Made by a program: the position numbers and the translations under genes
The notes under the pieces: model-generated
The model's database searches: none
What the model was told of the DNA's origin: nothing
What the model saw: only the letters and a program-made list of their open reading frames with translations
Source: Candidatus Hodarchaeota archaeon
Lineage (GTDB): Archaea > Asgardarchaeota > Heimdallarchaeia > Hodarchaeales > Hodarchaeaceae
Length of the DNA stretch: 46,641 nucleotides
Direction: 5' to 3'
Assembly: GCA_016839785.1 (NCBI GenBank)
Contig: JAEOTQ010000045.1
Location: forward strand, 1 to 46,641
Shown here: positions 1 to 46,641 of the stretch, one piece after another
Numbering within the stretch: position 1 is the first letter of the stretch
Layout of the letters: each line of letters begins with the position of its first letter

Positions 1-201
1 ACTGAGTCTCTAGGTAGCGAAGTAAATTTCTTTATTGACCATCCAGACGACTGGATAGAACGCTTTATTACCGTATCATCAAATAAGAAGGAACAGGAAG
101 CTCAAATAAGCGCAGTAAAGTCAACTTTACTGGATTATTTGGCAAAATTCGTCGAAACATTGAAAATCCCAGAATTGAGTGCATATATGCCTAGAAATTA
201 A
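1..201 (+). CDS. C-terminal fragment of a hypothetical protein (runs in from the window edge)
   Basis: Frame 1 is open from base 1 (TESLGSEVNFFIDHPDDWIERF...AYMPRN) to TAA at 199-201, 15 bp before the DUF58 gene. Not in the ORF track. Confidence 0.7.
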   Translation, partial: TESLGSEVNFFIDHPDDWIERFITVSSNKKEQEAQISAVKSTLLDYLAKFVETLKIPELSAYMPRN

Positions 202-216
202 TTATGAGGACTAATT

Positions 217-1503
217 ATGAATAATTATAAGCAGCTTTTATTCTTAACTACATCCTTATTGATTATTGTTGTCCTTTCTTTGTTAACAGGTTCGCCATCT
301 TTATCTGGACTGGCATTACCCATTTTATGTTATATTTTCTTCTTTTTTCTTACTAAAGAAGTGAATATCGATGGAATCCAAGTAACTCGAGTTATATCAG
401 CTGATCGAGGAACGGTTGGAGATGAAATTGAAGTTAAACTGGTAATCCGAAATCTTGGATCAGCTATTCCTCTTCTTGAAATCGTTGATTTATCAGATGA
501 GAGGTGTACAATATCATCTGGGAGTAATCATTTGCAAGTGCAAATTGCTGAAAATCAGATTATCGAAAGAAAGTATACGCTTAAACTCCATCATCGAGGA
601 AGGTACGCACTCGGTCCATTATTCTTGAAGGGAAGTGATCTTTTCGATAAAAAATCCACCTATAGAAAGATAGAATCTGTTCGGATAATTACTTGTGTTC
701 CTGATTTCATAAAACTTCAGACTTTACCAATATCTCGTGATAAGCTCTTACCAGTAGGTGGATCCATCCCCTCACGAATCTACAAGGGGAGAGATTTTGA
801 TTTCCAAGGAGTACGTCCTTACCAACCAAATGACGAACTCCGTTCAATAAACTGGCGAGTATCAGCTAAGTTCAATTCTCTTGCTACAAATGAGTACGCA
901 TTAAATCAACAGTCTCATATCATAATAATACTAGACCATACCTCCTCAACAGAACATTTACTAGAGGTTTCAATTAAGGCTACTCTATCTATTGCTGAAT
1001 GGGCAATTAGGCAACGTTCCAAGGTCGAACTTCTTGCAATTGGGGATTATGTACGACATATTAAACCTTCTGCAAATAAACGTCAATTATTGCTGATAAC
1101 GGAACGTTTAGTAGATCTTGAAGCAATTTCTCCACAATTTGAAAATATACTAGAGCCTCAAATTGAAAACAGGGTATTCCCTAGATTAACTCAACCAGGT
1201 ATCCTCTTCATAATTTCACCCCTAGTTAACCACACAATAAGTACCGCAACTAAAAAGATAATAGAATCAAGAAAGCAAGTGATATGGGTTAATCCAAGTT
1301 TAGATTATATATATGAAGAAATAGATCCTTCAAAATTGCAAAGAAAAGTATCAAAAGATATGGTTGAGACTTTCACAAACGTATTGACTACTCTCATAAA
1401 AATTAATACACAATACGAGTTTGAAAAAGTACCTAGATTCAATTGGTATCCCCAAGGTCCGGATTATAGTTCATTAAGCTCGTTAAATAAACTGGGTGCG
1501 TAA
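217..1503 (+). CDS. DUF58 domain protein (MoxR/vWA-associated) with N-terminal TM hairpin
   Basis: RGRYALGP, then GRDFDFQGVRPYQPNDELRSINWRVSAK and IILDHTSS match DUF58 motifs. GAGGA RBS-like sequence upstream. Confidence 0.88.
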   Translation: MNNYKQLLFLTTSLLIIVVLSLLTGSPSLSGLALPILCYIFFFFLTKEVNIDGIQVTRVISADRGTVGDEIEVKLVIRNLGSAIPLLEIVDLSDERCTISSGSNHLQVQIAENQIIERKYTLKLHHRGRYALGPLFLKGSDLFDKKSTYRKIESVRIITCVPDFIKLQTLPISRDKLLPVGGSIPSRIYKGRDFDFQGVRPYQPNDELRSINWRVSAKFNSLATNEYALNQQSHIIIILDHTSSTEHLLEVSIKATLSIAEWAIRQRSKVELLAIGDYVRHIKPSANKRQLLLITERLVDLEAISPQFENILEPQIENRVFPRLTQPGILFIISPLVNHTISTATKKIIESRKQVIWVNPSLDYIYEEIDPSKLQRKVSKDMVETFTNVLTTLIKINTQYEFEKVPRFNWYPQGPDYSSLSSLNKLGA

Positions 1504-2103
1504 ATGATGAAATTAAATACGAAGTTATTACTAAGTAAATTGCTTCTCATCACCACTTGGTTACCTTTCGGATACTTCCCCCTTTTTATTGGTATCAGTA
1601 ACTACATCTGGACTAGAGGGTCAGATTTATTACCTGTTTTTTTAACTGAAGTTTTTTTAATAGCTTTAGGTATCAATGGAATACTTGGGATCTTTACCTT
1701 TAAAAAACAAGTTTATGCCAAAGAAATAGCGCTTGCTATCCTTATAATTGGAATCATCACTAATTTGCAAACATCTCTCCTTGCAGCACTGAACGTTACG
1801 TTAGTTTTCTTTTTTTGGAATATTTGGGTATTAGGAGAAAAATATGGACAATTCAACAGCGAATATAATTATCCCAAGAATAGCATTGACAAAGAAGACA
1901 TAAATGGTGCATATCAGCAACAGCTTCAAGGATTCTTCATTATTGGTTGGTTAATTCTACTAGGCTCATGGATGATCATTTTTATTAGTGAGACGATTGT
2001 TGTGGACCTTGGTGCAACGATGACCATCTCTTTATTCTTGGGAGCCATCATCCTTCTCTTAATAATTTTAGCAGAGCGGCTAGCAATTTTTCCGAAATTA
2101 TAA
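1504..2103 (+). CDS. Hypothetical integral membrane protein (about 6 TM), coupled to the DUF58 gene
   Basis: Hydrophobic segments; ATG directly follows the upstream stop (TAAATG). Confidence 0.7.
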   Translation: MMKLNTKLLLSKLLLITTWLPFGYFPLFIGISNYIWTRGSDLLPVFLTEVFLIALGINGILGIFTFKKQVYAKEIALAILIIGIITNLQTSLLAALNVTLVFFFWNIWVLGEKYGQFNSEYNYPKNSIDKEDINGAYQQQLQGFFIIGWLILLGSWMIIFISETIVVDLGATMTISLFLGAIILLLIILAERLAIFPKL

Positions 2104-2171
2104 ATCATCCAATCTCTCATTCAGATATGTTTTTATCATCAAATAAGGGGATATGAGGTATCTTATATCCA

Positions 2172-3575
2172 TTGGATGACAGGATCGGGTTATTTAGAAT
2201 GTCTTGGCTATTGGAAAAGATAAGTGAATTTCAAGTTTTGATATATGTTCAAACAGAAGAAGGAAAATTAGCCCTTTCACGACACAAATTATTGATTCTT
2301 GGCATGTATATTGGAGCATTTGCACTTACATTTCTGCATTTTGCAAATATTCCAACTTATGTTGTTCAAGATATGCAAACAGCAGCAACAGCTGGTGATC
2401 CCATCACCATACCCTCCTCTTCACGTTTAGGGTTAACTATGCTATTCTATTTTTATATTTCTCTTGTTGCGTTTATAACTATCTTTAGAGATGGATCAGT
2501 GCCCAATTTTCTTACTCGTCCTCACTTCCCAGCAATGAGAAGGCGTTACAAAATATTATCAGTCATTTTGGGATTTATATTCATTAACGCAATCTTATTT
2601 GTAAGCTATCTTATCTTAATCTCTTCTTCCCTCCTAATTATAGTCGCTGGCCCCGTCTTGTATGTTGTCTGGACAATTCTAGAACCATTCTTTCTATTAA
2701 GCGGATTAATGGCGATTATCAGAATAATAGAGGCTGATTACCCTCAATCAGGATTTTCATCTCGGGGAAAGCGATCATTAGTAATGCTTTTCATTTTAGG
2801 ATATTTGATCCCGATAATTTTTACCTTTTTTCTAATGGTGACTTCGACAGAAACAGATTTTAGCGAAATAACCATCGCTGGACAGACATTCTCTTTTTAT
2901 AATCCCGCCGTTGACTCATTTTCTCGAACATTTACTTCTATTTTATCTATAACACTGTTGATAATTTTTGTTTGGTGGATCAAAGATAAATTTAGAGATC
3001 CTTCGCCTATAAGAGAAAGAAAGAAGGGTATGCTACCCTGGTTTTTAGGGTTAACTCTTGGTCTAATTATTATAACAGTCGTGCCACTAATTGCCTCAAC
3101 TCGTGGTTCACTTCAAGATCTAACAAGTATCTTAGATATTCTAGGATTATTCACTGCGGTGATAATGGGTGTATGGAACACATTAGGTGTGGAAAGAGTA
3201 GTTGAACCTTTACGTGGTATAAAACGGTTAAATCCTTTCGGATATATTAGTCGACTACATCCGTATACAAAAGCCCTGTTTCTTTTGATAATATCTATGT
3301 TCGCATTTTATTCTTCTATTGAAAGTAGCACAATAGCTTTTTATACAGGAGCTCCAGATGAACTTAAATTACAGAAATTGGAATTACTTGCAGCTTTCAT
3401 AGGAGCCGCCTATCTTATTTTGTTGTGGAGATACAAAGGCCAGCCTCGGTCAACAACTCCTGGATTATTAAGAACTACTCAACATCAAATGGAAGGAGGA
3501 TATGCAAAAATTCGATCATTAATCAGCGGTAACGTTAGTCCCTCGACTCCTTCTTCCTTCGAGGAGGAGGAATAA
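2172..3575 (+). CDS. Hypothetical polytopic membrane protein (about 10 TM); probable start ATG 2199
   Basis: Long ORF with many hydrophobic helices and an acidic tail; no family motif recognised. Confidence 0.7.
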   Translation: MDDRIGLFRMSWLLEKISEFQVLIYVQTEEGKLALSRHKLLILGMYIGAFALTFLHFANIPTYVVQDMQTAATAGDPITIPSSSRLGLTMLFYFYISLVAFITIFRDGSVPNFLTRPHFPAMRRRYKILSVILGFIFINAILFVSYLILISSSLLIIVAGPVLYVVWTILEPFFLLSGLMAIIRIIEADYPQSGFSSRGKRSLVMLFILGYLIPIIFTFFLMVTSTETDFSEITIAGQTFSFYNPAVDSFSRTFTSILSITLLIIFVWWIKDKFRDPSPIRERKKGMLPWFLGLTLGLIIITVVPLIASTRGSLQDLTSILDILGLFTAVIMGVWNTLGVERVVEPLRGIKRLNPFGYISRLHPYTKALFLLIISMFAFYSSIESSTIAFYTGAPDELKLQKLELLAAFIGAAYLILLWRYKGQPRSTTPGLLRTTQHQMEGGYAKIRSLISGNVSPSTPSSFEEEE

Positions 3576-3623
3576 ACTTATCCAGCGATTAATGATGGTT
3601 AATTATGTGAAAAAATTCCTTTC

Positions 3624-4214
3624 TCACTTGTTAGTGGAAATAGTAAGATAAGTACCTTCATCAACGTAAGCCTGTCTAATAATGGTCAGGTTAGCTTGTT
3701 TATGTAATTTTCTCATCTCCAAAGGCGTAAAAAATCTTGATCCCATCCGAAAAAATTTCTCCATGGATTTAATATAATGTCCAAGGGGTCTAGAAGGATC
3801 GAACTCTACAATTAGTGAAAACCCCCGTTTAGGTTCAAGAACTCTTTTTATTTCCTTTAATGCTTCTAGTTGATCGTCCCAATGGTGTAAAGAGTCGATA
3901 GCTATAACACGATCAAAAAAGAACCCCTCGTCGAACGGTAGTTCCTCGGCATACCCAAGTACGGGTCTAGCAGACGGAAATTTCTGTATTGCTTGTTGAA
4001 GCATCGATTGTGAAGGATCTAGAATCCAAACTTGCCTTGCCAAAGGAATTACGGAAGCTACACTCCTTCCAGTTCCAGCTCCTATTTCAAGAACCCGTTC
4101 TTGGCCAGTTAATTTCAATACTTCAATTATTTTTGAGGTAGGATTATCCCTGATGATAAAATCATAAAGTGGACTTGTCAAATCGAAAAAACGCTTGGGA
4201 ATCCTTTTTACCAT
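3624..4214 (-). CDS. Class I SAM-dependent methyltransferase (Methyltransf_11/UbiE-like)
   Basis: VLEIGAGTG motif I, LDPSQSML, AEELPF, SLHHW, ALKEIKRVL. Confidence 0.88.
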   Translation of the reverse strand: MVKRIPKRFFDLTSPLYDFIIRDNPTSKIIEVLKLTGQERVLEIGAGTGRSVASVIPLARQVWILDPSQSMLQQAIQKFPSARPVLGYAEELPFDEGFFFDRVIAIDSLHHWDDQLEALKEIKRVLEPKRGFSLIVEFDPSRPLGHYIKSMEKFFRMGSRFFTPLEMRKLHKQANLTIIRQAYVDEGTYLTISTNK

Positions 4215-4244
4215 CCTAGGTTAGAAGAGATTTGTACTCACTAA

Positions 4245-5561
4245 TTAGTTTGAACTTGTGCTTTCAAGCAAGCGGTTAGTTATTCGTTGTGCTTCATCCT
4301 GAACTCTATCAATATTCATTGTTAAAAATTTACCATCTTGATATACAATTGACCCATCAACGATTGTCATTACGACATGTTCTCTCCCTATAGCATAGCA
4401 CAGATGACTCACTGGATCAATCACAGGTGTTGTTCCTGGGGAGTTAAGATCAAGAATTACTAAATCTGCGGGAGTATTCTCAAGAAGAGTTCCAGAATAA
4501 ACATTACTAGGAAAGAGTGACTCTGCATTACAGGTAGCCATCCTAACTACTTCAGTTGATGTTACAACTGTTGGATCTTTGTAGATTGCTTTATGAATTA
4601 AGGCCTCAAATGACATTTCTTCAAACATATCTAATTTATTATTACTTGCTTGACCATCAGTTGCCAAGCATACATTAATGTTTTCTTTTAACAAGCGAGG
4701 AGTATCAGCTACCCCAGTACCGATTTTTGCATTACTTTTGGGGCAATGGAGAACGTTTACCTGATACTTCCGTAATAATTCATATTCTGACTGAGAAAGA
4801 TGAACGCAATGTGCGGCACTATTAATTGTATCCAATACACCAATTTTCTCCATCCACTCGACAGGTCGAAGAGAATGTGTCTTTTGGGATTCGTTTACCT
4901 CGTATTCCGTTTCATTTAAATGAGTATGTATTGTAGTTTCTCTCTCTCGGGCTTCATCAGCAATGGTTTGGAACCACTCTTTTTCAACAGTATATGGAGC
5001 ATGGGGTCCGAATGCAATCCAGAGTCGATTATTATCCCCATTCCATTTGGTGTGCACATTTTTCGCGTGGTTGAACGCCTCTTCCATAGAGGTTGACTCA
5101 GGATTCCCTGTAAAAAATATACTGGGGGCGAGAACAGCTTTTATTCCTGTTTCGTGAACTGCTCGTGCTATTTGGTCAGAATAAAAGTATTGATCATTGA
5201 ACCCAATAGTACCACTTGAGAACATTTCTGCAATGCCTAGCATTGCTCCCCAGTACGCATCTTCTGGGAGTAAATGTGGTTCTATACTCCAAATATGTTT
5301 TAACCATGTTTGTAAGGGTTTATTTTCCGAAATCCCTCTCTGTAACGTCATAGGAATGTGAGTGTGGGCATTAATCAAGCCTGGAATAATTAATCCTTTT
5401 TCAAAATTGTAATATTCGTGACTAGATGTCTTATAATTTTCTTCACTTTGCTTGGGGCCAGAATAAATTATTTTATCTCCTTCAATGACAATCCGCCCGT
5501 TTTTAACTACCTCTCCAGACAAAGGATAGTAAACCCATTTTCCATCAATAACTAAATCCAT
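4245..5561 (-). CDS. mtaD: Amidohydrolase, 5-methylthioadenosine/S-adenosylhomocysteine deaminase-like
   Basis: PGLINAHTH metal motif, GPHAPYT, HTHLNET, AHCVH, HCPKSNAK, LATDGQASNN. Confidence 0.8.
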   Translation of the reverse strand: MDLVIDGKWVYYPLSGEVVKNGRIVIEGDKIIYSGPKQSEENYKTSSHEYYNFEKGLIIPGLINAHTHIPMTLQRGISENKPLQTWLKHIWSIEPHLLPEDAYWGAMLGIAEMFSSGTIGFNDQYFYSDQIARAVHETGIKAVLAPSIFFTGNPESTSMEEAFNHAKNVHTKWNGDNNRLWIAFGPHAPYTVEKEWFQTIADEARERETTIHTHLNETEYEVNESQKTHSLRPVEWMEKIGVLDTINSAAHCVHLSQSEYELLRKYQVNVLHCPKSNAKIGTGVADTPRLLKENINVCLATDGQASNNKLDMFEEMSFEALIHKAIYKDPTVVTSTEVVRMATCNAESLFPSNVYSGTLLENTPADLVILDLNSPGTTPVIDPVSHLCYAIGREHVVMTIVDGSIVYQDGKFLTMNIDRVQDEAQRITNRLLESTSSN

Positions 5562-5701
5562 GAAAAACCACTAGTGTCATTGGTTTATTTTTCATTCATG
5601 TGATGTAAGTAACATTTTTTGCCTCAATCTTTTTCTTTATAAGAAGAAGAGAATTTTTTGAATCAAATCTGAAAGTGGAACTATCAGTTTGAGGATGTTT
5701 T

Positions 5702-6235
5702 ATGAAAAAAGTATTGCTACTTTCAATTCTTGTCATTGTAGTATATTACTCGTCAGCGTTTCTTTATTATCAATATATCTTACCCTATTCAGTTGGAAAT
5801 GGATCACTCCTAATAAATAATCATTTGGATTATGAAGAAATAGAGTATAATGATCCTGATATTTCCTACAGAGATATGAAAGTTATTATCAAACACATCG
5901 CTGGGGATCCTCTTGAAATTACTTATATTAAATGTTCTGATGATTATAAGGTTAATTTAACGGAAGGATCGGTAAGCTTTACTCATAATTTTGCGGGAAA
6001 TATTTACATTCGATTGTTATATGAGAATTCATCAGCAAATATTAGCTACACAATTATTGATCGAACATCACTATTTGTCCCTAAGTCTGCAACAAAAGCC
6101 TGTACTTCGATGCCTGGAATTATATTCGGTTTCAATATTACATTAGTACTCATCTTCTCTTCCCTTATTTTTGTTTTTGGATATTTTATTATTTTTAAAC
6201 GAGATCTGCTAATTACTAAGTTAAAAAATGGGTGA
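5702..6235 (+). CDS. Hypothetical membrane-anchored surface protein
   Basis: N-terminal hydrophobic helix, beta-rich middle with N-x-S/T sequons, C-terminal TM followed by basic residues. Confidence 0.65.
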   Translation: MKKVLLLSILVIVVYYSSAFLYYQYILPYSVGNGSLLINNHLDYEEIEYNDPDISYRDMKVIIKHIAGDPLEITYIKCSDDYKVNLTEGSVSFTHNFAGNIYIRLLYENSSANISYTIIDRTSLFVPKSATKACTSMPGIIFGFNITLVLIFSSLIFVFGYFIIFKRDLLITKLKNG

Positions 6236-7665
6236 ACATAATGATAAAGAAAGAATCTTGGTTACTTGGGATTTCAATAAGTTTAATATTCTCTTTAAAT
6301 CTTGGATTAATATTATATGATCCTAGCACCGATAAAGTACCATTAATGATAAAAACAACGAAAATAGAATTGAATCTTAACTCAGATATGAACACTGAAT
6401 TTAATGGAACTCTTATTTGGAAGAACACATCTCCAACCGCCTTTATTCATCATGTGATCGCAGCAGATTTAAATGGCGATGGAGTAGATGATGCTGTCGC
6501 ACGAGATCATGAAACACATGTTTATGCCTTGAATGGAGTTTCTGGAGAAGAGCTCTGGATAAACAACGCACCCACTGATCTAATTCGGTCTATATCAGTC
6601 GGTGACATTAATAACGATGGTTCGTACGATGCACTTGTGGGTGAATGGGGAGGAATGGTTTACGTGGTTGAAGGAGAATCAGGTTCAATTTTATGGAATA
6701 ATACGGATACAAATCAGAAAATATTCTCCCTTTCGACTGGAGATTTTAATCAGGATAATTTCGATGATGTTGTAGCTGGAAGTTGGGAGAAAAAAGTATT
6801 AGCGATCGATGGTAAGACTGGTAATACCTTATGGAACTACTCTAGTCCGACAGAGTTCATCTTACCTGTTTCAGTAGGAGATTTCAATAATGATGGATTT
6901 GATGATGTCGTTGCTGGAAGCCTTGATGGGAAAATTTATGCCTTGAATGGAAGTAATGGGGAAATTCTATGGATTAATACCGATCAAGATGAAGCAACGA
7001 TATCAATCGCCATTGGAGATTTCAATAATGACTCAACTGATGATATTTTGATAGGTTGTTTATCTAATTTAAAGGTTTACACAATCGATGGAAAAACAGG
7101 ATTCACTATGTGGAATAAAACGGATATTGGTTCAGTTCAATCGGTAGCTGTAGGAGATTTCAACAATGATGATGTTGATGATGCATTAGTTGGAAGTACT
7201 GATACTAATATTTATGCTTTCGATGGTCTGACGGGGAATCAGATTTGGAATAATACTACGCCTGAAAATGAAGTAATCTCTGTCGCAGTGGGTGATTTTG
7301 ATGGCAATGGAGTAAATGATGCTCTTGCTGGCTCTTATGATACAAATATTTACGTTTTCAGAGGTATTAATGGAGAAATCATGTGGAAAACGGAAGACCC
7401 CACTGATTGGGTTGTATCAGTAGATGTTGGTGATTTTAATGGAGACAAAGTAGATGATATACTAGCTGGGGGATATGATAAGTCTATCTATACTTTTACA
7501 TTAATGGAATCTAGCACAACAACAGAAACCAGTTCATCATCCAGTTCATCAGAGAGTAATGGGTTAACTTCGACAACAACTACATCAAATGATGCTAGCT
7601 GGACAATTCCGATTTTTCTTATCACTCTTGTATTACTTAATCTCATAAAACGTAAATATTATTGA
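6232..7665 (+). CDS. Secreted FG-GAP/PQQ-like 8-repeat beta-propeller protein with Ser/Thr linker and C-terminal membrane anchor
   Basis: Eight repeats of about 46 aa, each with GDxN/DxDGxDD and most with GxxLW/IW/MW; S/T tract; TM + KRK. Probable ATG at 6241. Confidence 0.85.
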   Translation: MNIMIKKESWLLGISISLIFSLNLGLILYDPSTDKVPLMIKTTKIELNLNSDMNTEFNGTLIWKNTSPTAFIHHVIAADLNGDGVDDAVARDHETHVYALNGVSGEELWINNAPTDLIRSISVGDINNDGSYDALVGEWGGMVYVVEGESGSILWNNTDTNQKIFSLSTGDFNQDNFDDVVAGSWEKKVLAIDGKTGNTLWNYSSPTEFILPVSVGDFNNDGFDDVVAGSLDGKIYALNGSNGEILWINTDQDEATISIAIGDFNNDSTDDILIGCLSNLKVYTIDGKTGFTMWNKTDIGSVQSVAVGDFNNDDVDDALVGSTDTNIYAFDGLTGNQIWNNTTPENEVISVAVGDFDGNGVNDALAGSYDTNIYVFRGINGEIMWKTEDPTDWVVSVDVGDFNGDKVDDILAGGYDKSIYTFTLMESSTTTETSSSSSSSESNGLTSTTTTSNDASWTIPIFLITLVLLNLIKRKYY

Positions 7666-7698
7666 AATGTAGAGTGATCAATCACTCTTCAATTCAAT
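7661..7698. promoter_or_regulatory. 18-bp imperfect inverted repeat (terminator-like hairpin or operator)
   Basis: ATTGAAATGTAGAGTGAT-CA-ATCACTCTTCAATTCAAT, 16/18 complementary. Overlaps the stop of the propeller gene. Confidence 0.5.
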
Positions 7699-7813
7699 TC
7701 GATCAAAGTTATAAAGATATAAATAAGAAAAGGAATCATTCCTCAATAATCAACAAAGTTTTGATTTTTAATATCAAACAATAATCCACTCCTTCTTAAC
7801 GTGTGATTATACC

Positions 7814-8365
7814 ATGGTAGATCGGAAAAATCTTGAACAACTATCAGAATCTGAACTAAACAAGCTATATCAGGAGAAGAAGTCTGAATATGACGAACGC
7901 TCTGGAAAATATAAGAGGATTCAAGATTTATTGAGGAAAAGGGTGACTATAAAACAAAAGATGATTCAAAAATATCAATCAGAATCCGATCTACTTCGAG
8001 TGAAACATCCTGAGGTAAACATCGCCAAACAAGACTTTGACGACAATCCCCAATTTTTGAGAGAGAGTATTCAAAAACACACCACTATCCTTCTGAATCT
8101 TCAAACTCACCAAATTCAGATTAAAAAATAGCTAAAAGATATTAGTCTAGAATTTGCCAAACTTCAAGCCCAGGAGAAATTTCTACAACAAGAAGTAGAT
8201 GATTTAATTTCTCTCAATGATGAACTAGGTCAAAGTGTTGAAGATCAATCTGAAAAAATGCAACTAGCCGTAATTACATCTGAATACCAATCAACCCATG
8301 ATCTTTTAGATACAATAACATTGGAGATCGAACATTTACATAAAAGATTACATGATAGGAGCTAA
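7814..8365 (+). CDS. Coiled-coil protein interrupted by one in-frame TAG (8129-8131); readthrough/recoded CDS or pseudogene, 183 codons
   Basis: After ...QIQIKK-TAG the same frame continues LKDISLEFAKLQAQEKFLQQEVDDL...HKRLHDRS to TAA 8363-8365, 6 bp before the next ATG. Confidence 0.7.
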
Positions 8366-8371
8366 TATACT

Positions 8372-9352
8372 ATGCCTTCACAAGTCGATGAGATCCTTAC
8401 GCTCCATTCCCAATTAGAAAAATTATCAGCTAATCATCTCCAAACGAAATATGATTTAACTCAAGAGCTCAAAGAGCTTACTCAGAAAGAAGAATCATTT
8501 AAAACTGAAATCGATGGATTGAAGGACGCAGTGGATCGACTTCAGACTGAATCAAAGCCTGAACGAAAGACTGAAGATATAACTAAGCTAATTATTACCA
8601 TCAATGATTTAGAAAACGAAATAGCAGACAATGAATTGCAAAATTCAGAGTTGGAATCAGAATTAACCCTCAAAAAGACCGAACACGGAATTCTAGTAAA
8701 TAAAATCAAAATTTTACAGAGTGAAAAAGAACAACTCGAAGATTCTAGCAACCAGAAAAAAGCAGAACGTTCCCGCGCTGAAAAAGCTAGCGTCAAAGTA
8801 CGTAGCGAACGAGAAAAATTGAATAAATTACGAAGACAAATTGAGAGAAAAGAGGAAATAAAAAAGAATTTAGAATCAGCAACACAAACAATCAGTTTAA
8901 TAGAACAGGTTATAACAACAACTTCACCTATTGCTGATTCAGATGAGAATGAAGTCCCACAAGAGGTATCCAAAGAGATAAAGGATTTAATCTTCAATTC
9001 AAAACAAAGTTTTGATGAAGCGCAAACAAAATTCTCTTCCACAGATCTGACACCCTACCTACTTGATGCAGATAAGGCATATAAACTCGGAATTAAAGCT
9101 TTCATTTTATTGTGTGACAAGTTACTGGACAAGATTATTGATCAACCTTTTATTGATCAAGTATTCGAAATTGTTAACTATGGTTTAATTCTCAACACCC
9201 GTCATCTTAACGCAGTGGATGCGATGCTCCAAAAACTGGAAAAAGGTGTTGAGATTGCACCTTTAGCGAGTTTTGCAAATGAAGTTAGGGATTATTTCTC
9301 TGAGAATTTATCTTTACTTGGGCTAACGGGTAATATTCAAGATCTGGAATAA
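8372..9352 (+). CDS. Long coiled-coil protein with helical C-terminal globular domain
   Basis: About 180 aa of E/K/L/Q heptad-like sequence, then a helical domain. AGGAG upstream. Confidence 0.75.
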   Translation: MPSQVDEILTLHSQLEKLSANHLQTKYDLTQELKELTQKEESFKTEIDGLKDAVDRLQTESKPERKTEDITKLIITINDLENEIADNELQNSELESELTLKKTEHGILVNKIKILQSEKEQLEDSSNQKKAERSRAEKASVKVRSEREKLNKLRRQIERKEEIKKNLESATQTISLIEQVITTTSPIADSDENEVPQEVSKEIKDLIFNSKQSFDEAQTKFSSTDLTPYLLDADKAYKLGIKAFILLCDKLLDKIIDQPFIDQVFEIVNYGLILNTRHLNAVDAMLQKLEKGVEIAPLASFANEVRDYFSENLSLLGLTGNIQDLE

Positions 9353-9375
9353 AAAAAATAGAAAAAGAGTGGAAA

Positions 9376-10467
9376 TCAGATAAGTGATTTCCTATCACTT
9401 GCTTTCCAAGCTCCGAATTTGAAGACGTCGTAGAGTGCAGAGAGAAAAGCAATTACCGTAGACACACCAATAATAACTCTCACGATCAAATCGGCATTTT
9501 GTATAAACCAAAACATATCTGGATTAGCGAGAAACTCAGGAGGAGCAGTAGCAGTAATTGCCGCAAGGAGTGTAAAGGGAAAGTAGATGATCAAAATTAT
9601 TCCTGCCATTCCACCAACAACATTTTTCAGTGCAGAGGCTAATCGAGTTACTCTAATTCGTCCAAACAAGACGATAAATGCGTTATAAGCGACACTGACG
9701 CTTAATGAAAAGTATACAGCAAACCCACTGATCAGATACCAATTTTCGTTGAAAATTGGAAAATCTGAGATTTCTAGATACAGCAAAAAGGCAATAGCCA
9801 GTACAGTAAATAAGCCTCCAAAGAAACCTCCGAGATGTTGTCCAAATGCAGGCCAAAAACCTACCTCTGAGATTCTAGGTTCGTCTTTTACATAATAGTA
9901 ATCCAAGGATTTCTTTGGAACAGGAGTAGTCCGTTTATTAAATTCAGCTTTAATATCCTCATATGATTTTTGAAATGATATCCGAAGCTTTAACATTTGC
10001 TCCTTGAATGTTTTTTCATCAGTAATATATAATGCCATGATGAAGAACGCTATTCCAATGAAACCCATGATGAAAGATAAAAACGCAACGAATGGATCAT
10101 TCGTAGCAATTTGAATTATCCAGGCAATTACCATAATTCCTATGAATCCAGCCATCGCAAGAATTATGAATTGCTCATTCTGTATTTTCGATTCAGGCCT
10201 ACTCAAAGGAGTTTTCCATTCAGTAGTAATGTTTGATTCCTCTTCTAAGAATTTAGTTGCTAAAACTTTAGGATCTTCCATTATCATTAGTGCTTGTTCA
10301 AATGCTTCATAAATTGATGTCCCTTTCTCTTTTTCAGAAATATTGTGGGCAAGATCCCATATATGTGCTTGTAATTCTTTCAAAATTTGATCCTTATCTG
10401 CTAATGGGTCTAAATATTTGCCGACCTCAGCCAAATAAGCATCAACTTCTTTATATGTTGTATTCAT
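9376..10467 (-). CDS. HAAS (DUF1700-like) signalling domain membrane protein, PadR partner
   Basis: N-terminal VDAYLAEVGKYL...ILKELQAHIWD...MEDPKVLA is typical of HAAS; multiple TMs follow; overlaps the padR stop. Confidence 0.75.
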   Translation of the reverse strand: MNTTYKEVDAYLAEVGKYLDPLADKDQILKELQAHIWDLAHNISEKEKGTSIYEAFEQALMIMEDPKVLATKFLEEESNITTEWKTPLSRPESKIQNEQFIILAMAGFIGIMVIAWIIQIATNDPFVAFLSFIMGFIGIAFFIMALYITDEKTFKEQMLKLRISFQKSYEDIKAEFNKRTTPVPKKSLDYYYVKDEPRISEVGFWPAFGQHLGGFFGGLFTVLAIAFLLYLEISDFPIFNENWYLISGFAVYFSLSVSVAYNAFIVLFGRIRVTRLASALKNVVGGMAGIILIIYFPFTLLAAITATAPPEFLANPDMFWFIQNADLIVRVIIGVSTVIAFLSALYDVFKFGAWKASDRKSLI

Positions 10468-10865
10468 TTTAATTCCTTCTCAGTTGTTTCGATTAAGTCT
10501 TCTAAGATTCCATAATAGTGAATCCAATTCTGCCAAAGAGCTTGATAAGCCCTTTCACCCTTGGGAGTTAGATGATAGTGTTTACGTGCAGGTCCCGACG
10601 ACGAAACCTTCAATTTATGTTCAACCATCTTTTCTTTTTCGAATCGTCTCAGAATTGCATAAAAAGTGGCCTTTGTACCATCAAGCTCTCCCTGAGTGGC
10701 TTCAATTAATTTCTCTCCAATAAGATAACCATAAATTCCTTCATCTTGATATTTTTTTATTATCGCAAGTAATGCAAGACGATTTGCATTATTTAAGAGA
10801 TTAAGAATTTCTTTGGTCACCCATTGAGTGATTTCATCAGTTTCTGTCAAAGCGTAATACCTCAA
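10464..10865 (-). CDS. PadR family transcriptional regulator
   Basis: YGYLI, TFYAILRRFEKEKMV, SGPARKHYHLTPKG, C-terminal W-containing helix. Confidence 0.9.
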   Translation of the reverse strand: MRYYALTETDEITQWVTKEILNLLNNANRLALLAIIKKYQDEGIYGYLIGEKLIEATQGELDGTKATFYAILRRFEKEKMVEHKLKVSSSGPARKHYHLTPKGERAYQALWQNWIHYYGILEDLIETTEKELK

Positions 10866-11082
10866 ATAGTATTATCATCTACTAATAGCGAGTTGAGACT
10901 AGCCTTAAAAGTACTTCGCTTTCAGCATTTGATGTGTGTTAAATCATGACAGGTATGTGCAAAATTTGCAGATTTTCTCCAAGAAAATGACTTGTTCGGA
11001 CTTGATAAATGAGTCTTAATGATTTCTCATCGTATTAACTAATGTTTATTATGAATCAGCTATATCCTAATTCTGAAGTTAG

Positions 11083-13410
11083 TTGCCCCCCCGTAATCCT
11101 TCACTTGATTTTATCGTTATTATTTTATTAGGCGCAATTTTACCTATTATCTTAGGAACATTTATAGGAACTTTCGTGTATTCGGAAACCACGAATCGAG
11201 CGAATTTTCTTGCTAGCAATTCTCTTTCACAAACCGCACATAAAGAATTAAACACAACTCTTTCTGCTCAAACAGGAATACTTGATGAATTCTTCTATGA
11301 TTTTGAAGTGGTTATTAGTAATACTCGTAATTATTTAGAAAGTTTATTAAAATTTCCAAATATTGGCTCTAGTTGGAATAATTCGTTATTTCGGAAAAAC
11401 CAAGACGGAATGATAGGTTTAACATCAGATGTAGGGTATGGTGACGTTTTCTTATTTCCCTCAATTGAAATGAATAGTACCATTAATACTACAATAGATT
11501 ATTTATCCTCTGGGAATTCTTACTTCAATTCAATCATCAAATCTGGTTCCATTTTACACGCGTATTTCTCTACTGAAATAGGTGTTAATTGGGTATATCC
11601 CTACATAAATGCCCTTTCTTTTCTCGATTCTAACACCACTGCAAAGCAACGTCCATGGTATCAAGTCGTTCTTCATAATAATGACACTAATTGGTCGATA
11701 TATACAGATGCATTCACCAGTAATCTTACAGCTACAGTATCAACATCATTCTATAACAGGTCTACATTCTTTGGAGTCATTGGCCTTGATATATCTCTCG
11801 CAACAGTCGAAGAGGAACTAACTGCATTTTCATATAGCGAAACAAGTTACGCTCTTCTGTTGAATCGTTCTCTGGCAATTATCAGCAAGTCAGTTCTCTC
11901 ACCTGGTGATCCTGGATATGATGAACTTATTAATGCTACAGAAATAGATTTTCCAATTTTTCCTACACTTTACGAATCATTGATCGATGGTTTTGATGAT
12001 AAATCTGGTATTGTCATTACAAAATTAGGAACTGGCCCTACTTACTCTGTTGAAGAACCTAAACTAATACTCTACACATCTCTTGAATGCGTTGATCTCC
12101 TATTTTGTATTGTCATAAGTGAAGCTGATATTAATATTATAGCAGAAGCCATACTAGATTTATATAATTCATCTGCAGGTCAGTTTGTGCTTAGCCAAGT
12201 AATTACAATTGTTGTTATCTTCTTTTTAGCGTTTTTATTATCATTTATCGGGTCCAGTTATGGAATTAGAGGGATTTTTAGATCACGTACAAGATTAACA
12301 GAAGCTAAACTAGAAAAAACTGAAAAAGACTACCAGGATTTATTTGAAGAGACACCTCTGGGATTATATCGCTCGACCCCTAGTGGACAATTCATTGCAG
12401 CTAATAAAGCGTTTGTTCAATTATTAGGTGCAAAATCGTTTGAAGAACTCCAAAAATGGAACATTGATGACTTAACAAAAGAGATTGAATATCCACGAGC
12501 TGATTTTGCTAGGAAAGTAGCTGGAAGTAATAAAACAGAAACATTTGAATTTCGGATAAAACGATTAGATGGATCTTACATATATATTCGCGAACTTTCA
12601 AGAGCTGTCATAGATATCGATGGATCTGTGATTTCTTATGAAGGGTCGATGGAAGATATTTCGAAACAAAGGGCGGCTGAGTTTGCAAAAGCAGTCCTAG
12701 AGCAAAAACGGTCTGATTTCATTTCTATGACCACACATGAGCTGAGAACCCCATTAACCGCTATCAAAGGTTTTACTGAAATACTCGAAAGGAGTCAGGA
12801 AGGAGATATTAATAAAGAAAAACGTACACAGATTTATTCATTGATTAAGAAAAATACAATACGTCTTGAAAGATTAATCCAAGGGGTTAGCGAATTTACC
12901 CGTATAGAGCAAGGGAATTTTGATTTACAGTTGGAAGAGTTCAAATTATGTGATTATCTTAAGTTTTTAATTCCTGTATTTGAAACTTTGCTCGGACATC
13001 CTATTCAAATTATCCAACATTCTCCTAATACGATTTGTTGGGTCAATGCAGATAAAGATAGAATTGAACAAATCCTTACCAATCTTATTGATAATGCCAT
13101 TAAACAGACTCCTGAAGATAACCGAAATATTGTAATCGAAACTGAAATCCTAGAGGATGTAATTCAACTCAAAATTAGTGATAATGGTTGTGGAATTTCA
13201 ACAGAAAATTTGGAGATAATTTTTGATCAATTTGTCTCCTTACCCACCCAATACTCGGTAGTGGGGACAGGTATTGGGTTATACGTTTCCAGATTACTTG
13301 CAGAGGCTCATGGCGGTTCACTTCATGCAGAAAGTGAAGGAGCAGGACTAGGGTCAACATTCATACTGAAATTACCGCTTTTACAAAGTAAGAATCATTC
13401 AACTGACTAA
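11083..13410 (+). CDS. Membrane sensor histidine kinase (dCache-PAS-HisKA-HATPase_c)
   Basis: Two TMs flanking a Cache domain (RPWYQ, YTDA, GVIGLDI); PAS; H-box THELRTPLTAIKG; N-box NLIDNAIK; DNGCGI; GTGIGL; GSTF. Confidence 0.92.
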   Translation: MPPRNPSLDFIVIILLGAILPIILGTFIGTFVYSETTNRANFLASNSLSQTAHKELNTTLSAQTGILDEFFYDFEVVISNTRNYLESLLKFPNIGSSWNNSLFRKNQDGMIGLTSDVGYGDVFLFPSIEMNSTINTTIDYLSSGNSYFNSIIKSGSILHAYFSTEIGVNWVYPYINALSFLDSNTTAKQRPWYQVVLHNNDTNWSIYTDAFTSNLTATVSTSFYNRSTFFGVIGLDISLATVEEELTAFSYSETSYALLLNRSLAIISKSVLSPGDPGYDELINATEIDFPIFPTLYESLIDGFDDKSGIVITKLGTGPTYSVEEPKLILYTSLECVDLLFCIVISEADINIIAEAILDLYNSSAGQFVLSQVITIVVIFFLAFLLSFIGSSYGIRGIFRSRTRLTEAKLEKTEKDYQDLFEETPLGLYRSTPSGQFIAANKAFVQLLGAKSFEELQKWNIDDLTKEIEYPRADFARKVAGSNKTETFEFRIKRLDGSYIYIRELSRAVIDIDGSVISYEGSMEDISKQRAAEFAKAVLEQKRSDFISMTTHELRTPLTAIKGFTEILERSQEGDINKEKRTQIYSLIKKNTIRLERLIQGVSEFTRIEQGNFDLQLEEFKLCDYLKFLIPVFETLLGHPIQIIQHSPNTICWVNADKDRIEQILTNLIDNAIKQTPEDNRNIVIETEILEDVIQLKISDNGCGISTENLEIIFDQFVSLPTQYSVVGTGIGLYVSRLLAEAHGGSLHAESEGAGLGSTFILKLPLLQSKNHSTD

Positions 13411-13461
13411 TCAATAGTAGATTCAGTCAATTTCAGTGAAGAAATATAGGGAACCGAATAA

Positions 13462-13477
13462 ATAGAGATATCTCTAT
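13462..13477. promoter_or_regulatory. Perfect 16-bp palindrome, candidate operator of the ABC exporter operon
   Basis: ATAGAGATATCTCTAT is self-complementary and lies 100 bp upstream of ATG 13578. Confidence 0.45.
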
Positions 13478-13577
13478 ATGACATATTAAATCCTTTACCC
13501 ACATCTTCACTCTTTTATACTCTATATTTTTTCGAAGCTTATCTAGCATCAAATGAAAATAATCAGTTGTAATCACA

Positions 13578-14510
13578 ATGAGCTTCGATATAACAATAAC
13601 TACTGATCAACTCTCGAAATACTATGGTTCAATTCGAGGAGTGGAAAATATTTCTATAAAAGTTCCAGCTGGGGGGGTGGGATTTCTCGGTCCCAATGGT
13701 GCAGGTAAAACCACTTTGATTCGTACATTATTAGGTATTATTCGACCGACAAAAGGAACTGCTCACGTTTTAGGATATGATATAAAATCCGATATCAATC
13801 AAATACGTGATCGCATTGGATATATTCCTGAATTTAACACCGCATTTATTCCAGACATGACAGCAATGAAATTTATAGCCTTCTGTGGGCGAATGAACGG
13901 ATTATCAGGTGCCGAATCTAAGCAGCGTGCGAGCGATTCCCTATATTATGTTGGCTTGGGTGAAGAACGTTATAGAAAATTGGGAACGTTCTCCCTAGGA
14001 ATGAAACAAAAAGTAAAACTAGCTTCTGCGCTAGTTCATGATCCTGAAATCATTATCGCGGATGAACCCACTAATGGTCTTGACCCGAATGGACGTATAC
14101 AGATGTTAGATCTAATACGTAATTTACAAACCGACCAAAATAAACATGTCATATTAAGCTCACATTTACTTAGAGACGTAGAACAGACAACAGATTATGC
14201 TATTGTCTTCTCAGAGGGAGAAATCCTTGCTCAGGGGAGAATTAAAGACTTGACCTCTGGTCGAAGCACTTCCATAAGTGTGAAAGTGAAAAACAACGAG
14301 GAGCAGTTCATCAATTCATTGAAAAATGATGGATTAGAAGTATGGGTCGAAGGAGGTTACATCGAGGTAACCAAGTCAGTAAATATCGAGAAAGTCATTT
14401 TCAGAACTGCCTATGAAGCGGGTGCAGAAATTCGATACTTTGGTAGTCGATCGAGGACTCTAGAAGATGTGTTTGTAGATTTATTCAAAGATAAGGAGGG
14501 GATCCAATGA
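13578..14510 (+). CDS. ABC transporter ATP-binding protein (ABC-2/DrrA-like)
   Basis: GPNGAGKTT, FSLGMKQK signature, IADEPTNGLD, SSH. Confidence 0.93.
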   Translation: MSFDITITTDQLSKYYGSIRGVENISIKVPAGGVGFLGPNGAGKTTLIRTLLGIIRPTKGTAHVLGYDIKSDINQIRDRIGYIPEFNTAFIPDMTAMKFIAFCGRMNGLSGAESKQRASDSLYYVGLGEERYRKLGTFSLGMKQKVKLASALVHDPEIIIADEPTNGLDPNGRIQMLDLIRNLQTDQNKHVILSSHLLRDVEQTTDYAIVFSEGEILAQGRIKDLTSGRSTSISVKVKNNEEQFINSLKNDGLEVWVEGGYIEVTKSVNIEKVIFRTAYEAGAEIRYFGSRSRTLEDVFVDLFKDKEGIQ

Positions 14511-15511
14511 GCGACGAAACAGGCCAAAATGATGCCTATGTACGGAAATTCACCTTCCGACCGTTCACTGGATTGCGTCGAGGGCGGGTATATAGAATAT
14601 GGTCTATCTCCTGGCAATGGTGGACTCACGAATGGGATCGTTCTCGTGCGATCAAAATTTTAATAGGTTTTCAATTGTTTACACTACTCATTACAAATAT
14701 AATTCTTCTTTCTTTTAGGGGGCTCATTCCTGGCATAGCTACTGAACAGCTCCTCGAGGATACGCTAATATCCCTAGTTCGTGGTATCGTAAGTTTTAGA
14801 ACCGAGATTCACGCGGACACCAATGGATCTGGTGATGAATTTGGAAATGGTGGCTTTACTATTGGAGGATCGAGCTTCTTTATCTTAATACTCTGCGTTC
14901 TCGTAGGTTCAGGACTTATTGCGGATGATATAACAAATAAAACAAATGAGATATATTATGCAAAACTGGAGAAATATGAGTATATTGCGGGGAAATTTGG
15001 GGCATATTTCATCTTTGGAAACGTCATCATTACCCTCCCATATGTGTTGGAGTTCTTTTTACTATTTATAGGATTGGGGAATATGGATTTCGTGACTGTT
15101 TTTCCTGTTCTCATCCATGTAATCCTCTTCACTGAAATAGTAAATCTAACCTTTTCTGCGATTATTCTTGCATTATCTTCCTTAACTGGAAGGCGATTAT
15201 ACGCAGGTCTTACTGCTTTCATGCTACTGTTTTTAGCCAACATGATTGTTCCAACACTTGCATTCAATACAGGACAGGAAATTGGATTGCCACTTTTAAC
15301 TGATGTTTTAACCCTTCTACTGATTTGCTCATATATTATTGATGGTGATACCATCATATCTCTTACAGACTTCGAGGGGATTGAGCACACTCTAAATCTT
15401 ACAAATGGGGTCGGTATTGAGGGTTGGATGATTCTTGGCAGTCTTGGATTAGTCATAATGTTTGGGGTTCTAATAGTAGTATTTCAGGTAAATAGGAGGC
15501 ATAGCTCATGA
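14507..15511 (+). CDS. ABC-2 type transporter permease
   Basis: About 6 TMs, GSGLIADD...YIAGK motif; ATGA overlaps with neighbours. Confidence 0.82.
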   Translation: MSDETGQNDAYVRKFTFRPFTGLRRGRVYRIWSISWQWWTHEWDRSRAIKILIGFQLFTLLITNIILLSFRGLIPGIATEQLLEDTLISLVRGIVSFRTEIHADTNGSGDEFGNGGFTIGGSSFFILILCVLVGSGLIADDITNKTNEIYYAKLEKYEYIAGKFGAYFIFGNVIITLPYVLEFFLLFIGLGNMDFVTVFPVLIHVILFTEIVNLTFSAIILALSSLTGRRLYAGLTAFMLLFLANMIVPTLAFNTGQEIGLPLLTDVLTLLLICSYIIDGDTIISLTDFEGIEHTLNLTNGVGIEGWMILGSLGLVIMFGVLIVVFQVNRRHSS

Positions 15512-16437
15512 ATGAACTGATCGAACTAACAAACGTATCTAAAGCGTTTGGAGATGTTGTTGCTATATCTAATTTAAGTATGCATGTTAAAACAGGCTCT
15601 ATAACTGGATTTCTAGGTCCTAATGGATCAGGAAAGTCAACTACTCTGAAATGTGTCATGGGCGAACTTTATACAGATCTTGGAACCGTAAAAGTATTTG
15701 GAGAAAGCCCTATAAATAACATTAGGCTTAAACGACGAATTGGATATGTTTCGGAACATGACGACTTATATCCGTGGATGAAGGGGAAGCAATTCGTCTC
15801 CTCACTTGCTAGATTATTGGTGCCTCGTGAAGAGGCCGAAAACGCAGCCAAAGAGGCATTAAAAAAAGTTGGATTAGCAGTCAAAGGAAAAAAAATACGT
15901 GCTTATTCAAAAGGAATGAAACAAAGGCTGAAAGTAGCTGCAGCAATCGTACATAATCCTGATTTACTAATCTTAGATGAACCCTTTGGTGGCCTTGACC
16001 CCTTAGGACGTCGTGAAATGAAGAGACTTGTTTCAGAGCTCAATCAAGATGGGGTGACTGTTTTAATATCGAGTCATATATTGTATGAGTTAGATCAAAT
16101 GAGTACCCGCATGATTCTTATTCATAGAGGACAAACATTAGCTGAAGGAGCTCCATCTGAGATATTAGAATTAATAGATCAGTTTCCACACCAAATATTG
16201 ATTCATGCACCCATAGATCAACTCAAAAATCTTTCTAAGCTTATGATAGATGAATCAATCATCAGTTCTTTAAATTATGATATGGATAAAGCCGCTACCA
16301 ATTTAGTGGCGATTACAAACAACCCAAAAGAGTTCTATCCTACATTGACAAAATTAATTTCAGAGAATGATCTCTTCATTGAGCATTTGGAAAGTACAAC
16401 GGACAATATTGAAGCGATTTTTGAATTTTTAACTTAA
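15508..16437 (+). CDS. ABC transporter ATP-binding protein
   Basis: GPNGSGKST, YSKGMKQR, ILDEPFGGLD, SSH. Confidence 0.93.
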   Translation: MNELIELTNVSKAFGDVVAISNLSMHVKTGSITGFLGPNGSGKSTTLKCVMGELYTDLGTVKVFGESPINNIRLKRRIGYVSEHDDLYPWMKGKQFVSSLARLLVPREEAENAAKEALKKVGLAVKGKKIRAYSKGMKQRLKVAAAIVHNPDLLILDEPFGGLDPLGRREMKRLVSELNQDGVTVLISSHILYELDQMSTRMILIHRGQTLAEGAPSEILELIDQFPHQILIHAPIDQLKNLSKLMIDESIISSLNYDMDKAATNLVAITNNPKEFYPTLTKLISENDLFIEHLESTTDNIEAIFEFLT

Positions 16438-16453
16438 TGGAGGACTAAAAACA

Positions 16454-17260
16454 ATGAAAGTAATGCACAAAGATTCCAAATCTGAATATTCTGCTCCTCT
16501 TTTTTCACGGGGAGTTTTCTTGATGCAAATTTTTCTGAATAAATATATTTACGATAAAAAGACCTATATATTAATTCTGATAAGCTTCCTCCCCTTATTA
16601 ACAATTGGTAGTATTGATAGACCCAGGATAGATGACTTTGTTGAGCTAATCGGCCCAGATTCTATTGTTGGGTTTCTAATAATGCCCCTAGTATCTTTAA
16701 TCCTAGGTGTATCTGCAATTTCAGATGAAAAAGAAAATAAGACCATTAGTCAATTATTAGCTCGGCCTGTAAGACGAGAAGAAATCCTCTTGTCCAAATG
16801 GATTACTATTATGATTATTGGTTTAATTATTACCTTTATTAATAGTATCATACTATATCTTGGATTTTATCTCCTCCTACCTGGATCGATAAGCTTTTTC
16901 GGGAACCTCCTTGTTCTCTTAGGAGTCTACCTCTCTCTCGGTTTGTGGTATGTTGTTTATGCTACAATATTCCTATTTATAGGAGTATTTCTAGATAAGA
17001 ATGCAATTGGACTAGGGTTAGCAATTGCTTATTTTGAAGCGTTTTTCAGTCAGTTCATTTTTGGATCTGGAACTGAAAAATCACCTTTCTCTGTTGCCAA
17101 CCATATATACCATATTACATCAGAATACTTCCTGAAGGACTATCTTTCATTTACTATTGCGAATTTCGATGTTTTCTCATCTGTTCTTGTTTGTATTGGA
17201 CTAATTCTGGGATTCCTAGCCCTATCTGCCTTCACAATACGGAGAAAGGACTTTCCGTAG
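16454..17260 (+). CDS. ABC-2 type transporter permease
   Basis: AISDEKENKTISQLLARPVRREEILLSKW is a typical ABC-2 permease motif; 6 TMs. Confidence 0.88.
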   Translation: MKVMHKDSKSEYSAPLFSRGVFLMQIFLNKYIYDKKTYILILISFLPLLTIGSIDRPRIDDFVELIGPDSIVGFLIMPLVSLILGVSAISDEKENKTISQLLARPVRREEILLSKWITIMIIGLIITFINSIILYLGFYLLLPGSISFFGNLLVLLGVYLSLGLWYVVYATIFLFIGVFLDKNAIGLGLAIAYFEAFFSQFIFGSGTEKSPFSVANHIYHITSEYFLKDYLSFTIANFDVFSSVLVCIGLILGFLALSAFTIRRKDFP

Positions 17261-17262
17261 TC

Positions 17263-18165
17263 CTACTTTTTTCTTTTCCGTAAGGATAATACAGCAGAGA
17301 CTGCCAGGAATATGGTAAAAAATTCAGCATTGTTGATATAATCTAATTCTTCTTCACGTTCAATTCGAATGTCTAAAGAAAAGGTCGCAGCATTACTATT
17401 ATTTACTGTCCCTTCCATATCAGAATTGATGTCATAATACAACAAAATTCCATTACTTTTTTCCCACTTAAATTCAGCAGCATACACAAAATCTAATACT
17501 ACCCCTGTAGAATCATCATTCAAGGTACCAGAATATTCTAACTCCATAAAGAATGATTTTTTTGTTTCTTCGTGATTTAAATAAAGAACAGTTTCGATTC
17601 CATCAATTGCACCATCTAAATCTGGAACAGATTGATTCCAGACATTGAAAAGTGATAACCAAGATAGTGTTGAGGGAACTACAAAGAACTCCTCTCCTGC
17701 AGAAATACCCGTTGTATTATCAAAGAAGTTCGTTTCGTTTCCCATAAAACTAAGACCTAAAGCATTTTGAAGGCCGAGTATTACTTGTGATTCATTACTC
17801 ACGATGTTTAGTGTACTTGAATTCGAGTGAAGTTGATACACAATACTTACTGGATCTTCATCATCCACAGCGATTACGGAGAGGTTCAAAAGTGATCCTA
17901 CAGGTAGATTTTCCCCCCCCAATGTATATCCTCTAGTAATTATCTCAGCGTCAAAAAATCCAAAGGAATATGCAAATGTTCTCTTAGCAACAAGAATTTC
18001 ATATGTCCATTCATCCCCAGAATCAACGTTATAGCTTGTTATATCTGCATTAGCGTTAGTGGGAATAAAAACCATTGCAAGAGATAGTAACATAACAAGA
18101 ATAAATTCTCTGGGTATTCCTCGTTTTAGCATTGACACTTTGTTCAATTCATTGATTCTCTTCAA
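17263..18165 (-). CDS. Secreted surface protein with C-terminal anchor (resembles Asgard choice-of-anchor S proteins); probable start ATG 18132
   Basis: Signal peptide ending ANA; beta-rich acidic body (GDEWTYEI, WEKSNGILL); TM + RKRKK at the C-terminus. Confidence 0.7.
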   Translation of the reverse strand: MKRINELNKVSMLKRGIPREFILVMLLSLAMVFIPTNANADITSYNVDSGDEWTYEILVAKRTFAYSFGFFDAEIITRGYTLGGENLPVGSLLNLSVIAVDDEDPVSIVYQLHSNSSTLNIVSNESQVILGLQNALGLSFMGNETNFFDNTTGISAGEEFFVVPSTLSWLSLFNVWNQSVPDLDGAIDGIETVLYLNHEETKKSFFMELEYSGTLNDDSTGVVLDFVYAAEFKWEKSNGILLYYDINSDMEGTVNNSNAATFSLDIRIEREEELDYINNAEFFTIFLAVSAVLSLRKRKK

Positions 18166-18240
18166 AATTTAAAAGGATTGAGTTTGTGGATTCGTCACTC
18201 TGGTCTAGTAGGATGGAAAGTATGAATCATCATTTTTTTA

Positions 18241-19401
18241 TCATTTCATAAACTCTCTAATTCGTTTAAATGCCTCTTTTATTTCATCTTCAGATCTAGA
18301 GAATGCTACACGAAAGTAGCCGTCAGCAGAATCCCCAAACGCCGTACCAGGTATTGTAGCAACATTCGCATGGTTTAAAATTTCCTCAACAACAAGTTCT
18401 GAGGGTTTATCTGAATAAGTGTACTTAATGAACCCGTAAAATGCTCCATCAACACTATCAAGTGATAACCCATCAACTGTTGAGACTTCATCAAGTAACA
18501 ATTGTCTACGGGCAGGAAATACGTCTTCGATGACTTTTTGAGCATCAAGTCTATGTTCCAAGGCAGTCACAGCACCCCATTGACAAAAAGTCGTTGCACA
18601 GCTAGTACTAGCTTGAATAAATCTCAAAATCCCTTGAGATAATGATTTATTTGCAATCGAATAACCGAGACGGAATCCAGTCATACTATATGTTTTAGAA
18701 AAACCATTCACAACGATAATATTCTCTCTCCAGTCTTTTAACTCAGTCAAGATAGTTTTGAAGGAGCTGGGAATATACATATAGTCGTTATAGATTTCAT
18801 CAGCGATTATCATAAGATTTGCATCTTCAATTAGATCCTTGACAAAAAAAAGTTCTGAAGAGGAAAGAATATGCCCAGTTGGATTGTTCGGGGAATTAAT
18901 TAGAAGTGCTTTGACCTGTGTATTTGAGAGAGTTTCCTTAATAGCTTCCTGATTCAGAGAAAAATCTTCCTGCATGGGAACAGTTAAGAATTGGCCACCA
19001 GAAAGACGTGTCATATCGGGGTAAGATACCCAATATGGTTCAGGAAAGAGAATTTTATCTCCCCGATTAAGTAGGGCATAAATTGATGCCAAGATACCTT
19101 GTTTTGCCCCTGATGTTACAATTATTTCTTCATTAGGATTTAATTCAACACTATGATCCTCAGAATAGACAGAAGCAATTTTTTCTCTTAGTTCTGGAAT
19201 TCCTGAACTTATAGCATACGTTGTTTTTCCCTGATTAATTGCTTCTATTGTAGCGTTTACTATAGGGGGTAATGGTTGAAAATCTGGTTGGCCTATTTCT
19301 AGGTGGATTATATCGTGTCCCTGGGCCTCTCTTTCTTTGGCCAATCGGAAAAATTTTGCAGTAGGTGACCCTTGAAGTTGTTTAAGTTGTTCTGATAACA
19401 T
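18241..19401 (-). CDS. aspC: PLP-dependent aminotransferase class I/II (aspartate aminotransferase-like)
   Basis: LEIGQPDF, TSGAKQG, NSPNNPTG, DEIY, GFSKTYSMTGFRLG (PLP lysine), PGTAFG. Confidence 0.88.
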   Translation of the reverse strand: MLSEQLKQLQGSPTAKFFRLAKEREAQGHDIIHLEIGQPDFQPLPPIVNATIEAINQGKTTYAISSGIPELREKIASVYSEDHSVELNPNEEIIVTSGAKQGILASIYALLNRGDKILFPEPYWVSYPDMTRLSGGQFLTVPMQEDFSLNQEAIKETLSNTQVKALLINSPNNPTGHILSSSELFFVKDLIEDANLMIIADEIYNDYMYIPSSFKTILTELKDWRENIIVVNGFSKTYSMTGFRLGYSIANKSLSQGILRFIQASTSCATTFCQWGAVTALEHRLDAQKVIEDVFPARRQLLLDEVSTVDGLSLDSVDGAFYGFIKYTYSDKPSELVVEEILNHANVATIPGTAFGDSADGYFRVAFSRSEDEIKEAFKRIREFMK

Positions 19402-19583
19402 TTACCTCACATCTAACCTTGAATTGTGTAATTATCCTTGATAACTATTCCCAAAGAATTTATTAATTCTAATCATACTTAATTCTAAAGGTTATACCTC
19501 GAGTTACTCAAAGCAACTATTTCATTTAGTAATTCCATTAGATGCAATACTTTTGCTATAAATGTTAAACCAAGTCCAGTGAA

Positions 19584-20621
19584 TTGAGTATGAAAGTCGA
19601 CCCTAATTGGTTTCTCTTTGTTGAAGAAAAAGAAATACGATGGAGTTTTGGAAACCCTGATGAGGAATTTAAAAGTTTCGTTATTAATTTTCTCACCGGA
19701 TTAGCTCAAATTGGCGAAGAAATATTTGGAGAAAATGGTGTTGCATCGATTGAGTTTGATTTAAAGAAGAAATCTCAAGTTCTCTCTTCAGAGATTTTTA
19801 TTGTCAATTTGTCTAATAAATTCTATATTATAATGTCAGATCCAAGCACAACTATGAAGATGGTTAACCAACAGGGTGGAATAGCACATGAGGTAGAGGA
19901 AATCCTATCTGCCGTATTAGTCGGACAAGCAGCAATTCTTTATGCAACTAGTATATCAGAAGTCTCTTCAGATGAGAGTATAAAAATAGAGAAAGTTTGG
20001 CAAGACATAATTCTTGATATTTCAGATAAATATTCCGAGGATATAAATCAGATAATCTCTGCAAACTCATCCAACTTTTCTAGACTTGCTTTCGAAGATC
20101 TGTTGTTTCTACACTATCATTTAAGAAAACGACCAGAATTGGTTAAGATAATTTCTCCCAAAGGATGGAGTCTAGTGTCTCATTATAGTGGAAGTGCTAT
20201 CCCACTAGAGCATAACATGGAATGGGATTCAGTTGTTCTAGCGGGTTATCTAGGAATAATTATCTCATTTATAATGGCATTATTTAATTCTAAACCGAAA
20301 AATTTATCCTTTGGGACACATTCTGTCCAAACTTTATGTTTTATCAATGGAAAAGATGATTATTTTATTGCAATTGATTCTCCATTTACTCAGTTAATTC
20401 TGGATCCGATTTTTCAAACAAAATTCTTCTCACTCCAAGAAGAAGTTATTAGTGACCTACAAGATGCTCTTCGTAAACGTATTATTGAAGAAATATTAGC
20501 TGCGAACGCAGAAGAGTTGGAAAAGCAAAATTTAACCTCGTTGCTACAAGATAGTGTTCTTTCAAGGAAAACTCTCTTTGAGCGATTATTTTCTCGTAAG
20601 AAACGACTTAACTTTCGGTAA
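19584..20621 (+). CDS. Probable tandem longin-domain protein (eukaryotic signature protein candidate)
   Basis: Two segments fit the longin helix-strand pattern: INFLTGLAQIGEEIFGENGVASIEF and DSVVLAGYLGIIISFIMALFNSKPKNLSFG. Probable ATG at 19590. Confidence 0.55.
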   Translation: MSMKVDPNWFLFVEEKEIRWSFGNPDEEFKSFVINFLTGLAQIGEEIFGENGVASIEFDLKKKSQVLSSEIFIVNLSNKFYIIMSDPSTTMKMVNQQGGIAHEVEEILSAVLVGQAAILYATSISEVSSDESIKIEKVWQDIILDISDKYSEDINQIISANSSNFSRLAFEDLLFLHYHLRKRPELVKIISPKGWSLVSHYSGSAIPLEHNMEWDSVVLAGYLGIIISFIMALFNSKPKNLSFGTHSVQTLCFINGKDDYFIAIDSPFTQLILDPIFQTKFFSLQEEVISDLQDALRKRIIEEILAANAEELEKQNLTSLLQDSVLSRKTLFERLFSRKKRLNFR

Positions 20622-20708
20622 GGAATTCAAAACGAGTTCGCTACAAACACAAACTTTTTGAATATTAGAGCCTGTTATGGGTTGTCTAATATCTGATGGT
20701 AGATTAAA

Positions 20709-20957
20709 ATGGCAGAAAAAATAGGTGAAATCGAGAATTTTTTCTCAAAAATTAGTGTATGTGTTTTACACGTTACGAACGGTGAATTGGCCTTAAACGA
20801 CTCAATCATGATAAAAGGGTCAACAACTGATATTTCAATGACTGTAAAATCTATGCAAATTGATAGAAAGGATGTAGAGCTAGTTAAAGCTGGAGAAAAG
20901 GTTGGTTTACAGGTTCCAGATCGAGTTCGACCTGGAGATGAGGTATTCAAAGAATAA
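20709..20957 (+). CDS. Small translation elongation factor domain-2-like beta-barrel protein
   Basis: IGEIENFFSKISV, IKGSTTD, VKSMQID, AGEKVG, RVRPGDEVF. Confidence 0.82.
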   Translation: MAEKIGEIENFFSKISVCVLHVTNGELALNDSIMIKGSTTDISMTVKSMQIDRKDVELVKAGEKVGLQVPDRVRPGDEVFKE

Positions 20958-21180
20958 ACATATCATTTTTTTATGATTTCTTGATTCAGAGGTACCTAGA
21001 AGTTTATACATCTATCCTTCCTGAAAAACTGAGTGGACTTCTCAAGTTTAGTGTAATCTATTTCATTCAATTTATATAATAGAGTATAGCTTGAATAAAA
21101 CACTTAACAATTAAAACTCTCTAAGAATCTTTTAGATACTGAAAAAAGGTTTTACCTTCCTCTGGATCCAATTCAAGGCT

Positions 21181-23568
21181 GTGAAGAAAATTTCTCAACC
21201 TACAATCATTGCAAAAGATCTGAAACCTGCCGAAATTCTCTGCCTTGACGACGATGAATGGTTTTTGCGTTTATTAGTTAAAAAATTCCAATCTGTTGAT
21301 CCAAATTTCAAAATAACAACTGCAATGAGTGTAGAAGAAGCCTTAGGTTACATACAGGAACAAACATTTGACTGTATTTTATGTGATCATAAACTTCCTG
21401 GAACTATATCAATTCATGGAAAAATCTTTCCTTCTGATGGAATCAATGTTATGCGGAAGTTCAAAGACGAATTAGAAATCGATTCACCATTTATCTTTGT
21501 GACAGGCCAAGGATCGGAAGAGATAGCTTCCCAAGCTTTACAGCTAGGTGCTGCTGGGTACTTCATTAAACGTGTCCAACCTGGATACTACAGTCTTATG
21601 GCAACATCAATCCGTCAAATTATTGATCGATACTGGTTACGCCGTGAATTAAAGGAATCTGAATTCCGTTATAAAGATTTATTTGAAAATGCTACTGGGT
21701 TGATCCTAATTTTTGATACAGAAGGAAATTTACAGGAATCAAATCAGAATTTCTATACAATGTTTGGTTACAAAACTGGTGAGGATTTAACCTATTCTCA
21801 AATTGCATATTCGGATGATTTCGAAAAATGGCAGAGTATGATTGAGTTTATAACCCAGGGGAATAATCAAATTCAATTATTAAGAGCTATTACTGCAGAT
21901 AATTCTGTACTTCATCTTGATATCCATGCTCGTCCAATATGGGATCAAAGGAGAAAAGAAATCACAGGCATACAAGCCATTGCTCGTGATATATCAGATC
22001 AAGTTAAAACCCAGCAAGCTCTTATAGATTCGGAGGAGAAGCATAGAAAGATAGTAGAAGGATCAATTGATGCAATTATTTTTGTTGATATACAAGGAGA
22101 AGTAATCGATTGGAATCCTGCTGCAACACTAATAACTGGAATCGATCCAAAGGATGCTGTGGGAAAAAAGTTTGAAGAGATTTTACAATCATTAAAACCT
22201 TCACAAGTAAATGATCCTGAATCTATAGAGGTTGATCCATCAGTTATTCGAAGAGAATACGAAAGGTTATTCGAGTCGGAATTTGCACTCCAGACTCCAA
22301 AAATGATTGAATTTAGTTTAGAAAATATTAAAACAGGAAAAAGACATATTATTGAGACTGTTGGTTTCATTGTTGAACACTCAAAGGGGAATCGTGTTGC
22401 CATTGTTATGCGTGATGTTACTGAACGTCGTGTTGCAGAGGCAGAAAGTCGATCTTTTGCTCAACGATTCCAAATATTAATTGAGCAAACAGCCATCGGA
22501 GTGTGGGTAACTGATCTTACTGAAACCACGACTTACGTTAATGAAAGTGTTGCACAGATTCTTGGGTATAGCAAACGCGAAATTATTGGAGCTTCAGTAT
22601 TGGATTTCGCCACACCTGAAAGTGCAGAAATTATAAGAATCAAGACAAAAAGTAGATTTACACAGGTATCTGTGAATGACACCTATGAACTACAATTCTT
22701 TCATAGAAATGGTAAATTAATTACGACACTTGTAACCGCTGCAGCAATCTATGATGAGAGTGGGAACTTACAAGAAACATATGGACTAATTCGCGATGTT
22801 ACAGCAGAACGGGAACGAGAAGAGGAACTAAAGCGGACGAAAGAATACTTAGAATCAGTTATCGCATCTATGCCGTCAGGAGTGTATTCGTACGATCTAG
22901 ATCAAAAGATAAGTATGGCAAACCCCCGTTTAGCTGAAATCCTGAGGTACACTTCAAAAAATGAATTGATAGGCAAATCAATTTTCGATTTATTTCCCTC
23001 TCGAGAGCATGCTAGGGTTAGAAAATATGTAAAGGAAAGGATGACGGGTCAACCATCAAAAGAGTATATTCCAATCAATTATCTTACAAGACTGGGAAAA
23101 GAAGTGATAACATCTATTACATCTATTCCGTTAATAATTGATGGCAAAGTTGAGGGAGCAGTTGTGACAGTCTCAGATTTAACTGAACAAAGACAAATTG
23201 AGGAGTATGTACATAAAATTTCCCACGAATACCGGGTATTACTGGAAAAATTACCTGGGGGAGTGTTAAAAATTAATAACTTAGGGCAAGTGATAACATA
23301 CACCGAAAAAGCAGTTGATTTATTAAAGTTCACGAATATAACTGACTTAGGAACCCTGAATCTTTTAGAATATCATCCATTTAAAGAAGCAGGGATTACT
23401 GACAAATTTCGGAACTTACTTTATCAAAAAACCGAAGAAGAAATAATTAAAGTGGAACTCACGGATGATACGGGTAAGACACATTCATTGAATTTTCATA
23501 TCTTTCCAGTAAAAGATCAATATATGGAAAATCTCTCTTGGTTCGTAGTAATAGATGAAACGAATTAA
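21181..23568 (+). CDS. Response regulator receiver fused to about five PAS domains, with no output domain
   Basis: REC: LDDD, ILCDHKLP, FVTG, YFIK. PAS units end ARDIS, MRDVT, IRDVT, VSDLT, plus a final PAS-like unit. No H-box. Confidence 0.85.
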   Translation: MKKISQPTIIAKDLKPAEILCLDDDEWFLRLLVKKFQSVDPNFKITTAMSVEEALGYIQEQTFDCILCDHKLPGTISIHGKIFPSDGINVMRKFKDELEIDSPFIFVTGQGSEEIASQALQLGAAGYFIKRVQPGYYSLMATSIRQIIDRYWLRRELKESEFRYKDLFENATGLILIFDTEGNLQESNQNFYTMFGYKTGEDLTYSQIAYSDDFEKWQSMIEFITQGNNQIQLLRAITADNSVLHLDIHARPIWDQRRKEITGIQAIARDISDQVKTQQALIDSEEKHRKIVEGSIDAIIFVDIQGEVIDWNPAATLITGIDPKDAVGKKFEEILQSLKPSQVNDPESIEVDPSVIRREYERLFESEFALQTPKMIEFSLENIKTGKRHIIETVGFIVEHSKGNRVAIVMRDVTERRVAEAESRSFAQRFQILIEQTAIGVWVTDLTETTTYVNESVAQILGYSKREIIGASVLDFATPESAEIIRIKTKSRFTQVSVNDTYELQFFHRNGKLITTLVTAAAIYDESGNLQETYGLIRDVTAEREREEELKRTKEYLESVIASMPSGVYSYDLDQKISMANPRLAEILRYTSKNELIGKSIFDLFPSREHARVRKYVKERMTGQPSKEYIPINYLTRLGKEVITSITSIPLIIDGKVEGAVVTVSDLTEQRQIEEYVHKISHEYRVLLEKLPGGVLKINNLGQVITYTEKAVDLLKFTNITDLGTLNLLEYHPFKEAGITDKFRNLLYQKTEEEIIKVELTDDTGKTHSLNFHIFPVKDQYMENLSWFVVIDETN

Positions 23569-24572
23569 ACTTCCAATTCAACAACTTCTCCAGTTTTAAT
23601 TCCCTTTCTAGCCGCTTCCACTAATTTAAGGGCATTAATGCCGTCATTGATTGTAACTAAAGGTTTACCATCACTTCTGATGCAATCGACCAGATTCCAC
23701 ATTTCGGAGAGCAACGGTTCACCATAAACTTTTATCTGCTCTCCATTAGAAAACGGAATACGAATAGCAGAAGCTTCTTTTTCTCCACGAGCAATTTCCA
23801 AACTTCTTAACTCAAGAATCTGAGTAAGTAGATTTGCACATAACGTACCTTTTGTACCTTCAATATCTATCGTCCTTAGCTTTCCAGCGTACTCACGACT
23901 CATTAAAAAGGTTACAATAAACTCTTCTTCTTGGGATGTTAAAACTATGATGCTAGAATTACCTATATCATTTAAGGTAAGGGCAGAAGCGAATAATTTC
24001 ATCTTACCCTTGGGAAATAACCGCATCGCAACATCAAAATCGTGTACACCAATATCCTCATATACATCCCCAATAGATCCAAGACGTGATTCAGCAACAG
24101 CTCCTCGTCTCTGGAATAATACTGAACGAGGTTTTCCTAAATCTCGTTTATCAAGTATTTCGATGATACGAGAAATAACAGGATTAAAAACTTCTATATG
24201 TCCAACAATAGTTTTAATGCTCTTTCCTTGAAGTTTGTTTTTTAATTCAAGTGCCTGCTCAACAGAGGTGGCAACAGGCTTTTCAATAAGAAGTCCTTTT
24301 AATAAAGGTAAGCGAGAGACGACTTCTAACGCAACATCTACATGAATATGAGTCGGTACTGCAATAATTACACCATTTGGTTTTCTTTCATTTGCTAGCT
24401 CTTCTATAGAAGAGAAACAAGGAACCTCAAACAGTTGTCCAACCTTTTCAGCAGTTTTAGTATTAGGTTCCACAATTGAATCTAGAAATCCCATTCTATG
24501 TAACAGTCGTGTATGTAACAGGCCCATTCTTCCCGTCCCTACAACAGTGATCCGAATTGATTCATTTGACAT
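23565..24572 (-). CDS. Gfo/Idh/MocA family oxidoreductase
   Basis: VVGTGRMG, AVPTHIH, IEKP, VGHIEVFNP, DIGVHDFD. Confidence 0.9.
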   Translation of the reverse strand: MSNESIRITVVGTGRMGLLHTRLLHRMGFLDSIVEPNTKTAEKVGQLFEVPCFSSIEELANERKPNGVIIAVPTHIHVDVALEVVSRLPLLKGLLIEKPVATSVEQALELKNKLQGKSIKTIVGHIEVFNPVISRIIEILDKRDLGKPRSVLFQRRGAVAESRLGSIGDVYEDIGVHDFDVAMRLFPKGKMKLFASALTLNDIGNSSIIVLTSQEEEFIVTFLMSREYAGKLRTIDIEGTKGTLCANLLTQILELRSLEIARGEKEASAIRIPFSNGEQIKVYGEPLLSEMWNLVDCIRSDGKPLVTINDGINALKLVEAARKGIKTGEVVELEV

Positions 24573-24608
24573 TTGTTTTTCACTCTACCAGCATTTTGAG
24601 AGATTATA

Positions 24609-26093
24609 TTAAGCTCGATTTGTTATTGGTTCCAGAATTGTGGGAACTTGCATAGAATAAAAAAATATTATCAGGATTACCATAAGCATAATGAAGTAAA
24701 CTACTATATTCCACTCTTTAAGCACCCGATCATAGAAATCACCTAATGGTAGGATTAAAATTAATGAAATCCAAATTGCTCCGAAAAAGAGGGTGATCGA
24801 ATGAATCATAAGGGAGCTATCCTGGAATAAAAACCCTGCAAATTCCCCAACTAGTCCCACTACCCCAATACTGACAATTGCAAGCAGAAAAGTAACCAGT
24901 ACGGTAAAGATTGATCCCCACGCAATACCCTTAACGAAAAAGCGATTTCTTAAACCTCGTTCCTCTGTGGTTTTGATATCCCCTAAACGTAAGATTATTG
25001 GACCACCACCAAAGTAAATCCATATTAAGTTGAAAATTACCGTAATAAGCACTCTTGATGAATCAAGTCGATATCTTACTTGATAGCCAGTTTTTCTGTA
25101 TACTAGAAATGTAGCTAGCCAGATAGGCATCATCAGCAAAGAAGTTAAAACAAATCCCGAAAAAATGCCCAAGACTACATCCAGAATTATGGGTAGTTCG
25201 TCATTTTGTGTTGTGAAGGAAATTGAACTACTATATACATTAAACCAGTAGAAATAAATCATTGTAACTAGTAAAAAAGATCCAGCATAGTTTAACAAAT
25301 TCTGGCGAGAGAAACCACCTAAATTTTTGTTCAAAATACTCAAGGTTGAACGGTTTGTTTGAACAACTGCAAACGAGCGTGAATGGGAGATAGTACTTTT
25401 AATTGGAAAAGACTTTGATGCCCCCTGTCTAATGATTGCTAACGGAATACTTGCTGGTTTTAATAATTGCGAGAGCTCTACTTGATATCCTTCAAAAGGT
25501 TCCTCAAGTAACAATGAACGTTTTGCTTTCCTCCCTAAATCTGTCGCTCCGCAGTGAACACAATATCCTGTATTTGGAGGATTTGGTTTCCAACAATGAT
25601 TACAAATAACAGATTGGGAACCTTCTCGAACTGAAGACTGTAGTCGAGCTCCACATAAATGACAAAAAGAATGTCCTGAAGGTATTTCCTGACGACATAA
25701 AGGGCAAAGTTGATTCTTGTCAATTTCCTCTGATTCAGAATCCAGTGATTTCCCACACTTTATGCAAAATACTGTTTTGGGAACTACTTCTTCACAATGT
25801 GGACATTTAATCTCACCAAATGGATGTTGCTTGCTAGGTTCTAAAATAAGGGTCATTTTTTGCCCACACGTAATACAAAAGTCTGTTTTAGGGACTTTAT
25901 TATTACAATGAGGACAAGTAACAAGGGTCGTATCCGTATTATCTGAATTCATTGGAGAGAAATGTCCTATTACGATTATTGGTTGTTTTCGTCTATCCAT
26001 AGACTTATTTAAAAAGGATGTTCTGTAAAAGCCACAACTATTCTTGTTTATTAAGGAATTCTTGCTGAGGTAATTTAAGTATTTTAGCTCCAA
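24609..26093 (-). CDS. Multi zinc-ribbon (DZR) membrane protein; true start probably ATG 26000 or 25952
   Basis: Eight CxxC motifs (four ribbons) followed by about 6 TMs. Confidence 0.8.
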   Translation of the reverse strand: MELKYLNYLSKNSLINKNSCGFYRTSFLNKSMDRRKQPIIVIGHFSPMNSDNTDTTLVTCPHCNNKVPKTDFCITCGQKMTLILEPSKQHPFGEIKCPHCEEVVPKTVFCIKCGKSLDSESEEIDKNQLCPLCRQEIPSGHSFCHLCGARLQSSVREGSQSVICNHCWKPNPPNTGYCVHCGATDLGRKAKRSLLLEEPFEGYQVELSQLLKPASIPLAIIRQGASKSFPIKSTISHSRSFAVVQTNRSTLSILNKNLGGFSRQNLLNYAGSFLLVTMIYFYWFNVYSSSISFTTQNDELPIILDVVLGIFSGFVLTSLLMMPIWLATFLVYRKTGYQVRYRLDSSRVLITVIFNLIWIYFGGGPIILRLGDIKTTEERGLRNRFFVKGIAWGSIFTVLVTFLLAIVSIGVVGLVGEFAGFLFQDSSLMIHSITLFFGAIWISLILILPLGDFYDRVLKEWNIVVYFIMLMVILIIFFYSMQVPTILEPITNRA

Positions 26094-26536
26094 AAGATAC
26101 TGATTGCTCCAAGTAGGAGAATTAGTAGCTCAAAGATTTGCACTTGTGGTTTCTGATAATAGTTCCTAATAGAAGTTTTGGGACTTGACTCACTCAATAT
26201 CTCCTCTGGATCAAAATTGAGTAAAGAAAAGCGATAGGCAGAAAAAGGAGCAAAAATAAGTACGTTCCAATCAAAAATATCGCTAATAACATGAATAAAT
26301 CCACCTAGAAAAAACCAATAGATATCTGATCTAAAAATTAGTGCAATTATAGCAAAAAAAAGCCAGGTTATCGGATAGTGGGAGAAATAAGTTCGATGGT
26401 TCTTTTTTTGTAGAAATCCTAGAATTATGTCAGTATCTGGGAGAACGCAGCCGAGAATTAAAAGTAAATTCAAAGAGAAATTCATATGGAGAATATTCGC
26501 GATGATAAATCCTATTATTAGGTGAATATGAGGCAT
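26084..26536 (-). CDS. Membrane-bound metal-dependent hydrolase (YdjM-like)
   Basis: MPHIH, LPDTD, HRTYFSH, HVISD motifs. Start trimmed from 26614 to ATG 26536. Confidence 0.78.
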   Translation of the reverse strand: MPHIHLIIGFIIANILHMNFSLNLLLILGCVLPDTDIILGFLQKKNHRTYFSHYPITWLFFAIIALIFRSDIYWFFLGGFIHVISDIFDWNVLIFAPFSAYRFSLLNFDPEEILSESSPKTSIRNYYQKPQVQIFELLILLLGAISIFWS

Positions 26537-26663
26537 CAAATTGCATACCAGTTGTAGATATTTGTAACGACATAGATTAATGGAGTTTATATTACGCATA
26601 CAATTTAAAAACAAGTGACCAACTTTGGTCTTTCGATCAAATACGTTTTGGGATAAGAGAGCT

Positions 26664-27047
26664 ATGCCCTACCGTCAACCTTTACAAAAACTCCTTGATG
26701 AAGAAAAAATTCTTGGAGTAGTGATTTTTGACCCTTCGGGCAATGATTGGTGGCATACTGGATCATTTCCACAAGCAAATGACAGACTTTTAGATGGATA
26801 CTATTTAATTCATGAATGGGTTACTTACCCTTCATCTGCTATAATTGCAGGAGTAAAATACCTCACATTACTTAATGCATATCCAGATTACTGGTTGTTA
26901 ACAAATATGCAAGGCCAGGGATCCTTAATCCTCCAAAAAGCTCCAAATGAGTTTTATTTTTTTTGCTATCTGGATGAGTCCATTAATCCACCCGACATCC
27001 AGAAAGAAGTAAAAAAGATTGCTGATCTCTTCGCTCAAGGCGTTTAA
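26664..27047 (+). CDS. Asgard-type profilin (alternative TTG start at 26625)
   Basis: ILGVVIFDPSG, PSSAIIAGVKY, LLTNMQGQGSLIL and FFCY...PPDIQKEVKKIADLF follow the Lokiarchaeal profilin pattern (GIAII, SIQGIKY, TNITGKGHVL). About 127 aa. Confidence 0.82.
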   Translation: MPYRQPLQKLLDEEKILGVVIFDPSGNDWWHTGSFPQANDRLLDGYYLIHEWVTYPSSAIIAGVKYLTLLNAYPDYWLLTNMQGQGSLILQKAPNEFYFFCYLDESINPPDIQKEVKKIADLFAQGV

Positions 27048-27057
27048 GGGATTAACT

Positions 27058-28467
27058 ATGTCATCAGGAAAAGATTATTCTAGTTTAAGCCATATATTTC
27101 GAGCATACGATGTACGTGGTGTTTATAACAAGGAAATTACCGCTGCAGTACATTATCGGATTGGTCTGGCATTTGGAACTTTCTTACAAACAAATCAAGG
27201 ATTTAAATCGGGAGAGGATTTTATCTTTACAGCTTATGATGTTCGGCTGACAAGTTCACTATTGGCTCAAGCGTTTGCTGCAGGAGTTATGACTACTGGA
27301 ATAAATATTGAGTATTCTGGAGAACCTCTACAGTTTGGAGCTTGTATGTTTACTGCTTGGAAGCAAAATGCATTTGCTACAGCATTTGTAACAGCTTCGC
27401 ACCTTCCTCCTGAATGGAATGGCGTGAAATTTTACTATGGTAATGGAGTGGGGTTTTCTGAAGAAGATAATATGAAAATTCGTGACATTTTTATTGAAGG
27501 TGATTTTCTACAACCACCATGGACAAACGTAGGGCAGATGACTCGTTTAAACCTCAAAAATGAATATCGTGAGTATTTAAGCGAAAAGTTCACATTAAAA
27601 AGGCCCTTAAAAGTCATTGTTGATTGTGGAAACGGTTCTTCATGTTTATCAGCCCCAGAAGTTTTAAAGGCCATCGGTCTAGAGGTAGTACCTTTATACT
27701 GCAGTGTAGATCCAACATTCCCTAATAGGTCTTCTGAACCCAATGAAGAAACGCTAACTGAGTTATCAAAACTTGTCATCAAAGAAGAAGCTGATTTCGG
27801 GGTGGGTTTTGACGGCGATGGTGATCGTGCCGTTATTTGCGATAATACTGGACGTGTCTTACTCGCTGATATTACTGGACTTATTCTCGCAAAATACATG
27901 CGTACTGTTTTTCCAGACAAAACACGAATCTTAGCCAATGTTGAATGTTCGCTTGCACTAGAAAAATCTCTCGCAAAACCAGCAGTTATTGATCGAATCA
28001 AAGTCGGCCATACTTTCCTCACTGCGGATGCACAAGAAAAAACTGATACATTATTAGGAATTGAAAGCTCTGGGCATATGGTTTTTCCGCATATTTACCT
28101 ATTTGATGATGCAATGATTATTCCAATGATAATGGCGGAATTGTTATCAGCTCAAAATGTTAAACTCTCTGAATTAGTAGACCAATTACCAACATTATAC
28201 AAACGTCGAGTAGCTGTCCCTGCACCAGATAAAGTTAAATTTAAAGCAATATCAAGCTTATTAAAAGACATTAAATCGTCATACAAGGATGTTACAGATA
28301 TTGATGGGATAGGAATTTCCTTTGGTCTTGAATCCTGGGTATTAATTCGTGCAAGTAATACTGGACCGAAGATTCGTATCACTGTAGAAGCTGAATCAGC
28401 AAAGAAAGCAGATGAATTACAAGTTCAATTCCAGCAATTACTAGAAGAAAAACTGAAGAAAATTTGA
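27058..28467 (+). CDS. Phosphomannomutase/phosphoglucomutase
   Basis: IFRAYDVRG, TASHLPPEWNG (phosphoserine), FDGDGDR, GIESSGH, IRASNTGP. Confidence 0.92.
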   Translation: MSSGKDYSSLSHIFRAYDVRGVYNKEITAAVHYRIGLAFGTFLQTNQGFKSGEDFIFTAYDVRLTSSLLAQAFAAGVMTTGINIEYSGEPLQFGACMFTAWKQNAFATAFVTASHLPPEWNGVKFYYGNGVGFSEEDNMKIRDIFIEGDFLQPPWTNVGQMTRLNLKNEYREYLSEKFTLKRPLKVIVDCGNGSSCLSAPEVLKAIGLEVVPLYCSVDPTFPNRSSEPNEETLTELSKLVIKEEADFGVGFDGDGDRAVICDNTGRVLLADITGLILAKYMRTVFPDKTRILANVECSLALEKSLAKPAVIDRIKVGHTFLTADAQEKTDTLLGIESSGHMVFPHIYLFDDAMIIPMIMAELLSAQNVKLSELVDQLPTLYKRRVAVPAPDKVKFKAISSLLKDIKSSYKDVTDIDGIGISFGLESWVLIRASNTGPKIRITVEAESAKKADELQVQFQQLLEEKLKKI

Positions 28468-28491
28468 TAGCATTAGAATAATGTGGTTAAA

Positions 28492-29190
28492 ATGACAGAA
28501 AGAATTGGTTTGATCGGTGGCACGGGCCCATTGGGACAAGGATTAGCTTTACGCTGGGGATTAGCGGGAGAATCTGTTATTATGGGATCAAGACTGCAGG
28601 AAAAAGCAGATAAAATATCTCTTGAGATCAATACGAAATTGGGTAGAAAATTAATCTTACCACTAACAAACGAGAATTGCATACAAGAATCAGATATAAT
28701 ACTCATCTCTACTCCATTTAAGTTCATGATAGAAACTTTGGAACCCTTAATTCCTCATTTAACGGAAGAAAAAATTCTCGTAGATGTAACTGTTCCTCTG
28801 AAACCATTTGAAAAGGGAAAAATGGTTGAAACTCTACCTCCCTCAGACTTGAATGCACAAAGTGCAACTGAACTCTTACGAAAAGTCATACCACCTAAAA
28901 TTCCAGTAGTAGGCGCATTCAAGACCCTTTCAAATTCTACATTACGTGATATAGATAGAATCCCAACCTTAGAACAAGATGTATTTATCTTTGGTAAAGA
29001 TAAAGTAGCTAAGAATAGAGTAAAAGAAAAAGCTCAAAAAATTAGAAATCTTCGTCCAGTCGATGCTGGAGGAACTCTATCTGCTAGACATGTAGAAAGA
29101 TTTACAGCTTTTCTTATTGGTCTTAACCGTAGATATAAAACGCATGATTCAGGAATAAAAGTATCTGGATTGCCTCATCGAGAATGGTAA
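28492..29190 (+). CDS. npdG: NADPH-dependent F420 reductase (F420H2:NADP+ oxidoreductase)
   Basis: IGGTGPLGQGLALRW, GSR, VDVTVPL, VVGAFKTLS, RPVDAGG, TAFLIGLNRRY. Confidence 0.85.
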   Translation: MTERIGLIGGTGPLGQGLALRWGLAGESVIMGSRLQEKADKISLEINTKLGRKLILPLTNENCIQESDIILISTPFKFMIETLEPLIPHLTEEKILVDVTVPLKPFEKGKMVETLPPSDLNAQSATELLRKVIPPKIPVVGAFKTLSNSTLRDIDRIPTLEQDVFIFGKDKVAKNRVKEKAQKIRNLRPVDAGGTLSARHVERFTAFLIGLNRRYKTHDSGIKVSGLPHREW

Positions 29191-29194
29191 GCCA

Positions 29195-30817
29195 TTAGAT
29201 AATTAGTTTAAAACTTTTTATTAGTTGTTTCTGTATTTTAGAAATTCTATAATGATTTAAGACGACTTCTTCCAGTTGGCTCAGGATAACCCCTTTCTTT
29301 GACTCCAGACCTATCGTCATTTTCTCGATTAATCCTTCTTCTTTTAGCGAGAATGGTAATTTGATGGGTAGCTGTTTTAAATAACTTATAGGAATTTTGG
29401 GAAAAATCGTTTTAACCGTCAAAAATTTATGATTCAGATAAAATGTCAGTAAAGAAGAGTTCAGTATGATTTCTAAATGTTTTAAGTTTATTTGAGACCA
29501 TTGTGATTTGAGGGTAATTATATACACATCGCAGACACAGAATAAGTTATTTGGATCATACGCTACAACTAACTCGTGACCAATCCTTCGGACCAGTAAT
29601 TTAGGTTTCGTATACATTGATTTATTTTTGTAAATCGATTTTTGGGTTGAATCAAATTCGATATATCGTTTTTCTCCTAGTATAACAAACTTCTGAATAT
29701 TTCTACCTGCTATTAACGGTACAGACTCCTTTGTAATAGGTACCTTACTTGTAAATTTCGAATTGAAACCTAATTCGATTCCACGTGAAATATAAGCAAT
29801 ATCCCCAAGTTTCAACGCGTTTTTTTCAATTGTTCCAATGATATCAGTAATTTTTGAGGCCATATTTGGCATTATATACTTGAACTTCTGATCCATGATA
29901 TTTACTTGCTCATTCTTCTTAATCTGTGTAAATCCTTCCCCAACTGAAAACTTACTGAATTCTATGATATTAGTATCGTTCTTTTCATCCTTAGATTTCT
30001 TATATCCTACTACAATACAGGTTTCCACAGATACGGATGGAAATATTTTGCTACCCAGCATAATAATTTTTTTCAGATTAAGCGTTTTAAGCAGAAATTC
30101 ACGAAATTTCTGATAGCGAAAGTTTGTAGTAAAATTATTCGGAATAAGGAATATCAAAACTCCTCCTTCCCTTAGTAGGTACACAGAGCGCTCAACAAAA
30201 AGAAGGTAACTTTCTATTTCTGGATCAACGCCTTTGTATAATTTCTTGTATATATTTTTCTCCTCAGAAGAGAACGAAATGCCAAAAGGAGGATTTCCTA
30301 TACATAAATCATATCCATCAGTAGCATTGGGAATTGGCCATTCATAAAACCAATGAAATGCAGTGTCTTGTAATTTAACAGTTGGATACTTAATGTTACT
30401 ATCTTCAAAAAACGAGATATTCAATTTCTCTTTTGTAGGATTACCTTCCTTAGTTTCATTAGCTTTGATATATCCAATTAAGGCATTTCCGGCTTTAAAC
30501 GAAATATCAATTTCAGAATTTGATGAGAATTTTTCCTTAATCAATTCACATTTTCTGATAGACTCATAATTTATATCTAAGCCATGTAAAATTAGGTGAC
30601 TATTTATTTGATCGCTTTTTTGGAGTTTTTTCTCGTGGTCTACAATTTCAAATAAAAACCTTCCGTCTCCAACCGAATTGTCAAGTATCCTAATACTACG
30701 AACATTAATTACTTCGCTTAGATAGTTTCTAATTAGTCCGAAAGCTATGTCAACCATTAATTTCACAATAGGAAGTGGTGTAGGGATTGCTCCTAATGGT
30801 TCTCTTCCTTTTTTCAA
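29195..30817 (-). CDS. Gamma-class amino (N6-A/N4-C) DNA methyltransferase, Eco57I/TaqI-like, with C-terminal TRD
   Basis: GAIPTP (motif X variant), ILDNSVGDGRF (motif I), FHWFYEWP...IGNPPFG (motif IV), ISRGIE, PKLLVRRIG...ILNSSLL. Confidence 0.85.
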   Translation of the reverse strand: MKKGREPLGAIPTPLPIVKLMVDIAFGLIRNYLSEVINVRSIRILDNSVGDGRFLFEIVDHEKKLQKSDQINSHLILHGLDINYESIRKCELIKEKFSSNSEIDISFKAGNALIGYIKANETKEGNPTKEKLNISFFEDSNIKYPTVKLQDTAFHWFYEWPIPNATDGYDLCIGNPPFGISFSSEEKNIYKKLYKGVDPEIESYLLFVERSVYLLREGGVLIFLIPNNFTTNFRYQKFREFLLKTLNLKKIIMLGSKIFPSVSVETCIVVGYKKSKDEKNDTNIIEFSKFSVGEGFTQIKKNEQVNIMDQKFKYIMPNMASKITDIIGTIEKNALKLGDIAYISRGIELGFNSKFTSKVPITKESVPLIAGRNIQKFVILGEKRYIEFDSTQKSIYKNKSMYTKPKLLVRRIGHELVVAYDPNNLFCVCDVYIITLKSQWSQINLKHLEIILNSSLLTFYLNHKFLTVKTIFPKIPISYLKQLPIKLPFSLKEEGLIEKMTIGLESKKGVILSQLEEVVLNHYRISKIQKQLIKSFKLII

Positions 30818-30822
30818 TTTCC

Positions 30823-32589
30823 TTACACCCCCTGTACAATTAATTGTGTTTCATCTTGTGATAAACCATATATTTTGAATACAATTTCGTCAATAATGAT
30901 TCTAAATCCTTCCATCTTTGAGTATTTATCGAAAATTTCTTCGATAGAAGCTTTGTTAAAATTTGTACCAAATTTTTTAGTTAACCATAACGAATCACTC
31001 ATATTCTTAGTTCGAAAAAATCTATCGAGCTGTTTCATGGATTTAAACATATTTTTGCCTGACTTTTGGAGAATATTTGATTCAATAATCATTCCCTCAA
31101 GTAATTCTCGAAGCTTACTCCCTTCCTCAAGATATGATTTGAAAATCTCCCCAATCGTAAAGAATTGGTCAAGCTTTGACTCTTTGGAAAGTAATTCTGT
31201 CAAAGTCTGAACTTCCCACCTTTTTATAAGTGTTTTAATCTTTCTACGAAAGTCAGGATTTGAATCACCAGTTAAACAAGGGATAATTACTTTGTTTAAA
31301 TAAGGTTTATCCAAATCTTTACTGGTTACAAATTGTTTAGTATATACTGCATGTTGTAACCACCAAATTAACAGTTTAGATTGAAATAACGCGGCATATG
31401 CATAAATTTCATTGGACGAGGAAGAAGGAGGTATAATATTAATGACAGTTTCATGGGTGATGTGGTTTCCCAACGAGTCCACCCAAATTGGAAGATTTAA
31501 TTGGAATTTTGGTTTGGTTTTATAGGAGATTATTCGTTGAGTAATGATTTTAGGTTGTAAGAATCTTTTCAGCTGAAGTTCAGGGACATCATTGCTGACA
31601 TAATTACGCTCTGGTAGTAAAAATCCGTGTGTAAACGTTACTTTTTCAATTAAGGGAATAGAGGATTCACTTGTGCGGTAACGACTATTTAAACCACGAA
31701 ACGCAATCCATTCAACACGTCTATGATCTTTTAGAAGCTTTTCCATTAATTCCTGTTCGGAAGGAGATACCCCAACAAGAAAATTATCAAAAATCACCGC
31801 ATTCCGAGTCTTTATCACTGAGATCGAAGTGAATCTTTCTTTTATTGGATCCCAAATTCCAGATTTATACTGTTCAGATGGATCCTTTTTCTGTAAAATT
31901 ACGACAATATGTTCTTGTAATTGGCCTGAAAATTGATTGGCTAAATCAAATACCTCTAAAAGCCGAACTTGTGTGAAACATATCTTTCGAAACAGTTTCC
32001 ATTTATTAGAATAAATGAAAGGTTTGGGTAGTATAAAAGAAAGGATGCCTCCATCTTTTAAGAGATTTACTGATTTTATAACAAAATAAAGAGCCGATTC
32101 TGAAGGAACATTCTCTTGGATGGTCAAATGATAGAGTTTCCGAATTTTATCCCATTCTTGAGGAGAATATTTCGCATTATGTGGAGGATTAGATATGATC
32201 AAGTCATATTTTTTTTCAACGGTCTCTGTATATGATTCTGTAAGATAATTTTTATGGTGAAATGTAACAGAACATCCCTCACTCTTGATTGCATCATTAA
32301 CTAATAATTTAGCCTTGGATAGTGCTGAAGAGTCAATATCAAGTGCATCAATGCTGATTAAACCAATTTTTTCACTCAATACCTGAATAAGTTTTTCACA
32401 AAAAATACCTTCTCCAACTGATGGATCTAACACCAATAGAGGGTTATCATTCCTTGATTCAGGAAGATGAGTGACAACGTTTTCGATTATTGCCTGTACA
32501 ACATTATCTGGAGTGAAATATTGTCCTTTTTCACGTTGAGTAATTGCCACAAGCATTTCCCAAAAATTACTTTGTTGTCGTGCTTCCAC
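30823..32589 (-). CDS. TaqI/Eco57I-like amino-methyltransferase with atypical NPPH catalytic motif
   Basis: KGQYFTP, VLDPSVGEGIF, IISNPPHN, LKDGGILSFILP, PKIITQRI. Overlaps the CCA gene (alternative ATG at 32556). Confidence 0.85.
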   Translation of the reverse strand: MEARQQSNFWEMLVAITQREKGQYFTPDNVVQAIIENVVTHLPESRNDNPLLVLDPSVGEGIFCEKLIQVLSEKIGLISIDALDIDSSALSKAKLLVNDAIKSEGCSVTFHHKNYLTESYTETVEKKYDLIISNPPHNAKYSPQEWDKIRKLYHLTIQENVPSESALYFVIKSVNLLKDGGILSFILPKPFIYSNKWKLFRKICFTQVRLLEVFDLANQFSGQLQEHIVVILQKKDPSEQYKSGIWDPIKERFTSISVIKTRNAVIFDNFLVGVSPSEQELMEKLLKDHRRVEWIAFRGLNSRYRTSESSIPLIEKVTFTHGFLLPERNYVSNDVPELQLKRFLQPKIITQRIISYKTKPKFQLNLPIWVDSLGNHITHETVINIIPPSSSSNEIYAYAALFQSKLLIWWLQHAVYTKQFVTSKDLDKPYLNKVIIPCLTGDSNPDFRRKIKTLIKRWEVQTLTELLSKESKLDQFFTIGEIFKSYLEEGSKLRELLEGMIIESNILQKSGKNMFKSMKQLDRFFRTKNMSDSLWLTKKFGTNFNKASIEEIFDKYSKMEGFRIIIDEIVFKIYGLSQDETQLIVQGV

Positions 32590-34540
32590 CTAATATTTCC
32601 CTAATTTTCTTTGCAGTGAAAGTCTTTCCTGTAAGTACATTACCGCTCATTATGACAAGACGATGATTATTTTTAGTCATCATTGACGCTATATCATTCA
32701 ACATTTGTTCGTAATTGTTTGATCTTGTGGATAGCTCTATAACTTGACTTCCTCGAGGAATTTGCAGTGAATTTGAATAAGAATCCAGTAAGGTTTCATA
32801 ACGGTTATAGATTGTAATATCTGCATCGCTTTTTGATAGAGATCGTTCCTCTAAATTTCTAGCATTGATATTTAGTTTAACATCGTCTTTAGATGCAAAA
32901 GTGTGCAAGAATATTGGATTGAAATACTTAAAGTTCTTGTATAACTTCTGTCGATGGAATGGATGTGAGGGTGAATTGAAATTTGTACCATCGAATATAA
33001 CCATAGTGGATTTATTACGCCGAAGAATACATGATACAACCCATATTGCTAATTGATATGTATGCGCACTCTCCCAGGACGAATAATCTGGAAAATTCTT
33101 TCGGTATAATTTTCGAACATGATCTGTTGATATAATACTAATTTTAGGAATTTTAAACGAAGTACATAAACTTATGACCTTCATAATTTGATCGAGTATA
33201 TCATACAATCCTTTCTTGGAATTATTTAATGGATCTACCTCCACTTGCTCTCTTAACAATTCCAAACAAATACCAATAAGCTCCCGTTGTGCAGTTTTTG
33301 TTTTATCAATATTTAAATGAGTTACGACTTCATTTCCATCAACTTTTAGGTCTTTAAGGTAGATCGGTCTCTGAGATATACTCCTTATTCGAACATCATG
33401 TACCAATGCTTCATTAGGTGATGTTGGGACTCCCAGAATTCTCCCCTTTGCTTGGTGAAATATTAGGTAATCTTCAAGAAATTTTGGTTGTATGTTGTAA
33501 AGTAACCGTCTTGTTGAATAATTTTTGTACTCGTCATCATCTTCTTCGAGAGAATACGGTAACGGTATCTTATGAATTGCTAATAGATGGATAATATCTT
33601 CGATCCGTTTATTTGGGAATTTAAGTTTTTTTAGAATTCGGGATAGGAGATTCTTATCTAAATCTGGGAGAAGAATTGATGTATCGTCAGTTAAAATAGA
33701 TAGCTGATGGAATAGCGCAGAGTATCGGAGATTTACCGATGATTCGGAACTTAGATCATTTATAATCTGTAAAGTAATGTCTAGACGAGTTAAATTCAAT
33801 GATGGGAGCGGTGTGTGTAATGATTCATGTTCATACTCTGGAATTATATGTTTAAGGAGATCAGTCGAAACTAAAAAATGTACAGCTTCCAGCCAGTGGT
33901 GACCACTCATTAACTTTTGAAATTCAGCCTCGATACGTTCCTTTGCCACCTGATCAAAAACATCTAAGTGTCTAGGAACTGCTGCAAGGGAAGATTTTTC
34001 TACAGAATATCCTAATTGTGAGACAAATCTGAAGATTCTAATTAATCGAAGTCCGTCTTCCCCTAACCTGGCATCAGGATCCCCCACTAAACGTAAAATA
34101 TGATTATTTAGATCAGAACGTCCATCGTAAGGATCTGTAAATTTTTCTGATATAGGATCATATGCAATCGCATTAATTGTCAGATCACGTCGAGCAAGAT
34201 CTTCCTCAATATCAGCTACAAATTGAACTTCAGAAGGATGACGTCCATCCTTATATTCTCCTTCGACCCGAAAAGTGGTAATCTCTATTGAAAGATTTTT
34301 AAAGAGAAGAGTAACAGTTCCATGTTGTATACCCGTTGGAATTACCCTGAATTGACTAAATAAATCCATAACTTCAGACGGAGAGGCGTCAGTTGCAATA
34401 TCCCAATCATGAGGTCGTGTTTCACCTCGCAGAAGATCACGAATTGACCCACCAACGACAAAAGCCTTGAACCCCGAAGAAGAAAATATGCGACAAATCT
34501 CAAGAACTTCCGTAGGAAATTGATTTGCGGTTAATTCCAT
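32567..34540 (-). CDS. cca: Class II CCA-adding tRNA nucleotidyltransferase fused to a C-terminal P-loop kinase-like domain
   Basis: VGGSIRD, DWD, TTFRVEGEYKDGRHP loop, DLARRDLTINA, EDGLR template motif, ERIxxE; about 190 extra aa with STDHVRK, IFDGTN, SDAD and GNVLTGKT. Confidence 0.88.
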   Translation of the reverse strand: MELTANQFPTEVLEICRIFSSSGFKAFVVGGSIRDLLRGETRPHDWDIATDASPSEVMDLFSQFRVIPTGIQHGTVTLLFKNLSIEITTFRVEGEYKDGRHPSEVQFVADIEEDLARRDLTINAIAYDPISEKFTDPYDGRSDLNNHILRLVGDPDARLGEDGLRLIRIFRFVSQLGYSVEKSSLAAVPRHLDVFDQVAKERIEAEFQKLMSGHHWLEAVHFLVSTDLLKHIIPEYEHESLHTPLPSLNLTRLDITLQIINDLSSESSVNLRYSALFHQLSILTDDTSILLPDLDKNLLSRILKKLKFPNKRIEDIIHLLAIHKIPLPYSLEEDDDEYKNYSTRRLLYNIQPKFLEDYLIFHQAKGRILGVPTSPNEALVHDVRIRSISQRPIYLKDLKVDGNEVVTHLNIDKTKTAQRELIGICLELLREQVEVDPLNNSKKGLYDILDQIMKVISLCTSFKIPKISIISTDHVRKLYRKNFPDYSSWESAHTYQLAIWVVSCILRRNKSTMVIFDGTNFNSPSHPFHRQKLYKNFKYFNPIFLHTFASKDDVKLNINARNLEERSLSKSDADITIYNRYETLLDSYSNSLQIPRGSQVIELSTRSNNYEQMLNDIASMMTKNNHRLVIMSGNVLTGKTFTAKKIREILGGSTTTK

Positions 34541-34634
34541 GATTGTACCTCTGACTACTTTCGAATTGAGGAAAAGAGCTATTAAAACCTTTAATATTTT
34601 CTATTGATCGATCTTACTTTCTGAGAGATGATAT

Positions 34635-37256
34635 TTGCAACAGCTATCTCAAAAACTAAAAGACCTTTATGTATCTCTTCTCCAAGGTGGAGAATACTTG
34701 GGATGGTCAGATACTTTCCTCTTTGAGGTAGCTCTTAATTCTCTAATCAAATTTCTTTCTTTATTTTATTACCAACCTTGGAACAAAATCACAGAAGAAT
34801 CATTTTCCCATCTTGGAAAATCGGAAAGATGTAAAAGATTTTTAAAAATATGGTTTCAGCAAACTAAAGGGTCTAATGATAGAAATCTAGTTCAGTTAGT
34901 TGCGAGAACTTGTTTTTATTTGTCTGATCTTACTACTTACGAGGAACAGTTGCTAAAAAGTGTCCCAGAAACAGATTGGGACCAAATGATCAACTTTTTG
35001 GGAAAATATCAATTCACTTTAGTCGAAACATTCCAGAAATCAGAGGGGGAAAACGATGGAATAACCCCAGAATTTCTCTCTATCTTTGCAGAAATGGTTA
35101 TTACTGAATATGAAAAAGATTTTTCAGTTTCACCCAAGGTTTCAAGTCGCAAGACAAAAGGGGTCTACTATTCACCATGGAGAATAATCCGAGAGTTAAC
35201 AAATAATCTAATAACAGAAAATAAAGTTCAGGTGACGGTGTTAGATCCAAGTTCTGGAACTGGTTCATTTCTACTTTACGCTGCAGAAAGGATTTTTCAA
35301 AATCAATCGAAAATTTCAAGTAAACGTGTTAAAGACCCCTCACTGATTGTCAGAAATTATATTTATGGGGTAGATAAATCTGGTCCAGGTATATTGGTAA
35401 CTAAGCTACGGTTGCTATTCTGGATGTTAACCAAAGATCCTGAATCAGAAATTGAAATCGATCAAGAGTCTTTTTCGAATATCCGGAACGGAAACTCACT
35501 TTTTGGGTTTGTTAATGAGAAATTCAGTCCATCGATTGAACTTCAGAGTTATTTTTCTCACAGGGCAGAAGAAAGGGAGTTAGAATATTCAGAAATTGAC
35601 AAATTGACTAAAGAATTATATAAGGATTGGGTAAATTCATGTACTCAACTAAAATCTGTTTTACAGAGTAAAAACTCTATAAATGGAACAAATAGTGAAA
35701 CCCTAATAGAAAAAGTGAATCTAGAGCTTTCAAAACTACTTGATATATCATACATACAATTTCTGTCTAGTTTAAGAACAAATACGACTATCGTCAATTC
35801 TAGTATCAATATTAACTTGACACAACACAATTTCTTCCACTGGGGACTCGTTTTCCCTGAGATTATCATTCATGGGGGCTTTGATATATGTTTAGGAAAT
35901 CCTCCGTATGGACGCTCTGTTCTGTCAGTAATAGAAAAAAATATACTTAAACTATCCTACGGGTCGTGCAAAGGATCTAATGCAAAAAAAGTAAGTTTGA
36001 ATGCTGCAGGAGCTTTTATTGAACGATCAATTAAGCTTTTAAAGCCAGATGGACGCCTAGCCCTTATTCTTCCATTTTCTGTTCTGAGAGTGGAAGAATT
36101 TGAAGGAATTCGTGATTATATTCTAGAAAAGACGGTAATTAACGAAATTCATGACGAATCTGCAGCTTTCCAAGATGTCACACTAGAAATGTGTTCATTG
36201 ATCTTAACAAAACATCAGAAAAGTGATCACTCGATATTTATTAAACCCAGAGAAGGTTTGGGATCTGGATCACATATAAAAAAATCAGTTTTTGTGAAAT
36301 ACAAGCGATTTATGATATACCATGATGCATATTGGCAGAAAATTGTTAATACAGGAGAATTCTCACAAGTCATGGGAGATTATGGAATAGATCATAGAAT
36401 TGTCAAGAAAGATCTAAGCAAGAAATACTCCCCATCCAATGATTATATTGTTCCTTTTCTTCATTCAGGAAAATGTGTAACCCGTTATGCTCTGAATCCC
36501 CGTTTTTTTCACTGGTCAAGACTAAATCATCCGAATAAAAGATTTAGAAAGTATCTGGAGGATCCTAAACTTATTTGTACTGCGATTGGCAACGAATTTC
36601 GTATTGCATACAAACCCAAAGGCATAATTCCTGGGACAAATGTTTCAATAATGGAAATTATTAATCCTCAACATGATTTCTTTCCCCTAATGATTATACT
36701 TAATTCGTCATTGATAAATTACTTGTTAAAACGTTATATATTGAATTATTCTCATCTCACGGTCTATTTACACAAGTATTACACACAATTAGTGCCGATA
36801 AAGTATCCATGGGAATATGAAAATGAATGGAAAACAATTGGAAGATATATTTCGTTTTTAACACAATTTTCTGTATTGAAAAATGATTTATCCTACCAAG
36901 ATGAGTTAACCTTTTTAAAAAGAATTACAGAACACCTTGTTTATCAATTGTATCTTCCAGAAGTATTTAAAGAGTCAAATCTGAATTTAGCTGAATTAAT
37001 AAAGGATTTTCTGTTGGATATTCAGATTGAGAATAGCATTGAGGTATTACTCTCCCCCATTAATAATATTAAGGAGATTATAAAGAAAGAAAATTCTAGT
37101 GTTATGAAAACTGAAGCAACAATAAATACAGTTATTAAATCACTAAATACCAAACAATTTCTCAGTTTCCTTCACCAATCCGAAAAAATCCGAGAAAAAT
37201 CTAGTTTAACACAAAAAATACTTCTTGATACTACTCCAAAAATGATTCGAACCTGA
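34635..37256 (+). CDS. Large Eco57I-like amino-DNA methyltransferase with TRD
   Basis: RKTKGVYYSP, VLDPSSGTGSFL, IYGVD, IRNGNSL, FFHWGLVFPEI..GGFDICLGNPPY, ILNSSL. Confidence 0.87.
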   Translation: MQQLSQKLKDLYVSLLQGGEYLGWSDTFLFEVALNSLIKFLSLFYYQPWNKITEESFSHLGKSERCKRFLKIWFQQTKGSNDRNLVQLVARTCFYLSDLTTYEEQLLKSVPETDWDQMINFLGKYQFTLVETFQKSEGENDGITPEFLSIFAEMVITEYEKDFSVSPKVSSRKTKGVYYSPWRIIRELTNNLITENKVQVTVLDPSSGTGSFLLYAAERIFQNQSKISSKRVKDPSLIVRNYIYGVDKSGPGILVTKLRLLFWMLTKDPESEIEIDQESFSNIRNGNSLFGFVNEKFSPSIELQSYFSHRAEERELEYSEIDKLTKELYKDWVNSCTQLKSVLQSKNSINGTNSETLIEKVNLELSKLLDISYIQFLSSLRTNTTIVNSSININLTQHNFFHWGLVFPEIIIHGGFDICLGNPPYGRSVLSVIEKNILKLSYGSCKGSNAKKVSLNAAGAFIERSIKLLKPDGRLALILPFSVLRVEEFEGIRDYILEKTVINEIHDESAAFQDVTLEMCSLILTKHQKSDHSIFIKPREGLGSGSHIKKSVFVKYKRFMIYHDAYWQKIVNTGEFSQVMGDYGIDHRIVKKDLSKKYSPSNDYIVPFLHSGKCVTRYALNPRFFHWSRLNHPNKRFRKYLEDPKLICTAIGNEFRIAYKPKGIIPGTNVSIMEIINPQHDFFPLMIILNSSLINYLLKRYILNYSHLTVYLHKYYTQLVPIKYPWEYENEWKTIGRYISFLTQFSVLKNDLSYQDELTFLKRITEHLVYQLYLPEVFKESNLNLAELIKDFLLDIQIENSIEVLLSPINNIKEIIKKENSSVMKTEATINTVIKSLNTKQFLSFLHQSEKIREKSSLTQKILLDTTPKMIRT

Positions 37257-37519
37257 AATATAGCCCATCCCTCCTACAAAGACGACCAGTAATTCTTTTT
37301 CCGATATTTTCGATAGTTGACTCATTTATTCGCATATACCGACTAAAAGGGTTGATTTAGGAATATTGGGATATTACGAGAGTAATACATAAATTTAGGT
37401 ACTTCCTCAGTTTATATGGATCAGCAACAGGAATCTAAGAAATATTTATAAAGATAAGCATTGAGTCTGATTGTTGTACAGATTTTAATCAGTAGCAATT
37501 AGTACGTAGAGGTTAACGG

Positions 37520-37687
37520 ATGCAAGACCCGATTGATGGTGCAAAACTTCTCGAGGAATTAACCCTTGAGATGACAGATTCACAAAAAACAATTATAGCA
37601 AAAATAATTCAGGGTCAAAGTATTTTTTCTGCTTATTCTATTAAAGATGCTCTTACCGAGTTAGATGAATTATTCGACTCTAAATAA
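37520..37687 (+). CDS. Small helical protein, 55 aa (below the ORF-track cutoff)
   Basis: MQDPIDGAKLLEELTLEMTDSQKTIIAKIIQGQSIFSAYSIKDALTELDELFDSK*. GAGGT lies 7 nt before ATG; TTTATAAA at about 37445. Confidence 0.6.
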   Translation: MQDPIDGAKLLEELTLEMTDSQKTIIAKIIQGQSIFSAYSIKDALTELDELFDSK

Positions 37688-37784
37688 GCATATCTGTCTC
37701 TTTTCTGTTTGAAACCAGATATTTTACACTTAATCATGATGTTTGCCCTAAAATTTTAATACGAATTATCAGCTCACAACTTTT

Positions 37785-38765
37785 ATGAGTCAACAAATCA
37801 TCGAAGCATATCAAAGAATTAAGGATCATATCAATAAAACTCCAGTAATGACATCTCGCACACTTAATAAACTCGTATCAGCCCAAATTTACGTAAAATG
37901 TGAAAATTTTCAGCGAATAGGTGCCTTTAAAGCTCGAGGAGCCTTTAATGCTATTCAACTACTCATTGACGATTCTAATCCAGCTGGTGTTATAACACAT
38001 TCTTCAGGTAATCATGCACAAGCAGTTGCCTTAGCTTCACATGAATTAGGGATACAAGCTTTAATAGTAATGCCTGAAAACGCTCCAGTTGTCAAGAAAG
38101 AAGCGACAAAAGAATACGGCGCAACTATCATTGAATGTGGGAATCAACCAGGTGATCGAGTAGCAAAGACCGAAGAAATCGTACAAAAATATGGATATCC
38201 TCTGATTCATCCCTATAATGATTACAAAATTATTCATGGAGCTGGAACCGCTGCTTATGAACTACTCACAGAAGTAGGAAAACTTGATTATGTCTTAGCA
38301 CCTGTAGGGGGTGGAGGATTACTTAGTGGAACTTCTTTATGTGTAAAATCACTATACCCAGAATCTATTGTACTTGGAGTAGAACCGTTGAATGCTAATG
38401 ATGCTTACCTATCATTCATGGATGGAGGAAAAATATTTCCATCTGTAAATCCGAATACGATCGCTGATGGTCTACGCACGAGCTTGGGAGATATAACATT
38501 TAAGACTATCAAAGAAAATGTGAACGATATTATCACAGTATCAGAACTAGAGATTTTATCTTCTATGAAGTTTCTTTGGGAAAGAATGAAAGTGGTTGTT
38601 GAACCATCTGGAGCAGTTCCACTTGCAGGATTATTTAAACTCGCAAATGAAAAGTCAAATTATTCCATTAAAGATAAGAAAATTGGTTTGATTATTTCGG
38701 GTGGGAATATTGATCTAACTGATTTCTTTGAGATTCTGACACAAAAATTAGGTAAAAAGGTTTAA
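37785..38765 (+). CDS. PLP-dependent threonine/serine dehydratase (serine racemase-like, no ACT domain)
   Basis: KCENFQRIGAFKARG, SSGNHAQ, PVGGGGLLSG, TIADG, EPSGA, SGGN. Confidence 0.9.
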   Translation: MSQQIIEAYQRIKDHINKTPVMTSRTLNKLVSAQIYVKCENFQRIGAFKARGAFNAIQLLIDDSNPAGVITHSSGNHAQAVALASHELGIQALIVMPENAPVVKKEATKEYGATIIECGNQPGDRVAKTEEIVQKYGYPLIHPYNDYKIIHGAGTAAYELLTEVGKLDYVLAPVGGGGLLSGTSLCVKSLYPESIVLGVEPLNANDAYLSFMDGGKIFPSVNPNTIADGLRTSLGDITFKTIKENVNDIITVSELEILSSMKFLWERMKVVVEPSGAVPLAGLFKLANEKSNYSIKDKKIGLIISGGNIDLTDFFEILTQKLGKKV

Positions 38766-38769
38766 TCAC

Positions 38770-39153
38770 TTACTCAATGCCCAATTTTTGACGTATTTTT
38801 TTGTTATCTTCATATACACGCCACTCTGCAACAAGACCATTGTCAATATATGCAGTCCATATTGCTGGCCCATCCAAAGGATCATACGAACATTCAGAAT
38901 GGCCTATCATCAGTACAAGATTATCATGTGATTCAACACGAGAGAAAATATTCATGTAGTCAGGATAAGAATCAAAAAATTTAGTCCATCCTTCCATCAT
39001 CTTTTCTCGGCCGATTGTAATTTTTCCTGGAATATCAATAAATTTATGGTCATCAGTCATCAAAGATACAAGTCCATCTATATCTTGTGCGTTTATTCGC
39101 TCATTAAATTTTAGTGCCACATATTTAGGATCAATCACTAATTCAACCCCCAT
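38770..39153 (-). CDS. SnoaL-like/NTF2 family protein
   Basis: FNERINAQDIDGL..LMTDD, GRE, NGLVAEWRVY. ATG 39153 preferred over GTG 39186. Confidence 0.82.
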   Translation of the reverse strand: MGVELVIDPKYVALKFNERINAQDIDGLVSLMTDDHKFIDIPGKITIGREKMMEGWTKFFDSYPDYMNIFSRVESHDNLVLMIGHSECSYDPLDGPAIWTAYIDNGLVAEWRVYEDNKKIRQKLGIE

Positions 39154-39160
39154 TATTATT

Positions 39161-39748
39161 CTAAATTTTCTGTTTTGATACACCACCGCGAGAGATAATT
39201 AAATCTCCTTCACCTAATTTGACATTTGCAAAGCGGCTAAAGACAAAGAGAAGATCTGAAAGACGATTGATATATCTTAGAATTTCTGGATTAACATCTT
39301 CTTGATTCATGAATCGGATTATATTCCTTTCTGCACGCCGACAAATGGTTCTAGACTGGTGTAAAAATGCAGCTGATTTAGTTCCACCTGGAATTACAAA
39401 ATTTTTTATAGGAGGAAGTTGATCAGTCAATTCATCTGCAATTTCCTCCAATTTGGTTACATCCTCTGAGCTAGTCCTTTTAATTGCTTTTACAAGTTCA
39501 TTTCTTTCCTCAAAATGTTGAATTGGAGTAGCTAATTCAGCTGCTATCATGAATAAATGTTGTTGAATCTTATGGATTCTGTCAGCAAAAATGGATTCAG
39601 AGAAAACTTTACTGATTCCCAAACTAGCAATTAACTCATCAACTGTCCCATAAGCCTCAATTCGTGGATCAATTTTATCAATACGTTCTCCTGTTAATAC
39701 TCCTGTTTTTCCTTTATCTCCTTTCCTTGTATAAATACTTCTAGACAT
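39161..39748 (-). CDS. pduO: ATP:cob(I)alamin adenosyltransferase, PduO type
   Basis: IYTRKGDKGKT, RIEAYGTVDEL, FVIPGG, RTICRRAER, YINRLSDLLF. Confidence 0.92.
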   Translation of the reverse strand: MSRSIYTRKGDKGKTGVLTGERIDKIDPRIEAYGTVDELIASLGISKVFSESIFADRIHKIQQHLFMIAAELATPIQHFEERNELVKAIKRTSSEDVTKLEEIADELTDQLPPIKNFVIPGGTKSAAFLHQSRTICRRAERNIIRFMNQEDVNPEILRYINRLSDLLFVFSRFANVKLGEGDLIISRGGVSKQKI

Positions 39749-39789
39749 TTCCTTTACCTCTTTTCTACAAATTTTCTCAATTCTTATCA

Positions 39790-40674
39790 TTAACCTAAGA
39801 ACTTTATAATGTGTTTGGCAATTTCTACTCCTTTTTCTTCTTGCAGAAAATGACCAGCATCTGATATCACAATCTCTGGATTATCCGCGGCAGTAGGAAT
39901 TAATTTTCTGAAAAATTTGTCTGCACCTCTTGTTATCGGATCCTTATCTGAAAACATAACTAATGCAGGCTTGGACCACGTTTTTAATTTTTCTCTCGCA
40001 TCTAGCATAATATTTGCTACAGGATTATCAGGTGAAATAGGAACGAGTAATGGCCATGCTCGTGCTCCTGCTTTGTATTTTTCATTAGGAAAAGGCGCTT
40101 CATATGCTTTTAAAACTTCAGGAGAAATTTTATCCCTATTAGCCAATCCTAATTCAATTACTATGCCAATAGGCAAATTAGGATTATTTTCAACAAATTC
40201 TCGCCATTGTAAAAAAGCATCATTCGGTTTAGATCTTCCTGATGGTAATCCTGTGTTCATTATTACTAGATTCGCGATCTTTTCTGGATTATTTGCTGCA
40301 TACGGAAGACCAATTAATCCTCCCCAATCTTGGACAACAAGAGTAATGTTATCTAAATTCAATTCGTCTACAAAATTTGATAGCGTTCCATAGTGCATCT
40401 CATAGGTATAGTCATCTACTAAAGTATATTTGTCTGATCTTCCAAATCCAACAAAATCGAAAGATATAAAGCGGAAATTAGCATTTGTAATAGGGCCTAT
40501 CATTTTTCGGTATAGATAAGAGTAAGTTGGCTCACCATGTAAACATAACACAACGTCTCCCTTTCCTTCATCAATGTAATGAATTCTTAAACCATTAATC
40601 GTGATATAGTGCTGTCTATAGTTAAATTCAGGTAAATTTTCAAAACGTTCATCTGGTGTACGAATTATGTTCAT
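39790..40674 (-). CDS. Haloalkane dehalogenase (HLD-I, DhlA/DhmA-like)
   Basis: RTPDERF, HGEPTYSYLYRKMI, QDWGG (Asp nucleophile + Trp), FLQWREF, DKDPIT, AGHFLQE. Confidence 0.9.
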   Translation of the reverse strand: MNIIRTPDERFENLPEFNYRQHYITINGLRIHYIDEGKGDVVLCLHGEPTYSYLYRKMIGPITNANFRFISFDFVGFGRSDKYTLVDDYTYEMHYGTLSNFVDELNLDNITLVVQDWGGLIGLPYAANNPEKIANLVIMNTGLPSGRSKPNDAFLQWREFVENNPNLPIGIVIELGLANRDKISPEVLKAYEAPFPNEKYKAGARAWPLLVPISPDNPVANIMLDAREKLKTWSKPALVMFSDKDPITRGADKFFRKLIPTAADNPEIVISDAGHFLQEEKGVEIAKHIIKFLG

Positions 40675-40765
40675 ATTTATTCCTTCTGAGATTCATTTCT
40701 TCATTTTAAACGATTATATCTCTTTATCAATTTACCTATGCATACGAAGAACTTAAGAAGTTTGA

Positions 40766-40781
40766 TACTTTGCACAAAGTA
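40766..40781. promoter_or_regulatory. Palindromic operator candidate TACTTTG-CA-CAAAGTA
   Basis: Perfect 7-bp inverted repeat in the divergent promoter, upstream of a membrane protein + wHTH regulator pair. Confidence 0.55.
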
Positions 40782-40845
40782 CTTCCTTCATACAAAGCTT
40801 TTTAATGATATTAAAGCTTTAACGTAATTAGCAATTTAATTTACA

Positions 40846-41490
40846 TTGGTGAAATTGTTGAACGATAAAATTAATTTAAAAGAACTAGAACAAAAGACAT
40901 ACAACGAATTCTTGATTGATGGAATCCCTGAACTCTTTATGGGGCTGATTCTGGTATTCATGCCCTTTTTTCTTTTAAATCCGATATTCGTTGCATTTAT
41001 GGTTTTTTACCTATTTTTAGGTCCTCATATTTTTGAGTATATACGGCAGCGCACAACATATCCTCGTATTGGAAGAGTGGAGTTTAGAGAAGACGAATCA
41101 AGGGAGAATTACTCAGTTAAAAGAGCCGCACTTGAATTCCTCATTTTCTTATCCGTTGTAATTCTAGTGACATTTACAGTCATGTTCATCTTTGAAGGAA
41201 CAATTCTTGAGATTTCATTATGGTATTCATGGGTTCCTTTCACTTTTGGCCTGATAATGTTTGGTCCAAGTGCGTTCCTCGTGGAAAAGACAGGTAGAAG
41301 ATATTACTATGTTTTCTGGTTATTTTCCTCTTTCTTAGGATTTGCAATTTCATTGCTCAACTTCCCAGATATTTGGGATGGAATGTTCCTCTATTTCTTT
41401 ATGCTTGGAATTTTAGTAATGATTCTAGGAATTATGAAGTATTTCTGGTTTATCCGGAATTACCCAATAATTGAACTTGAGGAGGAGTAG
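40846..41490 (+). CDS. Hypothetical membrane protein (about 6 TM) paired with a wHTH regulator
   Basis: DGIPEL...TYPRIG pattern and TM helices; 2 bp before the regulator. Confidence 0.75.
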   Translation: MVKLLNDKINLKELEQKTYNEFLIDGIPELFMGLILVFMPFFLLNPIFVAFMVFYLFLGPHIFEYIRQRTTYPRIGRVEFREDESRENYSVKRAALEFLIFLSVVILVTFTVMFIFEGTILEISLWYSWVPFTFGLIMFGPSAFLVEKTGRRYYYVFWLFSSFLGFAISLLNFPDIWDGMFLYFFMLGILVMILGIMKYFWFIRNYPIIELEEE

Positions 41491-41492
41491 CT

Positions 41493-41813
41493 ATGAAGAA
41501 ACCTCTGGAGAATTCAGACGAAAATCAATTCAAAACTGACATAGATAAGATAATTCATGTCCCCTCACGGCTTATTATTTTATCCTACTTATATGTCGTC
41601 AAAAACGCAGATCTTATCTTTTTCAAGAGAAAAACCAATCTCTCATGGGGTAACCTATCTACACATGCATCTAAATTAGAAGAGGTGGGATATATTACGA
41701 TAAGTAAAACTTTTCGAGAAAAAAAGCCTGTGACAATTTTGGAAATTACTCAAGGAGGCATTCAGGCCTTTGAAAAGTATAAAAGTATTATGCAAGGATT
41801 TCTGGGAGAATGA
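41493..41813 (+). CDS. Winged-helix transcriptional regulator (HTH_34, ArsR/MarR-like)
   Basis: DKIIHVPSRLIILSYL, LSWGNLSTHASKLEEVGYI, KTFREKKPVT, ITQGG. Confidence 0.88.
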   Translation: MKKPLENSDENQFKTDIDKIIHVPSRLIILSYLYVVKNADLIFFKRKTNLSWGNLSTHASKLEEVGYITISKTFREKKPVTILEITQGGIQAFEKYKSIMQGFLGE

Positions 41814-41833
41814 ATTTGAATTTCTCTCTTTGC

Positions 41834-42592
41834 TTAATAAAAGCCCTCGATGAAGGCACGTACATTCTTACCCAATACATGATGATTATATCCCCCTTCA
41901 AGACATGCGAATCGTCTATTTCCTCCATGATCCTCACTATATAACTTTAGTATTGACCCAATTGATTGATAGTCTTTAGTAGATAGTAGCTTTCCCCAAT
42001 CATCTTCATGTCTGTCAAAACCAGCAGATACAGCTAAAAAGTCCACGGTTCCATGTTGAGCGAGAAAGTCAATTAAATTTGATGTAAACTCATTCGGGGT
42101 ATTTCCTTCACAGGCATAATAAGTGACCAAAGGATCATTTCTAAAGGTATTGTTGGATCCATCACCAAAATGAAGGTCAAAATCGACTATCAACGCATTC
42201 TGGATCTTCTTGTGTATACAATACGACCGAACTGCAATTGCTATATTATTGAAATAACAAAATCCCCAGTAGCCGTCAGGTGAGGCATGATGTCCTGGAG
42301 GTCGAATTGCAGCAAACATTGGTTGTTGATTGTAGGCATATTCTGCAGCCAAAAGAACCCCTCCTACTGCTAACAATGCACTTTGATATACCTCATCATA
42401 ATCATTTTGTACACGAGTCACATGATCATCCGTATGCACAAGTAAAACGTCTTCTACGGTAGCAGGTAAGGGAGTAATAACGGTAAAATCTGATAATTCG
42501 TCCATTATTGCTTCCATTCTCCCAGGTTTTGCTGCAGGATCAAACGTATACTCCAAATAGTAATCCTCGTGAAAAATGACTTGTTTAGACAT
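41834..42592 (-). CDS. Histone deacetylase superfamily protein (compact form)
   Basis: RPPGHHA, GFCYFNNIA, DFDLHFGDG, SAGFD, LEGGY. ATG 42592 preferred over 42664. Confidence 0.9.
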   Translation of the reverse strand: MSKQVIFHEDYYLEYTFDPAAKPGRMEAIMDELSDFTVITPLPATVEDVLLVHTDDHVTRVQNDYDEVYQSALLAVGGVLLAAEYAYNQQPMFAAIRPPGHHASPDGYWGFCYFNNIAIAVRSYCIHKKIQNALIVDFDLHFGDGSNNTFRNDPLVTYYACEGNTPNEFTSNLIDFLAQHGTVDFLAVSAGFDRHEDDWGKLLSTKDYQSIGSILKLYSEDHGGNRRFACLEGGYNHHVLGKNVRAFIEGFY

Positions 42593-42636
42593 ATTTTTTC
42601 TTCCTCTAAGTGTTAATTTACCTGAATTTGGAGTTA

Positions 42637-44982
42637 TCATGAGATTGGTTTTCCTAGACGCCATTCAACCTCAAATTTAATTGATTCCTTAATTTGATCA
42701 AGAATATGAGGAGCTAATCCTAGGTATTCAATACAAATTAGCTGATCCATTTTCCTTTGGATCAATGAATATTTAGTCTTTTCTCCAAATCGGGGGATTG
42801 GAAGTTCGATTAGTTGATCCAAAAGTTTTCTTAGTCTGCGTAAAATATTTTTTGGAACTAGTCTTGGATCAAGGGTGAGTAGATTTCGACATTCCCGCAA
42901 AGATAACTTCAAGGAACCTAATCCTAATGTTCTTGTCCCTTGAATCTCACGTAACAAGATTCCTAGAGATGAATTCATGAATCCTACAAGAAAATCATTC
43001 CAATCAGGATTATCCGGCCAAAATCCGATCCATTGTTTATCTATATGGAATTTCTGTTTATTGTATGCAACAAACGACCGCAAATACGTCATATTTGGAA
43101 TTATTAAAACTGGTTGAATTTTAGTAATTTGATACCAAGTCTTCTTACTTTTGTTACGAAAATAGGGTCGGGAGAGAAGCTCATCTTCATATGTACTTAG
43201 ATAATGTTGTAAATTCTGGTCTAATTCAAGAATAGGACCAGATGGAATATATAGTAAGGATAGAGGGTTTTTAGGGGAAGCGGTACTTAAGCTAATATTG
43301 TCTTTTGGTGACTTTGTCATGGGTACTAAGTAGTTTTGAGAAATATCATAATGACGGATTTTCTCTTCTGTCAAATAAAAAAATCTGTTTGCTCCAGTTG
43401 TAGAGCCTAATCTGAGATTCCCTAACTGATTTAAGAGACAAAATTTATCTTTATTAGCCAGAAGAATCTTATGTAGTAAGAAAGGTGCCATATTGAAGTA
43501 GTCTATTCTCAAAATGGGAAATTCATTGATAAGTTCTTGTGAGAAAAACATGTGGGGATTCGAGATCTGACTGATTCGATAAACATCACTTTCAGCAGAT
43601 TTAATAGTAACATTGGGTATGAGAGTTGAACATTGCATTTCCGCGGGTTTTAAATACTCAGATAATGGATCGATGTTTTCTAATAAGTTAGATAATTCTC
43701 CTTTCCAAACTAATAGATTAGTATACTGTTCATCATCAAATTTTTCTATTTTATGACCAATAATTATGTTAGTAATGATTTCTGCTGTTTCCCAAGGTTC
43801 TGAAGGGAGTTCTAGGATAAGGTCAATATTGAAATATTTGTCAAACAGAAGAAAGTTTATTGGAGCTAAAAACCGGGAAGAATACCAAGATCGTGATAAC
43901 ACTAGTCCAAGTACTCCGTTGGAGGTAAGTTTAAGCATAAGCTTCATCCAAAAATAAAAATAAAGATCTGCTTTGGAATCAATTTGATGGTTATTCTCTA
44001 GAAAAACTGATTGATATTCAGGTGAAGCCAAGAGTTTTTCAATAATTTTCCTCTTATCAATGTCATGATGACGGATATAAGGGGGATTTCCTACGCACAA
44101 GTCATATTTTATATTTGCTACGTCATCTTCGAGTAAAAAATTTGTCTCTTTTATATTTGATAGTGATGCCAAGAATTTTTCCATATCTGAAATTGACGTT
44201 GATTCATTTGGTACAATATTTGTTATCCAATGATGAAGAAAAACTAATTTTGTCAAGATAATATGATCAGAATCAATATCATAACCGTAAATATTTTGAC
44301 AGAAGTTTTCAAAAATCATCTTGTATTCGTTAATGGAGATTCGATTCTGTACCTGTGAGATTATATGGGTAAAAGAATTGATTATCTCGTGTAAAAAGAG
44401 TCCTGTTCCGCAACTTGGATCGATTACAGACATAGAAGATAATTTATCTATAAGGAAATTAAGAACATCTTCATTCGAGTTTGAAAAATTGTGTCGAAAA
44501 AGAATTTGATGGATAATTGAATGATTGGCCACAGAATCAATTTTGAGAATCAAGTACTGATACAGGCTATAATAACAGATGAACTGGACCTGATCTGGGG
44601 GAGTAAAGTATAATCCAGTAGTCTTTTTCTTACGAGTTTGTGTTAAAGATTCAAAAATATGAGATAATTTATAGATATCAATACCTTCTCTAATCACCTC
44701 ATATATTGCTTTCCACCACCAATTGGTGGTTTCTAACAGTTTTATAACATGATCAATCTGCTTATTATTAAAAGATTTAAGGATAAATCTAATTTTGGGA
44801 AGATTTTTGTCATTAGATAAAGATTGTAAGAAATTACTTCTATCAGTTACGTTGGGTACCTCTGAAATTGGAAAAACATAATAATATGTGAAGATACATT
44901 TGAAAAACGGAAGTAAATCTGATTGTTCCATAGATTCTTTTTCTAAACGCTTCAAAAAGTCCTGAAGTAAAGACGTCATCAA
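42637..44982 (-). CDS. Eco57I-like amino-DNA methyltransferase with TRD
   Basis: KKTTGLYFTP, VIDPSCGTGLF, IYGYDID, VGNPPYIRH, ADLYFYF, GSTTGANRFFYL, FMNSS. Confidence 0.88.
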   Translation of the reverse strand: MMTSLLQDFLKRLEKESMEQSDLLPFFKCIFTYYYVFPISEVPNVTDRSNFLQSLSNDKNLPKIRFILKSFNNKQIDHVIKLLETTNWWWKAIYEVIREGIDIYKLSHIFESLTQTRKKKTTGLYFTPPDQVQFICYYSLYQYLILKIDSVANHSIIHQILFRHNFSNSNEDVLNFLIDKLSSMSVIDPSCGTGLFLHEIINSFTHIISQVQNRISINEYKMIFENFCQNIYGYDIDSDHIILTKLVFLHHWITNIVPNESTSISDMEKFLASLSNIKETNFLLEDDVANIKYDLCVGNPPYIRHHDIDKRKIIEKLLASPEYQSVFLENNHQIDSKADLYFYFWMKLMLKLTSNGVLGLVLSRSWYSSRFLAPINFLLFDKYFNIDLILELPSEPWETAEIITNIIIGHKIEKFDDEQYTNLLVWKGELSNLLENIDPLSEYLKPAEMQCSTLIPNVTIKSAESDVYRISQISNPHMFFSQELINEFPILRIDYFNMAPFLLHKILLANKDKFCLLNQLGNLRLGSTTGANRFFYLTEEKIRHYDISQNYLVPMTKSPKDNISLSTASPKNPLSLLYIPSGPILELDQNLQHYLSTYEDELLSRPYFRNKSKKTWYQITKIQPVLIIPNMTYLRSFVAYNKQKFHIDKQWIGFWPDNPDWNDFLVGFMNSSLGILLREIQGTRTLGLGSLKLSLRECRNLLTLDPRLVPKNILRRLRKLLDQLIELPIPRFGEKTKYSLIQRKMDQLICIEYLGLAPHILDQIKESIKFEVEWRLGKPIS

Positions 44983-45159
44983 TCTACCCTTATATTGCTA
45001 TATTGAGGTTCAAACGATTTTAATCTCATACAAACGATGAGTCGTATTCATTGATTTAGCCACATATTTTATTCTCTTTTTAACTTAAGATCGATATCGA
45101 TTTCATTCCTCTCACTCTGAAGAAAGGATAAATATCTCGTTTAACTGATACTATATGTC

Positions 45160-45798
45160 TTGAAATCAATGACAAAAATAAAAAAAATTCAGATAATAAA
45201 TGAAATTAGAATTTCAGCCATCATTCCAATTTCTGAAGTCAACGGACCTGGTCCACATTATACAATATGGGTTCAAGGGTGCAGTTTGAACTGTAAAGGC
45301 TGTTTCAACCCTCTAACTCATGACCGTGAATTAGGAAAAGTAGAGAAGATATCAGATATAGTTCAGGACATTAAGAAACTATGGTTGGAAAAAAAACTAA
45401 CCGGGATAACGATAACAGGAGGAGAACCTTTTCAACAAATCGACCAAATAATCATTTTAACTAAGCAGATCAAGGCACAAACTGATCTAGGTATTATAAT
45501 TTTAACTGGTTACAGTCCACGAGAACTTGAACAGTTCCTAAATATACAATCACTCACTAAAAATGTCGATTTAATTATTGCAGGTCGATTTCGAAAGGAA
45601 ATGAAGATTCAATCAGGATTAAAGGGTTCTAGCAATAAAAAGTACATATTCACTACTGATTTCTATAAGAAATTTGATTTAGAAAACATTCCACAAATGG
45701 AAGTGTTTGCAAACGAACTTGGTGAAATAATAGTAACTGGAATTGAACCAGGACCTGTCCTTGAATCGATAGCTCCGGAATTCCCCTCTGAACAATGA
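45160..45798 (+). CDS. Radical SAM 4Fe-4S protein, NrdG (anaerobic RNR activase)-like
   Basis: SEVNGPG, WVQGCSLNCKGCFNP (CxxxCxxC), TGGEPFQQ, LTGY, GSSN. Confidence 0.85.
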   Translation: MKSMTKIKKIQIINEIRISAIIPISEVNGPGPHYTIWVQGCSLNCKGCFNPLTHDRELGKVEKISDIVQDIKKLWLEKKLTGITITGGEPFQQIDQIIILTKQIKAQTDLGIIILTGYSPRELEQFLNIQSLTKNVDLIIAGRFRKEMKIQSGLKGSSNKKYIFTTDFYKKFDLENIPQMEVFANELGEIIVTGIEPGPVLESIAPEFPSEQ

Positions 45799-45809
45799 TT
45801 CCTCACAGG

Positions 45810-46641
45810 TTAGGACTTATCGACATTTAAAACAAATTGAATCGCAATTTCGGTAACTTTCGCAATCTTTCCCCCATCGAGTTTATCTGCAGTGTCTTCT
45901 AAAGTATGCCAATGAGGAGGTGTTCCTTCCTTTGCTAATCCGAAGATTGTCGTAGCATGTAATCCCTTTCTTGAGAAATTAGCAGCGTCACTACCAGCAA
46001 AAGGTAGGGGGCCAATTCTTATAGGAACTCCAACCTGATCAGCAGCGACAGATACGTAATCAACGACTTTTTGCGAATGTTTTGCTAAAAACATTGGTTC
46101 TTGTGTCGCTAACAAATATTCATCCGCACTAAGTGTTTCTAAATTAAATAACATTCCATCACGAGTGAGAAGTTCTTCTTTGTGGTGAGATACAAATCGT
46201 TTAGAACCTCTCATGTGCTCTTCTCCTGCAAAGCTCACCAGCCAAATTTCCGTTTCTTCTGGCTTAAATTTTGCTAAGTGTCGCCCACATTCAATAATTG
46301 CACCAACGGCAGTTAGATTGTCATTTGCTCCCATCACTATCTTGTTTGACCTAAGAAAGAGAGTGATAATTGTAACGAATACTATTCCCAGAAATGAGAA
46401 CGTAATTTGGATTGGATCTAAGATCAGAAATAACTCCTGGTTTGGAGCAAACGCTTTTAGCAGACTTATTATAATATTAATAAGCACAATTACTACTGTA
46501 AATACAATAAGATAAGCTGATTTTTCTCCTAATTTCCCAAAGAGAGGAAACTCGTATGCCGAATCGTGATGACCTGAAAGTAAAACTAGTTTCTTAGGGG
46601 GGTTTTTTGGTTTAATTTTCCCCACAACATGGAAGGTTGAT
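45810..46641 (-). CDS. M28 family Zn-peptidase with inserted TM hairpin (5' truncated by the window edge)
   Basis: GHHDS, GANDN, GEE, NLE, SDAANF, HWHTLEDT. Frame stays open to the window end. Confidence 0.85.
   Translation of the reverse strand, partial: STFHVVGKIKPKNPPKKLVLLSGHHDSAYEFPLFGKLGEKSAYLIVFTVVIVLINIIISLLKAFAPNQELFLILDPIQITFSFLGIVFVTIITLFLRSNKIVMGANDNLTAVGAIIECGRHLAKFKPEETEIWLVSFAGEEHMRGSKRFVSHHKEELLTRDGMLFNLETLSADEYLLATQEPMFLAKHSQKVVDYVSVAADQVGVPIRIGPLPFAGSDAANFSRKGLHATTIFGLAKEGTPPHWHTLEDTADKLDGGKIAKVTEIAIQFVLNVDKS

Follow-up and report, generated by a model that had tools for sequence, protein, structure and literature searches.

The gene for CCAk, a class II CCA-adding enzyme of 657 aa that ends in a P-loop kinase domain, is flanked by genes for three gamma-class N6-adenine methyltransferases (MT_A, MT_B, and MT_C) at 29195-37256 of contig JAEOTQ010000045.1 (assembly GCA_016839785.1, Candidatus Hodarchaeota archaeon), the whole 46,641 nt of which are the window analysed here. 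The C-terminal domain of CCAk is a circularly permuted AAA_33/PNK-like kinase domain with its P-loop at the extreme C-terminus, and the cluster is inherited vertically in one genus-level Hodarchaeales clade; it is neither patchy nor mobile. The explanation that we favour, and regard as reasonably probable, is a clade-specific cluster in which CCAk is tied to persistent orphan DNA methylases by co-expression and co-inheritance, rather than a mobile defence island.

Features of the CCAk-methylase cluster (window coordinates)
Feature	Position	Strand	Description
MT_A	29195..30817	-	540 aa, gamma-class N6-adenine methyltransferase, TaqI_C target-recognition domain (TRD)
MT_B	30823..32589	-	588 aa, N6-adenine methyltransferase
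CCAk ORF	32567-34540	-	657 aa
CCAk residues 1-444	33209..34540	-	class II (bacterial-type) CCA-adding head, neck, body
CCAk residues 445-657	32570..33208	-	circularly permuted AAA_33/PNK-like P-loop kinase domain
Walker A/P-loop GNVLTGKT, CCAk residues 633-640	32621..32644	-	shifted to the C-terminus
CCAk/MT_C divergent intergenic region	34541..34634	.	94 nt; presumed to hold both promoters
MT_C	34635..37256	+	873 aa, N6-adenine methyltransferase, TaqI_C TRD

The ORFs coincide exactly with those reported in a first-pass annotation of this DNA, and the spacings given there all hold. The GTG start of MT_B is overlapped by the CCAk stop by 23 nt, an alternative MT_B ATG lying 10 nt past that stop; MT_B and MT_A are 5 nt apart, and CCAk and MT_C diverge across 94 nt. 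A fourth Eco57I-type methylase, not listed earlier, is encoded on the minus strand at 42637-44982. The contig, which makes up 1.15% of the assembly, thus carries 4 of the 13 Eco57I-family ORFs of the genome.

The head of CCAk matches Pfam PolyA_pol (7e-36), accompanied by PolyA_pol_RNAbd. NF009814 scores 258 bits over model positions 10-390 of 396, just under the NCBIfam CCA equivalog cut-off of 290. The class II motifs GGSIRD, DWD, RRDLTINA, and EDGLR..R are invariant across 16 CCAk orthologs. CCAk would be a bacterial-type class II enzyme that adds or repairs the 3' CCA of tRNA. A class I CCA enzyme was not found in this genome and was seen in only 2 of 21 congeners. Since the CCA is not encoded in 21 of the 29 predicted tRNA genes, CCA addition is needed. 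The premise that cca is a housekeeping gene should be taken with a caveat: these genomes have two class II CCA paralogs, and the housekeeping role may belong to either. In one congener (G004, 89% complete), the short CCA paralog alone was seen. According to a preprint (10.64898/2026.05.29.728689), the CCA enzymes of Hodarchaeales are all of class 2, and one Hodarchaeum enzyme performs CCA addition in vitro.

The kinase domain proposed in the first-pass annotation is real, in a rearranged form. Residues ~450-657 gave no Pfam match, including no direct match to AAA_33, and the Walker A loop is located 17 residues from the C-terminus. Its residues G633, N634, V635, L636, G638, and K639 are invariant in the 16 orthologs. 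The best fold matches of the AF2 model of this domain (pLDDT 83.7) are PSTK (Z 8.2), Kti12 (7.9), and the Pnkp kinase (7.7); at Z near 8 these matches are middling, and no Foldseek match reached E ≤ 0.001. The permutation is evident from the profile alignments. In an hhalign comparison with an AAA_33 protein of unpermuted order (97.6% probability, E 2.6e-12), A1 columns 24-182 correspond to residues 54-196 of 199, that is, the AAA_33 protein from just past the P-loop helix to its end. In addition, the CCAk P-loop aligns with the N-terminal P-loop of PFKFB3, and the upstream FD.TN motif aligns with later PFKFB3 residues, so that the order is swapped. An HMM search of 1.84 billion proteins with the kinase domain returned 37 matches at E ≤ 1e-3, and AAA_33 was present in 11 of the 12 scanned matches from outside the CCAk family. 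The permuted order is also found in two stand-alone proteins, as well as in a 1535-aa protein, where it immediately follows a PNKP-type HAD phosphatase domain. This PNK/PSTK-like domain most likely carries out ATP-dependent phosphorylation of a hydroxyl group on the same tRNA or RNA substrate. The target might be the 5'-OH end, as in end-healing, which is our first guess; the second is a group at the acceptor end, as in PSTK. Neither the fusion of a kinase to a CCA enzyme nor the circular permutation was found described in the papers searched.

MT_B and CCAk adjoin in all 18 assessable related loci, and CCAk and MT_C adjoin divergently in all 17, as against 8 of 14 for F420ox-MT_B, 10 of 14 for MT_C-PALP, and 4 of 8 for PALP-CobAT farther out. 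An intact triad with both outer junctions broken, together with the tight packing of CCAk and MT_B, is more than unrelated neighbours would show. The first conserved motif of MT_B starts 40-73 nt past the CCAk stop at 16 of 16 loci; therefore, these two genes are probably transcribed together, and their packing seems too tight for independent expression. The short divergent region would drive MT_C one way and a polycistronic CCAk-MT_B(-MT_A) message the other; to translate MT_B, ribosomes probably re-initiate at a purine-rich site beside the CCAk stop. Membership of MT_A in the cluster is facultative: its orthologs occur at 5 of the 15 loci from genomes and at 2 of the 5 from metagenomes.

Of 21 further genomes of the genus, 16 encode full-length CCAk, and it was found in none of 19 genomes from other families; the kinase profile likewise matches in 16 of 21 genus genomes and in neither of two sister-family genomes. 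CCAk, MT_B, and MT_C co-occur by genome: in five congeners, the same for each, no ortholog of any of the three was found. These five form a deep lineage (PALP about 40% identical), and in one of them the syntenic contig stops inside an MT_A homolog. The pairwise identities of the three proteins correlate with r = 0.90-0.94 (91 pairs); in other words, the methylases co-diverge with CCAk. Because inheritance is vertical within one clade, the loci together represent roughly a single evolutionary event. Speaking for a closer tie, the second CCA paralog, the fusion with the kinase, and the linkage to the methylases share one node of origin, although this is one event only.

MT_A matches Pfam TaqI_C (2.5e-23), Eco57I (1.3e-18), and N6_Mtase (5.5e-14), with NPPF as motif IV. 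MT_C matches Eco57I (2.9e-21), N6_Mtase, and TaqI_C, with NPPY as motif IV, and is composed of a helical N-terminal domain, a helical insert, and the TaqI_C TRD. MT_B matches N6_Mtase and Eco57I; its conserved C-terminal half (~240-588) matches no Pfam family. Its motif IV is NPPH. The MT_B family comprises 58 clusters at 254 bits or above, after which the scores fall to 110 bits or below, and is confined to Hodarchaeales-named proteins; motif IV is NPPH in 47 clusters and NPPY in 10 (none was found in 1), so that it is mostly NPPH and not NPPY/F/W. The MT_B profile matches M.BseCI (8.4e-24) and CamA (2.9e-17) in the PDB, and the top Foldseek matches of the MT_C model (AF2, pLDDT 70.4) are BrxX/PglX (6.5e-12), CamA, BsaXI, and HsdM. 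The nearest relatives in sequence and fold (M.BseCI, CamA, BrxX/PglX, BsaXI) are DNA m6A enzymes, which suggests a DNA substrate. The TRD-like regions are strongly conserved among orthologs that are 33-45% identical. Restricted as they are to a single genus-level clade, and diverging in step with CCAk, the methylases resemble "persistent" orphan enzymes rather than a defence island; persistent DNA methylases are already known from archaea (PMC10609329). MT_B and MT_C, and MT_A where present, would be orphan DNA N6-adenine methylases with conserved target-recognition domains, marking chromosomal DNA at fixed motifs. Their tie to CCAk would lie in co-expression and co-inheritance, apparently with no joint mechanism.

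The first-pass annotation had asked for cryptic nuclease domains in the methylases, and none was found: MT_A and MT_B open with methylase motifs, the AF2 model of MT_C contains no nuclease fold, and its residues 1-125 are all helix, with no strand of at least 3 residues. Pfam on 39 ORFs spanning the contig and PADLOC on 20 of those revealed no nuclease, helicase, HsdR/S, BREX, or DISARM gene in the entire 46.6 kb, so that the earlier remark that no nuclease is nearby holds within this coverage. Besides methyltransferase models, there were two weak coiled-coil-type matches, on an ORF 20 kb away. PADLOC found no defence system and no match for CCAk.

The linkage had been taken as a sign of a joint DNA-modification and tRNA-repair system, antiviral or with RNA-directed methyltransferases; direct support for this was not obtained, and the genome is rich in Eco57I-family ORFs anyway. 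The triad might still be one module, in which tRNA end-healing (CCA repair and phosphorylation) is coupled to self-DNA methylation. It could then give chromosomal protection against viral nucleases or toxins that cut tRNA, or else tune tRNA maturation as an epigenetic circuit. The unbroken inner junctions, the operon-like packing, and the joint presence or absence of the three genes are consistent with such a module. However, the cluster yielded no gene for a nuclease, ligase, phosphatase, or sensor, the PADLOC result is against it, all loci amount to about one event, and the genomes without the cluster are a single deep lineage that includes the truncated contig. Vertical, non-patchy descent also argues against it. 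We consider the module unlikely.

Even less probable is a move of MT_B and/or MT_C from DNA to RNA (e.g., m6A on tRNA or rRNA), by which they would share the molecules of CCAk. Probable co-transcription with a tRNA enzyme, the unusual NPPH of MT_B, and the conserved TRD-like regions, which suggest one fixed substrate, might be read in this way, as might weak matches to the generic TrmN and RlmF models (18-26 bits versus cut-offs of 302-350). All significant relatives, however, are DNA m6A enzymes solved with DNA (M.BseCI, CamA, TaqI, BsaXI, BrxX/PglX, HsdM), and MT_A and MT_C carry the TaqI_C DNA-recognition domain; conserved TRDs are equally expected of persistent orphan DNA methylases (PMC10609329).

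Chance placement of methylase genes beside cca, with no selection on the arrangement, is very improbable even in a genome so rich in this family. The arrangement recurs in all 15 congener loci, over a range of CCAk identities of 73% to 40%, and in all 5 metagenome loci; one genome (G019) has it once more as a second, partial copy, and the flanks have rearranged around it. The synteny check proposed earlier thus contradicts a chance insertion: the methylases adjoin CCAk in every relative with the fusion. Finally, it is hardly credible that we are dealing with common Type IIG/IIL restriction-modification fusions that hide a cryptic nuclease, or with the methylation half of BREX, DISARM, or MADS: Eco57I, PADLOC REase_MTase_IIG, PglX, DrmMI, and mad2 do match and the 873 aa of MT_C are within the Type IIG size range, but the matches to the IIG, PglX, and DrmMI profiles begin only at about position 300-500 of these (methylase/TRD parts), the NCBIfam models for BREX and MADS reach 17-57 bits where the cut-offs are 400-900, PglZ, BrxC, BrxL, DrmA/B/C, or other partners were not found on the contig, and the orthologs are kept at a fixed locus throughout the genus.

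Several known systems resemble parts of the favoured vertically inherited cluster. T4 Pnk and ligase counter the PrrC anticodon nuclease, which has a link to the EcoprrI Type I restriction-modification system, and bacterial Pnkp-Hen1 RNA repair combines a kinase with an RNA methyltransferase. In these conceptual analogues, restriction-modification-type or methyltransferase genes are genetically linked to tRNA damage or repair enzymes; the CCAk cluster, in contrast, has no anticodon nuclease, HsdR/S, ligase, phosphatase, or 2'-O-methyltransferase, and its methylases are of the DNA N6-adenine type. BREX PglX/BrxX and Type IIG/IIB enzymes (BsaXI, MmeI-like) are similar to MT_C in the methylase core, helical N-terminal region, and TRD, whereas no BREX partner gene or nuclease domain was found here and the scores are far under the family cut-offs. 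CCAk shares the PolyA_pol head, RNA-binding neck, and body with bacterial class II CCA-adding enzymes (Bacillus-type NF009814; E. coli NF008137), but sits in an archaeon with no detectable class I enzyme. The E. coli "multifunctional CCA addition/repair protein" (NF008137) bears a second end-repairing activity, an HD phosphohydrolase, on the same polypeptide; CCAk has no HD domain, and its extra domain is a kinase, not a phosphatase. The fold core of that domain is common to the Pnkp kinase (C. thermocellum, 4GP6), T4 Pnk (1LY1), Trl1 kinase, PSTK (3A4L), and Kti12 (6QP0), with Z from 8.2 to 6.5 over 119-139 aligned residues and with the motifs D..R, FD.TN, R, and SDAD past the P-loop helix. 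These kinases are RNA- or tRNA-directed; in CCAk, strand 1, the P-loop, and helix 1 are at the C-terminus instead of the N-terminus, and the domain is fused to a CCA-adding enzyme. The methylases, in turn, are like CamA (C. difficile), Dam, CcrM, and the archaeal persistent groups described in PMC10609329 in having no nuclease, in vertical conservation within a taxon, and in their conserved recognition domains; in both sequence and fold, one of the top matches of MT_B and MT_C is CamA. What distinguishes the present cluster from these orphans is that two or three methylases flank a tRNA enzyme, with which they seem to share an operon or promoter region.

The cluster around CCAk, a class II CCA-adding enzyme (residues 1-444) fused to a C-terminal P-loop kinase domain (residues 445-657), is real, conserved and nuclease-free. 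The window is one entire contig of 46,641 bp. ORF reading of the window placed CCAk and its three surrounding N6-adenine methyltransferase genes (MT_A, MT_B and MT_C) exactly where the first-pass annotation had put them. The spacings were also as claimed: a 23-nt overlap of CCAk with MT_B (or a 10-nt gap to its ATG), a 5-nt gap between MT_B and MT_A, and a 94-nt divergent spacer between CCAk and MT_C. The statement that no restriction endonuclease, HsdR/HsdS, helicase, BREX or DISARM gene lies nearby holds for the ORFs scanned: no nuclease, helicase, HsdR/S, BREX or DISARM partner was found by Pfam on 39 ORFs across the contig or by PADLOC on 20 of those 39. The genome has 13 Eco57I-family ORFs, four of them on this contig. 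The fourth, overlooked in the first-pass annotation, overlaps the start of a histone-deacetylase-family gene by 28 nt, and this adjacency is kept in all four assessable related loci (L015, L017, L020 and L023). The 55-aa ORF between MT_C and the gene for PALP, an outer neighbour of the cluster, is preceded by an SD-like GAGGT; it shows 64-78% identity in L015, L017 and L038 and has no PADLOC match.

Features of the CCAk cluster and of the CCA loci compared with it
Feature	Contig or locus	Position	Strand	Description
MT_A	window	29195-30817	-	540 aa; Pfam Eco57I, N6_Mtase, TaqI_C
MT_B	window	30823-32589	-	588 aa; Pfam Eco57I, N6_Mtase
CCAk	window	32567-34540	-	657 aa; Pfam PolyA_pol head + RNA-binding domain
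MT_C	window	34635-37256	+	873 aa; Pfam Eco57I, N6_Mtase, TaqI_C
Small ORF	window	37520-37687	+	55 aa
Histone-deacetylase-family gene	window	41834-42664	-	
Fourth Eco57I-type methylase	window	42637-44982	-	781 aa; NPP motif at residue ~299
Short CCA paralog locus	G000:C100 (L033)	1807-5087		385 aa; between Sir2-family and radical SAM genes
CCA-kinase gene pair, family f5	L042	6961-9286		
CCA-kinase gene pair, family f5	L043	6448-8775		
CCA-kinase gene pair, family f5	L044	7325-9634		

Full-length CCAk was found in 16/21 congeners (other genomes of the same GTDB genus) and in 0/19 genomes from other families; the kinase profile matched 16/21 congeners and 0/2 genomes of the sister family f2. Loci were fetched for 15 of the 16 CCAk congeners; G009 was excluded for its short contig (2.5 kb). 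In all 15, MT_C lies divergently upstream of CCAk and MT_B directly downstream, MT_B being cut by the contig end in two. In five additional metagenome loci, CCAk is followed by MT_B in 5/5, and MT_C is present in both of the two loci reaching that far. Adjacency was then scored across 20 loci with one script. The MT_B-CCAk junction was adjacent in 18/18 assessable loci and the CCAk-MT_C junction in 17/17; the values for the outer junctions were 8/14 for F420ox-MT_B (with or without MT_A), 10/14 for MT_C-PALP and 4/8 for PALP-CobAT. The two inner junctions argue for a true linkage and against a chance insertion next to the CCA gene, the alternative that the first-pass annotation had proposed to check by synteny.

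The pairwise identities of CCAk, MT_B and MT_C correlate with r = 0.90-0.94 (91 pairs), which means co-inheritance, not co-evolution. No genome was found to have an MT_B or MT_C ortholog without CCAk. Co-absence was considered as evidence of coupling and set aside, since the five congeners lacking the triad (MT_B, CCAk and MT_C) form a deep lineage and an assembly break accounts for one of the absences; for the same reason, all triad loci seem to amount to roughly one evolutionary origin. The PALP identity is ~40% in the five triad-less congeners vs 61-83% in triad carriers, and the syntenic contig of G006 ends inside an MT_A homolog. Judged from the sequences compared, the cluster shows the behaviour of inherited housekeeping genes rather than that of a mobile defence island. 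A 3-kb contig, G019:C190 (L032), carries a second, divergent partial CCAk (45% identity) with an MT_B (36%) after it. This genome also has the main locus, and the second copy could be a duplication or a sign of a mixed bin.

The CCAk cluster is probably co-expressed. The distance from the CCAk stop to the first conserved motif of MT_B is 40-73 nt in 16/16 loci, and purine-rich, SD-like sequences lie between them. In L021 and L024, the stretch of the MT_B frame from the upstream stop to the first conserved motif lacks any ATG, GTG or TTG, and the sequence GAGGTTGGG spans the CCAk stop codon. These two features together suggest a non-canonical start or an unusual coupling of MT_B in these loci. 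The divergent intergenic region of L019-L024 has a conserved block of ~35 nt, ~70-110 nt before the CCAk start. This block contains an inverted repeat, AATTAG-N9-CTAATT, which is perfect in L022, L023 and L024, imperfect in L019-L021, and absent from the window's own spacer. Prediction of a complex between CCAk residues 260-657 and MT_B gave a score of 0.00; it was run without controls and is evidence neither way.

The N-terminal part of CCAk scored over the Pfam thresholds for PF01743, the PolyA_pol head (123.8 bits; cut-off 23), and PF12627, the RNA-binding neck (37.3 bits; cut-off 22). Class II CCA-adding enzymes carry the catalytic motifs A-E (GG.[IV]RD, D.D, RRD..IN, ED..R..R), and the corresponding residues of CCAk are invariant in 16 orthologs. 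The score against the equivalog model NF009814 was under the cut-off (258.1 bits vs 290, coverage 10-390 of 396). CCAk is thus classified, on these matches, as a divergent member of the class II enzymes. Besides CCAk, the genome encodes a second class II enzyme, a 385-aa paralog, on another contig, and the catalytic motifs are intact in both. A Bacillus-type model rates CCAk as the more canonical of the two (258 bits vs 186), and the single CCA enzyme of the sister family f5 is 37.6% identical to CCAk vs 33.7% to the paralog. A radical SAM gene (PA0069/Rv2578c type) begins 3 nt past the stop of the paralog.

Near-identical proteins in public databases bear the labels Hodarchaeales or Heimdallarchaeota. 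This genome (4.04-Mb assembly, 84.5% complete) gave no match to the archaeal class I CCA enzyme (PF09249). The class I enzyme was found in 2/21 congeners vs 15/19 genomes from the other families of the class, with a score below the cut-off in one of the 15. CCA addition is needed here, because 21/29 predicted tRNA genes have no encoded CCA. With the queries used, G011 and G018, two genomes of the same genus (87% and 93% complete), gave no CCA enzyme of either class, I (PF09249) or II. According to the part of a preprint available to us (10.64898/2026.05.29.728689), the CCA enzymes of Hodarchaeales are all of class 2, paralogs A and B often both being present, and a Hodarchaeum enzyme of this class, which may be either paralog, added CCA in vitro. 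Hodarchaeales use bacterial-type CCA-adding enzymes in place of the archaeal one. The C-terminal regions were trimmed in that study ahead of tree building, and the terms kinase, methyltransferase, fusion and synteny do not occur in its text.

Residues 445-657 of CCAk are strongly conserved in 16 orthologs, with TDH.R, WE..HTY, FD.TN, P.H..R, N...R, S.A and the C-terminal GNVL.GK invariant. The Walker A motif, GNVL[TS]GK[TS], is kept in 16/16 orthologs and lies at the C-terminus. No Pfam match was obtained for residues 450-657 at E <= 0.01. The AlphaFold model of this domain had a pLDDT of 83.7 and a pTM of 0.83. Foldseek gave no match to the PDB at E <= 0.001, as expected for a permuted domain. 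In an exhaustive VIA search, the top structural matches were PSTK (3A4L; Z 8.2, rmsd 2.9, 134 residues) and Kti12 (Z 7.9), followed by the C. thermocellum Pnkp kinase (Z 7.7), T4 Pnk and the Trl1 kinase (Z 6.5), these Z values being middling on the aligner's own calibration. Model residues ~21-181 pair with each kinase target from ~residue 30 on, past its P-loop helix.

The sequence comparisons gave a clearer picture. Searching 1.84 billion proteins with the kinase profile gave 37 matches at E <= 1e-3. Those other than CCAk are of ~145-250 aa, and AAA_33 (PF13671) was recognised in 11/12 scanned; matches to proteins with PF13671 had E values of 1e-7 to 1e-3. By hhalign, domain columns 24-182 aligned with residues 54-196 of an unpermuted AAA_33 protein of 199 residues (probability 97.6%, E 2.6e-12), the P-loop of which precedes residue 54. 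With PFKFB3, the P-loop segment (profile 167-207) aligned with residues 4-44 and the FD.TN segment (59-105) with residues 95-139. The Atlas clusters nearest to the domain are AAA_33, Zeta and KTI12. The kinase domain is accordingly circularly permuted, with strand 1, the P-loop and helix 1 shifted to the C-terminus. It shares Walker A and significant homology with the AAA_33/PNK-like kinases; however, their canonical P-loop is N-terminal, whereas that of CCAk is C-terminal and the domain has no direct Pfam match.

The permuted order is also seen in two stand-alone proteins of ~210 aa (P0050 and P0058). No encoding locus was found for them in three collection scans, and a cluster look-up returned 'hypothetical protein' only, on contigs of 2.4-5.7 kb. 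In P0051, a metagenomic protein of 1535 aa that also has MIB_HERC2 repeats, residues ~477-810 comprise a PNKP-type HAD phosphatase domain and then the permuted kinase, with the P-loop last. This order points to polynucleotide end-healing chemistry for the permuted form; the phosphatase association in P0051 is the sole support for polynucleotide 5'-OH phosphotransfer by the putative kinase. Each of the three f5 genomes has just one class II CCA-like gene (523-541 aa), and this adjoins a gene for a stand-alone AAA_17/18 P-loop kinase, divergently in two genomes and co-directionally with a 6-nt gap in one. These kinases are 71-75% identical among the three and show no homology to the fused domain beyond the P-loop. 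An f5 kinase as the ancestor of the fused domain was rejected, since the matches cover the P-loop only (hhalign probability 8.7%). No MT_B or MT_C orthologs were found in the three f5 genomes.

All three methylases scored over the Pfam thresholds and carry the SAM motif I and motif IV of gamma-class N6-adenine DNA methyltransferases; motif IV reads NPPF in MT_A, NPPH in MT_B and NPPY in MT_C. The MT_B family consists of 58 clusters at >= 254 bits, the next scores being <= 110 bits; motif IV is NPPH in 47, NPPY in 10 and not found in one, and the named sources are Hodarchaeales, Heimdallarchaeota or another Asgard group. By profile, MT_B matched M.BseCI (8.4e-24) and the orphan CamA (2.9e-17). 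MT_C matched BsaXI, M.TaqI and PglX by sequence, and BrxX/PglX, CamA, BsaXI and HsdM by fold. A TaqI_C domain scored above threshold in both MT_A and MT_C; the C-terminal half of MT_B is conserved, with no Pfam match. The recognition halves retain many invariant residues despite overall ortholog identities of 33-45%, which suggests a fixed target. Orthologs occupy the same locus in 14/21 congeners for MT_B and 15/21 for MT_C. With this fixed locus across the taxon and no recognisable nuclease on the contig, MT_B and MT_C would be persistent orphan methyltransferases, a category documented in archaea (PMC10609329). MT_C-like genes of f2 show 42-45% identity over the C-terminal half; the one in G022 has neighbours that are unrelated (genes for a polyprenyl synthase and an AAA_14 ATPase), with no CCA gene seen.

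A Type IIG/IIL restriction-modification fusion with a cryptic nuclease, the outcome that the first-pass annotation held would overturn its proposal, would fit the IIG profile matches; these cover the methylase and TRD parts only. No nuclease domain was found in MT_A, MT_B or MT_C. MT_A and MT_B leave no room for an N-terminal nuclease, because both start directly with methylase motifs. Residues 1-125 of MT_C were modelled as all helix, without any strand as long as three residues (pLDDT 70.4 overall; the TRD, 574-674, is poorly modelled with low confidence). Membership of BREX, DISARM or MADS is not supported: the PADLOC PglX and DrmMI models matched in their methylase/TRD parts only, the NCBIfam BREX/MADS scores were 17-57 bits vs cut-offs of 400-900, and no PglZ, BrxC, BrxL, DrmA/B/C or other mad gene was found among the 39 ORFs scanned.

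The best-supported reading is that of a bifunctional tRNA end enzyme, combining CCA addition with a permuted PNK/PSTK-like kinase, set among 'persistent' orphan DNA adenine methylases. With tRNA as the kinase substrate, CCAk would represent a new type of bifunctional enzyme that processes tRNA ends, and also one of the rare P-loop kinases with a permuted fold. Methylases that serve as persistent DNA markers would add to the evidence for extensive restriction-free m6A marking in the lineage. The unbroken triad and the operon packing mildly favour a mechanistic coupling of CCAk and the methylases, for which there is no direct support. Of the joint DNA-modification and tRNA-repair module proposed at first, the linkage and the packing hold. 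Should the methylases act with CCAk, this would be a new link from RNA repair to methylation. The furthest-reaching version seems improbable to us: that the triad is one machine of single origin, in which CCAk heals tRNA ends and the co-expressed, DNA-methylase-like partners act either as methylases of the same RNAs or as a link between tRNA integrity and a self-marking of the chromosome that involves no nuclease. If true, it would be a new kind of coupling between RNA repair and epigenetics, in an archaeal lineage often placed closest to eukaryotes.

Among known systems, Pnkp-Hen1 modules comprise an RNA ligase, a phosphatase and a 2'-O-methyltransferase, and PrrC-EcoprrI combines an anticodon nuclease with HsdMSR; Pfam detected none of these, either within the cluster or elsewhere on the contig. 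A description of a CCA-adding/kinase fusion or of its methylase linkage was not found in the literature searched. Compared with 10.64898/2026.05.29.728689, what is new here is the conserved, permuted PNK/PSTK-like kinase end of one of the paralogs and its position between orphan adenine methylases specific to the clade.

Follow-up and report, generated by a model that had tools for sequence, protein, structure and literature searches.

A class II CCA-adding enzyme encoded by an Asgard archaeon ends in what is very probably a circularly permuted P-loop kinase domain of the AAA_33 / polynucleotide kinase / PSTK / Kti12 group, with its Walker A motif at the extreme C-terminus of the protein. Among P-loop kinases, the sheet has the strand order 2-3-1-4-5, with strand 1 in the central position. 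The gene lies in a window of 46,641 nt, by which we mean the whole stretch of DNA that was analysed (Candidatus Hodarchaeota archaeon, Asgardarchaeota; Hodarchaeales; assembly GCA_016839785.1, contig JAEOTQ010000045.1, positions 1 to 46,641), and encodes the longer of two CCA-enzyme paralogues. Taken as a whole, a permuted AAA_33-group kinase domain carried on the long CCA paralogue is the explanation that we consider likely.

The N-terminal portion of the 657-residue protein has the features of a CCA-adding enzyme (Table 1). PolyA_pol (PF01743) matches residues 26-150 with 123.8 bits (Pfam cut-off 23) and PolyA_pol_RNAbd (PF12627) residues 177-237 with 37.3 bits (cut-off 22), and the best NCBIfam family, NF009814, spans residues 13-449 with 258.1 bits, under its equivalog cut-off of 290. 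Class II CCA enzymes are marked by motifs A-E (GGxxRD...DxD, RRD, EDxxR and ERxxxE), which are read in the translation as GGSIRD (30-35), DWD (45-47), RRD (117-119), EDGLR (161-165) and ERIEAE (201-206); their residues are invariant in alignment A1. A Foldseek search with the full-length model returned 1miv_A as the top match (E 2.1e-20, TM 0.78 on the target), and the matches listed to rank 44 are CCA-, CC- or A-adding enzymes, entries for tRNA-processing enzymes and one 'bacterial protein' entry. The same architecture, at 599-685 residues, recurs in 31 of 33 homologues. By homology, the window protein is a class II CCA-adding enzyme with an extra C-terminal kinase-type domain.

Table 1. Features of the long CCA paralogue and its C-terminal domain (window coordinates; residue numbers of the encoded protein)
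Feature	Position	Strand	Residues	Remarks
Long CCA paralogue, whole gene	32567..34540	-		657 aa; class II CCA-adding enzyme plus C-terminal permuted kinase-type domain (predicted); stop codon included; from ORF list and translation
CCA-adding enzyme body (head, neck, body, tail)	33176..34540	-	1 to ~455	Pfam, NCBIfam, Foldseek
Circularly permuted P-loop kinase-type domain (predicted)	32570..33157	-	462-657	~196 residues
Beta-2 equivalent strand and ISIISTDHVRK (STDHxRK)	33110..33142	-	467-477	Model strand 467-471; candidate catalytic Asp473 and substrate-phosphate Arg476
FDGTN, end of beta-3 equivalent strand	32981..32995	-	516-520	Model strand 513-517; Walker-B-like Asp517
Lid motif NxxxR (NINAR)	32858..32872	-	557-561	Asn557 and Arg561; replaces canonical RxxxR
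SDAD	32819..32830	-	571-574	Also in canonical AAA_33 paralogues of the same genomes
VIEL		-	600-603	Read from translation
Relocated beta-1, Walker A and alpha-1 unit, RLVIMSGNVLTGKT...	32582..32662	-	627-653	Model strand 628-632, helix 639-653
Walker A GNVLTGKT	32621..32644	-	633-640	17 residues before the stop

The motifs listed for this domain in the initial annotation are all present in the translation, in the order and at the positions that it gave, and the GxxxxGKT pattern that it placed about 17 residues from the end is GNVLTGKT, directly preceded by the strand LVIMS. Each of the 34 sequences in alignment A2 has exactly one Walker A motif, 12-23 residues from its C-terminus; the canonical order, with strand 1 and Walker A first, is absent, the unit standing last in the protein in 34 of 34 with no second motif. 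Residues G633, N634, V635, L636, G638 and K639 are each identical in all 34, against a mean column identity of 55%, and position 640 is occupied by T in 28 sequences and by S in the other 6. A lack of GxxxxGK[TS] conservation among homologues had been named beforehand as an argument against the permutation; the pattern is conserved in 34/34, and on this evidence the terminal motif is under selection. Elsewhere in the domain, D473 and R476 are each found in 33 of the 33 sequences covering the column, D517 in 33 of 34, and T519, N520, N557, R561, S571 and A573 each in 34 of 34 (A2). The first lid arginine, which had been read as replaced (NxxAR), is indeed asparagine, N557 and R561 aligning to canonical RxxxR. 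The putative catalytic set (Lys639, Thr/Ser640, Asp473, Arg476, Asp517 and Arg561) is invariant or nearly so.

The permutation itself is apparent when profiles are compared. Comparing 18 domain sequences (alignment A3) with a set of 13 canonical AAA_33 kinases taken from related genomes, hhalign matched domain columns 10-126 to kinase positions 37-156 (probability 94.4, E 9.2e-8, 109 columns, 30% identity) and domain columns 168-190 to kinase positions 8-30 (probability 86.8, E 4.2e-6), the order of the two matches being swapped relative to the canonical kinases. The motifs are paired, domain to canonical, as STDHxRK with STDxxRR, FDGTN with VDGTF, NxxxR with RxxxR, and SDAD with SDAD or SDAN. 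As a control, the two domain slices were scored separately with 100 column shuffles; the front slice scored 53.4 (shuffle mean 14.1, maximum 31.2) and the tail slice 40.8 (mean 10.2, maximum 18.0), and for neither did any of the 100 shuffles reach the real score. Judged by these comparisons, each of the two pieces is homologous to its counterpart in canonical kinases, where the counterparts stand in the opposite order.

In Pfam, the front part of the domain gives partial matches to AAA_33 (profile positions 24-141), and the tail gives partial matches to 6PF2K, Zeta_toxin and nSTAND3 (profile positions 8-44). In one homologue (L008), AAA_33 positions 26-137 lie on domain residues 8-122 with 26.1 bits; in another (L016), AAA_33 24-123 lies on residues 6-106 and Zeta_toxin 11-40 on residues 161-190; the tail of the window protein matches 6PF2K positions 8-37. 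At E <= 5, AAA_33 appeared in 5 of the 34 members, the PF13671 cut-off of 27 bits was reached by no member (the L008 score being the best), and the Pfam search of the window protein has no AAA_33 row. The two halves of a permuted domain cannot both be scored by one linear profile. The window protein alone gave a P-loop match only (E 0.017-0.022), and when the C-terminal piece was used as a single query, Pfam, NCBIfam and PDB sequences yielded weak matches only, with the 6PF2K P-loop at E 0.022; fluorescent proteins and Rab27, matched at E ~0.1-1, were rejected as chance matches. A PDB profile search placed, weakly (E 0.034), PFKFB3 residues 5-44 on profile positions 152-191 and PFKFB3 residues 95-140 on positions 43-90. 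In the ESM Atlas, the clusters closest in their features are those of AAA_33, Zeta_toxin and KTI12, with a score of 0.93-0.94, which is a lead only. Foldseek with the domain model yielded no match at E <= 0.001; a permuted fold would be expected to escape a sequential aligner, but the result still counts as a miss. Structural alignments begin past the Walker A unit of the targets. The circular permutation proposed in the initial annotation is supported by the swapped hhalign matches with their shuffle control, the Pfam partial matches, the structural alignments and the invariant motif. On the other side stand the Foldseek result, the AAA_33 scores under the Pfam cut-off, the P-loop-only match of the window protein and the asparagine that takes the place of the first lid arginine in every member.

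The most plausible source of the permuted domain is the family of canonical AAA_33 (PF13671) kinases of ~180-190 residues encoded in the same and related genomes (for example the L031 ORF at 1498..2043 on contig C206 of the window's own genome). In these, the STDxxR[RK] and hhhDGT motifs, a lid ending in R, SDAD and the Walker A unit all align with the permuted domain, but the order is normal, Walker A lies at residues 8-15, the protein stands alone and the RxxxR lid is complete. The canonical AAA_33 gene of the window's own genome is followed by a 317-residue ORF without an NCBIfam match. In the permuted chain, the counterpart of strand 2 with STDHxRK would come first, followed by strand 3 with FDGTN, strand 4, the lid with its NxxxR and SDAD motifs, strand 5 and the final helix. 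Beyond the four-residue linker NNHR would then come the counterparts of strand 1, Walker A and helix 1, which close the protein. The relocated unit would fill the central slot of the sheet and so form one normal ATP site. The domain may have originated from a canonical kinase duplicated in tandem, of which copy 1 lost its first unit and copy 2 everything past helix 1; such a history fits the way in which the last canonical helix is joined directly to strand 1.

Other known systems resemble the window protein in part. PSTK (3a4l) and Kti12 (6qp0) have the Walker A unit first, so that their residues from ~32 onward alone superpose, with 13-15% identity, and their tRNA-binding part is a dedicated C-terminal domain, whereas here it would be a CCA-adding enzyme. 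The 5'-OH polynucleotide kinases, such as T4 Pnk (1ly1/1ltq), Clostridium thermocellum Pnkp (4gp6), Pnkp1 (4xrp) and the fungal Trl1 kinase (9r3w, 6u03), have normal topology and an intact RxxxR lid and are fused to a phosphatase or ligase, not to a nucleotidyltransferase. The bacterial CCA addition/repair protein with an HD domain (NF008137) is also a class II CCA enzyme and carries a second catalytic activity that acts on tRNA ends, and the HD domain of the E. coli CCA enzyme has phosphoesterase activities; its extra module is, however, an HD phosphohydrolase rather than a far-C-terminal kinase-type domain, and the window protein matches NF008137 weakly, at 77 bits (cut-off 451). Natural circular permutation of P-loop NTPases is a textbook case for GTPases. 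The circularly permuted GTPases (YlqF/YawG/RsgA/Lsg1) belong to the TRAFAC class, have another cut point, with the motif order G4-G5-G1-G2-G3, and are unrelated to kinases and CCA enzymes. They offer a precedent within P-loop NTPases, and the term occurs 10 times in PMC1262696.

Of 22 genomes of one Hodarchaeales-type genus, 17 carry the fusion, whereas none of the 61 other genomes of the class does, and the fusion gene always adjoins that of the short CCA paralogue. An exhaustive phmmer search of 1.84 billion representatives returned nine proteins, of which seven represent this fusion, whole or in fragments; P0042 and P0043, the two weakest matches, are repeat proteins and were discarded as spurious, and no complete stand-alone permuted domain was seen among the nine. 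Methyltransferase genes flank the fusion gene, an arrangement that is conserved. A defence-system role of the neighbourhood was considered and set aside: PADLOC assigned the CCA-kinase protein to no family, and on its neighbours gave generic type II/IIG methyltransferase matches only. The window's own genome (84.5% complete) encodes RtcB, and neither a CLP1_P kinase, a PF09414 RNA ligase nor an archaeal class I CCA enzyme was found in it.

With regard to function, we lean towards the domain being an active ATP-using enzyme, which would act as an ATP-dependent phosphotransferase. That its substrate is RNA or tRNA is a tentative suggestion. Most speculatively, the acceptor could be a hydroxyl on a tRNA held by the CCA body, the candidates being a 5'-OH RNA end, by analogy with polynucleotide kinases, and an acceptor-end group, by analogy with PSTK, and the fusion would then couple CCA addition to a second step of tRNA end processing or quality control. 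Somewhat unlikely, in its full form, is a two-headed tRNA end-maintenance protein in which the 3' CCA is rebuilt and a permuted kinase, the first in the kinase branch, phosphorylates the same tRNA at its 5'-OH end or at a 2'/3' or aminoacyl group of the acceptor end; the phosphate might heal the tRNA or mark it for decay, and the short CCA paralogue, perhaps together with the methyltransferases conserved on the flanks, would be a partner of the protein. RtcB is a ligase that joins 5'-OH ends directly, so a 5' kinase would not be needed for tRNA splicing or repair in this genome, which counts against an RNA 5'-OH substrate; for a healing-and-sealing reading, RtcB and the negative results for CLP1_P, PF09414 and the class I CCA enzyme taken together weigh neither for nor against a 5' kinase role. 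A further point against is the position of the kinase on the end of the CCA-enzyme tail, which in solved class II structures lies far from the catalytic head.

It is less likely that the same permuted fold serves, in the manner proposed for Kti12, as a nucleotide sensor or tRNA-dependent ATPase that gates or times CCA addition or tRNA release. The Asp-x-x-Arg pair, which acts as general base and clamps the substrate phosphate in PSTK and polynucleotide kinases, would be hard to explain in a pure sensor when it is present in 33/33 sequences, and the domain-specific residues W489, E490, H493, T494, Y495, H526 and R530, all invariant in A3, suggest a defined acceptor site. It is improbable that the strand-Walker A-helix unit inserts into a second molecule, with an ATP site only in the resulting domain-swapped dimer: a terminal strand-loop-helix on the short linker NNHR is an element of a kind able to swap and some class II CCA enzymes crystallise as dimers, yet AlphaFold folds a single chain into a compact domain, its confidence high over the tail (pLDDT 94-96 over domain residues 141-170 and 89-94 over 171-190; pTM 0.83). 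Very improbable is the absence of any permutation, whether through an unrelated or chance GxxxxGK[ST] on a generic alpha/beta domain or through what is left of a second kinase copy after truncation or a frameshift, since, although the pattern occurs in 3 of the 48 window open frames of at least 100 aa (a lone occurrence is not rare) and Foldseek had no significant match for the domain, the invariant motif always lies near the end, the tail matches the Walker A unit of canonical kinases with a score that none of the 100 shuffles reached, the front part matches the remainder of the same kinases, and true stop codons (TAG, TAA or TGA) shortly 3' of the motif at 17 of 17 related genomic loci rule out a frameshift or truncation artefact.

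The initial annotation knew of no earlier account of this architecture, and in the literature searched neither a permuted P-loop kinase nor a CCA-kinase fusion is described, nor is a permuted P-loop NTPase reported in the kinase branch. In passages of PMC7824862 and PMC10853773, 'circularly permuted' and 'circular permutation' refer to methylases. A 2026 preprint (10.64898/2026.05.29.728689), as far as its available text extends, presents Hodarchaeales CCA-adding enzymes as bacterial-type replacements of the archaeal enzyme, describes a recombinant enzyme system and reports that the complete CCA is added by a class 2 enzyme of Hodarchaeum, which could be either paralogue. The same text trimmed C-terminal regions before analysis, mentions five motifs in the legend of its Figure 1, contains no occurrence of kinase, P-loop or Walker, and discusses the Hodarchaeales lineage as close kin of eukaryotes. 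Its probable unpermuted parent being still present in the same genomes, the domain would illustrate cleanly, in a natural case, how permutation can arise by duplication and trimming. Given a conserved domain of ~196 residues with an intact predicted ATP site, the long paralogue probably has a role beyond CCA addition, and its rearranged kinase domain hints at a second step in tRNA care.

A C-terminal kinase-type domain with its own Walker A motif is confirmed on the CCA-adding enzyme encoded by this Candidatus Hodarchaeota archaeon. The preceding part of the protein is a class II tRNA nucleotidyltransferase, with Pfam head and RNA-binding domains at residues 26-150 (123.8 bits) and 177-237 (37.3 bits), and a match to the NCBIfam CCA tRNA nucleotidyltransferase family NF009814 at residues 13-449 (258 bits, under the cut-off of 290). 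The class II motifs GGSIRD, DWD, RRD, EDGLR and ERIEAE are present in the translation and invariant across homologues, and a full-length AlphaFold model (pLDDT 88.7, pTM 0.82) resembles solved CCA-adding enzymes, with 1miv_A as the top Foldseek match (E 2.1e-20).

No Pfam or NCBIfam family exceeds threshold over the remaining residues, ~462-657; the sole match of interest, to 6PF2K (E 0.022), falls on the P-loop at residues 171-200 of a 207-residue C-terminal piece. Translation recovered every kinase motif listed in the initial annotation, in the order and at the coordinates claimed. Of the 48 open frames in the window that reach 100 aa, three carry a Walker-A-like pattern, which is by itself unremarkable; we judge this one real because it is conserved across homologues. 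A search with only the C-terminal 207 residues as query returned 33 proteins, 31 of them 599-685 aa long with the same CCA domains and two cut at the N-terminus, from MAGs labeled Heimdallarchaeota, Hodarchaeota/Hodarchaeales, Hermodarchaeota, Promethearchaeota and Thorarchaeota. The GxxxxGK[ST] motif, expected to persist in homologues, occurs exactly once in each of the 34 aligned sequences, 12-23 residues from the C-terminus. Among individual positions (numbered as in the 657-aa protein), G633, N634, V635, L636, G638 and K639, as well as T519, N520, N557, R561, S571 and A573, are each invariant (34/34), D473, R476 and K477 are identical in all 33 sequences covering those columns, and D517 is kept in 33 of 34. 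The proposed replacement of the first lid Arg is also borne out, with Asn in every member. In public MAGs, 17 genomic loci have a true stop codon directly past the helix that follows the P-loop, which rules out a frameshift or truncated second domain.

The position of this P-loop had been attributed to circular permutation, in which the first strand, Walker A and first helix of a canonical kinase are moved to the C-terminal end, and independent sequence and structure evidence now supports that reading. The comparison set was 13 canonical AAA_33 kinases encoded in this genome and its relatives, each ~180-190 aa long (the best 14 matches, minus one cut by a contig end). In these, Walker A (residues ~8-15) comes first, as is normal, and is followed by STDxxRR, DGTF, RxxxR and SDAD. 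When an 18-sequence alignment of the domain was compared with these kinases by hhalign, two local alignments were obtained in swapped order, the front of the domain (columns 10-126) pairing with kinase positions 37-156 (probability 94.4, E 9.2e-8, 30% identity, 109 columns) and its tail (columns 168-190) with positions 8-30 (probability 86.8, E 4.2e-6). Scored separately, the front and tail slices gave 53.4 and 40.8, against 14.1 +/- 3.0 (maximum 31.2) and 10.2 +/- 2.0 (maximum 18.0) for 100 column shuffles of each, none of which reached the real score. Single sequences show the same pattern in Pfam: AAA_33 profile positions 24-141 fit the domain over its initial ~125 residues (best score 26.1 bits, below the cut-off of 27), and the tail fits profile positions 8-44 of 6PF2K, Zeta_toxin or nSTAND3. 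A weak PDB profile match (E 0.034) likewise pairs PFKFB3 residues 5-44 with profile positions 152-191, and residues 95-140 with positions 43-90.

The domain modeled alone with the 34 aligned sequences (pLDDT 85.9, pTM 0.83; tail block pLDDT 89-96) has five strand-helix units, the last comprising strand 628-632, the P-loop and helix 639-651, and we infer that the relocated strand is central in the sheet. Foldseek, whose aligner is sequential, gave no match to this model at E <= 0.001; by title, 42 of the 50 matches listed are kinases or kinase-like NTPases. These alignments pair model residues ~4-165 with targets from position ~24-32 on, past the first strand, Walker A and first helix of the target, and leave the last 30 residues of the model unpaired; PSTK, for example, has its own Walker A before residue ~20, ahead of the paired segment.

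Whereas the chain of canonical kinases finishes with strand 5 and a helix, the domain on the CCA enzyme continues from helix 610-623 through NNHR into the strand, P-loop and final helix. Two tandem kinase copies that lost their outer parts would leave a junction of this type, and the observed join fits such trimming. An SDAD-bearing AAA_33 kinase is also encoded in the same genomes and is a plausible parent; the family of the canonical kinase on contig C206 is likely the parent family. The adjacent 317-aa ORF, without an NCBIfam match, forms with that kinase a pairing similar to the predicted kinase and phosphotransferase-like gene pairs of bacteria.

Features of the CCA-kinase locus and of related genes elsewhere in the same genome
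Feature	Location	Strand	Remarks
CCA-kinase gene	32567..34540	minus	single ORF, 657 residues
Walker A, GNVLTGKT	32621..32644	minus	17 residues ahead of stop
Divergent upstream methyltransferase	34635..37256	plus	~860 aa; in 17/18 loci
Directly downstream methyltransferase	30823..32589	minus	~580 aa; in 15/18 loci, the 3 misses ending at contig edges
Third methyltransferase	29195..30817	minus	in 6/18 loci
PALP-family enzyme	37785..38765	plus	near cluster; syntenic in 10/18 loci
F420_oxidored-type reductase	28483..29190	plus	near cluster; syntenic in 7/18 loci
Phosphoglucomutase/phosphomannomutase	27019..28467	plus	near cluster; syntenic in 7/18 loci
Short class II paralogue	contig C100, locus L002 1405..2562	plus	385 aa
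Canonical AAA_33 kinase	contig C206, locus L031 1498..2043	plus	181 aa; STDEIRR and SDAR motifs
317-aa ORF	contig C206, locus L031 2045..2998	plus	directly 3' of canonical AAA_33 kinase
RtcB piece, profile positions 1-284	contig C169, 3109-3975	plus	within 344-aa frame
RtcB piece, profile positions 245-426	contig C135, 49341-49904	minus	within 189-aa frame

In a survey of 83 genomes from the class, the domain was matched strongly (E <= 1e-87) in 17 of the 22 belonging to the genus-level group of the window and in none of the other 61, where weak matches are canonical kinases of 170-208 aa that cover only domain positions ~6-166. All 17 genomes also encode a short PolyA_pol paralogue, in frames of 373-414 aa, apart from one that a contig end shortens to 209 aa. 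The short paralogue of the genome studied here, placed between ORFs of 243 and 269 aa, is 32% identical to the long form across head and neck, and lacks both the kinase domain and, within motif E, the ER residues. TIGR03671, the archaeal class I CCA enzyme, had no match in this genome, which is 84.5% complete. The two class II forms may be a split or specialized CC- and A-adding pair. This pattern agrees with a preprint which reports that the CCA enzymes of Hodarchaeales are all of class 2, with A and B paralogues in some of them, and that one Hodarchaeum class 2 enzyme is active in vitro; its analysis trimmed the C-terminal regions, and its text contains no mention of a kinase, P-loop or Walker motif (Cassidy et al., 2026, 10.64898/2026.05.29.728689). 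No description of a CCA enzyme joined to a permuted kinase was found in the literature searched. We rate the fold and chemistry as already known, and the topology and the fusion partner as new.

The CCA-kinase gene is surrounded by three paralogous methyltransferase genes of the Eco57I/N6_Mtase/TaqI_C type, and the downstream one, in its longest frame, starts with GTG at 32589 and shares 23 nt with the end of the CCA gene. Genes beyond them vary among sub-groups. PADLOC recognized the methyltransferases as generic type II/IIG enzymes only and returned no match for the CCA-kinase protein, and no restriction nuclease was identified around the cluster. The methyltransferase arrangement is conserved; we do not count it as evidence for function. 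As for RNA repair, RtcB is encoded in two pieces on separate contigs, which could reflect a split gene, an intein or an assembly break, and neither a CLP1_P kinase nor a PF09414 RNA ligase was found in the 84.5% of the genome that is represented.

According to work on T4 Pnk and PSTK, ATP binding and acceptor activation in polynucleotide kinases and PSTK involve the Walker A Lys and Ser/Thr, an Asp-x-x-Arg following strand 2, an Asp following strand 3 and, in the lid, the second Arg. All of these residues are conserved in the domain on the CCA enzyme, together with further domain-specific residues invariant in the 18-sequence alignment (W489, E490, H493, T494, Y495, H526 and R530) that suggest, from their conservation, a defined acceptor pocket. 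Given this catalytic set and these additional residues, the domain is probably an active ATP-dependent enzyme rather than a relic. Since all the nearest folds have RNA or tRNA as their target and the fusion partner of the domain is a tRNA-binding enzyme, our best guess by analogy, a tentative one, is that the putative kinase may act on a tRNA-linked acceptor.
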